A DNA stretch of 64,000 nucleotides from the human T2T-CHM13v2.0 reference genome, Homo sapiens, in the NCBI GenBank assembly GCA_009914755.4, contig CP068257.2, positions 38,048,001 through 38,112,000 of the forward strand, in the 5' to 3' direction. This document shows, piece by piece, positions 1-64,000 of this stretch (positions are counted from its first letter, which is position 1; each line of letters opens with the position of its first letter). Made by a program: the position numbers and the translations under genes. The notes under the pieces were generated by a model. That model did no database searches. It was not told where the DNA came from and saw only the letters and a list, made by a program, of their open reading frames with translations.

Positions 1-75
1 TGCAGCCTTGAACTCAACGAGCCTCAAACGAGCCTCCTGCCTCAGCCAGTGGGTAGTTGGGATTACAGGTGTGTA
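1..75 (-). mobile_element. Alu SINE fragment (right-arm portion, truncated by window edge)
   Basis: Reverse-complement Alu motifs cctcctgcctcagcc...gggattacaggtgtg at the window start. Confidence 0.55.
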
Positions 76-1559
76 TTTCTTTATACAATGAATAATTCTT
101 TTTCTTGAGGAAAAAACATTATTTCATGAATCTAGAACTTGAAGGAACCTTAGAGCTCATTCAATCCTGCCTCCTCTTTTATGTGGGATGCAAACGAGGC
201 TCAGAGAGACGTAACAACTTGCCCAGGACCTTCCCAGCTTGTTTGTTGCAGAAGGAGGGTTCCAGCTCAGCGTGGGTTTCCTGGTGCTGTCTTGTCTGGA
301 TGTGAGAGTGAGAAACAATGTGAAAGCATGAGTGAGGAGGCCAAGCAGTGCTTCCCCAGGAACACCCAGCGCTAGCTCCAGAGTGGGAATGGAGAGGTCC
401 AGGTTGGCCGGGCCGGGGCTTCACCGCAGGCACCCAGAGAGGAAGGATTCCGATGGGCAGGTGCTGAGCTAGGGGCTGTGTAGGTATTGCCTCATCTACA
501 TGCTCTCAATGAGTTTTCCGGGGGCAGAGACCTGCAGTTGCTCAGGTTTACAGATTAGGAAACTGAGGCAGAGAGAGAGAGGGTGAACAACTCATTCAAG
601 GTTACATAGGTGAAAAGTGGTGGAAACGGGGTGACCCTAAGCTGCCCTGTGGCCTCCCCAGCCACCTGCTGACGGAGCTGTGGGAGCACATTGCATTGGC
701 TGCTCCCACTGCCTCTCTGGGGTGCCTCCTCAGACTCCCCCAACCATACACGCCTACCCCCAGCCCCCAAACCTCCGTACTCTGCCTTCTACTGTGACTG
801 TGGCAGAAGCCACTTGGCCCCCGTGGTGCCAGAACCCCTGGTATTGGACTGACTCCAGCTCTTCTTCCACAGCTCCTGATGTGGCCTCACTCTCGTCCTA
901 CCACCTGCTGTCCCCTCTGCTGGATCACCCCATTAGCACACAGACACGCTGCCATTTTCCACCTGACCAGAAATGGCCACCACCTTCCCCGACCCCTTCC
1001 CTGACCCCCTTCCCCGTCCCGCTGCCCCATCCTGTTGCGTTTCTGGTGGAACCCCGCACGAGAGTTTTACTTGTCTGTTGCCTCGTCCTAATCCTTCCCT
1101 TCTTTCCCAAATGCCGTCTCATCAGACTTCTGCACCCCCACTCCACCCACGTGGCCCTTCTCAGGGCACCCACCACCCCCTGTGGCTGGGTCCTGTGGGC
1201 AGTTCTTGTTCTCCTCCTGCTTGACGTGGCGAGTCCTCATCACCAGCTTCCAGGACACCGGGTGCTCTTGGTCTCCCTCCTCCTTGCTGCTCGCCTTTTC
1301 CATCTCCCCTGCTTGCTCCTTCTCTTTGCTCTGACAGTGTCGTGCTGGAGGATCCTGGGCTCTGCGTGGGGCCCCCTTTCTTCCCTGGTTATACCCAGTC
1401 CTCCGAGGGGCCCACCTTGTCTCATGGCTTTAAATATGTTGATGATGTTTCCATTTATCTCCAGCCTAGAACTCTTTCTTGCTCTTCAATCCACTGCCTA
1501 CCTGATTTCCCATAGTGAACAATCCAACACTGACCTTCTGGTTAACTGCCCCACATCCA

Positions 1560-2455
1560 GCCCATCTGCAGCCATTCCCGTCTCAGGTAATGGCCACTCC
1601 ATCTTCCTGCAGCTCAAGTGGGAAGCCCTGGAGCCATTCCGACTCCTCTCCCATCTGGTGCATCAGGAAAGACTGTGGGAACTACCTTCAAATTCTCTCC
1701 AGGAGCCAACCACCTCCTGCCCCTCCACTGCGACCACCCTTGTTCAAGCCTGCATTGCCTCTCACCTGCATTCGTGCAGCTACCTCCAGACCCTCCCTCA
1801 GCTTCCATTATTGCATCCTTTGGTCTCTTCCCAGCAGCATCCAGAGTGATCCTTTGAAAATCTCATTTCTCTGCTCAAAACCCTCCTGAGGTTTCCCATC
1901 ACCAAGGATATTAAGGATAAAAACCACATCCTTCATACCATTGTCTACCTGTGATTCCCTAATCGTGTCCCTTTGCTCACTCCCTCTGGCCTCTTGCTGT
2001 TCCCTGAACAGCAGTCTGTTCCAGCCACAGCAGCCCCTTTGCCCTATGTGCCCATCCCCGTCAGCCTTGGCACTGGCTGTCCTCTCTGCTGGGAGTGCCC
2101 TTTCTTCAGATGCTCTCATGCTTCGCTTCTTTGCCTTGTTGACATTTGGTCAATGTCACCTTCTCAGTGAGGCCTACCCTGACCTCCCTGTAGGAAAATG
2201 CAACTCACCTCACTCCCATGCCCCGTACCTTATATTGTTTTCCTTGCGCTTACCAATTTCTAACAAAGCATGTAATATCTGTTTATTATAACATATCTAT
2301 ATTTTATGGTTTATGTTTCACGCGACTTGAATGTAACCTTTGTGTGGGCCGTGGGTCTTTCTCTGTTTCCTTCACTGACGCACCTTGGATTCTTAGCATG
2401 GTCCCAGCACATAGTAGATGCTCAATAAACATTTGTTGAGTGGAACTGAATGTAT
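1560..2455 (+). mobile_element. L2 LINE 3' end / MIR-type tail (ancient)
   Basis: Ends with ...ggtcccagcacatagtagatgctcaataaacatttgttgagtggaactgaatg, the shared L2/MIR 3' terminus. Upstream sequence is pyrimidine-rich and L2-3'UTR-like. Boundaries are approximate. Confidence 0.45.
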
Positions 2456-2752
2456 TGGTATGGTAGGTGGGTTTTAGAAGGGAATGGGTGAACCAGGACT
2501 GAAAAAAAAGAAATATTTTTCAAAGTAAGCCAACACTGTGGTTTCACTTGAGTCAGTAAGTAGGAAATGGGTGCGACTCTGTGACCTGAAAACCTAGAAA
2601 TGCTCCACAGCCATGCTCTTCACCCCTTTTCTTCCAAAACGGAAAACCTCACACAATGCAGGGTGGACAGAATCACACGGTGCAGTCTGTGCGCCTGTCC
2701 TCCAGCCCGACACCTGGCCAGTCCTGTCTCATCTACACTGTCATGCAAACTC

Positions 2753-3045
2753 TTGTTTTTGTTTGTTTGTTTTTGAGACAGAGTCTCACTCTGTCACCTA
2801 GGCTGAAGTGCAGTGGTGCAGTCTTGGATCACTGCAACCTCCACCTCCTGGGTTCTTGTGCCTCAGCCTCCCGAGTAGCTAGGATTATAGGCATGCACCA
2901 CCAACCAGCTAATTTTTGTATTGTTAGTAGAGACGGGGTTTCACCATGTTGGCCAGGCTGGTCTTGAACTCCTGACCTCAGGTAATCTACGTGCCTCAGC
3001 CTCCCAGAGTGCTGGGATTATAGGTGTGAGCCACCACACCCAGCC
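2753..3045 (-). mobile_element. Alu SINE, full length
   Basis: T-rich leader followed by reverse-complement Alu: gagacagagtctcactctgtcacctaggctg ... gctgggattataggtgtgagccaccacacccagcc. Confidence 0.9.
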
Positions 3046-3589
3046 ATGTTTCAAGAATTTGTGCTTCAGCTCAGCACTTAGTGGCAGTGGGAAGACCAGA
3101 CCTCCTGACCCTTCAGCCTGCTGGCATCCACCATGCCTTAAAAAACAAAACAAAACCCTAAATGTATTTAATTCCTGCTCCTCTTCAAACACACCATTGT
3201 AACCACATAATACACTGTGTGAAAAGAGAGGAAAGAAAAATCCAAGTCAACAATAACTTGCCAGGCCTTCTTTCCTTGAGCCCCATATCCCACGCCCGCT
3301 GTGCTAACCTCTGGCTTGCCGCCCACACCTGTCTGGATTCATCCCGACTCGAGCCACCTCCTCCTAACTGGTCCCACGGGCCTGTCCCTGCCACTTTCCA
3401 ATCTGTCCTCCACTTGACATTTGGAGTAATTTTTTAAAACAGCAAATCTGATTAGGAAACTCAGAGGCCCAGGGAAGCCAGTGACTTGCCCTCTGGCACC
3501 CTGTCCTGAGGGTAGAGCTTCCTGGCACAGGGTCAGTGAGCCCCGAGGCCACCTCCCTGGAGGCTGCAGGAGGGTGAGCGTGGTCAAGA

Positions 3590-3900
3590 GCAGCAATTTT
3601 CATTGTTTCATGTGTCATTGCCTATTTAACGAGCTTCGCAGTGCCCTCAATTTGCTAAGTTAACTTTGGCCACGCCGTCCGTGAGAGGTCAGACTGGTGA
3701 TTTCCAACTCCCACCGGGCACCGGGTGCTGCACCGGTTATCCCAACAGGCTGGCACAGAGGGCTGAAATGGACTTGGAAAGCCAAATAATTAATTTTCAT
3801 GCGAGTTTTTGATCCCCTTGAGTGTGGTTATTTTTGTGCAAAAAATTATCCCGATGTTTACTTTGGTTTCATAAGTAATTTATTAAAATTCCTTCCTAAG
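3590..3900. promoter_or_regulatory. Candidate conserved non-coding element (CpG-retaining, TAAT-rich, repeat-free)
   Basis: About 10 CpGs in 310 bp (obs/exp about 0.7, against about 0.15 in nearby unique DNA). Motifs taattaattttcatgcgag and tttgctaagttaactttgg. No similarity to Alu, L1, MIR or LTR. Confidence 0.3.
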
Positions 3901-4299
3901 CTTTAAATTTCAGCTAACAAATATGAGCATGGCCTCTGGGAATGGTAAGAACAAGGAAGCATTGTGTGTGTGTGTGCACACCCCAAGGTTGTGCAGCTAG
4001 AAGTGCAGAATGTGGATTCCGTCCGCTCTTTAGGGCACAGCTAGCCCTGTGCACCTGTAGAAACTGTACTGACGTACAGCCTTGCAGAGCCTCCAGCTTC
4101 CATGGTGGCAGGAGCCATGGAAAATAGAGACCCACCCGGTAAGGAGGTAACTGGGACACCAGGTTACTGTCTACCTGGTGGGGAAGCTGGGGAAAAGGGC
4201 CCATGGGAGGATACTAACTGGGGAAGAGGAGACCTTGCTTCCAGGGCTGGGCGACCCACTTACGGAGGCCCCATTCCATTTACATCTCCGCTCAAGCCT

Positions 4300-4510
4300 C
4301 CGCCTCCGGGTTCCAGCCCTGGCTCTGCAATTTGCTAGCTGTGGCCCCAGGTGGTCATTCTCTCTGCACCTCAGTCTCTGCATCTCTATAAAATGGGATG
4401 ATAATAGTGTTCACCTCAGAAGGTTGTCAGAGGTGTGGAAATTAAGATAATTCACATTGAGTTCTTGGCACGGCTGTGCCTAGCACTGGGTGCAGGCTGA
4501 ATGCATGGGC
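4300..4510 (+). mobile_element. MIR SINE
   Basis: gggttccagccctggctctgcaatttgctagctgtg...cctcagtctctgcatctctataaaatgggatgataatagtgttcacctcagaaggttgtcagaggtgtggaaattaagataattcacattgagttcttggcacggctgtgcctagcactggg matches the MIR core and 3' region. Confidence 0.6.
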
Positions 4511-5185
4511 TGCTATCGCGATGTTGTATCTAATGGCCTGCAGTGGTTGCTTAGCAGCAATGGGTTTGCTTGGTTATTTCCTGATTTGGGGTAAATAGAT
4601 CCAGAGACCAAGGCTCCATGTTATCCCCAGCACCGGGCTGACCCCAAGTACCAGAGAGGTCTCCATGGCCCCAGGCTGCAGAGGACCCAGGTTACAACTT
4701 GCTCAAGTAGACCCAGGATCTAGGCTTATCCTAGTAGATCTTGGTACCAGGCCAGCCTCTGTGACCTGAGACTCCAAGACCACCATTGCAGACCCAGGCT
4801 CTAAGCTAGCCTCTGCAAACTCAGGATATATATTCCAAATATCCCTGATTTGGGGGGCAAGGTCTGTGTGTGATTTGCAGAGTAACGATATGAAGAAGGA
4901 GGTCTTGTTAAGATGGCGTGGTGTGGAGTGCCCAGGTGTGAAATGGTTGTCTCAATGGAAGTTGTAGCCTCCTCCTCCCATGACATCATCCTCACACGTG
5001 CTCAGTGTTAGGCATTTTTTCCCCCTCCTGCTCTGAATCAATGCGAGTGAGATATGCATGCGGGAGGGACAAGCTTGCATGGCACCCAGCTGTGGTACAT
5101 TTAGAACTCGGCCTCAGCCCTCCAGTGTGACCTTGGGCATACCCTTCACCCCCGGGCTCTGTTCGCTGGGGCAGGGTCTGCGCTC

Positions 5186-5400
5186 TGGAGTCAGGCTGCC
5201 TGGGTTTGAATTTTACCTTTCTCGCCAAGTCCCTTGAGTGGCAAGTTACTTATCTTCTCATTGTCTCCGTTTTGTTATCTGAAGAATGGGACCATAGTAG
5301 TTCCCGCCTCATGGGATGATCATGTGGGTTAAATGAGAGGATGAGTATAAACTGCTCAACATCCCATGGTAGGTGCTCAGTAAATGCAGGTGCTTATGAT
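5186..5400 (+). mobile_element. MIR SINE
   Basis: ggagtcaggctgcctgggtttgaatttt...tcccttgagtggcaagttacttatcttctcattgtctccgttttgttatctgaagaatgggaccatagtag...ctcaacatcccatggtaggtgctcagtaaatgc. Confidence 0.65.
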
Positions 5401-6663
5401 TATAGTCAGTGTTTGGGCTGTGAATTTTGGTGGATTCTATGGTGGTGTATACAGCACTATCTATCAGTGTACCTGTCAGTGTCTGGTGATCTCTGTGCAA
5501 ATCAAAAACTCTTCAGATTGAGTCTGTAGGGCTTTGTTTCAGCTCTTGTTCTTTTTCTTCATTTGAATCTTTCCTGGAACTCTTGGAGAAGTTCTTCTGT
5601 TCGTGACATTCTTCACAATCAGAGCACTGTGTTCTTGACCCTCTTAATTCAGAATATGTGAAAATCTGAATGAGGTAAAAGAAGTTGGAGCTGGAAGATG
5701 CCTTAGAAATTATCTACAGTATTTTTTTTTTTAAGATAAAACCTTTTACAGTTAGGAAAGCCAAAGCTCAGAAAAATGGAGTGACTTTGCCAGGTCCTTC
5801 AGCGAGTGGCACATCCAGGATTAAAAGCTGGCATCAGAAATCCCATGTCAGACATTCATTCGTTTATTTATTCATCTGTTGAGTGCTCAGTGCTTTGACC
5901 GGGCATCCTGAATGAGGGTCAAGCTGAGGTTCGAGGCCGTGGGTTTTGCATACAGAGCTTTCACTGGGTAAATACACAATGCTGAGAAGATTATCAGGGG
6001 CACCTGATCCCTTGACAGCTGAATAAAGAAGCGTTCCAGTGCCTTCTCTGTGGGCATCGTAAGCCATGTCCATCCATACCTGCTGTTTCACTGAAACCCC
6101 ACAGCAGCCTCTGGAGGGCACCATTCTTATAATTATGCCCCTGGATTTAAGAGGAGGAAACTGAGGGGCAGGTGACTCAGTGACTTCCCCGGGGGCTCAG
6201 ACGTGGTGGAGACACAGGCCCTCGGCCTCCAAATGCTGCCTCCCGCGAGCAGCCTTGCTTTTCTCCACTTGGCACAGTGGTGAGTCCTCCGATGTATCTG
6301 CTTTCATAGGAAGCTTGGGACCAGCCCTGCCCAAGGAGTGTGCCACCTGACCCCTTTTCCTGTCTTCTGTCACTTTTTTTTTTCCAAGTGTTGATATGAG
6401 TTTCAGTCTGCCCCTTCCTGGGCCTGTTTGACCTCCTGGGATTCGGCACTTAGTTATCTGTGTCATTCCCAAGGACCTCCCGTTTAGCTGGATCCCCTGA
6501 CCTGTCCTGCCCTGGCCAGCCCTCTCTTGAGGTTACTCAAGTGTCCAATGGCAGCCCAAACAAATGTCTGGCTTCAGAAAATAAACTCTTCAGTCCAGCC
6601 CACTTTCCCTGTCTCCCTATCTAATGCCCTTGCAAAACAAGCCCGGGGGCGCCACACTCAGAC

Positions 6664-6722
6664 TGTGTGTGTGTGTGTGTGTGTGTGTATCTATGAGAGA
6701 GAGAGAGACAGACAGACAGATC
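6664..6722. repeat. Compound microsatellite (TG)12-(GA)6-(GACA)3
   Basis: Read directly: tgtgtgtgtgtgtgtgtgtgtgtgtatctatgagagagagagagacagacagacagatc. Confidence 0.95.
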
Positions 6723-7357
6723 TGAGGCTCTAATTAGAGATACCATGCTCAGTGGAAGCTGGTTCTGAACAATGTTAACTGCCCCACCCGTGTCCATGAA
6801 GGGCAGTGGAAGAGCAAGGGGCGGTTTAATTACCTGGGATGTAAAACAGCAGGCACCCCCACTGCCCTCCTCAGCTGTTGGGGTGGCAGGGTGGAGTTGA
6901 GGGCCTCACTCGTTTTCACCTTTGCACAATCAGTCACACATTTGTTATATGACAGCTATGTGCCACACACCCATGTTCAGTAAGGTGGAAGCCAGCTGCA
7001 GGCGTGGTCCACAGTTCCAGACATCTCTGAAGGATGTGACACCAACTTTCAGGCAGAACATTTAGAAAGAGTGAAATAAAGTGAAACAGATCAACCAGCC
7101 TATTGAGTATCTACGTGTTTTTTTTACAGGCAAGAACTGAGGAGGCAATACTATTTAGAATCCTTGATAAACAGTTCCAAAAGAAAAAAAAAAACAGGCT
7201 TTGGTGACTCTCATGGGCCCTCCATGCCAAGAGTCTATGGCTCTGTGATATATTAAATCAGGCTTGTTAATTATTTAATCTAACAGCTGCCATGCACCCT
7301 CATTTTAAAAACAGATGAGGCAATGTTTACATTTTCTCCATGTCCTCCATTTGGAAG

Positions 7358-7710
7358 TGTCTTAGTTTGTTTTGTGTTGCTGTAACAGAATACCACAGAC
7401 TGGGCGATTTATAGACAATAGAAATTAATCTGGCTCATGGTTCTAGAGGCTAGGAAGTCCAAGAGCTTGGCACTGGCCTCTGGTGAGGGCCTTCATGCTG
7501 TGTCATTGTGGGCAAAAGAGCAAAACTTGTTTTGATAAAATCACTCTTGGCAATAACTGACCCTCCTCTTATAATAACATTAATTCATTCATGACAGCAG
7601 AACCCTCCTGACCCAGTCACCTCTTAAAAGGTCCCACCTCTCAACGCTGTTGCACTGGGGATTAAGTTTCCTTACACATGCACTTTGGGGGACACATTCA
7701 AACTGTAGCA
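7358..7710 (-). mobile_element. ERVL-MaLR solo LTR (MST/MLT-type), reverse orientation
   Basis: tgtcttagtttgttttgtgttgctgtaacagaataccacagactggg ... gcactggggattaagtttccttacacatgcactttgggggacacattcaaactgtagca. This is the reverse-complement layout of THE1/MST-type LTRs (TG...CA termini). Confidence 0.5.
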
Positions 7711-8589
7711 GGAAGTATTTGCTTTCTCATAACATTTTTTTAATTAATTAATTTTCAGCGTTTGTTATATCAGAATGGACATTATAGCAATTTCCATGGC
7801 TGTGTCGCTCCTGGCAGATTTTAAAGTTCTTCCAGCCTGATTCCTCTCTCTGTTTGGGTCTCTGGCATGGTGCCTGCTGGAGAGTAGATACTTGATAATT
7901 ATCTATTGGGTTCTCAGGGGATCTCTCAAAGGTGGTATTCAGGCACCCACAAGGCAACTCCCATCACAAGAAAGAATGGTGGCCTGGGAGTGAGCTGTAA
8001 GGTTCCTTCAAACATCAGTTCCTGAAGCCTCTTTTATTCATTATTGTTGGGACTTGTTTTTATTTCTGTTTCGTTCTACGTGACCCCAAAATCTGTATGT
8101 GAACACTAGGAACTTTATCATGGGCTGAGGTGTATTTGAAGTAAACTCTTAACTATGTCTCTGGGATATGAAAGGTGCTTACATTCTCTGTTGGGAATGT
8201 AGAGAGAAGGATTTGCAGTGTGTGGCCCCTGGGAATGTAGAGGCATGAATTTCTGTCTGTTTTCCTGCTGTTGAAATCTGAGTGCTAGGAACGGACCTCT
8301 TGCTCTCAGATTGGCCTTGAAGCTGAAGGGAACCTGTCCACCCTCTGCACAGGGCAAGAGCCACGCCAACAGGAGGAAGTTGGAGTGCATCCTGGCACCT
8401 GCCAATCGGAAGACTGACAAACAAAAAATTAGTTTTTAATTAATTTAAAAAATGATCTTCCTACTTATCAGACACAATCACTTTTAAATATGAGCAGAAA
8501 AACGAACTCCATAGCCAAATGCAACATTTTGTGTCATACTGCTTTACATCATCTATTCTACCTCCATTCACTGGTCAAAGAAGCGCAGA

Positions 8590-8698
8590 GTTAAGTTGGC
8601 CAGTGTGGCGTGGACACAGCCAGGCGCAGACCCTCCTGCCAGCGAAGCCAGCGTGAGGTCTGTTGGCTCAGGGGTCCAGTCCCTGGGTCCCCGAAGAG
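8590..8698 (+). ncRNA. Candidate non-coding (first?) exon ending at a consensus 5' splice donor gag|gtaagc
   Basis: Local GC/CpG-rich block (ggccagtgtggcgtggacacagccaggcgcagaccctcctgccagcgaagccagcgtgagg...ccccgaagag) immediately followed by gtaagcc. No ATG in the block, so if real it is untranslated. Confidence 0.2.
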
Positions 8699-9263
8699 GT
8701 AAGCCAAAGACATAGTGATACTTGGTTCAATTCGGCTCCAGAGAGTATCAGATGGGAAATAGATGACTTGTTTTACCTGGTCAAATAAGACATCACTAAA
8801 ATCTACCATGACTGGAAATTACTTAATGCAACCAGAGGAGACTTCGCAGTCAAATTTTGCTTTTCCTAAAAGACACGAAATTAAATTTACATGTCACTGA
8901 ATGCTATTTGAAACTGTCATTTCCTTGTATATTAGGGGGATCTGCTAGACTCTTATGTCATTGTATTTTGGAAATGGGTATATGTCCTTATTATTGGTTA
9001 ATAATCATATTTATTTTTAATGAAAATTAAATTATGAAAATAATGCACTTAACTAGGTGAGTTTTAGGTTGTCGATTGATGTGATAATTCACTCTTCCCG
9101 AAAAATTGGCAAGGTAATGGTCTGAATCGGACAATCCTTTTGTTTTTACATTGATGTTTTCTATATTTATTTTGTACCTGGAAAAATATTTTTACAATTT
9201 ATTTTGATTTTATATGTGTAGAAAAATGTACTGAACAATGTTGACATGCTTATTTTTGTAAGA

Positions 9264-9437
9264 GATGGGTACTTCTTGTTCCCCTTGGATTTCGGAAGCA
9301 AAGCAATGGGACCCTACGCTTCAGAGTCTTAATGGGGTGGGGCAGTGTCCATTGAGGTGTCCTGTCGGGAATGACAAGTCCAGGGCAGATTATGAGGCAG
9401 GCATCCTTTGGAGTTCTTCTCTCAGGTATATTTTAAC
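9264..9437 (+). other. Candidate internal exon (acceptor cttatttttgtaag|, donor ctcag|gtatat), speculative
   Basis: Polypyrimidine-AG acceptor at about 9263, open frame of 58 codons, weak GT donor at 9438, and 3 retained CpGs. Splice-signal pattern only. Confidence 0.12.
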
Positions 9438-10529
9438 TAAAAGCTATCATTTAAGTTGAAGAAATCAAGTCTTGTGAATTGATACGATTGTACTTCTAGA
9501 GTCTTTGATGATAAGTTGTCTTTGCGGTACAGATTGGCTCCTCGATCTTTCAAAGTGTCATTTAAATGGAAATAAATGTCTGAAACAGATGTGTGTTTCT
9601 GACTTAATCATGCATGGGTCACCGTTCCTGCAGTACTGCAGGCCTGGAAATCTCTGCCCACCGATGCTCCTGGCAGGCTGCATCCAGGACCCGCTCAGAA
9701 ACGAATCTGGAGTTGGAGGCGGCAGGGAGGGAGGGGTGCAGCACTGTGTGTGGGGAAGTGGTGGATCCTGAAGGTGGGCGGGGGGTGGTGCAGCTTCAGA
9801 GGATGAGGGTCCCTCCTGCTCCCTCCCCACCAGCCGGCCTTGCCATCCCCCTGTGGCAAGGTGGGGGCTGTCCCTGGACCCTGGAAGGCTGGTCCTTTCT
9901 CGCTGGCTGCTCCCTCCTCCGGGACTCCATGCCCACCATCATCTCCTCTCCCACAATGGCCACTTCTCCCTTCCAGAACCTTCCTCAGCACACAAGCCTG
10001 CTCTCACTGCCCACTCAAAGATGACTTGCTGGACTTTCCCCTTTTCTAGTAGTGCCTTTCTCTCTCTTTTTTCCCTTAAGGCTAAAGCTCCTCCCAAGAG
10101 TGGCCTTCCCCTCTGCTGCCACCTCAGCTCCCCTCTCCTTTCCCCCACCATGGCCCTGAATTAGCTGTTGCGGCCGCACCAGCACTTGGGTTGGGTCAGC
10201 ACCGTGTCACTCTGGGCGCTTGCCTGGCCAGGTCTTGGCAGTGCCTGGCACTGGAGCCTGCCCTGCTCCCTCCCGCACCCTCCTGGCTCCAGGACATCTC
10301 AGCCTGTTGCCTTTCCTCCCCTCCCAGCAGCTCCCTCCACTCTTTTTGGCTCACTCCACCTCCTTGTCCCGCCCTCTCATGGTGGAGGGCCCTGGCTGAG
10401 ACCCCAGGCCTCCCGCTCGCCATCAGTACTGCCTGCCAGTCAGAGCACCTGTCTCCCCATGTGTTCGTTTGTCTCAGGGCCATGGAAACAGAACACAAGC
10501 CATCCAGCTGGAAAGAAACGCAACAGGTG

Positions 10530-10845
10530 TTTCTCTTCCCGTCGTCTTGGAGGCCAGGTGTCCAAGATAAAGGTGTCGTCAGGGCTGGCTCCTCCTGAGG
10601 CCTCTCTCCTTGGGGTGTGGATGGCGCCTTCCTCCTGTCTCTGCACATGGCCTCTCCTTTGTGTGTGTCTGTCTCCATTTCCTTTTATATTTTATAAGGA
10701 CACCAGTCACATTGGATCTGGGCCCACCCTCTTGACCTCATTTTAACTTGATTACCTCTTTAGAGACCCCGTCTCTGGCTACTGGAGGTTGGAACATCAG
10801 CAGATGAATTTTTTTGACAGGGGTCATGATTCAACCTGTAACATC
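10530..10845 (-). mobile_element. MaLR-type LTR fragment (MLT1-like), reverse orientation
   Basis: ...ttttataaggacaccagtcacattggatctgggcccaccctcttgacctcattttaacttgattacctctttagagacc...ttcaacctgtaaca. Confidence 0.45.
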
Positions 10846-11574
10846 ATGGGTTTCAATTCCATCTCTATGTTGATGGCTCCCAAATATGGGTCATGACCTC
10901 TGACTTTTCACTGAACCCCAAACCCAGATATTCCAGTTCCTGTTCAGCAGCATCACTTTGATGTAAAATGGGCAAAGCTGAACTCTCACTTTTCCCCTTC
11001 AGACTGGCCTCTCTGCTATCTCAGTATTTCTGCTGCCAGTGCCTCACGCTCAGGAGTTTGCTTTGGCTCCTGTCTTTCCTGAACATCCTGCAGCAGCAGG
11101 TCCCGAGCCTCCTCAGGGGAGAAGAGCCTAAATCGGGCCGTTTTCACTGCCCTCAGCCCCCCACCCAGGCCGCTGTCATCCGTCACCTACACTTCTGCGG
11201 GGGTCTCCCAGTGAGCTCCCTGTGCGTTCTTTGACATGTGTGTGGCCTCATCTACACAGAGTGGTCTCTGAAATGCATGAATAAGATCGTGGACCACTGC
11301 TGCTCATTGTTCTAGAAGTTTTTATTTACCTTCAATGTGACTGTGAAGTCCTTACCATGACTCACAAGATGACCTCTGGCTCCTGAATGCCCCTGCAACT
11401 CCCCACCACGCCCTGCCTTTCACCCCTGGGCCAGCACACGGTCCTTGCACTTTCCTCCAGGCAGCCCAGCCCCTTCAGCCCCGTCAGTGTCACGTGTTTC
11501 CCCAGGACCTTCCCGTGGGTGCCTCTCATGCCATAACAGGGCACCACAGATGAGTCGGCTTCAACAACAGACCT

Positions 11575-11887
11575 CGGTTCTCTCACAGTCCTGGAGGCTG
11601 GCGTCCCAGATCAAGCCGTCACAGGGCTGGTTCCTCCTGAGACCCCTCTCCTGGGCTTGCAGATGACATCTTCCCCTTGTGTCCTCATGGGGCCATCCTT
11701 CTTTGTCTGTGTCCTCATCTCCTGTCCTTACAAGGACACCTGTCTGATAGGGTCAGGGCCCAACCTGACGACCTCATTTTACCTTGATTACTTCTTTAAA
11801 TGCCCGATGTCCAAATACAGTCACATTCTGAGGTGCTGGGGGTCAGGACTTCAACATATGGATCTTGGGGGGATTCAAGTCCACTGC
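11575..11887 (-). mobile_element. MaLR-type LTR fragment, same family and orientation as 10530-10845
   Basis: ctcacagtcctggaggctggcgtcccagatcaag...cttacaaggacacctgtctgatagggtcagggcccaacctgacgacctcattttaccttgattacttc...ggacttcaacatatggatcttggggggattcaagtccactgc. Confidence 0.45.
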
Positions 11888-11899
11888 TAACACCGCCCC

Positions 11900-12140
11900 C
11901 CCCTCTGTGAGTACCTCTTGCACCCTCGCCTTGTTCCTTCAGTGTGCTCTATTTTCTTCATGTCACTCATCCCTGCCCACATTTTACTGGACACTTATGC
12001 ATCTCTTGTCTCTCCCTATGGACTGTAAGCTCCATGAGTGCAAACACTGCCTTCCTGCCCACACTCCACGGCATTTACACGGCATTTACAGCGGCGCCTC
12101 CCACCCAGCAATCCATTTTTCTGAACAAATGGATGAGCCT
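11900..12140 (+). mobile_element. L2/MIR 3' tail fragment
   Basis: ggactgtaagctccatgagtgcaaacactgcc ... ctgaacaaatggatgag resembles the L2/MIR terminus (tgtaagctccatgagggcag ... ttgttgaatgaatga). Diverged. Confidence 0.35.
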
Positions 12141-12299
12141 GTGGTTTGAAGGACTTGAGTCTGAGAGCGTTTGACTTTAGGAGCTGGAGGGTGGGTCTGT
12201 GACTGCACTGGCGAGGACTACCTGGTGGAGGGGCTGCTGAGTGGGCCCAGCCAGGAGAGGGTGTAAGGAAAGAGAGCAGCGGTACCTGCCTCCCGTCAC

Positions 12300-13190
12300 G
12301 CAGTGTCTTGGAAGAATGAATGTGGGGACGTATTTCATTTCATGCCATTTGAATAGCTACTAGAATTATCCCCACTTTACAACAGACACAAGTGGCCTGC
12401 GTTAGATTATTAAGGACGCCAAAGGAGAAATAAACCGTGACATCAGCCATTCCCTCTACATGGCCTGATGACTTTCTCTAGCCATACAGCATAATGATCG
12501 AACAAAGAAATGCCCTCATTGTCATGAGGTCCTTATGCAATTGTGCTATCCTGTGAAGAACCACCAGGTAGGTACAGGAAGGAATCACTTTGGCAGAAAA
12601 CCGCAAGACAACACACTTCTGACTGTCTTTAGGTTTCTAGGTAATTGCAGTTTGCATGTTCAGACTTACAGCGCCTCTGAACCACGACGAAACATTCTTT
12701 TCGTCAGGCATCCGTGGCCAGGAACATTGTCTCTGGCAGGCCTCTCCCAGCTCTCAGATGACAGATGCGTCTGTTTATTCTCTGGTTGTTTGAACAGTGC
12801 TGCGGCCCTGCAGGCTTTTCTGGGGCACTGTCCTTTGTCAGTGCAGATGGAGACTGGAGCTCAACAATTAGATTCCCTTCAGTGATGAGAACCTGGCTGC
12901 ACTTCAGTTCAGAGAATATTTCTGATCAGTGCTTTTAGCAGCGATGCTTTGGGTAATGCTTGCTCATCTCAGGAAAGAAACAAGAGCGTCAGACAGGGGA
13001 GGAACCCTGGAGATCCCCTGGCCCAACCTCTCTATTGTACAGAGGACGAAAAGCACTCACAGCTGCCTTGTCCACAGGAAACGGTGTCAGAAACAAAGCC
13101 TTCCTACTCATGTCTCTGTAATTTTAGCTGTTTCTAGATATTGAATGCCACAATAAATAGCACGTAAGATGTTACATTGAAAAACGAAAC
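12300..13190. promoter_or_regulatory. CpG-retaining unique segment (candidate conserved non-coding block)
   Basis: About 22 CpGs in 890 bp at about 45% GC (obs/exp about 0.5), e.g. cagcgcctctgaaccacgacgaaacattcttttcgtcaggcatccgtggcc. No repeat similarity. Contains a cag|gtaggt donor-like site at 12569 but no supporting exon frame. Confidence 0.2.
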
Positions 13191-13193
13191 CTT

Positions 13194-13530
<337 letters not shown>

Positions 13531-13864
13531 TCAGAGAAGACCGTAGTTAAGACTGTATATAAGAGCAGAAAAAACCATTCTATCCAGAGGCTCAGAAAGT
13601 TTACTTTTTTGCCCAAGTCATACAGCTAGAAATTGACCCTGGAGTTTTAACTTCAACTTTACTGCATTACAGCCTAGAATTCAAAAATAGACCCAAAGGT
13701 GTACATCTTAAAGGAGGCACGCTGTAATTCTATGCTCAGACTTCCAGTCGCGTACTGACTTGCACTTGCTAAGCATTCATCAACGCATTTTAGTTGGATG
13801 CCTATCATGCATCACAGCTCCTGGTGTCATGAACTTCTTTTCTGTTTAAGAAAGTGGTTTGTAA

Positions 13865-14248
<384 letters not shown>

Positions 14249-14470
14249 TGAGAGGCCAGGAAAGCTTTCCAGAGAAAGTGAAGTCTAACCTGAAACCTAA
14301 GTAAGACCTAGTCACATGGGAGGAGAAGGGGGCTCCATGGAGAGAGGCCAGCGTGTGAAAAGAAGCAAGGGGGTGGGGAGCTGAAGCAGGGGGCGGGGGA
14401 AGGCATGAGGTTCAACACAGCAGGAGCACTGAGTCCAAAGTGGTAGGATGCAGAGATGAGGCCTGTTGTG

Positions 14471-14760
14471 GACTGAATGTGCCCCTCTCAGATTCGTATG
14501 TTGAAGCCCTAATCAGTAGTGTAATGGTATTAGGAGATGGGGCCTTTGGGAGTTAATTCAGTTATGGGGGTGGAGCCCTCATAAATGCAATAGGTGCCTT
14601 TATAAGAAGAAACACAAGAGAAATGACCTCTCTCCCTGCCATATGAGGGCAGGGCAAGAAGGCCAAAAAGGTGACTATCTGCAAACCAGGAAGAGTGGGG
14701 ACCATGGCATGCTATAGAGAATACTAAGGACACAGGGCAAAAAATCTGGTGGCAGAAATC
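14471..14760 (+). mobile_element. MaLR LTR fragment (MST-like), forward orientation
   Basis: gattcgtatgttgaagccctaatcagtagtgtaatggtattaggagatggggcctttgggagttaattcagttatgggggtggagccctcataaatgcaataggtgcctttataagaagaaacacaagag...ctctccctgccatatgagggcagggcaagaaggc. Confidence 0.45.
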
Positions 14761-16253
14761 CAGGCTGCAAACTGACTATTGGTTTTAGTCTTAGCTCTGG
14801 ACCTCGCACTTTAAGCAAGAGACTTAGTCTCTCTAAGACTGGGTGCCTACAAATTTTTTTTTTTTTAATCAGCAAAATAAAGATAACTATCCTTTCCTTA
14901 CCATTCACCCAGCGATACTGTTGTCCCATAAAACCACCTGTGCATAAAAAAGAAAAGCATCCCTTTCTTCTGGCTCTTCAGCTGGGTGTCCTTGGGAAGG
15001 GGACCTCCTGCATGAGCTTCGGTGATGGCTGCATGAGTTAGCTAATGCTATGTAATGAATTACCACTCCAGTAGCTGAAACCAACATTTATCATTGCAGA
15101 ATTTCTTTGAGACTCTAGGCATGGTTAGCTGGGTGTCTCTGGCACGGGGTTTTTCACAAGGCTGCAGACAAAGTGTTGGCTGGTGGCTCATCTGAAGGCT
15201 TGACTGGGGATGGGTCCTCTTCCCAGCACACCCAGTGTTGTTGGCAGGACTTAGTTCTGTATTAGTTGTCTCTCTCTACCAGAGAGAGACAGCACCAGCA
15301 GGAGATGTATTTCTATCCATATCTGTATTTGTAGCTCTACCTCGATGTCTTTATTGCAAGGAATTGGCTTGTGCAATTATAGTTATTGGCCTGACAGGTC
15401 TGAAACCCACAGGGCAGGCCATCAGGAAGGGCAGGCTGGAATCCTTTCGATGCTGCAGTCTGCAGGTAGAATTTCTTATTTCTCAAAGGAGCTGCAATTC
15501 TGTTTTTTAAGAACTTCTGGTTGATTGGCTTAGGCCCACCCACATTATCCAGGATAACCTCTCTTGTATAAAGTCAACTGATTGTAGATGTTAACCACAT
15601 CTACAGAATAGCTTCACAGCAACACTTAAGCTAGGGTCATATCAAATCATGGGGACTGTAGCCTGGCCATAAGGACACACCAGCCTGATCATTACAAGTT
15701 CGTTTCTTTGCGGGTGTGAAACTGAGGGTCTCAGTTCCTTACTGGCTGTCAACAGAGTCCACCCTCAGTTCCCTGTCAGGTAGCTCCCCACACTCAGCTC
15801 ACAACACAGCAGGTGGTGAGTCCATGCAAGGCCCACATCACAATCTTCTGTAGCCTGACCATGTAAGATGCAATGACCTCTTGTTTCTCTTGTTGGATTC
15901 TGTTCATTAGAAGTAAATCTCCTGGTCCCACCCCTACTCAGGGGGAGAGGTTTGCTTCAGGGCCGTGAGTAGAAGTCTGCAATCACAGTGGCCCTACTCA
16001 GTCATTTCTGGGGAAAGTATCTGAGATGATATGTGTGAAATAATTGTGTGAGCCTGTATGTAAATATTAGCTAGAACCACAGGAAATTGTTTATTTTTCA
16101 CCTACAAAAATGGCTCACCTAATGTAAATGATTATAGTAACATAGGGGACTGAGAGGGCATAAAACGACTTTATAATATTGGGGGGGACCAGGCAAGAAT
16201 GAAATCTTGGCTAAATGGCAACTAAAACAGACAGAACCTGGGGATAGACAGGG

Positions 16254-16254
<1 letters not shown>

Positions 16255-16313
<59 letters not shown>
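16255..16313. repeat. (GA)n dinucleotide microsatellite, about 29 units, pure
   Basis: Read directly: uninterrupted gagagaga... Confidence 0.95.
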
Positions 16314-16316
<3 letters not shown>

Positions 16317-16361
16317 AGGTGCTGCTGATCGTAGTAGGTTTGCATTGGGCTTATTTTTCTT

Positions 16362-16705
16362 TCTATATATTGTCTATCATCTATCTATTTTCTATCTATC
16401 TATCATCTATCTATCTATCATCTATCTATCATCTATCATCTATCTATCTATCATCTACCTATCATCTATCTATCTATCAATCATCTATCTATCATCTATC
16501 TATATCTATCATCTATGTATCTATCATCTATCTATCATCTATCTATCATCTATCTTCATCATCATCATCTATGTGTTATCTATCTTCATCATCATCTATG
16601 TGTTATCTATCTTCATCATCATCATCTATGTGTCATCTATCTATCTGCCTACCAATCTATCTAATCTGTCTTGTCATCTATCATCTATGTATTAATCTAT
16701 TACGC
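16362..16705. repeat. Complex tetranucleotide array (TCTA/ATCT)n interrupted by (ATC)n and TCTG variants
   Basis: Read directly: ctatctatcatctatctatctatcatctatc..., about 340 bp. Confidence 0.9.
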
Positions 16706-17285
16706 ATTTTGTACTGGTCAGATGCTAGGCTTTATTTGAGCCTACAGTCATGCACCATGTAACAATGTTTTGATCACGATGAACTGCCTATATGATGGTG
16801 GTTCCATAAGATTATAATGTAGCTGAAAAATTCCCATGGCCTAGTGACATCATAGCTGTTGTAACATTGTAGCTCACTGAGTTTGTGGTGATGCTGGTGT
16901 AACCTGCTGGGCTGCTGGTTGTATAAAAGTCTAGCACACACAATTATGTAAGATATATAATACTTGCTAATGATAATAAACAGCGATATTACTGGTTTAT
17001 ATATTTACTACGCTATACTTTTTATCTCTTAGAGGGTACTCTTTTACTTATATTAAGAAAGGTAACGATAAAACAGCCTCAGGCAGGTCCTTCAGGAGGT
17101 ATCCAGAAGAAGGCATTGTTATCATCGGAGATGGCTGCTCCATGCCAGTGGGACAAGATGTGCAGGTGGAAGACAGTGATATGGATGATTCTGACCTTGT
17201 GTAGGCCTAGGCTAATGTGTATGTTTGAGTCTTCGTTTTTAACAAAAAATTTAAAAAGTAAAAAAGCAAAATTAAAAATTAATAA

Positions 17286-17660
<375 letters not shown>

Positions 17661-18856
17661 TTAAAAAATTAAAAAGCTTATATAGTAAAAATGTTACAGC
17701 AAGCAGGGGTGAATTTATTACTGAAGAAAGAAAAATATTTTTATAAGTTTAGGGTAGGCTAAGTGTAAGTACACTCTATGATGTTCTCACGACAAAATTG
17801 CCTAAGAACACATTTCTTTGAATATGTCCCTGTTGTTATGCAACACGACTCTATTTACAATGCAACACAAGGCCAGTGCTTTAGAAATGTTTTGTCTGTA
17901 CCTTGAGAAATGAATTTGTTCTACATTTGTAGCACACTGCCTGTGAGATAATAGTGGTGATTGTGTAATTCAAAAATGACTACCCGTAGATGGTACAAAG
18001 GAATGAGTTGGATAGATGAGTTAGAATCTAAACCTCTCTGAGAACATCTTGTTTTGTAAATTTGACTTTGTAACAATATGAATATTTTTATGATTATACA
18101 CCAAAATAAAAAAGTAATTTCCAAAGTTTATTGAAAAAAACAAAATAAAACAAATGAACTTCGCTGTGTATTGACTTTGTAGTATGGTAACATATGGTTT
18201 CACAGTATTTCAAGTGACTTTAAAACATGGTACCTTGCCTACCCTCAGTAGGATAAACCCTAAAAACAAAAAGAATGGCAAAAAAAAAAATACTTTAAAC
18301 TCCTTTCAGGGATCTTGTCTGTGGTGGTAGAGTTGATGTGGTCATTCCTAGACAATTATATCTGTAATGTGAAATGAAGCAAGTGAGTAATTACATTGAG
18401 AACCAGAATGTTCAGTGTTGCTGAGAGGAGATGCGAATGTAAGATCTATGAGGTTAAATAAACACTCTGTTGCTCCGAACTTGATTTGGCAATATCAAGC
18501 TACACTCATGATGTAATTTCTTTCTGTCTTAAAAACATTTCCTTATTTTTGTCTAGGCTACAGGACTAGAGACAATGAATAATCCTTCAGCAATGAAGAC
18601 TCTCACTGTCCATATTGTGCTAAAAAAAAAAAAAAAAACCCACAAACAAAACACACAATCTAGAGATCCTTGAAAAAATGGCTGATTTCAGAATTGAGGT
18701 AGAAATTGTAGAAGATAAGCTTGAAATATGTTATCCTACCAGAAAGCAGGCAAGCCAGCAAGCACTATGGGATCATGTCACAAAGACTCAGGAGCCTGTA
18801 GTCTATATAACAAGCCTGTAGTCTCATTACAATTAGTTGTAATAAGAATAATTAGA

Positions 18857-19166
18857 CTAGGTGTGGTGGCTCATGCCTGTAATCCCAACAATTTGGGAGC
18901 CCAAGGCAGGAGGATCACTTGAGTCTGGGGGTTCAAGACCAGCCTAGGCAATGTAGTGAGACCCCAATTCTACAAAAATAAAAAAAAAATTAGCCCAGGA
19001 TGGTGGCATGCAGCTGTGGTCCCAGCTACTTGAAAGGCTGAGGCAGGAAGCTCACTTGAGCCTGACAGGTCAAGGCTGCAGTGAGCCATGATCGGGCCAC
19101 GGTACTCTATGCTGGGCAGCAGAGTAAGACCCTGTCTCAAAAACAAACAAACAAACAAACAAACAT
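18857..19166 (+). mobile_element. Alu SINE with (CAAA)n-modified tail
   Basis: ctaggtgtggtggctcatgcctgtaatcccaacaatttgggagcccaaggcaggaggatcacttgag ... accctgtctcaaaaacaaacaaacaaacaaacaaaca. Confidence 0.9.
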
Positions 19167-19842
19167 CACTGCATTGGAATCCCATTAGTTGTCTAATGAT
19201 ACTAAAACACACACACACATCAGTCATATTTAGAAAATATCAGGGGACCAATTCACTATTTTTGGAAGTATAAACAAAGAGAAAGGGTATAACATGTATC
19301 CTGATTTTTCTGTATAAAATATACTGCATATCAGGGGTTGGAGAACCAGAGCTTGAGAGTCAAATTGGGCCTGCTGCTCTGTTTTTGTGAATAAAGTTTT
19401 ATTGGAACACAGTGGGTTTGTCTGTGGCCTCTCTCACACTATGGCAGTAGAGCTAAGTAGTTGCCAAAAAGACCATATGGCCCAGAAAGCCAAACATATT
19501 TATCATTGGGCCCTAATGTAGGTTGAACCCTGCCTTAGGGTATCTATATATTTGACGAGGGGAGCTATCCTTTTTTAAAAAATAATTTTTATTTTTAATT
19601 TTTGTGGGCACATAGTAGGCATATATATTTATCGGGTACATGAGATATTTTGATATAAAGGGAGCTATCTTTTAATAGCTGTATTGAAGATAATAAATAA
19701 AAAAGGAGTGATAGAATATCACCAGCTTGCAACTATTAATGCAAATAGGGGAACAAATTAATAATTATAAATGGTTGCTAATATTATTGAAGAGAGACAA
19801 CCAGATACTAAAGGCTTTCTGATAGAATTGCATGATACCACC

Positions 19843-20195
19843 TGCATTAGTCCGTTTTCATGCTGCTGATAAAGACATACCTGAAACTGGCAATTTATAA
19901 AAGAAAGAGGTTTAATTGAGCTTACAGTTCCACATCGCTGGGGAAGCCTCACAATCATGGTGGAAGGCAAGGAGGAGCAAATCATGTCTTACATGGATGG
20001 CAGTAGGCAAAGAGAAGCCTTGTGCAGGGAAACTCCCCCTTATAAAACCATCAAATCTCATGAGACTTATTCACTATCATGAGAACAGCATGGGAAAGAC
20101 CTGCCCCCATGATTCAATGACCTACCACCAGATCCTTCCCACAGCACATGGGAATTCAAGAAGAGATTTGGGTGGGGACACAGCCAAACCATATC
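19843..20195 (-). mobile_element. THE1-type (ERVL-MaLR) solo LTR, reverse orientation
   Basis: ctgcattagtccgttttcatgctgctgataaagacatacctgaaactggcaatttataaaagaaagaggtttaattgagcttacagttccacatcgctggggaagcctcacaatcatggtggaaggcaagg...gggaattcaagaagagatttgggtggggacacagccaaaccatatca is the reverse complement of the THE1 consensus (tgatatggtttggctgtgtcccc...ctaatacag). Confidence 0.6.
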
Positions 20196-20959
20196 ACCAC
20201 TTATGAAATATTCTTGCAAAAACAAAAACAAAAAAAAATCAAATCTAAATCAGGTCAGACTTTTATATCTAACTACCAATCTACAGGAAATCCAGGGGAC
20301 AGAAGAATCTCTTTACTAGCAACACAGGCAATCAGCAAAGTCTCGGATGGTGGGAAACTATGGGACAAACAACTGGGTTTCTTCCACAAATATATTGTAA
20401 GGAAAAGAGAATGCAGTGGTGGGATGGGGAGGAGCTTATGGATTAAGACAGAAAGAAAGCAACATTGTGGGCAATTGCAATTTATGGCTGTTTCTTATTT
20501 TCTGATTACAACACAAATACTCTGATAAAACATTTATAAGTGGGGAAATTAAACACATTCTAGATATTTGATAACATCACAGAATTATTGTTAAATTTTA
20601 GATGTGATAGTTGTATTATGGCTGTGTTTAAAAGAGTTCTTGTCTTTTACAGATGCATACTGGAATATTTATGAACAATAAAATATCTGGTATTTGCTTC
20701 CAAATAATTTGACATAATTGGAAGGAAGTGGGTGGGTATGTCAATGAAGCAGATAAGTTGATAATATTGAAGTTGGCTAATAGTTACATGTAGGGTTGTC
20801 ATACTATTTTCTCCACTTTTATATATGTATTAGTTTTCTGTGAGTGTTGTAAGAAATAACCACAAACTTGGTGACTTAAAACAAGGTTAAATTTATCTTA
20901 CAGTTCTGTAGATCAGAAGTCCAACATGAGTCTCATGGTGCTAAAATCATGGTGTCAGT

Positions 20960-21300
20960 AGGTGTCTTCGTCTGTTCTGTGCTGCTGTAACAATACCTGA
21001 GGCTGGGTAATGTATAATGAACAGAAACTTATTTCCAATAGTTTTAGAGATGGTAAAGTCCGAGATCAAGGGGCTGGCATCTGGTGAGGGTCTTCTTGCT
21101 GTGTCATCCCATAGCAGAAGTTAGAAGAGCAAGGAAGGGTAAGAGAGAGCAAGAGATCAAACTCAAAGACTCAAGCCCTTTTATAATCAACATTAATCCA
21201 TTCATGAGGGTGAAGCCCTCATTACCTAAATGCTTAAGGCCTACGTCTTAACACTGTTGCACTGGGGATTAAGTTTCCAACACATGCCTTTTGGGGACAT
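20960..21300 (-). mobile_element. MaLR LTR (MST/MLT-type), reverse orientation, with an extra partial copy at 20858-20960
   Basis: tcttcgtctgttctgtgctgctgtaacaatacctgaggctgggtaatgtataatgaac...ggtaaagtccgagatcaaggggctggcatctggtgagggtc...gcactggggattaagtttccaacacatgccttttggggacatagtctagc. Confidence 0.5.
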
Positions 21301-22539
21301 AGTCTAGCGATAGCGGTGGGCAGGGCTGCATTCCTTTCTGGAAGCTCTGGGGAGAATGTTTCCCTGCCTTTTCCAGCTTTTAGAGGCTGCATATTCCTAA
21401 ACTTGTGACCCTTTCTTTCACCTTCAAAGCCTCAAGGGCAGGTTGAGTCCTTCTTATGCTGCCATCTCTTTGGGTTCTCACCAGCCATGAAATATCCTCT
21501 GCTTTAAAAACCTCCTGTGGTTACACTGGGCTCACTGGTTAGTCCAGGATAATCTCCCCATCTCAAGGTCAGATGATTAGCAACCTTAATTTCCCTTTGC
21601 CATGTAATCTAACATATTCACAAAGTCTAGGAATTAGGGTGTAGATATCTTTGGCGGATGGAATTATTCTGCCTGCTACATTATATGTTAGGCATTTTCC
21701 ACAATAGAATGTAGAAAACAATATACAAAAGTTACCTGAGGAAAAGCACACCCTTCATTTTTTTCTTTAGACTGTGTTTATTAATTGTCTGCACAACCAA
21801 TTAAGTTTAGAGCAAAAGTTGAACATGGTCCATGGTAATAAGGATATTAACTTTGCCCTATTTATGACACCAAGAGGAAAATGCAGATGTTGTAATCTCA
21901 TCACTATGTAGATTGCATCTAAAGCATTGAATAGAAAGAGGAACCATTATAGGATGATGCTACAGATAAAATTTAGTTTGCCTAATTTATTATCTTGTTT
22001 TCAAAGCAAAACTGTAACGTGGTGGTGAGTTATATAAAAAGAAGCTAATTGGTAGGAAAAAGTCAATTAAAAATAGCACTTTACCATTATAAAACATTTG
22101 TACTCATTCTCATTCAGCTTCACAACAACCCTTCTGTTGGGCAGGATATGTGTACTTTTTTCCTTTTGTAGGTGAAGAAGTTAATTGAGACTCTGGAAGT
22201 AAGGATTTGTTTTAACTTTTCTCCGTTAACTGGCAAGATGAGGAGCGGGACCCAGCTCTTTTGATTCCACTGCACCAAATTGCCTTGGTAACCACCAGAG
22301 AAACGCTGGGATGTGTTCCGAATACTCTGTTTATTAAGAAAAAGATGGGTGTAACTCCATATTAAATTTTCCATAAACACTAGATACACCAGGTATAAAA
22401 TTTAAGGTATCCGTTTAATGGTCACTGACATTGGGAATTCTCCCCAGCAGCCCTTCCTGCTCAGCTCTCACATCAACCTATGAACTCTGACTGTGAACTC
22501 CCAGTGCAGCTTTTTTATTTCCCAATTAATAGAAATAGC

Positions 22540-23900
22540 ATCACTAAATCCCATAAGTTTCCTTTTCCGTGTACAATAGAAGATGGCGTTTCCCAGCGAT
22601 GCCTGCAATTAAGCTGAGGCCATGTGACTGGTTCTAACCAATAGGTTGCAAGGAGAGAGTCAGGCGTGGCTTCTGGATTGAAACATGGAAGAGCAAGTGT
22701 GAATTCTCCTTACTTTTTTTTTTCCGCCCTTAGTGGTGATTTCTGAGGTCACTTGTTGACATGGTAGAGCCCCAGGTTGGAAGTGGCTTAGGTCTTAGTG
22801 AACCACTGAGGTACTATTTAACGCCAGTATCAGAGATGTTAACACCATAATTAAGAGTTAACCAATTATGAAACAGCGTGTGTTTCCGCTACAAAATCTG
22901 AGACTCTCGTAGCGGGCAGGGGTGTGTATTCAAGTTAATATTTCTTTGTTCTACAGTCTGACATCAATATATCTTATTTTCTTATTAAGGATTCTTATTG
23001 CCATTAAAGAAAAAAATTGCTTGGCAAAGATGAAAATAAATAGAGACTAAGCAATATTTGTAGCTTGTGAGAATTATAAAGACAGGACAAAATAATAATA
23101 TAACTGGATGAGAAAGATAAGAGTGCGTGTTAGAGATTTGCGCTGTCATGGGCAGTTATGCCTCTTTAGGCGAGCAAATTGTGCTTGTTGCAGTGAGATT
23201 GGTGAGATGTAGGCCCGTTCTGACTGTGGATGGCAGCATGGCTTTCCACCCCAGCCAGACACAAAGGGCACAAGGTGGGGCAGGTGACCTACAGCCCTTG
23301 GACTGTGTCACTCTAGGGAACCTCTGCTCAGTCAGCCGTTCAGTTTACAAACCTTAGATTAAGACCTTTGAAAACAAGATGAATGGTAAGGAAGTTTTCT
23401 CCCAGCAACAATGCAATAAACTGAAATTAAAATAGATAATCTAACATCTTATGTTTGTGTACTGTTAATGATTTACAAAGCATTTTTTCTTTTTGTGCCT
23501 CAGGATTACTCTGAGAGGTGGTGGGCAGAGCGATTAAACCCCCATTTCCTGGGAGGGTGCGTAGGATTCGCCTTCATGTCCCTTCCTGGCTTTACTTAGC
23601 ACTCCACACTCTTTTCCTTGTTTGTTCATTTACACATAACGCTTTGGCAAATTGTTCTCCACGCAGAGTGTGTTAAGCTCAGTTCGTAACTCATGAACTC
23701 CTGTAGATTCCCCAGCTGCCCTTGCAATTAGTTTGGGACCAACTCCTACTGGCCGTTGACTTAAGATAGAAGGCAATTAAAAGCCACTGTGCCCTGTCCA
23801 ACCTTTTCCCCGCTGAGCTGACCTTGGAGGCTGTGTATTCCAGTTGACAGTGTAGCCCACGGCCTCCATCGGCCTTAGGAATCAGAAATTAGCCTTTCCT
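22540..23900. promoter_or_regulatory. Repeat-free, CpG-retaining block with homeodomain-type motifs (candidate cluster of conserved non-coding elements)
   Basis: No Alu, L1, MIR or LTR similarity across about 1.4 kb. CpG obs/exp about 0.5. Motifs gcaattaagctgagg, ccaatagg, ccaattatgaaacagcgtg, gcaattagtttggg and gcaattaaaagcc. Perfect 7-bp inverted repeat ccgctac-N26-gtagcgg at 22886-22925. Confidence 0.25.
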
Positions 23901-25432
23901 GTGTGAAGACACTGACATTTCAGGGTTTATTCTGTGGTTTCATCATAACACATCCTATCCTGATTAATAAAATTACTTACTCTCCACACCTTCTAAGTGT
24001 ATCATTAAGAGATGTTTCTAAGAATCCTTAGAAATTGGGGCTCTGAAATTGGAATGCGGAAACACTCCAGAACACAATCAGTATCATTTCCACTTTTAAC
24101 TTTACATGAATTTTCCCATAGGCAGAATTTTATTTATTTTTTTATCAAAATCATACATTTACATAGTGTAAAATGTTACTAGTGCTATCAGGCTTATGAG
24201 TACTGACAGCAGCAGCTCTCTGCCCCAGCCCTTCTCTCCCAGGTCTGATTCCTTTCTGCGGTTTCCCCCGGCATTTATGTCTATATTTGTAAATAATACA
24301 CTTATCCTGCTGTGTCATGTTCTATTGTTTCAGATGTTTTCTATTGACTTTCCACTACTGCAGATGAGGATTCAGCCACCTTTTCCCCCTCACCACCACT
24401 GCGCCTCCCCCATCTTCTCATTATATCACAATTTTTGGCTAAATCTGAATTTACTATTTATTATTTATAACCATGTAAATATTGCTGACTGCTAGGACAA
24501 GTAGTGTGCTTTGATTACATATATTTTTTTTTCTGTGAAAGTTCCTCTTTATTTTTTATTTGCTTAGCTTGTGTATCAGTAATGCTTCCCCCTTCATTCA
24601 AGCACCGTCAGTTCTAGTTTCCACATGGCTGAAGGTCATGGATCATTTTCTGATTGGAGCCTGTGCTCATGGCACTTGCTCTTCCTCCCACAGTTGGATC
24701 TGGCTGGGTTGCTCCCCAGCTGCCATCCCAGATCTCATTTCCTGGAGTCCATGTCTACCTTCTTTTGGTTTATACTCTTTTGTGAATGGAGCACACCCTT
24801 TTGGAGTTTCCAGAGAAAAGGTGCATGACAGGTGAAACTTTTGATATCTTGCTAATGTGAAAATGTTTGCTGATATTGCTGTGAATAGCTTGACAGTTTG
24901 GATTTGGAAATGGAGTAGAAAATAATTTCCTTCCCAGTCCATCTCTGGAAGCACACACTGGGAGTGGTTGCCCTTGAGGAGGAAAACAGGTTAGGGATGG
25001 AGCGAGACTTACTTCACTATATAACTTTTTGTACTATTCAACTTTTAGAAACCATTTGTAGACACTGCTTTACGAAACTTAAATAGACATTAGTAAACAG
25101 AAATCATGAGCAATATGGAGAATATACTGCCCCCAGTTTACCATGTGCTGCATTGTATTTAATATTTAGTCCTATGAGCAATGCATTTATTGCCATGCAA
25201 GAATTTTAGCATTGAAAGGGTTTTCTATAGACCAGAAATGGTGCAAGCCCAAACATGATCATAATTGCATGTTATAATGGAAATTCATAACCTTGTTATC
25301 TCAGAGCTTTTAGAAAATTTGTGAAGATTTGGACATTTTAGGGAAAAGGAGCACATGTAAACCAAATTTTGGGCATCAAAGATGGAAGTAGATTGGTCTC
25401 CAACAGTTGTCCTGTATCCTGAAATTCTTACT

Positions 25433-25477
25433 GCCATTACCATTATCATTACCATTACCATTACCATTACCATTACT
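25433..25477. repeat. Hexanucleotide repeat (CCATTA)n with one CCATTA to TCATTA variant
   Basis: ccattaccattatcattaccattaccattaccattaccattac read directly. Confidence 0.85.
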
Positions 25478-26229
25478 CTTCCTAACAATGCCACCCCAAA
25501 CCATTTCCACAGAAACCAGGTTGCTTTAAGTGGGCTTTCTTGGACTTTCCCATTTGACTAAATAGCAACTCTGCAGAAAGGTAGGCATCTCCATGGGCAA
25601 TGCAAAACAAGAAAGCTGACATTTGGCTAAGGGCTTACCTGCAACAGTTACATCATGTTACACAAAATTCAGAGTTAAATGAGCATATGAGAGGGACATG
25701 GTTCAACCTGTATCTTCTGTGAAATGCTCTTCTTGCTGTTACATAATATTTTACATGTTTATGGGGTACCTGTGATATTGTGCTGCATGCACAGACTGTG
25801 TAATGATCAAGTCAGGGTATTTGGCATATCTGTCACCTTAAGCATTTATCATTTCTATGCGTTGGAAACATTTCAAGGCCTCTCTTCCAGCTACTTTGAA
25901 ATATACAGTACACTGTTGCTAATTATAGCCTTCCTACTCTCCTGTTGAACATTAGAACTTATTCCTTCTATGTAACTGTATGTTTTTATCTGCTAACCAA
26001 CCTCTCTTCATCCCCCTCCCACCCATACAACCTTTCCTAGCCTCTGGTGTCTATCATTCCACTGTCTACCTCCATGAGATCAACTTTCTTATCTCCCACA
26101 TATGATTGAGAACAGCTAATATTTGTCTTTCTGTGCCTGGCTTATTTCACTTAACATGATGACTTTTGGTTCCCTCCATGTTACTGCAAATGACAGTTTC
26201 ATTCTCTTTTATGGCCACACAGTATTTCA

Positions 26230-26231
<2 letters not shown>

Positions 26232-26291
<60 letters not shown>
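26232..26291. repeat. (TA)25 followed by (CA)4
   Basis: Read directly. Confidence 0.95.
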
Positions 26292-26367
26292 TATGTTTTT
26301 AATGTGATATGTTTCTTATTATAAAAAGCTCTCAGGCTTGTCCTTAGGCATTAGAACATTTAGAAAC

Positions 26368-26402
26368 ATCTATCTATCTATCTTATCTATCATCTATCTA
26401 CC

Positions 26403-26449
<47 letters not shown>

Positions 26450-26477
26450 CCATCTCTATCTGTCATCTATCTGCCTG

Positions 26478-26535
<58 letters not shown>

Positions 26536-26543
26536 CATTTACC

Positions 26544-26588
<45 letters not shown>

Positions 26589-26648
26589 ATCTATCCGTCT
26601 ACCTAATATATCATCTATCTATGTATCTATCTATCTAATCTATCATCT

Positions 26649-26710
<62 letters not shown>

Positions 26711-26730
26711 ATCTATCTATCTGTCTATCC
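26368..26730. repeat. Complex (TCTA)n tetranucleotide array with TCTG/TCCA/CATC interruptions
   Basis: Read directly. Longest pure run is about (ATCT)19 at 26468-26545. Confidence 0.9.
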
Positions 26731-26926
26731 TACTCCCTGCCATGGTTGGCCCAAGAGCATTTTAAATTATATAGATAATCTTTGCTAATCCTTCCTGCTT
26801 TTTCCGATAATTGTAGGGGAAAACGGCCAAGGAGGGGCCTTCAGTGGATACATACATAAAATAATTTAAAATGTTGACAAAAGGTAAATTCCCATGATCT
26901 AGAGACAGAGTGGTTCTTAATCTAGA

Positions 26927-27100
26927 GAGTGGTTCTCAACTCAGGCTGAACACTGTAATGACCCAAGGACCTTGAAAAATACCGATGCTTGGGTCTTTCC
27001 TGAGAGATTTTGATTTAATTGGTCTGGTTACATCCTGAGCATCAGGAGTTTTAAAAGCTCTCCAGGTGATTCTAATGCGGCCAGGCCTGAGAAGCACTGC
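26927..27100 (+). mobile_element. MER5-like hAT-Charlie non-autonomous DNA transposon with terminal inverted repeats
   Basis: 5' end agagtggttctcaactcagg and 3' end ctccaggtgattctaatgcggccaggcctgagaagcactg. The consensus has cagtggttctcaaa ... ctccaggtgattctgatgcacactaaagtttgagaaccactg. Confidence 0.5.
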
Positions 27101-27214
27101 TCTAGGGAGGATACTGACCTCTAGAGATGGAAGTGAAAGAGGTCATTGTTTATCTCTGACGGATCATAGACACTCTTGTCTTCGTATGTTTATTTATTCA
27201 GCAATACAGATTTT

Positions 27215-28130
27215 CCATCAGTTTTTTTTCCATTTAATAGACTTTATTTTTTAAAGCAGTTTTAGTTCACAGCAAAAGTGAGAAGGTACAGAGATTTCCC
27301 ATATACCCCTCTCCCTATCCATGTATAGCCTCCCCTACTATCGATGGTCCCCAATAGAGTGGTGGTGCATTTGTTACAATCAGTGAACCTACACTGACAC
27401 GTCGCTATCACCCAGAGTCCATAGTTTACATTAGGGTTCACTCTTGGTGCTTTGTAAATTCTGTGGGTTTGGACAAATGTATAATGATATGCATACACCT
27501 TATCACATCATGCAGAATAGTTTCACTGCCTTAAAAATCTTCTGTGCTCTGCCCATTTATCCTTCTCTCTCTTCTGGCCCCTGGTAACAACTGATTTTTT
27601 TAATAGTCTCCATAGTTTGCCTTTTCCAGAATGTCATATGGTTGAAATCATACTGTATGCAGCCTCTTCAGATTGGCTTTTTTCACTTAGAAATGTGCAT
27701 TTAAGTTTCCTTCCCATATTTTTGTAGCTTGTTATCTCATTTCTTGTCTTTTCAGTGCTGAATAATATTTTCTTGTTTTGAGGTATCACAGTTTATCCAT
27801 TCACCTATTGCTTCTAAGTCTTGACAATTACGAATAAAGCTGCTATAAACATCTATGTGCAGCTGTTGTGCGGATCTAACTTTTCAGTTCCTTTGGAAAG
27901 ACACCAAGGAGTGTGATTGCTGGATCATACGGTAAAAGTGTGTTTAGTTTTGTGCAAAACTGCCAAACTGTCTTCCAAAGTAGCTGCACCATTTTGCATT
28001 CCCACCAGCAGTGAGTAAAAGTTCCCGTTGCTCCACTTTCCCACCAGCATTTGGTGTTGTCAGTGTTCTGGATTTTGACCTTTCTAATAAGTGTGTAGTA
28101 TTATTAACTATTTATTTATTATTTGTTGGA
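27215..28130 (-). mobile_element. L1M (older mammalian LINE-1) 3' end, antisense
   Basis: T-rich start, then ...cattcacctattgcttctaagtcttgacaattacgaataaagctgctataaacatctatgtgcag ... caaactgtcttccaaagtagctgcaccattttgcattcccaccagcagtgagtaaaagttcccgttgctccac, a classic L1 antisense 3' region. Confidence 0.65.
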
Positions 28131-28134
28131 TTTT

Positions 28135-29090
28135 TTAAACTTTTATTTTATTCAGGGGTACATGTGCAGGTTTGTTATAGAGGTGAATTGCTTGTTGTAA
28201 GGAGTTGCTGTAAAGATTATTTTGGCTGGGCGTGGTGGCTCACGCCTGTAATCCCAGCATGTTGGGAGGCTGAGGCGGGTGGATCACGAGGTCAGGGGTT
28301 CGAGACCAGCCTGACCAACATGGTGAAACCCCATCTCTACTAAAAATACAAAAAAAAAAAAAAAATAGCTGGGCGTGGTGGCGGGCGCCTGTAATCCCAG
28401 CTACTCAGGAGGCTGTGGCAGGAGAATTGCCAGTGAGCCGAGATCACGCCACTGCACTCCAGCCTGGGCGACAGAGCGAGACTCCATCTCAATAAAAAAA
28501 AAAAAAAAAAAGATTATTTCACCGCCTAGGTAATAAGCATGGTACCTGATAGGTAGTTTTTTGATTGTTACCCTCCTCCCACCCTCCACCCTCAAGTAAG
28601 GCCCATTGTCTGTTGTTCCCTCCTTTGTGTCCGTGTGTACTCAGTGTTCAGCTCACACTTGTAAGTGAGAACATGTGGTATTTGGTTTTCTGTTCCTGTG
28701 TTAGTTTGCTGAGAATAATGACCTCCAGCTCCATCCACGTCACTGCAAAGGACATGATCCCCTTCTTCTTAAGGCTGCAAAGTATTCCATGGTGTATATT
28801 ATATGTACCACATTTTATTTATTCAGTCTACCATTCATGGGCATTTACACTGATTTGATTCCATGTCTTTGCTATTGTGAATAGTGCTTCAATGATCGTA
28901 TGTGTGCATGTGTCTTTATGGTAGAATGATTTACATTCCTTTGGGTAGATAGCCAGTAATGGCATTGCTGGGCCAAATGGTAATTCTGTTTTAAGTTCTT
29001 TCGGGGGTCACCACATTGCTTTCCACAATGGCTGAGCTAATTTACATTCCCACCAGCAGTGTTTAATCATTGTTGGATTTAATTCCTACT
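28135..29090 (-). mobile_element. L1P (primate LINE-1) 3'UTR plus ORF2 end, antisense, interrupted by an Alu
   Basis: aaacttttattttattcaggggtacatgtgcaggtttgttatag ... ccctcctcccaccctccaccctcaagtaaggcccattgtctgttgttccc...cacacttgtaagtgagaacatgtggtatttggttttctgttcctgtgttagtttgctgagaataatgacctccagctccatcc...ggtagatagccagtaatggcattgctgggccaaatgg...ttacattcccaccagcagtg. Confidence 0.7.
28224..28511 (+). mobile_element. Alu SINE inserted into the L1P 3'UTR, with target-site duplication
   Basis: ggctgggcgtggtggctcacgcctgtaatcccagcatgttgggaggctgaggcgggtggatcacgaggtcagg ... cagagcgagactccatctcaataaaaaaaaaaaaaaaaa. Flanked by aaagattattt on both sides (28212-28222 and 28509-28520). Confidence 0.9.
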
Positions 29091-29149
29091 TAAAAAGAAT
29101 ACATGCTAAATGCTCTCCAGACTTAAGTAGTGTTGTGTTTTTGGTATTA

Positions 29150-31900
29150 TTTGTCTTTCGTCTACGTTTTCACATTAAAAAATGAAGTATACATGAAGCT
29201 TGAAACAACCGCACAGTTTAATGAATCACTGTAAGGCGAATGCAGGAAACCATAACCTGGTCAACCAGCACTTAGAAGCTCCTTTCATGCCTCGCCTGAA
29301 AAATAACTCCTGATTCTTTTGATAATCCATTTCTTGCCTTTAGAGTTCTGCCTATGCATGTATTCCTAAACAATCCAGTTGTTTCCTTGTATTTAAAAAT
29401 TGTTTAGCTTTGTAGCTATAGTTTACTCATTACTGTAGGATGTTCCATTGCGTGAATATAACATAATTGACCCTCTCTATTGTTGATGGACATTTTTGTT
29501 GTTTGCATCTATTGGCTATTACGAATGATGTGTTTTGAACAGTCTCAGTGATGTCCCCTGTGCCCAAATGCACTAATTTCCTTGGAGCATATGTTCCTAG
29601 TGTGGCATTGCTGGATGATGCATATTTTCGACTTTAATACAAAATATAAATGGATTTCCAGATTGATTATACTAACTTAGCCCCACAAACAGTATATGAG
29701 AGGTCTCGTTGCTTTAAATATTCCATAGCACTGGTATTCCCAGTTCCGTAGTGTTTACCAGTATGGTGCGTGGGTAACAGTGTTTCCTTGAAGTTTTAAT
29801 TTGAGTTTCCTCAATTAATAAAGAGACTCAGAATATGCAGCAAATGCTTCTGTTGCACTGTGTTACATCGCCTTGGCTCACCATCTGTTTCTTGGGTTTT
29901 ATTTGCTGTTCCTTTTCTTACTCCTTGAGGTGTGTTCTCGGCCCATTCATTTCAGCCCTTCTTCCTTTCTATCTGTGTATTCAGGGCTGTGTGTTTCTTC
30001 CTACACACAGCTTTAACTGCAGCCTACAAGTTTTGACATGTAGCATTTCCATACACTTTCAGTTAGGTAATGTTTATTATCTAACTGATGATAATTTCTC
30101 AGGCACGTGCATTAGATCACATTTGTTTATCCATGATATTCATTTTTGCTGTCTTTTGGTCTGCCTGTTCTATCAATTACTGACAGAAAAATGTTAAAAT
30201 TGTCCCATAAGTATTGTGGATTTTGCTTCATATAGTTTGAAGCCAAGTTATTGGATATATAGTAATTAAAAAGAGTTATATCACCTTGGTCATCCGAGCG
30301 TTGCATCATTGTGAGTGACCCATTTTAACTCAAGTAATGTTTTGTGCCTTCCACTCTTGTTGATTTTAATATATCAGCTTTATCTTTCTTGCTTGTTGCA
30401 TGCTGTCTTTTTCCCATCCTTCAATGTTCAACCTTAGTATATCCCTATATTTTACATGTATCTTTTGTAAATAGCTTACAGCGAGATTTTTGTCTAATCC
30501 AACAGTTTTTATGCCTTTTAGCTGGAGTATTTAATTTATTTACATTTAATATAATTATTGACATATTTGGATTTTCCATTATTTTGAGCTTTGTATTTGT
30601 ATTACCTGTTCTGTTTCCTTTTTTTCTCCCATCTTGATTTATTTTGGGTTTAATTATTTTTTTCCCTCTAATAGTTTGGAAATTGTGAACTCTGATTCTA
30701 TTGCTTTAGTGGTCACTCTGAAACCACACAGCCATACTTCTTTGATAAGAATCTAGAATTAGTCAATGCCTTTATCCTCTTCTTGGATAATACAAAGAGT
30801 TTAAACATGTTAATTATAATTATTCTCCTCCTGACACGAGTTAATATTGTCATATATTATAACTCTCTCATTTTAACACCATTAATTGTTATTATTATTC
30901 TTTTATAGGTAATGTTTACTTATCTTTGCCCATCTCAGACCTTCCATCTGGAATTGTTTTCCTTCTGCGGAAAGTACCTCCTTGAAAATTAATATAGAAT
31001 TGGGAGTTAGCAGTTGTTTTCTTTTAGGACATTGAAGATTTCATTCCAACCACCCTTTGGCTTCCATTGTTGCTGCTGAGAAACCAGCTACTGGTCTAAC
31101 TATCATTTCTTTGCTTTAAGATTTTTTTTCCTTGTCTGGTATTCTGCATTTTCACTATAGATATGGATTTATTTTTATTTACTCTTTGTGGGAATCATTG
31201 GACTTCTTGAATTGCTGATACTTCCAAGGCTGTCTTTTATAATTTGAACTTAGGGAGCGTGGGCGTCTTGGAATCTGTATCTGAAGTCTTGCGAGTCTGT
31301 TTTGTCATTTGTTATTCTTCTCCACAGTGCCTTGTGACCTTGTGTGGTTGACTTCCTTTGACTGGGCGCTGATCATTGCTCTTAAAATTATTTGTGGGAT
31401 TCCCTGAGGCCTAGGATGAAAGTGCCTGCCTTCAGCTCTGAGGTCCACTCCCTAGACATGTAGGTGCACTACCTTTTGGTACGCTTCAGCTTCACAGCTT
31501 GAGGTTTCTTGGAATGCTCCAGTGTGGTGGATCTGGGCTTCAAATCTGCCAAGCACCTGCCCACTTTTGGACATATTTTCTCCTTTCTTGTTTTTTTATA
31601 TTGCACTAAGCACCAAAGGCAGCATTCTTCACAGCTGTTTGTGGGTGAGAGGAAAGAAGCAGGCTCACCCCAGCCCTTATTGTGGAGCTGTGTATGGTTG
31701 CAATGAATGTGCTAGGAGCCTAAAAGACTCACAAACTTTGGTGGGTCCTGAGTTTTAATTTCTGTCCCTCCCAACTCTGTGAATCTATCAAAACACAGCT
31801 TAATCTTGCAATCTGGACTGGCTGAAGGTAAAGGGGATCAAGCATTTCATTGACTTCTCTGGGGTCTTGCTTTCCTTTAGGTCTAGGCTTGGTCATTCAT
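29150..31900 (-). mobile_element. Second L1M copy (3'UTR plus ORF2-region remnants), antisense
   Basis: ccattgcgtgaatataacataattgaccctctctattgttgatggacatttttgttgtttgcatctattggctattacgaatgatg ... catatgttcctagtgtggcattgctggatgatgcatatt repeats the same L1 region seen at 27790-28110, so it is a separate copy. T-rich antisense ORF2-like sequence continues to about 31.9 kb. Right boundary is uncertain. Confidence 0.5.
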
Positions 31901-32029
31901 CACTATGTTGTCAACTCTTCATGCGTATAAGAAAATGTAAAAAACATTTAGACAGCATTTTAAATTATTTCCAGAAGATTATTGATCTCAACAATTTAGC
32001 CCAGTATTGTTCAAGAGTATGTTCTGTGG

Positions 32030-32195
32030 GGATGGAAATGTTCTGTATTTGAGCTTTCCAATATGGTAGCCACTGCCTTCTGTGGCTATTGAGCACCAAA
32101 AATGTAGATAGCACACCTGATGAATTAAATTTTTTATTTTACTTGATTTAAAATTTACATAGCCACATGTGATTGTGGCTACCATATTGGACAGT
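32030..32195. mobile_element. Palindromic MER-type (hAT-like) DNA transposon remnant
   Basis: ccaatatggtagccactgcc at 32038 and gtggctaccatattggacag at 32170 are reverse complements. Internal AT-rich ttaaattttttattttacttgatttaaaatttacatagccacatgtg matches the tggtagccac...gccacatgtggctatttaaatt family. Confidence 0.35.
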
Positions 32196-32437
32196 GCAGC
32201 TCTAGTCCATAAACAGTTACCAGAAACAAGAATGCTTTTATTCTTTAGATTTCCTTTGGTTGAGCAGATAACTGTCTGCAATGCATCTAGCCCAGCTCCC
32301 AGAATCTTGGTGAAACATAGAGGTATTTTTGGGTTTACTTAAATTTCCTATTCATATAGTAAGGCTGTATACTTTATATAAAACATAAAATTTTTGTTTT
32401 ATTAAAAAATTATTAATTAGTTAATTTATTTAGAGAC

Positions 32438-32551
32438 ATGGTCTTGCTCTGTCATCCAGGCTGGAGTGCAGTGGCATGGTCATAGCTCACTGTACCCTTG
32501 AACTTCTGGGATCAAATGATCCTCCCACCTCAGCCTCCCAAAGCACTGGGG
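32438..32551 (-). mobile_element. Alu right-arm fragment
   Basis: gagacatggtcttgctctgtcatccaggctggagtgcagtggcatggtcatagctcactgtacc...cctcccacctcagcctcccaaagcactggg. Confidence 0.7.
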
Positions 32552-34020
32552 GAAAAACGTCGTTTTAAGTATCACCATAATGAGTAGGTAGAATGCCGTT
32601 TCTTAAGATGAGTCACTTAAGCATAGGAGAGATACATACTTTATGGATCTTTTTGGTCACAAACTTTAATACAATAAACTACAGTTTGCTTGTCATTCCA
32701 AGGCCAACCTCAACAACGTAAGCCCTGTACTTAGTCTTAGAGAAATATTTATCTAGATAAATAAAAAAAGCAAAGCAACAAAAACATGAATGGAGTAATT
32801 TTCCACCTGGCTGGCTGCTTCCACACCTCTCACCCGCTGCAGGCAGCAGTAGGTGTGTGGAGGAGGGCGACGACATGTCCCGCAGCAAGAGTGTCTACCC
32901 CTAATAGTCTCACAAAACTCTGTTGCTTCTTGCTGGGAGATGAAAACAGCTTGAGGACAGGGTTTTTGTCTCATGTGTTTGTTCCACTCTGCAGAACCAA
33001 GCTTCGAACTGTACTTCATGCACTACGATGGCACAGAAAAGATTTTCTGGGTGAAACCATTTTGGTGCCATTGTCTTGTAATTATTAGGAAATCAAAAAC
33101 AGCACAGAATTATTATTTCCTCCAGTATTCTGGAGGATCCTACACTTTGCATCACAGCAGCTGGCTTTGTCTTGGCTACAGCCTCCTCCCTTCTTGTTTC
33201 TCTGGTAACAAATGCTCACCTCTGTTGACAGGGTGATCCAGGGCTGGCCAATCAGAGTGCCTCACTCCCGGCTCCCTGACCCTGGAATTGTTCATGGATG
33301 GCAGCAAGCCCAGATCAGAGTCCTTCTTTGAGGCTGTTCTTACCAGAATCTCAGGAGGCCCTACATGCGTCTCTCGGGGAGCCACAAGAGTGGGGGCCAG
33401 CTGCTTTACCCTGTAGTCCTTGCCATTTGGAGAAGGCCTCTCAGTAGGAGGAGAGAAGGACACCAAGCAGGGAGGCGAGAGGTGTGGGTGATGGCAGAGG
33501 GGGTCCCACTGGTGTCTGGTCCCCAGTTCCCGTCGCTGAGGCCCCCGGAACTGGCCAGGTTCTCTAGTTCTTCCAGCTCTTTGAACTCTGCTAGTATCCT
33601 TTCAACAAGTTAATTTTCTGTTATAAATGATCCTTAATTGGGTTTCTGCCACTTGCAACAAATATCTTTTATCCTAAATTGTTAAAATGAAAAGTGTGTG
33701 TGTTGGGGGCACATTTTCAGGGGAAAGAAAATTCCCACCAGCTTTGGAATCAGCTGAGGTGGGTAAGTATATTCTTCCCCATGTTCTTCCAGCACGATTC
33801 TTTTGTCCCTCTGTTTCTTCAATAGTTTTTAGTGGACATTATCCTACAATTCAAATACCAAATGCATTTCTCATCCAAGATGAGCTGTGTCACCAATGAA
33901 CAAGAAGAGCGCCAGCATTGTGATTTTTTTTTTAAACAGAACTTTCAGGGTACAGAAAATAACACCACCCTGTCCAAATTTAGGGCCACACTGTCATCGA
34001 GGGATAATCAGTGTTTTTGG

Positions 34021-34394
<374 letters not shown>

Positions 34395-35481
34395 TGAAAC
34401 ATTGTCTTTTTAACCTAAATACAAGAAACATGATTAGAACTCAATATATTGACATGTTCACCAAAAGTTCATGGCAGCACATTTCATACTAGCCCCAAAT
34501 GGGAAACAATCCAAATGATATAATGGATATATTGTCATTTGTTCAGTGGGATACCACACGGCAAAGAAAAGGAATGAACCAGCATCACATACACCAACGT
34601 GGGTGAATCCCACAAACGTGGTTCAGAGTGGAAACCAAACAGAGAGAATAAAATGTGTTTACATAAAGTCCCCAAACAGGCAAAACTAATCAATGGTATT
34701 GGAAGTCTTGACTATGGTCATTGTCCCTAATCTGTGAGAGGAAGTGAGTTGGAGGAACTTGCAGGGACGAGGTGGGGAGCAGGGCTTCTGGGCTGCTGAC
34801 CACGTTCCATGATGTGATCTGGGCAGTTACCCACGTGTGATTGCTTAGTAAGAATATATCAGTTTGTGTGCTTACAACTTGTGAACTTTTCTGCATGTGA
34901 CTTATGAATAAAAAAGTCTGAAATAAAACCAATACTCTGGAGGGAAAAATACCATAAGGAATGAGGAGTGCCTGGGAAAAGCTCCCTGTGAACTACTCAG
35001 ACATTCGCTAAGGAGAAAGCAAATGCAAGTTGGATGGGATAGTGGCTAAACGGAACTCATAGGGGAGAAATTATTGGCATTGAGAGGATGAGTTCTTTCT
35101 CTGGACTCCCTTGGAGCTTTGATATTGGCCTGTCATTAGAATTTGGGTGGCAAGCCTGCCTTATGATAAAGACTGAAGTTCTTCAAAGGATCTCCATATA
35201 ACTCAGCCTTTTGCTAAACTTCTAAAAAATGAACAATTAATCAGTTCATCAACTCTCAGAGATTGTAAAAGCCAAAATGATTTAGATAAAGCAGGAAAAT
35301 CAGAGCAGAGGAGACAGTTATGGCATATGAGAAACCTGTTCACTACTCAAGTTGGCCCTGACATCAGGCCAGGAATACAGAGCAAGGTTCGCCATTGTTC
35401 TGCCCACCAAATGCTCTTTTCTAGTCCTAATGCAAAATGATGGTCTCTACTTAGACCTGAGGCACAAAGAAAACATTTCAG

Positions 35482-35778
35482 GGCTGGGCAGTGGCTCATG
35501 CCTGTAATCTAGAACTTTGGGAGGCTGAGATGGGTGGATTGCTTGAGCCCAGGAGTTCGAGACCAGCAATGGGTCACATGGAAAAATCCCATCTCTACAA
35601 AAAAAATACAAAAATTAGCCAGGCGGGTTGGCACGCATCTGTAGTCTCAGCTGCTTGGAGGGCTGAGGTGGGAGGGTCACTTGAGCCCAGGAGGTCGAGG
35701 CTGCAGTGAGCTGTGATTGTGCTACTGTACTCCGGCCTGGGTAACAGAGCAAGACCCAGTCTCAAACAAACAAACAGA
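35482..35778 (+). mobile_element. Alu SINE with (CAAA)n tail
   Basis: ggctgggcagtggctcatgcctgtaatctagaactttgggaggctgagatgggtggattgcttgagcccaggagttcgagaccagc ... gagcaagacccagtctcaaacaaacaaacag. Confidence 0.9.
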
Positions 35779-35894
35779 ATATTTCAGAAGGGTCTTCTAC
35801 TCCCTATGCAAACTGCTAAGCCAGCAAGTCCCACAGGGGTACAGATGGAAGGGGCCTTTGCTAATCCCTGAGGGAAATGTCAGCTGGGGTTTTT

Positions 35895-36225
35895 CTTACA
35901 AAGTTAGCATATACTGGGGAGCTTGGAAACAAGAGAAACGTGTTTCTCACAGTTCTGGAGGATGGAAGTCCGAGATCAGGATGCTGGCATGGTCAGGTTC
36001 TGATGAGGGATTTCTTCCAGGTTGCAGACTATCACCTTCTTGCTGTAGCTTCTCATGGTGGAAGGGGCAAGGCAGCTTTCTGGGGGTCCCCTTTATATGG
36101 CGCTAATCCCATGCATGAGGGTTTGACCCTCATATCCTAGTTACCTCCCATAGGCCCCACCTCCTAATACCATCAACTTGGGGACTAGGTTTTAGCATCT
36201 GAATTACCGGGGAGAGCACACAAAC
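35895..36225 (-). mobile_element. MaLR LTR (MST/MLT-type), reverse orientation
   Basis: ctcacagttctggaggatggaagtccgagatcaggatgctggcatggtcagg ... gcgctaatcccatgcatgagggtttgaccctcatatcctagttacctcccataggccccacctcctaataccatcaacttggggactaggttttagcatctgaat. Confidence 0.45.
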
Positions 36226-36489
36226 ATTCAGACCTCAACAGGAGGCGAGCCTCTTGGCCCCCCTGCTAGCATCCATCTGCAGCTGGGCACCCTGTCTGGT
36301 TCTCCAACGTCACTTGTACAAAATAGCGCACTCCTTCCCTCCAGCAGCTGCTCCTCTTCTTCCTCAGACCCCCCGCCTCAAATCAGGGAATCCTCAAGAT
36401 TCATGGAATTGACCACTGGGTTGCATTGTCAGCTCCTATCTCCCTGTCCTCCACCCAATTAGTCACCAGACTCACCCCTCGCCTCATCT

Positions 36490-36650
36490 CAGGAATAGTG
36501 GTTCTCATCCTCAGCCCATGCTCAAGCCCCTGGAGAGCTTTGGAGTCACAGACACCAGAGACTCTGTTCTGGGGGGTGTAGCATGGGCCTTCATACCTTA
36601 GACGTCCTCCAGGTGATTCTGATGTGCAGCCCAGGCTGAGAACCTCCACT
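36490..36650 (+). mobile_element. MER5-like hAT-Charlie DNA transposon copy
   Basis: aatagtggttctcatcc ... tcctccaggtgattctgatgtgcagcccaggctgagaacctccactc. Confidence 0.45.
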
Positions 36651-37063
36651 CTGCAATCAGCCTCTTTCCCTGCACTGCTGGGCTGATGGTCCTCATTTCC
36701 TCCCTCATTCTCTCTCCTCCACACTACAGTTTCCTAACTGATCTGCATATGTCCAGTCTCCCTATTCTTGTTCGCTTGTCCTGACCTGTTGATATCCTAA
36801 TTTAAACTCTAACCCTGATGTTCAAAACTTTCCAAAGGTCAGTTTCTGCCCACCTTCTCAACCTCCCCTTGCTCTGCCCACCCCATGCACCCACACCTGT
36901 AGGTACACAGGTCTGATCCCCTTTCATCAACCTGCTGCACCTTCCTGTTGAAGCTCTCCTCTGTCGACACCCAGTCGGATCTCCACACCTCTGGGAAAGC
37001 TTCCTGGATCATTCAATTATGTAACAAATCTCTTCCTTCTCCACTTCCTTACAGCATGTGTTA

Positions 37064-37221
<158 letters not shown>

Positions 37222-37404
37222 TAATGTCCAGGAAATACAGTCTGCCCTGCGTTCCGTATATTTATGGATTTGGGCCCCATCCACTGCATATGATAAACGA
37301 CCTTGCCTCCTCTGAATCTAGAATGGCAATGAAATTCCACTCATGGGAGAATTGAGAAGTAGCTGCTCAAATAATTTCTTTATTCTGTAGTTCAGATGAA
37401 GAAC

Positions 37405-37597
37405 CTTTTTTTTTTTTTTTTTTTTAATGGAGTCTCCCTCCGTTACCCCGGCTGGAGTGCACCGCCGCCATCTAGGCTCACTGCAACCTCCGCCTCCTGG
37501 GTTCAAACAATTCTCCTACTTCAGCCTCCCATGTAGCTGGGATTACAGATGCATGCCACCACGCAGGGATAATTTTTGTATTTTTAGAAGAGATGGA
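37405..37597 (-). mobile_element. Alu fragment (3' arm plus tail), reverse orientation
   Basis: t(21)aatggagtctccctccgttaccccggctggagtgcaccgccgccatctaggctcactgcaacctccgcctcctgggttcaaacaattctcctacttcagcctcccatgtagctgggattacag. Confidence 0.75.
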
Positions 37598-38641
37598 AGT
37601 CTTTCTTTATTGTGGATGTCCTGTGACTTTGAAATAAATGAAATAGTCTATTCTGAACCTGAATTCTAGAGGCAATGGGATTTGAATCAGTGTTGGAACA
37701 TTCTTTCCATACCCTTTTCCCCTTTTGTTACTCCACTCTAAAGACTACCAGGTAAAAATATTCCATTTCACCAGCTCCTTTGCAGCTAAAGGGCTCTTCA
37801 CACAATTCTGGCTGATGAGATATAGGCAGAAGTCCCTGGGGGAGGATTCTCCTGTGCTTTTCCTCTTCTGTCTTCCTGAAATGTAGATGTAATAGCTGGA
37901 GGAGCAGCAGTCATCTTTTCGCCTTTAGAATCACATGACGATGATGATGATGAAGCTGAAGACAGTAAACACCTTATGAGCAGCTTTGTTGGCTTTGGAC
38001 TTTTACCCTTAAACTCGATGTTATGTGAGAAAATTAACCTTGTTACTTGTTGAAGCTATCCTTTGTCAAGTTTTCTGTTTTTGCAAAAAAAAAAAGAAAG
38101 AAAAAAAAGAAAAGAAAAAAGCCTTATATCTTTATATCTCCATACTCTCTCACACACTTGGGAGAGTGTTCTTAAACTAGTCTGCTTTAAGTTCATGCAT
38201 TAGAAACAAAGGTGCACTCTTAACAGCAATAAGATAATTAACAAGTCTTTTATTTCCTGCAGCTCATTTTCCTTTTACCTCTTATAAATCTCTTGCACTC
38301 ATTAAAAGAACCTGCTGAGAACTTATTATCAGCTGAGCTCTGGACATAGCATAGTGAGCTGGCCACACAGCATCACTGGCAGTGGTATGCTGATAAATGC
38401 TTGAGGGTAAGGAGACCTGGTTTGAGCATTTGTCAATTTCTGTGATGTAAACACTCCCACCATGGTTGAGCCTCCAACAGAGACCTCGCTGAAGGGAGAT
38501 TTAGGAAGAGATGTTCTCAATTGGTTCTTGGGAGTCCTGGGAGCCGGCTGCACTACCCTCTGAAGACAGTGCCCCAAGAGAGCAGACCAGGGCCCTTGCT
38601 AAAATCATTTTCTTAAGGGTAAGCCTTAGAGTATAGCTTAT

Positions 38642-38738
38642 CTATTGTATGTTGCCTTTGGCTCTTAACCATTCTCCTTGGGATCTTGATTACACTATTA
38701 ATTTGCTTAGCAAACACTTCCCTCAGAGTATAACAAAA
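38642..38738. repeat. Arm A of a 97-bp near-perfect inverted repeat (partner at 39391-39487)
   Basis: ctattgtatgttgcctttggctcttaaccattctccttgggatcttgattacactattaatttgcttagcaaacacttccctcagagtataacaaaa. Its reverse complement matches 39391-39487 at 95/97 positions. Confidence 0.85.
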
Positions 38739-39390
38739 TATACTGTGAGATAAAAGTCTTCTGATGGCTACATGCATCTCCAGGGCAAATAGCTAGGAAG
38801 GTGAGCAGGTTTGGTCATAGGTCAGTGACTTTTCTTTCCTTTGAATTCCCCAAAAGTCTTGGCAAGAGCTCCATAGCTTTCCCATTTTCTTTTTTTGTGT
38901 GTGTGTAATGCAGGTTATGAGACATACCATCCTCACTCTAATTTATATTTTGGGGGGAATTTAATAGATCCATTTTCTTTTTCATAGAGTTATGTTTGAT
39001 CATCAATCCAGGATCATCAATCCTGGGCTGATCTGGTGTGTTCAGAATTAAGATGAATTATTTCTACCATTAATCAGCTATTAATAATATAACATTTCCT
39101 TTTGCTGAAGTTTGTATAAAGAATTCTCTTACCAGGGAGCATCTGAGCCATAAGAAGCCTGCCACTCAGTGTTGCCAAAGGCAGACTTTTAGTGATGCTA
39201 ACTAGGGTGCCTCCCCTCTGTGGGTCTTCACCTTCCCCAATCCCACCCACCTGCTTGATATCTTAGAACTTGCCTATCCTCATGGGTTGACCTGGTGAGA
39301 GCCTGATTATGCTCACATAAAGTCACAACTTCACTAATTAGGCCCCAATAACTAGAGATTTGTTATACCTCAATGTGTTTAGCTCACGCT

Positions 39391-39487
39391 TTTTGTTATA
39401 CTCTGAGGGAAGTGTTTGCTAAGCAAATTAATAGTGTAATCAAGATCCCAGGGAGAATGCTTAAGAGCCAAAGGCAACATACAATAG
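39391..39487. repeat. Arm B of the inverted repeat, with an adjacent 17-bp tandem duplication at its outer edge
   Basis: ttttgttatactctgagggaagtgtttgctaagcaaattaatagtgtaatcaagatcccagggagaatgcttaagagccaaaggcaacatacaatag, followed by acatacaatagaatata duplicated in tandem. Confidence 0.85.
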
Positions 39488-39621
39488 AATATAACATACA
39501 ATAGAATATAATTGATCATTTAGATAAATAGCATAGGATCTTTCCTGAGAAACATCTTTTTAGGCAAATAATCTCAGATATTTGATAGACCTAGAAATCA
39601 TAAAGACCTTCTTTGGTTTGA

Positions 39622-39994
39622 GTTTTGATATAGGTTGGATTTGTGTCCCTGCCCAAATATCATGTCAAATTGTAATCTCCAGTGTCGGAGGGGAGCCTGG
39701 TGGGAGGTGATTGGATCATGGGAGCAGAGTTCCCCCTTGCTGTTCTCATTGATAGTGAGTGTGTTCTCACAAAATCTGGCTGTTTAAAAGTATGTAGCAC
39801 CTCCCCATTTGCTCTCTTCCTCCTGCCATGTAAGATGTGCCTGCTTACCCTTTGACTTCTGCCATGGTTGCAAGTTTCCTGAGGCCTCCTAAGCCATGCT
39901 TCCTGTACAGCCTGTGGAACTGTGAGCCAATCAAACCTCTTTTCTTTATAAATTACCCAGTTTCAAGTATTTCTTTATAGTATTGTGAGAACAG
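39622..39994 (+). mobile_element. THE1/MST-type MaLR solo LTR, forward orientation
   Basis: tgatataggttggatttgtgtccctgcccaaatatcatgtcaaattgtaatctccagtgtcggaggggagcctggtgggaggtgattggatcatggg...ccatgtaagatgtgcctgc...ctgtggaactgtgagccaatcaaacctcttttctttataaattacccagtttcaagtatttctttatagtattgtgagaacagactaatacaa. Confidence 0.55.
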
Positions 39995-40365
39995 ACTAAT
40001 ACAAATGTGCTCCCCCAAAGTTTATGTGTTAGAAACTTAACCCCCAACTGCAAAGTGTTGGGAGATGGAGCCTAATAAGAGGTGATTAGGTCCTGAGGGA
40101 TCTGCCCTCATGAGTGGATTAATGTTGTTATCATGAGAGTGGTTAGTTATTGTGAAAGTGGGTTGTTATAAAAGCAAGTTTGGCCCCCTTCCCCCTCTTG
40201 CTCTCTTGCTCTCACCCTCTCTTGCCCTTCTGTGTCCCACCATGGGATGACACAGCACAAAGGCCCATACCAGATGATATTGCCATGTTTTTGGACTTCC
40301 CAGCCTCCAGAACCATAAGCCAAATACATTATTTTCCAGGAATTATTATCTTTATTCGACATTTT
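39995..40365 (+). mobile_element. Second MaLR LTR (MST-like) directly abutting the first
   Basis: ccccaaagtttatgtgttagaaacttaacccccaactgcaaagtgttgggagatggagcctaataagaggtgattaggtcctgagggatctgccctcatgagtggattaatg...tggacttcccagcctccagaaccataagccaaatacattattttcc. Confidence 0.45.
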
Positions 40366-41091
40366 TTGTTTCAATTTTCTTTTTTTTCTTTTTTATTATA
40401 CTTTAAGTTCTGAGATACATGTGCAGAACATGCAGGTTTGTTACATAGGTATACATGTGCCATGGTGGTTTGCCGCACCCATCAACCCGTCATCTCCATT
40501 AGGTATTTCTCCTAATGCTATCCCTCCCCTTGCCCTCCATCACCCGACAGGCCCCAGTGTGTGATGTTCCCTCCCTGTGCCCGTATGTTCTCATTGTTCA
40601 ACTCCCACTTATGAGTGAGAACATGTGGTGTTTGGTTTTCTGTTCCTGTGTTAGTTTGCTGAGAATGATGGTTTCCAGCTTCATCCATGTCCCTGCAAAG
40701 GACATGAACTCATTCTTTCTTATAGCTGCATAGTATTCCATGGTGAATATGTGACACATTTTCTTTATCCAGTCTATCCTTGCTTGGCATTTGGATTGGT
40801 TCTAAGTCTTTGCTATTGTGAGTAGTGCTGCAATAAACATATGTGTGCATGTGTCTTTATAGTAGAATGATTTATAATCCTTTGGGTATATACCCAGTAA
40901 TGGGATTGCTGGGTCAAATGGTATTTCTGGTTCTAGATCCTTGAGGAATCGCCACACTGTCTTCCACAATGGTTGAACTAATTTACACTCCCACCAACAG
41001 TGTAAAATTGTTCCTATTTCTCCACATCCTCTCTAGCATCTTTTGTTCCTGACTTTTTAATTATTGCCATTCTAACTGGGTGCTGAACCTA
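40366..41091 (-). mobile_element. L1PA-type LINE-1 3' end (3'UTR plus end of ORF2), antisense
   Basis: ttttttttcttttttattatactttaagttctgagatacatgtgcagaacatgcaggtttgttacataggtatacatgtgccatggtgg...cccacttatgagtgagaacatgtggtgtttggttttctgttcctgtgttagtttgctgagaatgatggtttccagcttcatccatgtccctgcaaaggacatgaact...gggtatatacccagtaatgggattgctgggtcaaatggtatttctggttctagatccttgaggaatcgccacactgtcttccacaatggttgaactaatttacactcccaccaacagtgtaaaa. Confidence 0.8.
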
Positions 41092-41650
41092 CCACAGCGC
41101 AGCAAAGCCACTGTAGCCAGACTGCCTCTCTAGATTCCTCGTCTCTGGGCACGGCATCTCTGAAAGAAAGGCAGCAGTCCCTACCTGGGGAAGGGGCAGC
41201 TGTGGGCGTAGCTTCAGCAGATTTAAATGTTCCTGCCTGCTGGCTCTGAAGAGAGCAGCAGATCTCCCAGCACAGAGCTCGAGTTCTGCCAAGGGACAGA
41301 CTGCCTCCTCAAGTGGGTCTCAGAGCCTTGTGCCTCCTGACACCTCCCAGCAGTCGTCGACAGACACATACAGGACAGCTCTGGCTGGCATCTGGCGAGT
41401 GCCCCTCTGGGACAAAGCTTCCAGAGGAAGGAGCAGGCAGCAATCTTTGCTGTTCTGCAACCTCCTCTGGTGATACCCAGGCAAACAGGGTCTGGGGTGG
41501 ACCTCCAGCAAACTCCAGCAGACCTGCAGAAGAGGGGCCTGACTGTTAGACGGAAACAGAAAGCAATAGGATCAACATCAGCATAAAGGGTGCCCAGGCA
41601 AAAACCCCATCAGAAGGTCACCAACATCAAAGACCAAAGGTAGATAAACT
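41092..41650 (+). mobile_element. L1PA-type 5'UTR fragment, sense, directly abutting the antisense 3' end
   Basis: ctgcctctctagattcctcgtctctgggcacggcatctctgaaagaaaggcagcag...ggggaaggggcagctgtgggcgtagcttcagcagatttaaatgttcctgcctgctggctctgaagagagcagcagatctcccagcac...gatacccaggcaaacagggtctggggtggacctccagcaaactccagcagacctgcagaagaggggcctgactgttagacggaaacagaaagc...catcaaagaccaaaggtagataaac. Matches the L1PA 5'UTR up to the ORF1 start. Confidence 0.7.
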
Positions 41651-44199
41651 TCTGTTCATCAAAAATTACCCTGTCTCAGGTATTCTGTTAGAGCAGCAGA
41701 AAATCAATTCTAACAAAGCTAGACTTCTTTTCGGATTATTCTATAATCCGGATTGGTGTGACTTCACCCGAAATTGTGTGAATGAGAACTATGAGTATAC
41801 TTCAAAGGATTTTTCAGATGCAGAATTATATTTTATAAAGATTTTATTAGTTTTTAAGTCTTAAACAAGATATATAATCTTTTCAGATGATTCCAACTTA
41901 AATATGGGTGACTTGCTAATCAATTCACTTCTGTTGTTTAGTTTTCTTAAATTTAAAAATAGCATTTATCTGCCCACATAAAGACTTGACCATATGTGTT
42001 CATAGCAGTTTTTATTTACAGTTATCCAAATCGGAAACAATTTAAATGTCCATCCACAGAAAAATAAAGTTTTATTATGTTCACCCAATGAAATGCTGCT
42101 TACCAATGCAAAATGAACAAACTAATGATACAAGCAACGTGGATAAATCTCAAAAATATTATGCTAACCAAAAGAAGCCAGATATAAAAGTATCCATGCT
42201 ATATAATTTCATTAATAAGAATCCTAGAAAAGTTTAATCTTACCCTACAGTGGAGTGGGAAGAGGACAGGGTCCCAAGCAGATGCCCAGGAAGCAAAAAA
42301 AAAAAAAAAAAAAAGGCTCTATTAAACTAGACACATTTTGATGTGCAGTTCCAGACCTTGGTGCCTACCCTGATATCACATGAAATGCTGAAATGCTGTG
42401 CATGTGCATGGAGGTATGAGCAGTGATATTCTAAAGCATTATTTTTAATGATAAAAACAGGTTTTAAATGTCCATCAGTAGGGGAAGACTAAATACCCCA
42501 GATATTGTACATCTGTGTTGTGGAGCCCTCTGCAGTATTTACAAAGAATTAGATGGAATGCCCTTGGGAGAAAAAAAATGTAAGTTGTAATAAAGCTCTA
42601 TATTTTATAAATTTATCTAAATGTGGAGGGAATGGTCTGAAGAGAATCATACCATGTGATTATTTTAAGTGACCCTGTAAGGAAGGGACAACGATTTGGG
42701 GCAGGAGTCGGGGGGTCAAATGTCTTCTTTTGTTAAGACACAGCTATTATGAATACTGCTGTGATGAAAATACAAATGCATGATGTCTTTTTGGTATAAC
42801 GGTTTATTTTCCCATTGGGTACAGATGGACATAAAGATGGCAACGTTTGATACTGAGGACTGTAACCACCTGATGGGATCTTCCTGCCTGCTGCATAAAG
42901 AAATGTTAGCAGCAGTGAATCTGTATGGTTCTGCAGCCACTTCAGTTCTTGACTCCTCAGAAGAAAGAATTTGACTGAGGGGCATAAGGCAGAGGGAGAG
43001 ACCAAGGCAAGTTTTTTAGAGCAGGAATGAAAGCTCATTAAACAGTTTTAGAGCAGGAATGAAAGGAAGTCAAGTACACTTGGAAGACAGGCAAACAGGT
43101 CACTTGAGAGGTCAAGTGCACTGTTTGACTTTTGACTTGGGGTTTTATACCTTGGCATGCTTCCAGGGTGTTGTGTCCCTTCTCCCCTAGTTCTTCACTT
43201 GGGGTGTGCTGTCCACATGAGCAGTGGTCTCCCAGCCCTTGGGAGGGGCTGTATTTGCAGTGTGTTTACTGAAGTCGTACACATGTTCACTTGAGGCATT
43301 TTTCCCTTTGCCAGTTGAATGTTCGTAGAGGAAGGTCATATAGCAATTAAGCTCTGCCATTTTTCCTCTTATTGTGCATGCTTGAGCCCACTTGCCCAAC
43401 TCCTGAGATCTTACTGGGGAGCTGCTGATCACCAGTTTCAGGTGTTTCTGTTGGGAGACTGCCTTTCCCTGGTGCCAGTTGTGACTAATTATTATATTAT
43501 TTTAGAGAGACAGTTTAACAACCACCTAACCATCACCTGATGGTCACCTGACATTCTTGGTTGTGGGGGCCCTCTCCTGCCCTGCTCATGTGTGACTAAC
43601 TACCTACCATAAAACATCCCCCCCTTAAGAGTCCAAGATCCCAATTCTTTGGGGGAAAGATGGTTAGTCTTCTATAACTGCTTCCTGCTGACAGAGGACT
43701 GGTGGTGGTTGTTCTGTAGGTCTTGGCCTCTTGCTAGCTGTCCTCCTGCATGCTGAATCACTTATGTGTGGGGGCCACAGGAGTGGGGTTGGTGGGTCTA
43801 GGTGGTGTCATGGGTGTCAGACTTGCAAAAAATCTGAAAAGATATCTCAAAAGGCCAAGCTACAATAGTGATGTTATTTGCAGGAGTAATTGAGGAAGTT
43901 GCATAGTTTCTAACCTCTGGAATAATGGCTGGTAATCGTTTCTGTCTGTACCTTAGCAGGTCTCAGGCTCCTTTCCTCCCCACAGCCTAATGGCCTGCTA
44001 TTAGCTTTACAAAAGTGATTGAGTTCTGGGCAAGGCTTCTTATCATTTAAATGATAGCCTAAATGTCTTTCAAAGTTAGCTCAGCCCAGTAGCCCAGGAA
44101 TAATTAAGGGAAAGGCAAGATGGGTGGTGGGTTAGCTCAGCTCACTGTTATAATTGCTCTCCTGATATAATTTTTGCAAAGGCAGTTTCAGGACTATTT

Positions 44200-44356
44200 A
44201 GGGGGGATGGAGGGGAGCAAGGGCTCAAAAGCAATCAGCTGCTATGCTCACTACCTGGGTGATAGGATTTGTGCCCCAAATGTCAGCATCACACAATATA
44301 CCCATATAACAAACCTGCACATGTACCCCCTGCACCTAAAATAAAAGTTGAAATTT
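44200..44356 (+). mobile_element. Short LINE-1 3'-terminal fragment, sense
   Basis: ...cacaatatacccatataacaaacctgcacatgtaccccctgcacctaaaataaaagttgaaa resembles the L1 3' terminus (catgtatacatatgtaacaaacctgcac..gtgcacatgtaccctaaaacttaaagtataataaaa). Confidence 0.45.
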
Positions 44357-44389
44357 TTTTTTTTTGAAAAGGACAGTCTTTGTCATAAA

Positions 44390-44530
44390 CTTCCTGGGGC
44401 TCAAATCCAAGCTTTGCCTTCTACTGTGTGACTTCGTGCAAGTTATTTCATTTATTTGGGCCTTAAATTCCTCATCTCTAACATAAGGATAAAATAACAT
44501 TACCTATGTGTTATAAAACCATTGAGCAAA
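44390..44530 (+). mobile_element. MIR SINE fragment
   Basis: ctactgtgtgacttcgtgcaagttatttcatttatttgggccttaaattcctcatctctaacataaggataaaataacattacctatgtgttataaaacc matches the MIR core (ctgtgtgaccttgggcaagttacttaacctctctgagcctcagtttcctcatctgtaaaatgggg). Confidence 0.4.
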
Positions 44531-45899
44531 GTAAAAAAAAAAATAATCAGAAAGTGCTTCTAGGAGGCTTGCATAGACTAAAAACTCCACAAATGTTAGC
44601 TATTATATTGTGAGTGGTGAGCAAAAACGACTTCAGTTTTATGTAAAGTGTCTGAATTTTATACCGTGAGACTGTATTTTCAATGTATTATAAGTGTAAT
44701 TAATAATAATAATTTTAAAAATAAATAGATAAAGTAACAGAAGTAGAAATGCAGATGACTCTGTCAAGAAGTTTAAAGAAAAGAAGGGGAAGAAAGGCAG
44801 CTCAGGGAAAAGAAGTGAAACATCTCCATTTAAACATAATGTGCTTCACACGTGTTCACAAGTCTGCACTGTGGGTTTAAGTTCTAAGCTCAATACCAGC
44901 TAGTTGAGTAACATCAACCCTTAAAACTCACTGCTTTACTGATAATGCAAATGACCTGGAGAGACATAAAATAGGAGCAGAAGTTTACCTTAAAAATCAC
45001 AAATTGATGTCCATGTCTTAAGAGAAATTTATCAACATAACTAGAAAGCAGTTGAAGCCAAGAACTAAAGTGCCCTGTGAAAAAAATAAAGCATGATTTG
45101 CACAGTTCCCAGGTTCAGAATACATGGGCAAGCTAGATGGCAAGACCAGGGAAAACTCTGGTGGACACTAAATTAATTGCTGGCTGGCCACGCTTCTATG
45201 ACACCAAGAGATATATCTAAGCCCCTACCACACATCCACCTGCAGTGCCAACAGAGGATGCTGGGTGGCAGGTGGGGTTCGTAGCTAATGCTGAAATTTG
45301 CATCACTTTAAGACACCAGTGTCATCATAGCCCAGTGTCATCATAAGTGCACATTTAGAATTGAGGTGTATTCACTCCTGCATTCTAACGTAGAAAAGGT
45401 CCACTTCCCATCTGGTGTCTGTGGCCAGATGGAGGTGTAGGGTCTTAGGAAAGCAATATGTCTTGAAATATTCATAATGAAATAATGTCAATTGAAATAA
45501 ACCACATCAACAAAACCTAGTAGCTGACCCTACTCTTTGGTTTTCAGTCTTTAAAAATTCAGAAGGGAAATGCATCTAAGCAATTCCAATGCACCCAGTT
45601 TCCCCATTTACTAGTTGAGTAATGTAAAGGAAACAACTTGACTTTTCTAAGCTTATCTATTAATACAAAACAATGCAATGAGCGTTGCCAGGCCCTAAAT
45701 ATTGGGAGCACTTGCCTTGGGCCAGAAGCTCAGCATGGGGTCATGGCTTACACATGGTGAGTCCTGGCTACTCCACAGGGTGGCTGACTTCCTTCCTTGT
45801 CTCTTCCATCTACACAACCTGTGAGGAGGAAGTCACTTGACCAAATGAAAAATCTAAAACTAGGAAGCCTAAAAGTGTGGTTCAAATCTCACAGTTTAC

Positions 45900-46700
45900 T
45901 ATGTTTATCACGTTTACTCTGGCAGAGCTCATCAGCTTGAAAACCTCGTTTCTTTACCAGGGAATCCACTCTGGGGAAGCAACAGTCCAAGATGTTACTG
46001 GAAAGGAGTCCCAATCCAGATCCCAAGAGAAGGTTCTTGGATCTCGTGCAAGAAGGAATTCAGGGCGAGTCCATGCAGTAAAGTGAAAGGGGCTGCTGGT
46101 TGCCCATGTTTATGGTTATTTCTTGATGATATGCCAAACAAGGGGTGCATTATTCATGCCTCCCCATTTTAGACCATATAGGATAACTTTTTGACGTTGC
46201 CATGACATTTGTAAACTGTCATGGTGCTGATGGGAGTGTAGCAGTGAGGACGACCAGAGGTCTCTTCCGTTGCCATCTTGGTTTTGGTGGGTTTGGCCAG
46301 CTTCTTTACTGCAACCTCTTTTATCAGCAAGGTTGTTATGACCTATATCTTCTGCTGACCTCCTATGTCATCCTGTGACTAAGAATGGCTTAACCTCCGG
46401 GGAATGCAGCCCAGTAGGTCTCATCCTTATTTTACCCAGCTTCTATTCAAGATGGAGGTGCTCTGCTTCAAACTCCTCTGACAAAACCATCAGAAACCAG
46501 AGAGAAGGCAGACGCCTCAAGGTGACGCTGGCCAAGACCCAGACAGGCATCATGTGTCCCAGTGGAGACTGGCTCGTGATGACACCTGAGCCACAGACGA
46601 TCCCTCTCACACCTAGATGCTATCTAAGGCCGATGGCAACCGGATGCCACCCTGAGCATGAGGTAGGAGGCAATTAACCCCTGGTTGGCTGAATTGACCC
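45900..46700 (+). mobile_element. ERV-class LTR-like interspersed repeat (family not confidently assigned)
   Basis: Segment ...ccatataggataactttttgacgttgccatgacatttgtaaactgtcatggtgctgatgggagtgtagcagtgaggacgaccagaggtctcttccgttgccatcttggttttggtgggtttggccagcttctttactgcaacctcttttatcagcaaggttgttatgacctatatcttctgctgacctcc... is a sequence I recognise as a multi-copy human repeat but cannot name from memory. Confidence 0.3.
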
Positions 46701-48006
46701 AGAGAACGGAGTTGACCTTCAGTTATCAATGTTGAACATTCTTCTAAGAAGACGTGAGGAGAGCTTGAGATAGAAATTAAATTCAGACATACTCAGCATG
46801 TAAAAATAAGGGATGTTCCATCTGTTGCCCACCCGAGGATAATGGATTGACACTTCAGGGACTTTAGCAATATGCCAGGCACTGTGCTAAGTAACTGACA
46901 CTGATTAGACCGTTTAATAATTACAACTGAATGGGTGGTTAATGATTGTTATTTCATTGTTTTAGATGAGAAGCTCAGAAAAGTCAAGTAGCTTCGTTAA
47001 GATTGCACAACTAGTAAATGAGGGAATCGGGAGTGCTGGGATTTTTAAGGTGCATTTCCCTTCTGAATGGCTGAAAACTGCAAAGTAGAGTCAGTTAGAC
47101 ATCCAGCTATCAGCTTTATGCATTGGGTCCTATGGTAGAGAGAATGTATCTCAGGTCTGAGCCTGAACTTTCACCCTCATGCTCCTTCATAGCCCCATGT
47201 CTCCAGAGTCTGGGCTTCAGACATTGCCCTGGGTCAGGATTCCCAGGAAACAGACTCTGAGATGGAGATGTGCATGCAGGTGGTGACTGGGAATGGCTCT
47301 GAGGAACAGCCCCTGTGTGGGAGGGAGGGAGCAGGATGCCGCAGGAGAAATTAAAGTGCAATAGGGATGCAACTGAGGCCTCAGCTGATCTCACGGAGAG
47401 CTTTGAAGCTTGGGTGGCATTTCAGAGATGCCTTGAATTAAAGTTTTGGGACTGGGTCTTTGTATCCTAGCATCACTGGATGCAGTCACTGGATGCAGGC
47501 TACCCCTGGCGTCTGAGGAATGCGCACCCTGAACTGAGGGCAGGAGTTGGCCAACATACCACAGAACCACTGCAGTCCACCTGCAGCATTCCGCCACGTT
47601 CCAGAAGCTCGCTTGATGTGGGCAGAGCTCGTCTGGGACTTGGTTGGTCTCTTCCTGGATAAACCTACAATGGAAAGGTTATTGAGACAAACTGATGTCT
47701 CTGTGCTGAAGTGATCTTGGGACAATGACAGATACTCATGACCTCCCGCATCTACTACCCAGTCTTGATTCTCCTCACCCCCAGCTAGCACTGCTAGACT
47801 TAGACTTTGATGGTCCAGGGTGGGGGCTGCCCAGACTCTCATCCCTCGGGGTCTCCTTCCTCTGCTCACCATACCTTCCTTGGTTCACGACTGAGGTGCC
47901 CTCCATTTGTTATCAATATTCAGTCAGCAAGGACTAATAAACACCTCCGTGGATCATGTGGGTGCTGAAGGTGTTCTTCCTTCCTTCCATGTGCAACGGC
48001 AGGCTC

Positions 48007-48300
48007 TTTTTTTTTTTTTTTTGAGACGGGTCTCACTCTGTCGCCAGGCTGGAGTGCAGTGGTGCGATCTCTCGGCTCACTGGAACTTCCACCTCCCGGA
48101 TTCAAGCGATTCTCCTGTCTCAGTCTCCCGAGTAGCTGGGACTTTAGGTGCGCCCCACCATGCCCAGCTGATTTTTGTATTTTTAGTAGAGGCAGAGTTT
48201 CACCATGTTGGCCAAGATGGTCTCGATCTCTCGACCTTGTGATCTGCCCACCTCAGTCTCCCAAAGTGCTGAGATTACAGGCGTGAGCCACTGCACCCCA
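48007..48300 (-). mobile_element. Alu SINE, relatively young (many CpGs intact)
   Basis: t(15)gagacgggtctcactctgtcgccaggctggagtgcagtggtgcgatctctcggctcactggaacttccacctcccggattcaagcgattctcctgtctcagtctcccgagtagctgggactttaggtgcgcccc...ggcgtgagccactgcacccc. Confidence 0.9.
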
Positions 48301-50944
48301 CCAGAAGCCTCTTTTTTAATGATTAGGGCCAATTAATCCTTTCAGATGGTGACACCTTTTCTTGCTGCTGGTTGTATGGCAAAAGAAGCCTGAAGTGTCA
48401 GGGAGGCAGTCCCAGCTTAATGTGTAATGAGACTCTCGCTGTGTCCCTTAGTGGGAAAAGTCCCCCTCTGGGGAGCTGCAACGATGGGAAGCACAGTTCT
48501 CTAAGTGAGCCACTGGGAGCAATCATAAGTAGGGCAGCACTCCTTCCAGCCACTGAATCCCATACTCATGGTAGACCTTCTGGGGACACAATACCATGCC
48601 TTTGTTATTGATTTCAAGAGAATATTGCATCTTGGAGTGTAGTGCCCCATCCTTGCAGGAGATTATCTCCAAGCTGTATCCTCAAAGGGTAGCTTCTTTG
48701 AGCTATCAGGACAGAAGCTCCAGGGCAGTGCGGGATGTGATAGGACTGGTGAACCCATGCTCACTTGCACGCTGTCAAACTTCTTTTGCTGTGAAGCGGG
48801 TCCCTGGGTCCAAAGGCAAGTCGTGCAGGATTCACGTGGGTGGACCAGACGTTTTGTAAACCCTCGGATAGTGATGGTGCCTGAAGTTCTGTGGAAAGGA
48901 AAGCCAAACTCCCACCAGGATATGAGTTAATTCCTGTCAAGCAGAATCATTCCCTTCCAGACTGGCTGGTTGGTCTCTGAGTGATTGTGCCATACTGGGG
49001 GCTCAGGGTTGTTCTCTGTGGCTTGCAGGTTGGGTATTTAGTAGCTAGATCAGCCTTGGTGAGTTGGAGACCATGCTGTTGGGTCCATGCATAGCCTCCT
49101 TCCCTGTCACCACAGCTGCTTCGTTCATGGGTTCATTGGGCCACTACTGGAGTGAGCAGTGAGTGAGGAGGGCTGAACCTCGGCTGGCTGAGTCATTCTC
49201 CCTCCTTGTTGTTTGATGTCTCTTCCACGGTGAATGCTGTCTTGGGGAAACTAACATAGAACATGACCATCTTTATGTTTAATGCTCATCCTGACAGGAC
49301 CATTCACAGGCCTCCTTGTCCCAAACTTTGAATTTTTCTTCTTGTAAGTCACTCAACAACCAGCCAAGCCATTCACCACTGCCAGTGAATCTATATGTGT
49401 TTTAACCTCGGGCCACTTTTGTTTCCGCTCCAAGTAGATGACATTGGGAAGAAGTCCCTCATTACGTCTTTCAGGGGCACCCTGAATTATCAGGGGCTGT
49501 AGTGCAGGAATAGTCCATTTTCAGCTAGTACCATGTAGCAAGTTTACCCATCTGCCATCTGTGAACCAAGCATTTCCCTCCCTGCTCAGCAGGTAAAAAG
49601 GGACAAGCCCCTTTCCCTGCCACCGTGTGGTCACAGGAGTTAACTGAAGGGAAAGCACTGGTTAGAAGTGGTGGATGACAGGCAGGGCTGGGTGTGGGAG
49701 AGTGTCTCGGACACCTGCCACTGCAACTTACAAGTGCCTTCTGGCCCTACTGGTGCTCCATCATGAGAATTATTTGCAGATTGCTTGTCTGACCTTATGA
49801 GTTAGGGGGTCCTGACCTGAACCCAGGTCATGGTGGGCTGGCTGCATGGTCCTTGTTGCCATGGTTAGGTAGCAGGACAAAGCTTTTTTCAAATAGTGCA
49901 TATTTTTCTGCTGCTAATGATGTGAGCTTGCTCTAGACCTAAGGGTCTGTGCTGTGATTCTCCTGTTGAGACTTGTCTTAACTGCCACCTGGTGTCTTTT
50001 CCCACTAGGGCCTGCCGGGCTGTATGGGCCCAACAGCAGGGACACTTGCACCTCAGCCTGGACCTGCTGCCCTGCTCTTCCTTCTCTGGGTCTCATGCAA
50101 AACTGGCATCTTTCATGTCGCAGGATAAGTGTGTTTCAGCAATGTTCCCAAGGGTGGGAAATGCTGCCTCCAGAATCCAGAGAAGTCTGCTGGGCCTTGT
50201 GCTTCCTTCTTAAAGGTGGGAGGTGTAAGGTGCAATAATTTTATGTTTTACTTTAGAGGGAATGTCCCAGCAAGCCCCAGACCACTGGATCCTTACAAAC
50301 ATACTGATCTATGGGGTTCCTGATCTTCATAGGGTTTCTCTCTTATCTTTCTTCCCACCTCCTGGCAACATACTTGTTGCATTTTGTTCATTCAGCCTTA
50401 ATGTGTCCACATAGTGGACCAACATGATGCACTGTGGAATGTCCACAAGGTCCCGGTCTTTTCAGCCTGTATCCTGACAGAGAGCTGGAGAATTAACATC
50501 GCCCTGGGAAGAGCTGTGAATGAGTACTGCTATCCATCCCACGTGAGCGCGAGCTGCTCCTACTCCTCTCTGCTGATAAAGAGGAGAAACCGCATTCATC
50601 GGTTGCTTGGCTGTGTGCCTTGTCTATGGTCACTGGCTCTAGAAAAAGTTCTACATGGGCTCAGCAGCTGTGCTTGGGACTACACTTAGGTGAGTTTGCA
50701 GTACTTCACTTTCACCTTCTAAGATGTCTGTGGCTTGGAAGCAGCCTGATTAGTGAATGAAAAAGGGATATGATGGAATCCATTGGCCTTGCTTCCCTTG
50801 CATCTACTGTTTCCCTTGGGATACAATATTGTTTTTGATTTACTGTCTTGGCCTGAAGGCAAACATAAGTTTTTGCTTGGCTTACCCCACTGTGATAGCT
50901 CTTACTCTGCAGAACAAGGAATCTATACATGGTGTATTTGTTTA

Positions 50945-51375
50945 CTAGGGCTGACATAATAAGTATCACACACTGGGTGGCTTAAACATAAGAAATGTAT
51001 TGTCTCAGTCCTGGAGGCCAGAAGCCTGAGGGCTGGCTCCTCTGAGGTCACAAGAGGAGATCTACTCCAGGCTCTCCCACAGCTTCTGCTGGTTGCTGCA
51101 GCTGCTGGTGAGCTTTGGCTTATAGAAGCATCACTGGGGTCTGTGCCTTCTTCTTCACGTGGTATCCTTCTTGTGTGTGTGTGTCTGTGTGTAAATTTCT
51201 GTTTTATAAGGACACCAGGCACATGGGTTAGGGCTCACCCTAGTGACCTTATCTTAACTCATTACATCTGCAATGACCCTTTTTTCAAATAAGTTCACAT
51301 TCTGAGGTACTGAACATCAGGACTCCGATATATAATTTTGTTTGGGGGAAGACTCAATTCAGCCCATAACTTGTG
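50945..51375 (-). mobile_element. MaLR LTR (MLT1-like), reverse orientation, near full length
   Basis: ...cagtcctggaggccagaagcctgagggctggctcctctgaggtc...gtgtgtgtgtgtctgtgtgtaaatttctgttttataaggacaccaggcacatgggttagggctcaccctagtgaccttatcttaactcattacatctgcaatgaccc...gggggaagactcaattcagcccataact. Confidence 0.5.
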
Positions 51376-51476
51376 GGTTCTACCAACTGTCAAGTGTGCC
51401 CACCCCAATTACACATGGTGGATGGGGAAGCACCCACTGGGTGAGTCTACGGGCCTGATGGGCCTGGGCCAGGACT

Positions 51477-51602
51477 CTTCCTTCCTTCCTTCCTTCCTTT
51501 TTTCTCCCTTTCCTTTCCTTTTCTTTCTTTCGTTCTTTCTTTCTTTTCTTTCTTTCTCATCTCCCTTCCCTTCTCTTCCTTTCTTTCTTTTCTTTTCTTT
51601 CT

Positions 51603-51606
<4 letters not shown>
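51477..51606. repeat. Degenerate (CTTY)n / (CTTTC)n polypyrimidine microsatellite
   Basis: cttccttccttccttccttttttctccctttcctttccttttctttctttcgttctttctttcttttc... read directly. Abuts the Alu at 51603. Confidence 0.85.
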
Positions 51607-51889
<283 letters not shown>

Positions 51890-52800
51890 AGTTAATAATT
51901 TCTTATGCTATAAAGGCCTCTTTCTAAATGTAAATACATGCTTTTGTTTTCATCTGAGCCATAGCATTCCAACTTAGTTTTAGTCCAAGTTATGGAGGTC
52001 CACGTATTTATTTTCTTAATAATCATCTCTAGCACTCCTTCATTCCTTCATCCATTTATTTTCCATTGAGTGCTTATCCATGACAGGTAGTGTCCTAGAT
52101 TCTGAGGATACGTTGTAAACAAATAAGAAAATAGATCCTTGCTCTTGTATAGTACACAGAGTGTTATGGCTAATTTTAGCTTGGATTATGGAAGTATAAA
52201 TACAATTTCATTTTATGCAAGAAGAAAATATGGCTGGAAGATGATCATTCACGGGCTTTATAATTAGCATAATTTACAGTCTTCTTCCAACTTTAGGGTG
52301 AGAATTCACCGGATTACTGAGTTACCCAACCTCACTGAATCAAATGAAATGTGGGTGTGTGTGGGGGGGTGGCTGGGGAGGGAACCAACCCGGGGATGTT
52401 ATTAAAGTAAAATTTTATAGGAAGTCTTTCTCATTCAGTATATCACCCTGCAGTGCCACCTGGCGGTTACAATGAAGGAAACCATTTCAATCCACACTGA
52501 TAATTGTAGGAACCTGGAAACTGTGGGGGCTCCCATGCACTCATTTCCCAAGAGGGTGTCAGGAGGGTCGTGCACTAGAGCCCGCAGTGAGTACCTGTCT
52601 CAGTGCTTAGTTGCACCACTGCGGAGGAGGCATCATCCAGCCTGAAAGTGCCCTCCCTCATGACTCGTCCCTCCCCTAATACAAACACCGCACAGGTGGG
52701 GTCCAACCATAAGTCCCCACCCCTTACCACAGCTTAGACTCATTTGTTTGTGTGATTTATTTTATTTTCATTTTGTTACTAGCCACTCTAAAAACGAGAA

Positions 52801-55637
52801 TTTTTTTTTCTTTTTTTAAAAAAATTTATTTTAGGTTTGGGGGTACATGTGAAGGTTTTTTACGTAGATAAACACGTGTCATGGGGGCTTGTTGTACCTA
52901 TTTTTACATCACCCAGATATTAAGCCCAGTACCCAATAGTTATCTTTTCTGCTCCTCTCTCTCCTCCCACCCTCTCCGCTCAAGCAGACCCCACTGTCTG
53001 CTGTTTCCTTCTTTGTGTTCGTAAGTTCTTATCATTTAGCTCCCGCTTGTAAGTGAGAAAATGCAGTATTTGGTTTTCTGTTCCTGCATTAGTTTGCTAA
53101 GGATGATAGCCTCCAGCTCCATCTGTGTTCCAGCGAAACACATGATCTTGTTCTTCTTTATGGTTGCATAATATTCTATGGTGTATATGTACCACATTTT
53201 CTTTATCCAGTCTGTCACTGATGGGCATTTAGGTTGATTCTATGTCTTTGCTATGGTGAACAGTGCTGCAATGAACATTTATGTGCATGCGTCTTTATGG
53301 CAGAATTATTTATATTCCTCTGGGTATTTACCCATTAATGGGATTGCTTGGTCAAATGCTAGTTCTGCTTTTAGCTTTTTGAGGAATCACCACACTGCTT
53401 TTCACAATGGTTGAACTAATTTACACTCCCACTAACAGTGTATAAGAATTCCCTTTTCTCTGCAACCTAGCCATTATCTGTTATTTTTTTGACTTTTTAG
53501 TAATAGCCATTCTGACTTGTGTGAGATGGTATCTCACTGTGGTTTTGATTTGTATTTCTCTCATGATCAGTGATATTGAGCTTTTTTTCATATGCTTCTT
53601 GGACGCATGTATGTCTTCTGTTGAGAAGTGTCTGTTTATGTCTTATGCCCACTTTTTAATAGGATTGTTTTTCTCTTGTAAATTTAAGTTCCTTACAGAT
53701 GCTGGATATTAGACCTTTGTCAGATGCATAGTTTGCAAATAGTTTTTCCCATTTTGCAGGCTGTATGTTTACTCTGTTGATAGTTTCTTTTGCTGTGCAG
53801 AAGGTCTTAAGTTTAATTAGATACCATTTGTCAATTTTTGCATTTGTTGTGATTGCTTTTGGTGTCTTTGTCATGAAATCTGCCTGTTCCTAGGTCCAAG
53901 ATGGTATTGCCTAGGTTGTCTTCCAAGGTTCTTATAGTTTTGGGTTTTACATTTAAGTCTTCAATCCATCTTGAGCTGATTTGTGTATATGGTGTAAGGA
54001 AGGGGTCCAGCTTCAATCTTCTGCATATGGCTAGCCAGTTGTCCCAGCACCACTTATTGAGTAGGGAGTCTTTTCCGCATTGCTTGCTTTTGTCAACTTT
54101 GTCAAAGATCAGATGGTCGTAGATGTGCAGCCTTATTTCTGGGCTCTCTATTCTGTTCCATTGGTCTATATGCCTGTTTTTGTACCAGTACCATGCTATT
54201 TTGGACACTGTAGCCTTGTAGTATAGTTTGAAATCAGGTAACATAATTCCTCCAGATTTGTTCTTTTTGCTTAGATTGCCTTGACTATTTGGGCTCTTTT
54301 TTGGTTCCATATAAGTTTTAAAATATTTTTTTCTAGTTCTGTGAAGAATGTCATTGGTACTTTTATAGGAATAACATTGAATCTGTAAATTGCTTTGGGT
54401 GGTATAGCCATTTTAATGATATTGATTCATCTAATCCATGAGCATGCAGTGTTTTTCCATTTGTTTGTGTCTGTTCTGATTTCTTTGAGCAGTAATTCTT
54501 TTATAATTCTCATTGTAGAGATCTTTCACATCCCTGGTTAGCTGTATTCCTGGGTATTTTTTTTTTGTGTGTGTCACAATTGAGAGTGGGATTGCCTTTC
54601 TGATTTGGCTCTCAGTTTGGTTGTTCCTGGTGTATAGGAATGCTAGTGATTTTTGTACATTGATTTTATATCTTGCAACTTTGCTGAAGTTGTTTATCAG
54701 CTGAAGAAGCTTTGGGGCTGAAACTATAGGGTTTTCTATGTATAAAACCATGTCATCTACAAAAAGAGATAAGTTTGACTTCCTCTCTTCCTATTTGGAT
54801 ACCCTTTCTTTCTTTCTCTTGACTGATTGCTCTGGTTAGGACTTCCAATACTATGCTGAATGGAAGTGGTGAGAGAGGGTATTCTTGTCTTGTGCTGATT
54901 TTCAAGGGGAATGCTTCCAGCTTTTGCCCATTCGGTATAATGTTGGCTGTGGGTTTGTCATAGATGGTTCTTATTATTTTGAGGTATATTCCTTCAATAC
55001 CTCGTTTATTGAGAGTTTTTAACACAAATGGATGTTGAATTTTATCAAAAGCCTTTTCTGCATTTGTTGAGATAATCATATGGTTTTTGTCTTTAGTTCT
55101 ATTTATGTGATGAATCACATTTATTGATTTTCATATGTTGAACCAGGCTTGCATCCTGGGGATGAAGCCTACTTGTTTGTGGTGGATTAACTTTTTGATG
55201 TGCTGCTGGATTCGGTTTGCAAGTACTTTGTTGAAGATTTTTGCATGGATGTTTATCAAGGGTATTGGCCTGAAGTTTTCTTTTTTTGTTGTGTCTGTGC
55301 CAGATTTTGGTATCAATATGATGCTGGCCTCATAGAATGAGTTGGGGAGAAATCTTCTTCCTCAATTTTTTGGAATAGTTTCTGTAGGAGTGGTACCAGC
55401 TCTTCTTTGTACATCTGGTAGAATTGGGCTCTGAATTCATCACATCCTGGGCTTTTTTTGATTAGCAGGCTATTTATTACTGATTCAGTTTTGCAGCTCC
55501 TTATTGGTCTGTTCCCGGAATCCATTTCTTCCTGGCCCAATCTTGGGAGGGTGTATGTGTCCAGGAATTTATCCATCTCTTCTAGGTTTTCTAGTTTGTG
55601 TGCATAGAGGTCAAATGAAAATTTCTGTATTTCTTTC
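52801..55637 (-). mobile_element. L1P-type LINE-1, 3' 2.8 kb (3'UTR plus about 2.2 kb of ORF2), antisense
   Basis: Poly-T then ttttaggtttgggggtacatgtgaagg...cccgcttgtaagtgagaaaatgcagtatttggttttctgttcctgcattagtttgctaaggatgatagcctccagctccatc... then continuous antisense ORF2 (tttgcaaatagtttttcccattttgcaggctg...; ccaggcttgcatcctggggatgaagcctacttgtttgtggtgg...). Confidence 0.85.
53831..55576 (-). pseudogene. LINE-1 ORF2 (reverse transcriptase plus C-terminal region) pseudogene fragments
   Basis: Minus-strand ORFs translate to recognisable ORF2 peptide: [13 protein letters not shown]...KKSPG.D.F.A.FYQ.YKEELVP; ...[128 protein letters not shown]. Broken by stops and frameshifts. The RT catalytic FADD motif reads ...KLISFCR* . 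Confidence 0.8.
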
Positions 55638-55756
55638 TTTCCTTCTTTTTGTGTTGAAAGAAGCTCTTGCTATGTTGCCCAGGCTGGTCTTGCACTCCTG
55701 GGCTCAAGCAATCCTCCTGCCTCAGCCTCCCGTGTAGCTGGGGCTACAGGTGTGTG
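55638..55756 (-). mobile_element. Alu-like fragment (FLAM/FRAM-type) abutting the 5' break of the L1
   Basis: gaaagaagctcttgctatgttgcccaggctggtcttgcactcctgggctcaagcaatcctcctgcctcagcctcccgtgtagctggggctacaggtgtgtg. Confidence 0.55.
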
Positions 55757-55880
55757 CTTTTTATTGCACTTTTCTTCCACCTGACTGTAAGCTCCATGAG
55801 GGCAGAAGCCATGTCTGTTTCACATCCTCAAGGCACCAAAACCAGTATCTGATACATGATATGTGCTCTCTGTGTGTTGA
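55757..55880 (+). mobile_element. MIR/L2 3'-tail fragment
   Basis: ctgactgtaagctccatgagggcagaagccatgtctgtttcacatcc...gtatctgatacatgatatgtgctctctgtgtgttgaaagagtgaatgggtg resembles tgtaagctccatgagggcagggac...tagtaggtgctcaataaatatttgttgaatgaatgaatg. Confidence 0.4.
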
Positions 55881-56509
55881 AAGAGTGAATGGGTGTAGGG
55901 GGTGCCTGTGTTGTAAATCATGTTCTGGAGGTGACCTCATTTCCTTGGAGGCTTCCTCTGGATCAGGTCAGGCATATGATGAATCCCTAGGCTCTCTTTG
56001 CCAGCGTGGTGGCAGGTTCTCTTCCAGGTCTTGTTCAGGCTGATAATTGATCAGCAGTAATTGATATGAGGAGAGACAGAAGAAACAGACAGGAACTAGA
56101 ATCCATAGATTCCTGTGCATGCAATATACACCAATACGACTTAACACTGCTGCACATCACACCACTCTCACTAAGGGTCACTGGTCCCTAAAATATTTTC
56201 CTACAGGTATTACATGTAGACCACATAAAACAATCTATTTGGCTTGGTGTTCATGTGTTCTTCCCGCCATGCCATAGGGCCTGCTCTGTGCTCCAGCCAC
56301 TGAGGTTAGTGAGGCTGATAGGGAGTCATTTCCACTGGCAACACCCTGGGCCAAGCGTTATTCTCATAGTCACGAAGCAATCCTTGGCAATTCGACATGT
56401 GGAAACATCTTCATGATTTAGCTTTTGATTAAACTTTTTTTGTCTTAGACTTTTTAAAAATAACCTTTTTCCTTTAGAATAGTTTTATACATACAGAAAC
56501 ATTGTGAAT

Positions 56510-56935
56510 ATAGTATAGATCAGCAGTCCCCAACCTTTTTGACACCAGGAATCATTTTCATGGAAGACAATTTTTCCACAGACCTGAGGTGAGGGAGACG
56601 GTTTCAGGATAAAACTGTTCCACCTCAGATCATCAGGCACTAGATTCTTATAAGAAGCACACAACCTAGATGCCTCTCACGCACAGTTCACAATAGGGTT
56701 CACACTTCTATGAGAGTCTGATGCCACCACTGATCTGACAGGAGGCTGAGCTCAGGCAGTAATGTGAGCAATGTGGAGTGGCTATAAATACAGATGAAGC
56801 TTTGCTTATTCACCAGCCACTCACCTCCTGCTGTGAAGAGCAGTTCCTAACGGGCCACAGACCAGGACCAGTTTATGGCCCAGGGGTTGGGGACCCCTGG
56901 AATAGAAGGTTCCCATATACTCCATACCCAATTTC
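56510..56935 (+). mobile_element. DNA-transposon-like interspersed repeat (family uncertain)
   Basis: gatcagcagtccccaacctttttgacaccaggaatcattttcatggaagacaatttttccacagacctgaggtgagggagacggtttcagg...cagatcatcaggcactagattcttataagaagcacacaacctagatgcctctcacgcacagttcacaatagggttcacacttctatgagagtctgatgccaccactgatctgacaggaggctgagctcaggcagtaatg...ccagtttatggcccaggggttggggacccctg. I recognise this as a common human repeat but cannot name the family with certainty. Confidence 0.3.
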
Positions 56936-58143
56936 CCCCATAATTAACATCTTACATAAGTATGGTACGTGAAAAACATCAGACAAATCTCAATTGAGAA
57001 ACATTCAACAGGAAACTTGACCAGTACTGCTCATAACTGTCCTAGTGGCCAGAAACAAAAAGGCCAGAGAAGTTACAGCCAAGTAGAGCATAAGAAGACA
57101 TGATGACTAGTCTAATGTGGTGTCCTGGATGGAATTCAAGAGAGGAAAAGGGCATTAGGGAAAAACTGAGCGAATAAATCTGAATAAAGTATGGACTTTG
57201 GTTAATATTCATGTGTCAATATTGGTTCTCATCAATTGTGACATGTTTACCATACTAAGGTAAGATGTTAATAACAGGGGAACTGTGAGTGGGGGTACAT
57301 GGGAATTCTCTGTATGATCATATTACTTTTTTTGTGAATCTAAAACTACTCTAAAATAATTTTATTTAACAACAACAAAAAATCAGATACTTCAAAACAA
57401 AACAAACAAAACCAACCACAGCCACCCAAAGAGAACACAGCCTTATGTCACGTGGCTGGTGGATTGAACTGCAGGTGGAAGTAACTTAACCTGTAGAACG
57501 AGACATTTTAAACCATATCTTTCATTGAAAGAAAAGTTTTCCAAATGGGAGATTAAATTAGTGAAGCATCTTATAAACTTTATCATAAATATTTGAATTA
57601 AAAGATGACACAGTAGAGTGAGAAGAATACAGGGAGACTCTGAAGTCAATGTTAAAGACAAAACTCGTGGCCTCCCAATAGCAATAGCATGACTCTTGGC
57701 AATATCGTGAGATCTTTATAGCTTCCGTTTAGTCCCGGTAAAGTGAGTATAATAATACCCACCTCTTATCATTGTAAGGCTGATTGAATGAGACTGTAGG
57801 TACAGCCCCCTACAAAGTACCTGGCACAGGAAAGCAATCGTTCCACCCAGGCAATTCTGAAATCTGTAAAACAGAAAACCAAGAAGGGGTGCTGGAACTC
57901 GGCACCAGTGCAAGTTCAGGCGGAAGTCCTGCTTTTTCTGGGAAGCCTCCTTTCTGCTCTTAAAGCTGTTCAACTGATTGGATCAAGCCCACTCAGACTA
58001 TCTGGATAATCTCTTTTACTTCAAATCAAATTAATGTTAATCACATCTACAGAATGCCTTCCCAGAAACACCCTTATTAGTGTTTGATTGAATAATTGGG
58101 GACTAGAGCCTGGCCATGATGACACCAAACCTGGCCATCTGTC

Positions 58144-58298
58144 CCTTCCTTCCTTCCTTCCTTCCTTCCTTCCTTCCTTCCTTCCTTCCTTCCTTCCACC
58201 CACCCATCCATTCATTTTTCCATTTATCCTTTCTTCTTTCCATCCATCCTTCCATTCCACCCATCCACCCATCCATCCATCTACCTGCCTATTTATCA
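58144..58298. repeat. (CCTT)14 [= (GGAA)n on the minus strand] followed by degenerate CCAT/CCAC-rich tract
   Basis: ccttccttccttcc... read directly, then cacccatccattcatttttccatttatcctttcttctttccatccatcc... Confidence 0.9.
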
Positions 58299-60291
58299 TG
58301 AACACTGTTCTCCTGTACTATAACTGAATGAAAGGTCATACCCATTAAAAAAATTCTGAGTTATATGGGTCAAGGTGAGCACACTTACTTTGTAAATTGC
58401 CAGGTAGTAAATATTTTCAGCTTTGTGGTCCCTTTGTCTCCGTCACAACTCCTCAGTACAGTTGTTGAGTACAAAAGCAGCCACAGACAATATGTGAGTG
58501 AGTAGGCATGACTCTGTCTGATGGAACTTTACACAAAATGGATGCCAGGTGGGACTTTGCCCATGGGCTGTGGCTAGCTGACTTCTGATATAGATCAGTT
58601 GTAAAGATATGTTTTTAGAAAGCACTGACTGAGTGGAAAGGGAAGCTAGTGAAAGAAGCTTGCCTATGGTAGGTCTACAAAAAAGAGACAAAGGGAAGAG
58701 CACTTTATTAGGGCTCAGAGCAAGGCAGGAGTGTGAGACCATGACAAGTGCTGTACTCAATGCACCCTCAGTCATGCTGTCACCAATCGTCGGGTTTTCC
58801 TCCTTCCAGGCACATGACCTTCTCTGCCCCGTTGAAGTAAGCTGTTGCCATGTGATTTGATTTGGACACTGAAATATGAGCAGAAATATTATGGGGGAAA
58901 CTTTAAGAGCAGCCCATGTTTGTCACATTTCTGTCCCTACAGCAGCAGTTTTAGGATGAAGCTTCTACCAACCTGAGTGTCTGAGTAAGATGAGCAGAAT
59001 TCCCTCACCCACCAATGCTATGTGAGTAAAAAATAAACTTTGGTTGTATTAAGCCCCCAGTATTTTGGGATTGTTACCAAACAGAAGCTGGCCTATCCTG
59101 TCTGATATACCTAACGACACCAACAATATTTAACTAAAATTTCATCCCTTGTATCTTTTGTATGCTACCTTATCTGTATGCTACCTCTGTCTTTTGTATG
59201 CTACCTTATTTGTCTTCATAACACTTTCTACCACCTTACATATATTTATCTATTCATTTACTTGTCTGTTTTCTCTGCTAGAATACAAGCTTCCCCAAAG
59301 CAGGGACTTCTGATAATTGCTCTTAAAGCTTGGAATGATTTACTATGTGACATAATCAACATCACCAAAAGCATCAACAACACAAATAAGCATATGTGTA
59401 GTCCTCACAAAGCTATGTGAGGTAGATAGTATTATTAACCTTGTTTTTCCTTATAGGTGAATTATTCTCATTTTACCTATAAAAATGCATTAGTTATCTA
59501 TTGCTATGTAACAAATTGCCGCAAAAGCAGCTTAAAACATCACACGTTTATTAGGTGTGAGTCAGGTGTCTGGGCACAACTTGTTGGTCCTTTGTTCAGG
59601 GTTTCTTGCGAGACTTCAATCAAGGCACTGGTGAGGGCTAGGGCCTCATCTGAAGGCTCCACTGGGGAAGGATAGGACTTTGAAGCTCACATGGCTATTG
59701 GCAAGCCTTTATTTCTTGCAGGCTGTTGGACTGAGGGCTGAAGTTTCTAGCTGGCTGTTCAGGAGAGTCTGCCCTCAGTCTTGATTGCTTGCCATGTGGG
59801 TGTCTCCAACATGACTATGTGCACCATCCAAGTGCACCTGCTGAGAAGGGAATAGAGAGATTCTGCTAGCAAGATGGAAGCTGCAATCCCATGGAATCAC
59901 AGAAGTGACTTTTGCTGCAATCTGTGAGTTAGAGAAGCAAGTCAGAAGTCCCAGCCCCACTCAAAGGGAGGAAATTACACAGAGTATGATTACTGGAGGC
60001 AGGGATTACTGAGACCATCTGAGAGTTTGCCTTCAAGAAGGAACTTGGAATTCAGAGAGGTCACAGAGTGGGTCAGTGGTACAGATCGTGTCACCCTGAC
60101 CTCACTGAGACCTGACAGAACTATAAAGGTTATGGGTCAAAAGGTAGAATGTATTCCCTAAAGCAAGGCACAAGTATTAATTTTGTTCCAATTAGGGCCA
60201 GAATCAGGATCTTGAGTACAAAGTTCACACATCTTCTTTGTAAAAAAATATGAAATCAGAAATGAATCTTTAAGAAATTAGCTGTTGATTA

Positions 60292-60642
<351 letters not shown>

Positions 60643-60827
60643 TTAATAATAGAATTAAGTGGAAATATTTTCACTTATTCCTCTTTATATGAGTACTTTT
60701 ATTTGGTGCAACAATGTACCCAGCTAAAAGAATACATTTCTCATTTTCCTTTGCAGGAGGTGTAGACATTTGACTAAATTCTAGCTACTGTGTTATGTGG
60801 GCTTCTTGGAAGATTCCTTATAGCTCG

Positions 60828-61185
60828 GTGATATGGTTTGGCTGTGTCCCCACCCAAATCTCATCTTGAATTCCTACGTGTTGTGGGAGGGACCCTGTGG
60901 GAGGTAATTGAATCATGGGGGAGGTCTTTCCTGTGCTGTTCTTGTGATAGTGAATAAGTCTCATGAGATCTGATGGTTTTTAAATGAGGAGTTCCCCTGC
61001 ACAAGCTCTCTGTTTTTGCCTGCTGCCATCCATGTAAGATGTGACTTGCTCTTCCTTGCCTTCCGCCATGACTGTGAGGCTTCCCCAGCCACATGAAAGT
61101 GTAAGTCCAACAAATCTCTTTCTTTTGTAAATTGCCCAGTCTTGTGTATGTCTTTTATCAGCAGCATGAACATGGACTAATACAC
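60828..61185 (+). mobile_element. THE1-type (ERVL-MaLR) solo LTR, forward orientation
   Basis: gtgatatggtttggctgtgtccccacccaaatctcatcttgaattcctacgtgttgtgggagggaccctgtgggaggtaattgaatcatgggggaggtctttcctgtgctgttcttgtgatagtgaataagtctcatgagatctgatggttttt...ccatgtaagatgtgacttgctcttccttgccttccgccatgactgtgaggcttccccagccacatg...ttgtaaattgcccagtcttgtgtatgtcttttatcagcagcatgaacatggactaatacac. Confidence 0.6.
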
Positions 61186-62260
61186 TGGGTGATCAGTTGG
61201 TCATCACATTCTTTGTAGATTTCCTTCTTCTTGCTGCAGCCACCAGCTGGGCAGGGAGAGGATATTGAGAACAAATTTCATGCTGAGGATGGCAGAGGAG
61301 AAAGATGAAAGGAGTCTAGGCCTGTATATCTCAACTTCTTTGTGCAGGAGAGTAACGCCTTACATGCATTAATCTGTTATTTGAGGTTTCCTTTATATGC
61401 GTTTGGATTGTCTGTGGCTGCAACGAATCCTGATACAATACAAAGTATTTACACCCTAGAGAGCTGTGCTAAAGAACCTATTTGCCATCTCATCGTGCTG
61501 GCAAATGACACACAACGTTCAGTAAAACTCAAGCGGATGCTATTCTGTTCTCTGCTAAATGTGCCTGATTTATCCATTGTGATGTCCTGCCATTCCAGAT
61601 AGAGATCAGGATTCCCTTGCCCCATGGCTCTGCTACAGAGTCTGCCTTGCCCATCTGGCATGTAAAACCCTGAAATGTAAAACTCTGCTGTTTGTAGGAG
61701 TGCCAAGATGTTTAAACATATTTTAGATATTTTTTGGAAAGTTGTAAAACGTGGCTAATGTAGGAAATGGTAGCAGTTCATAAACACTACTTATTGTTCA
61801 TCACTTCAGATGTCACTAGGCTTATGTAAATGAAACCGAGATATTTTTCTTTTTTCTGTGTGAAGTCAAGCCCATTTTTTCTTCTAACATTATAGACATC
61901 CCAGAGTGGTTATCAGCATTTGAAAGCAGCAGGGCCTCTTTCTTCTTCTTGGATTTGGTTAAAACAAAAGGGCTACGGACAGTCTTGAAATGTGAACCAA
62001 AACCCCATGTTTTTAAACACCTCAGCAAATCCGAATGAAGACAAGTTTCCTCCTTCAGGGACAAAGCAGGGTTCAGTCTATAAAACCTGACTTTGAAGCA
62101 GATGACAACTTTTCCCACAGGTGGTGCACAAGTACTTCTAGGAAACACAAACACCTAATTTTGATCTTATTTATTAGGATTTTATTTTAATGTGGATCTG
62201 GAAAAAAAACTAGCACATCATGCTCATAATTATACGGATCTTACTGCTTAGGAGGAGGCC

Positions 62261-62298
62261 TAATTAATTGTGTGCAATTAACAGCCGTTAATTGTGTT
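62261..62298. promoter_or_regulatory. Cluster of three TAAT homeodomain-type core sites with a repeated TTAATTGTGT motif
   Basis: taattaattgtgtgcaattaacagccgttaattgtgtt read directly. ttaattgtgt occurs twice, 20 bp apart, with a caattaac site between them. Confidence 0.2.
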
Positions 62299-64000
62299 TT
62301 AGAGATCAAGTTAAAGAATAATCCTTGGTAAATCTTGGCTGCGGGTGACTGATGGAAGTTTCAGAGGCTGGACTGGAAGATGAAACTGGGGCAAGATGTT
62401 ACACAGCATGGCCTCAGGAACCTGAGCTCCAGCAACCTGCGGGTCCCAATGGAGGCGAAGTCAAGGAGCGTCTCAGAGAGTGGTTGATGTGTGAAGTCTC
62501 TGTCTGCCCATCTGAATAACAAGAGATGGGGCTTGTGATTTTCCTCCACGGTATGTTGTCTGGTTCCTAATCCCCTCTCATTACTGTCAGTTTTAACTGT
62601 GTGTGGGTCTATGTGTGTTCACCTCTCATGGGCAGGGTGGCAGAACTCGCTAGGGTAGGAGGAGAGACCACGAAGTCAGACCTTGATTCCTGTGTGGACT
62701 TTGAAAGAGTTTTCTCCATGATTTAGCCTGTGGATTTCAGCATTTTGAAAAATTAACCAGAAATTCAGAAATTAGATGGAGACCTCTAGTGGAGGCCTGG
62801 GAGAAGAAAGATTGGAAGATTGGAGTCTACAAAGGCTGGGATAGTGGCATGTGGATGGGCTGCTTGGAGTGCGCAGAAGACACGCAGGCCTCTGTCTCAT
62901 GTCGGGGTCCACCAGGGCCTCTGGGTGCCGCATCCGGTGGTGTTAGCTGGCCTCTCTCCTCAGTCACCAGTGCTCAGGCAGTGGCTGTGGATGGAGGAGC
63001 CAAGATGGCAGGGCAGGGTGGAGGCGGTGCATGCCCCTCACCAAGGCTGATGTAGCTGCTGCCTCCACTGTGTCTGTCCTACGCTTCTAGCCCTGGGGGA
63101 CCAGCAAACACTTGATAGCAGGTTGATTACATCTGGCCCCTTCAATTGCAGCTGGAGGTGATTTTCCCTTACTGGAATTGACACCTGCTGCTAATACAGA
63201 TTTGCCTTTTCTGCCTGTTCTCCTGCCAGCACCCCTACCTGAGGGCCTCCAGGAGGAATGACATCTCAAACAGAAACCTGCATAACATCAGCCCAAACCA
63301 AGGACCCATTTTATCATCAAAGAGGTGTGCCATGAATGCATGACTGTGGGATCCACTGCTTTGACCACATATGGATGACTTGGAAGCTGCCAGCCTACAT
63401 GAACAATGGAAAGGCCATTGATGGCTCAGCAAAGTTGCCAGCTGAGGGCCAATGCTCCCCAGGGTTGGCCTCGAGGGTGGCCACAGTGCTGTAACAACAG
63501 CCAGTGTGGTGCTGAACCTGCAGCCTACCTATGATGCTTTGACACCAATTGTCAGGACACACGGGTCTGGAAACCAAATCTTGGAAGTAGGATTGGTTGC
63601 TTTCCGTGTAACTCCTAGTGACCCACTAGTAGAATTTTGCTTCCTATCCCTGAGAACTTATATTCCACAGGACTAGAGATCCTGGTTCCTGGGATGAAGC
63701 AGGGCAGCTTCTGCTGAGGTTCACAGTAAAGGTTCTGTTGAACCCAAATATGACTATCACTGGGTCCCTTTGGGCCCACTAGTGGACGAGCAGGCAAAGA
63801 AAGAAGTTACTCCACCATCAGGGGACAGATAATTCCAGCTCTCAATGGGGCTATGGTTGCTACCAGGGGACTGAAACACAGCTGAGACTGAGGAGATTGT
63901 CGGTGGCTTCTTCTGGTGCTTCCAAGTCTGGGGATAATGATGACTGGGCAGCCATCAGAGCCTGATAAACACAAGGCAACCAAGAGCTCAGACCCTGAGC

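What the first reader, a model, noticed from the sequence alone, without database searches (positions are those of the whole stretch)
38642..39487. 97-bp inverted repeat at 98% identity with a 652-bp spacer, far younger-looking than every surrounding repeat
Arms 38642-38738 and 39391-39487 are reverse complements with 2 mismatches in 97 nt.

Every recognisable interspersed repeat in the vicinity (MaLR LTRs, L1M, MIR) is 15-30% diverged. Either this structure arose recently or something keeps the arms homogeneous, such as gene conversion between arms or selection for a hairpin.

Arms this long (97 bp) bracketing a 650-bp non-coding core would be atypical for known human DNA transposons. Arm B is immediately followed by a 17-bp tandem duplication (acatacaatagaatata x2), which looks like a slippage or repair scar at the junction. 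The spacer contains a smaller internal hairpin (ccaggatcatcaatcctgg).

Possible identities are:
- a MITE-like non-autonomous DNA transposon with long terminal inverted repeats (TIRs);
- a recent local inverted duplication;
- a transcribed long-hairpin RNA locus (endo-siRNA or miRNA-like precursor).

It is also a cruciform or replication-fork-stalling motif and therefore a candidate rearrangement hotspot.
Basis: seen in the sequence. Interest (0 to 1): 0.6.

Follow-up and report, generated by a model that had tools for sequence, protein, structure and literature searches.

The report
Young local inverted duplication, 98 bp
A 98-base stretch of non-coding primate DNA was copied in reverse orientation about 650 bases away, most likely by a replication or repair slip a few million years ago; it is a real but ordinary mutational scar and shows no sign of being a mobile element or an RNA gene.

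Summary
Arms 38641-38738 and 39391-39488 are 98 nt (not 97), match at 96/98, and are 652 nt apart. At 98% the pair is the identity outlier among 129 repeat pairs in the window (median 77%, next best 91.7%). Homology stops dead at all four arm ends. There is no second copy in the 64 kb, no abutting target-site duplication, no transposase remnant and no Rfam match. A 24-mer from the arm found only this same locus in 241 M metagenome records.

Ten Alus in the window give an internal clock. It puts the arms (about 1% divergence per lineage) roughly six times younger than the youngest Alu, so about 3-7 My old with an upper bound near 20 My. That is well after primate DNA transposons went quiet (~37 Mya).

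Only arm B carries partial re-copies of its own ends: a degenerate ~26-nt copy on the inner side and the 17-bp tandem duplication on the outer side. This suggests B is the derived copy, made by stuttering template switching.

Best reading: a single-copy local inverted duplication, a long-range relative of known template-switch mutations. The MITE reading is unlikely, a hairpin-RNA function is unsupported, and the fragility claim is weak because the spacer is long. Outgroup genomes could not be reached. Interest is low.

The parts
38641..38738 (+). Arm A, 98 nt; probably the ancestral (template) copy
   Evidence: Inverted-repeat pair I1; 96/98 match to the reverse complement of arm B. Its flanks carry no partial self-copies (A_inner p=0.39-0.97, A_outer p=0.07).
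38739..39390 (.). 652-nt spacer; non-coling, unique in the window, 40% GC, 1 CpG
   Evidence: The longest ORF is 58 aa. No Pfam hit at E<=10 for the ORFs of the element. No other copy in the window. No Rfam hit.
39359..39384 (+). Degenerate partial direct copy of the first ~30 nt of arm B (TTTGTTATAC-CTCA---ATGTGTTTAGCT); candidate abortive first round of copying
   Evidence: Local alignment of flank against arm scores 26, p=0.002 against 500 shuffles, and starts in register with the arm terminus. On an empirical null from 5885 real window positions the frequency is 0.53%, mostly microsatellites. The test is post hoc.
39385..39390 (+). 6-nt filler CACGCT between the partial copy and the full copy
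   Evidence: Read directly from the sequence and from the alignment limits.
39391..39488 (-). Arm B, 98 nt, reverse complement of arm A; probably the derived copy
   Evidence: It is flanked on both sides by partial copies of its own termini. It is present with identical variant bases in independent contig L001.
39476..39511 (+). Perfect 17-bp tandem duplication (AACATACAATAGAATAT x2.1). Each unit is the last 13 nt of arm B plus ATAT. The next bases (AA) repeat the start of the unit, a 2-nt microhomology.
   Evidence: the repeat finder family D4; TRF score 72, 100% matches; also present in L001.
38628..38637 (+). AGAGTATAGC, a 9/10 direct match to the inner end of arm A (AGAGTATAAC, 38725-38734). 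A related AGAATATAAC spans the outer end of arm B (39486-39495). These may be microhomology at switch points or coincidence.
   Evidence: Motif scan, and an empirical frequency of about 0.3% at non-simple positions. Post hoc; unexplained.

Best explanation
This is a single-copy, local inverted duplication. A discrete 98-bp segment of non-coding DNA (arm A) was copied in reverse-complement orientation to a site about 650 bp away (arm B) by a DNA-synthesis error. A nascent 3' end left its template during replication or break repair, copied the nearby segment from the opposite strand or from itself, and then returned.

In the four-point template-switch model this is event type 3-2-1-4 or its mirror 1-4-3-2. 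An equivalent alternative is type 3-1-2-4, in which the 652-nt spacer was inverted in the same event.

The partial re-copies of arm B's own ends suggest low-processivity, iterative switching in these steps: (1) an abortive copy of about 26 nt; (2) release, leaving the filler CACGCT; (3) re-initiation at the same template position; (4) the full 98-nt copy; (5) release; (6) a 13-nt re-copy.

The event dates to roughly 3-7 My ago, with an upper bound near 20 My. Nothing indicates a function; it is a neutral mutational scar.

What is shown: the repeat itself, its sharp limits, its single-copy status in the window, its relative youth, and the asymmetry of the junction scars. What is inferred: the mechanism, which arm is derived, and whether the spacer was inverted.
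For: (a) Homology is 96/98 within the arms and falls to background at all four ends. Ungapped extension and gapped local alignment of 150- and 300-nt flanks score no better than shuffles.

(b) Neither the arm nor the spacer has another copy in the 64 kb. A 24-mer from the arm hit only one of 241 M metagenome records, and that hit is this same locus. There were no hits in genome or viral contigs.

(c) The pair is the identity outlier among 129 repeat pairs in the window.

(d) Internal clock: ten near-full-length Alus show 5.9-18.7% non-CpG divergence from their joint consensus, and the minimum pairwise value is 9.4%. P(<=2/98 mismatches | 9.4%) = 0.004. The arms contain no CpG.

(e) Only arm B is flanked by partial copies of its own termini.

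(f) The topology matches published template-switch event classes that create inverted repeats: 31% of human-chimp events, plus 23% that also invert the spacer. Such events are abundant in primates: 53,666 putative events in genic regions, with single events of up to 83 bases.
Against: No outgroup sequence could be obtained. The derived state, the polarity (which arm is new) and the orientation of the ancestral spacer are therefore untested.

The event is larger and longer-range than catalogued short-range template switches. Those surveys searched only within about 100 nt, and eukaryotic lagging-strand single-stranded zones are 100-200 nt.

The arm ends show 0-nt microhomology if the event was a simple insertion.

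The 'stutter' copy is only 22/30 columns identical, whereas the main copy is 98% identical. It could therefore be an older, unrelated local duplication, which would point to arm B as ancestral. Its significance (p about 0.002-0.005) is post hoc.

Genome-wide copy number was not measurable.
Confidence: 0.68

Rival explanations
1. A non-autonomous DNA transposon (MITE-like; for example a Mutator-, hAT- or Tc1/mariner-type deletion derivative) with 98-bp terminal inverted repeats and a 652-bp non-coding interior, inserted here by a transposase.
For: The architecture fits: two long terminal inverted repeats bracket a non-coding core. A palindromic TA lies 4 nt inside each end, so a 94-bp-TIR element with a TA duplication cannot be formally excluded. 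An 11-mer direct match at 9/11 (TAGAGTATAGC / TAGAATATAAC) lies near both outer ends. On absolute rates alone, a 37-My-old insertion still gives <=2 mismatches with P=0.29 at 0.5e-9 per site per year.
Against: No TSD abuts the repeat ends. The 9-11-mer is out of register, sitting 3-5 nt outside the repeat on the left and 4 nt inside it on the right. Its 2/11 mismatches also fit poorly with arms at 2/98 (P=0.02).

The structure next to the arms is asymmetric, whereas transposase-binding subterminal repeats would be symmetric.

There is no second copy in the window and no other locus in any public scan. There is no transposase remnant.

At 848 bp it exceeds the 50-600 bp usually quoted for MITEs.

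Primate DNA transposons are considered inactive since about 37 Mya. The arms are significantly younger than the Alus of this window (P=0.004 against the closest Alu pair).
Confidence: 0.07
2. An older inverted repeat whose arms are kept nearly identical by arm-to-arm gene conversion, or by selection for a long RNA hairpin (an endo-siRNA or miRNA-like precursor, or an ADAR substrate).
For: Arm identity is high in a neighbourhood of old repeats. The transcript would fold into a ~98-bp stem, MFE -340.9 kcal/mol, z = -12.8. One of the two mismatches (T/C) would still pair as G-U in one transcript orientation. Template-switch-born hairpins have become miRNA genes in primates.
Against: The fold follows automatically from any inverted repeat. 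There is no Rfam match at E<=1 locally or at gathering score across the window. A 98-bp stem with a 652-nt loop lies far from the ~35-bp stem and short apical loop of miRNA precursors.

Conversion tracts inside an old repeat would leave decayed homology beyond the identical core, and none is seen.

From established knowledge, not tested here: 98 bp is below the roughly 200-bp homology needed for efficient mammalian recombination.

There are no expression data.
Confidence: 0.05
3. Arm B is the ancestral copy and arm A is the derived one. The mechanism class is the same as in the best explanation, with opposite polarity. The degenerate partial copy left of arm B would then be an older local tandem duplication, and the 17-bp duplication a later slippage event.
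For: The partial copy at 39359-39384 is much more diverged (22/30 columns) than the arm pair (96/98), as expected if it is older than the inversion-duplication. The perfect 17-bp tandem duplication with 2-nt microhomology is a common independent kind of mutation. An AGAGTATA direct repeat brackets arm A at a spacing equal to the arm length.
Against: This reading requires a coincidence. The inner boundary of the new copy (arm A) would have to fall exactly at the boundary between arm B and its older partial duplicate, within 1 nt. Under the stutter model, the shared start position follows naturally.
Confidence: 0.18
4. An assembly or sequencing artefact (a chimeric fold-back) and not real genomic structure.
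For: Arm A itself was not seen in any independent sequence.
Against: Independent short-read contig L001 reproduces arm B, both junctions of arm B, the tandem duplication and 503 nt of the spacer at 100% identity. The arms differ at two positions, whereas an artefactual fold-back would be identical.
Confidence: 0.02

Closest known systems
Template-switch mutations under the four-point model (Loytynoja & Goldman 2017, PMC5453318; Walker et al. 2021, PMC7954356)
   Same: A discrete stretch is an exact reverse-complement copy of nearby sequence, which creates a new inverted repeat. The topology equals event type 3-2-1-4 / 1-4-3-2, or 3-1-2-4 if the spacer was inverted in the same event. The junctions are messy, with small duplications.
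   Different: Scale. The copied fragment is 98 nt (750 nt if the spacer was inverted) and the template lies 652 nt away. Published surveys look within about 100 nt and mostly find fragments of 10-80 nt. The ancestral state has not been verified here.
FoSTeS/MMBIR-type complex rearrangements and polymerase-theta-type templated insertions
   Same: Both involve iterative template switching that leaves inverted templated segments, short fillers and re-copied stretches at junctions. This matches the arrangement here of partial copy, filler, full copy and re-copy.
   Different: Those events are usually described either at kb-Mb scale (PMC11293582) or at 3-30 nt (the latter from my own knowledge). 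This one falls in between. Clear microhomology exactly at the arm ends is lacking.
Hairpins born from template switching that became primate miRNA genes (Monttinen et al. 2023, PMC10710096)
   Same: A perfect stem arises in a single mutational step from previously unstructured, non-coding primate DNA.
   Different: Those stems are 30-55 bp with short loops, and the loci are expressed and annotated. Here the stem is 98 bp, the loop is 652 nt, no miRNA family matches, and there is no evidence of transcription.
MITEs / non-autonomous class II transposons with long TIRs (for example Mutator-like or IR/DR Tc1-like elements)
   Same: Long terminal inverted repeats around a non-coding core.
   Different: There is no abutting TSD, no symmetry of subterminal repeats and no other copy detected. 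The arms are too young for the known period of primate DNA-transposon activity.
Fragile inverted repeats (closely spaced inverted Alus, palindromic AT-rich repeats)
   Same: Two highly similar inverted arms that could pair in single-stranded DNA.
   Different: The arms are short (98 bp, against ~300 bp for Alus or kb-scale repeats) and the spacer is long (652 nt). Fragility falls steeply with spacer length: a 52-bp spacer already abolished stalling in eukaryotic cells, and 6-kb Ty arms with a 280-bp spacer are stable in wild-type yeast.

Membership tests
Template-switch mutation (four-point model) | A fragment that is the reverse complement of nearby sequence on the same chromosome | tested here: met
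   96/98 reverse-complement identity, with the source 652 nt away
Template-switch mutation (four-point model) | Discrete switch points: homology ends abruptly at both ends of the copied fragment | tested here: met
   Flank alignments are no better than shuffles
Template-switch mutation (four-point model) | Derived state: the copy is absent from the ancestral or outgroup sequence and is explained by one event | not testable with these tools
   No primate genomes were reachable. Four exact-ORF look-ups, one protein search and five DNA scans returned only the same locus or nothing
Template-switch mutation (four-point model) | Template in the immediate vicinity (tens to hundreds of nt) | tested here: inconclusive
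   652 nt is beyond the +-100 nt searched in published surveys but within one replication fork or repair patch
Template-switch mutation (four-point model) | Microhomology or a pre-existing short repeat at switch points (classical model) | tested here: inconclusive
   There is 0 nt exactly at the arm ends. The motif AGAGTATA(A/G)C / TTTGTTATAC recurs within 3-33 nt of three junctions, at about 0.3% chance each, post hoc
MITE / non-autonomous DNA transposon | Terminal inverted repeats | tested here: met
   98-nt arms
MITE / non-autonomous DNA transposon | Target-site duplication directly abutting both termini | tested here: not met
   The scan covered +-6 nt at each boundary and TSD lengths 2-12. 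It found only an out-of-register 8/9 match and an uninformative palindromic TA inside the repeat
MITE / non-autonomous DNA transposon | Multiple dispersed copies in the genome | tested here: inconclusive
   None in the 64-kb window. The only public hit is this locus itself. The host genome could not be searched
MITE / non-autonomous DNA transposon | Short size (50-600 bp as quoted in PMC11195612) | tested here: not met
   The unit is 848 bp
MITE / non-autonomous DNA transposon | Age compatible with the period of transposase activity in the lineage (more than ~37 Mya in primates) | tested here: not met
   The arms are significantly less diverged than any Alu pair in the window (P=0.004). The absolute-rate test alone is inconclusive
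miRNA / hairpin-RNA precursor | Match to a described RNA family | tested here: not met
   No Rfam hit in 38.6-39.5 kb at E<=1 or at gathering score
miRNA / hairpin-RNA precursor | Precursor geometry (~35-bp stem with a short apical loop) | tested here: not met
   98-bp stem and 652-nt loop, compared with the requirements quoted
miRNA / hairpin-RNA precursor | Transcription and small-RNA production from both arms | not testable with these tools
   No expression data were available
Fragile / cruciform-forming palindrome | Long, highly similar arms with a short or absent spacer | tested here: not met
   The arms are 98 bp at 98% identity, but the spacer is 652 nt. Spacers of 52-280 bp already stabilise much longer arms
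Conversion-maintained palindrome (sex-chromosome type) | Kilobase-scale arms homogenised over long periods | tested here: not met
   The arms are 98 bp with abrupt ends and no decayed homology beyond them

The most novel reading that the evidence does not exclude
The unit is a copy of a previously unrecognised, low-copy DNA transposon family with ~100-bp terminal inverted repeats that was still mobile in the ape lineage within the last ~20 My. [quoted passage not shown]

A milder novel reading is much more probable (~0.5). On that reading the locus is a clean natural specimen of a 'mid-range' template switch (a ~100-nt copy over a ~650-nt jump, with preserved stutter footprints). Such an event would bridge the catalogued short-range events and the kb-Mb FoSTeS/MMBIR rearrangements.
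Probability: 0.03. Interest if true: 0.75.

Novelty: new member of a known kind. Interest (0 to 1): 0.2.

Why it matters
As it stands, this matters little. Small inverted duplications are an expected by-product of replication and repair, and tens of thousands of template-switch mutations are already catalogued in primates.

There are two modest points of value. First, published surveys restrict the template search to about 100 nt, so events like this one (98 nt copied from 652 nt away) are systematically missed. Loci of this kind could calibrate how far the process reaches. Second, the junction footprints around arm B, if they prove to be derived, would record the sequence of polymerase switches in a germline event.

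The locus would matter more if it were multi-copy with target-site duplications, which would indicate recent primate DNA-transposon activity. It would also matter more if it were transcribed, since a 98-bp perfect dsRNA stem would be an ADAR/MDA5-relevant substrate. Neither is indicated by the evidence.

Tried and rejected
(1) Fetching the orthologous locus through ORFs. Exact look-ups of four window ORFs spanning arm A, arm B, the spacer and the left flank all returned 'not on record'. A 5.8-billion-protein search with the arm-A ORF found nothing.

(2) Finding a gene handle. A Pfam scan of 122 stop-to-stop ORFs of at least 88 aa found only L1 reverse transcriptase. The conspicuous 402-codon open frame at 641-1846 has no homologue. 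The locus therefore stays anonymous, and primate orthologues could not be fetched.

(3) DNA scans of public collections. Metagenome contigs gave one hit, which is the same locus in a human-contaminated, adapter-bearing, chimeric contig. Genome contigs (two patterns) and viral contigs gave nothing.

(4) Gene conversion inside an older, longer inverted pair was rejected, because there is no residual homology beyond the arms.

(5) MIR origin of arm A, suggested by the 11-mer GCTCTTAACCA. The 11-mer is coincidence.

(6) Transposase remnants in the interior: none.

(7) Known RNA families: none.

(8) The internal 7-bp hairpin as a feature of interest was rejected as chance-level.

(9) Absolute-rate dating as an argument against a transposon turned out weak (P=0.29 at the slow rate). 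It was replaced by the internal Alu clock.

Full report
OBSERVATION. The inverted repeat exists as described, with small corrections. The arms are 38641-38738 and 39391-39488. They match at 96/98 positions and are separated by 652 nt. The two differences lie at arm-A positions 38669 (C vs G) and 38678 (T vs C), and neither is a CpG site. The arms are 36% GC and contain no CpG. BLAST E for the pair is 9e-44, so chance is not an issue.

The 17-bp tandem duplication is real and perfect: 39476-39511, 2.1 copies. It overlaps arm B instead of following it. Each unit consists of the last 13 nt of the arm plus ATAT.

The small hairpin at 39008-39026 is real but no more than chance would give. The shuffle test gives P = 0.24, and the window averages 2.2 such hairpins per 652 nt. 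It arises from a 14-bp tandem repeat.

WHAT KIND OF DNA THIS IS. The window is primate. Alu/SRP-like matches occur at 17.4 kb and 37.1-37.6 kb, and ten near-full-length Alus are present. There are MIR copies at 62-76% identity. A MaLR-type LTR at 39626-40003 has relatives at 19.8 and 60.8 kb. L1 reverse-transcriptase remnants lie at 53.8-55.7 kb.

A metagenome contig, L001, starts with a Nextera adapter remnant and becomes chimeric after an A-run. It is 100% identical to window 38888-39545. This means that arm B, both of its variant bases, both of its junctions, the 17-bp duplication and most of the spacer exist in an independently sequenced sample, very probably human.

IS IT YOUNGER THAN ITS SURROUNDINGS? 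Yes. Among 129 repeat pairs of at least 60 bp in the window, median identity is 77%, the 95th percentile is 84% and the runner-up is 91.7% over 60 bp. This pair is 98%.

Absolute dating from 2/98 (2.0%, 95% CI 0.25-7.2%) gives 7-20 My depending on the rate assumed, with wide limits. On its own that does not exclude an age of 37 My. P(<=2 mismatches) is 0.29 at 0.5e-9 per site per year and 0.02 at 1e-9.

An internal clock is more informative. The ten Alus differ from their joint consensus by 5.9-18.7% at non-CpG columns, and the closest Alu pair differs by 9.4%. P(<=2/98 | 9.4%) = 0.004. Per lineage, the arms (about 1%) are roughly six times less diverged than the youngest full-length Alu here. 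Taking Alu S-type ages of roughly 25-40 My (my own knowledge), this suggests about 3-7 My with an upper bound near 20 My.

ANATOMY. Homology ends abruptly at all four arm ends. Ungapped extension fails immediately. Gapped local alignments of 150- and 300-nt outer and inner flanks score no better than shuffles. So this is a discrete 98-bp segment present twice. It is not the best-preserved core of a longer, older inverted pair.

Neither the arm nor the spacer has another copy in the 64 kb. The spacer is non-coding: its longest ORF is 58 aa, and it has no Pfam hit at E<=10. No Rfam family matches at E<=1 locally or at curated thresholds across the window.

The predicted RNA fold has a ~98-bp stem (MFE -340.9 kcal/mol, z = -12.8). 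That is the automatic consequence of the repeat and is not evidence of function.

TRANSPOSON TEST. I scanned every boundary within +-6 nt and TSD lengths of 2-12 nt. No duplication abuts the ends. The best candidate is TAGAGTATA / TAGAATATA, which matches 8 of 9 (9 of 11 if extended). It is out of register: 3-5 nt outside the repeat on the left and 4 nt inside it on the right. Its mismatch density also fits poorly with the arms (P = 0.02). A palindromic TA inside each end is uninformative.

A 24-mer shared by both arms was found once in 241 M metagenome records, and that hit is this locus. It was found nowhere in the genome or viral collections. This argues crudely against a young multi-copy family, but it cannot replace a search of the host genome.

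[quoted passage not shown] The Alu clock places the arms well after that time.

A NEW DETAIL: ASYMMETRIC JUNCTION SCARS. Comparing each flank with the arm itself shows that arm B, and only arm B, is flanked by partial direct copies of its own ends.

On the inner side, 39359-39384 (TTTGTTATAC-CTCA---ATGTGTTTAGCT) aligns with arm B nt 2-30 (TTTGTTATACTCTGAGGGAAGTGTTT-GCT). The alignment starts in register with the arm terminus. It is followed by the 6-nt filler CACGCT and then by the full copy. Against shuffles p = 0.002. Only 0.53% of 5885 real window positions show an equally good in-register, junction-proximal self-copy, and most of those are microsatellites.

On the outer side, the arm's last 13 nt are re-copied within the 17-bp tandem duplication. 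Arm A has no counterpart (p = 0.07-0.97).

The arm's inner-end motif, AGAGTATAAC, also recurs in 9/10 form just left of arm A and across the outer end of arm B. All of these tests are post hoc and should be treated as suggestive.

The asymmetry argues against a transposon, whose subterminal repeats would be symmetric. It points to arm B as the newly synthesised copy, made by a polymerase that initiated, aborted, re-initiated at the same template position, copied 98 nt, released and re-copied the last 13 nt.

The alternative is that arm B is ancestral and the degenerate copy is an older tandem duplication. That fits the copy's greater divergence. It also requires the inner boundary of arm A to coincide, within 1 nt, with the edge of that older duplicate. 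I give this opposite polarity about 0.18.

MECHANISM. The topology is that of a template-switch mutation in the four-point model of Loytynoja & Goldman. [quoted passage not shown] Type 3-1-2-4 additionally inverts the spacer and accounts for 23%. The second type corresponds to a ~750-bp micro-inversion with a 98-bp duplication at one breakpoint. The two cannot be told apart without an outgroup.

Such events are abundant in primates. One study reports 53,666 putative events in genic regions, 31,007 of which create a new stem, with individual events of up to 83 bases. The present case is larger and longer-range than the catalogued ones, but those catalogues searched only within about 100 nt.

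The iterative, filler-containing junctions resemble FoSTeS/MMBIR or polymerase-theta-type templated synthesis. This resemblance is an inference from established knowledge and was not tested.

Against the simplest version of this mechanism, there is no microhomology exactly at the arm ends.

OTHER CLAIMS. Gene conversion between the arms is unlikely. The arms are short, and no decayed homology lies beyond them.

The 'rearrangement hotspot' suggestion is weak. Fragility increases with arm length and identity and falls with spacer length. Inverted Alus stopped stalling forks in eukaryotic cells when the spacer was lengthened from 12 to 52 bp. Ty repeats of 6 kb with a 280-bp spacer are stable in wild-type yeast. 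The eukaryotic single-stranded zone at the fork is only 100-200 nt (PMC7999016).

A miRNA-like role is geometrically implausible, because precursors have a ~35-bp stem and a short loop. A long-hairpin or ADAR-substrate role cannot be tested here.

VERDICT. This is a genuine, young, apparently single-copy inverted duplication of 98 bp. It is best explained as a mid-range template-switch or templated-repair event, with arm B probably the derived copy (confidence about 0.68 for the mechanism class). I put the transposon reading at about 0.07, the maintained or functional hairpin at about 0.05, and an artefact at about 0.02.

It is a new member of a known kind of mutation, and its interest is low (0.2). 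The decisive missing evidence is a genome-wide copy count, a Dfam check, and an alignment to ape and monkey orthologues. None of these could be obtained with the tools available.

Noticed in passing
window 641-1846 (+): A 402-codon stop-free reading frame, proline/leucine/serine-rich, in the GC-rich first 12 kb of the window. It has no homologue among 5.8 billion proteins and no Pfam hit, so it is most likely a chance open frame in GC-rich DNA.
   Followed up: yes
L001 1-12 and 671-1144: The only public contig matching the locus (ENA ERZ1033861, coverage 1.5x) begins with a Nextera adapter remnant (TATAAGAGACAG). After an (AC)n/A-run it switches to sequence found nowhere in the window. It is probably a chimeric assembly of host contamination in a metagenome, not a structural variant.
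   Followed up: partly
window 17384-17531 (+): An Alu element just reaches Rfam's gathering score for Metazoa_SRP (70.8 vs 70 bits). This is an Alu-derived false 'SRP RNA gene' call, not a real 7SL gene.
   Followed up: no
window 38998-39025: A 14-bp tandem repeat (GATCATCAATCCAG / GATCATCAATCCTG) lies in the spacer. The hairpin is at chance level.
   Followed up: yes
window 38628-38637, 38725-38734, 39486-39495: The motif AGAGTATA(A/G)C, or a 1-mismatch variant, lies just outside arm A, at the inner end of arm A, and across the outer end of arm B. Each coincidence has about 0.3% empirical frequency, but the tests are post hoc. It may be microhomology used at switch points, or coincidence in AT-rich sequence.
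   Followed up: partly
window 16180-16760 and 26540-26640: Long compound microsatellites, (GA)n followed by (TATC/CATC)n-type arrays. They dominate the high-scoring tail of the self-similarity controls.
   Followed up: no
window 39626-40003 (+), 19843-20198 (-), 60827-61184: Three copies of a MaLR (THE1/MST-like) LTR at 66-85% pairwise identity. One begins only 138 nt right of arm B, but no part of the inverted-repeat unit is homologous to it.
   Followed up: partly
window 53834-55669 (-): Consecutive ORF fragments of an L1 ORF2 (RVT_1, E = 4.8e-10). This is the only protein-domain signal among 122 long ORFs in the window.
   Followed up: no
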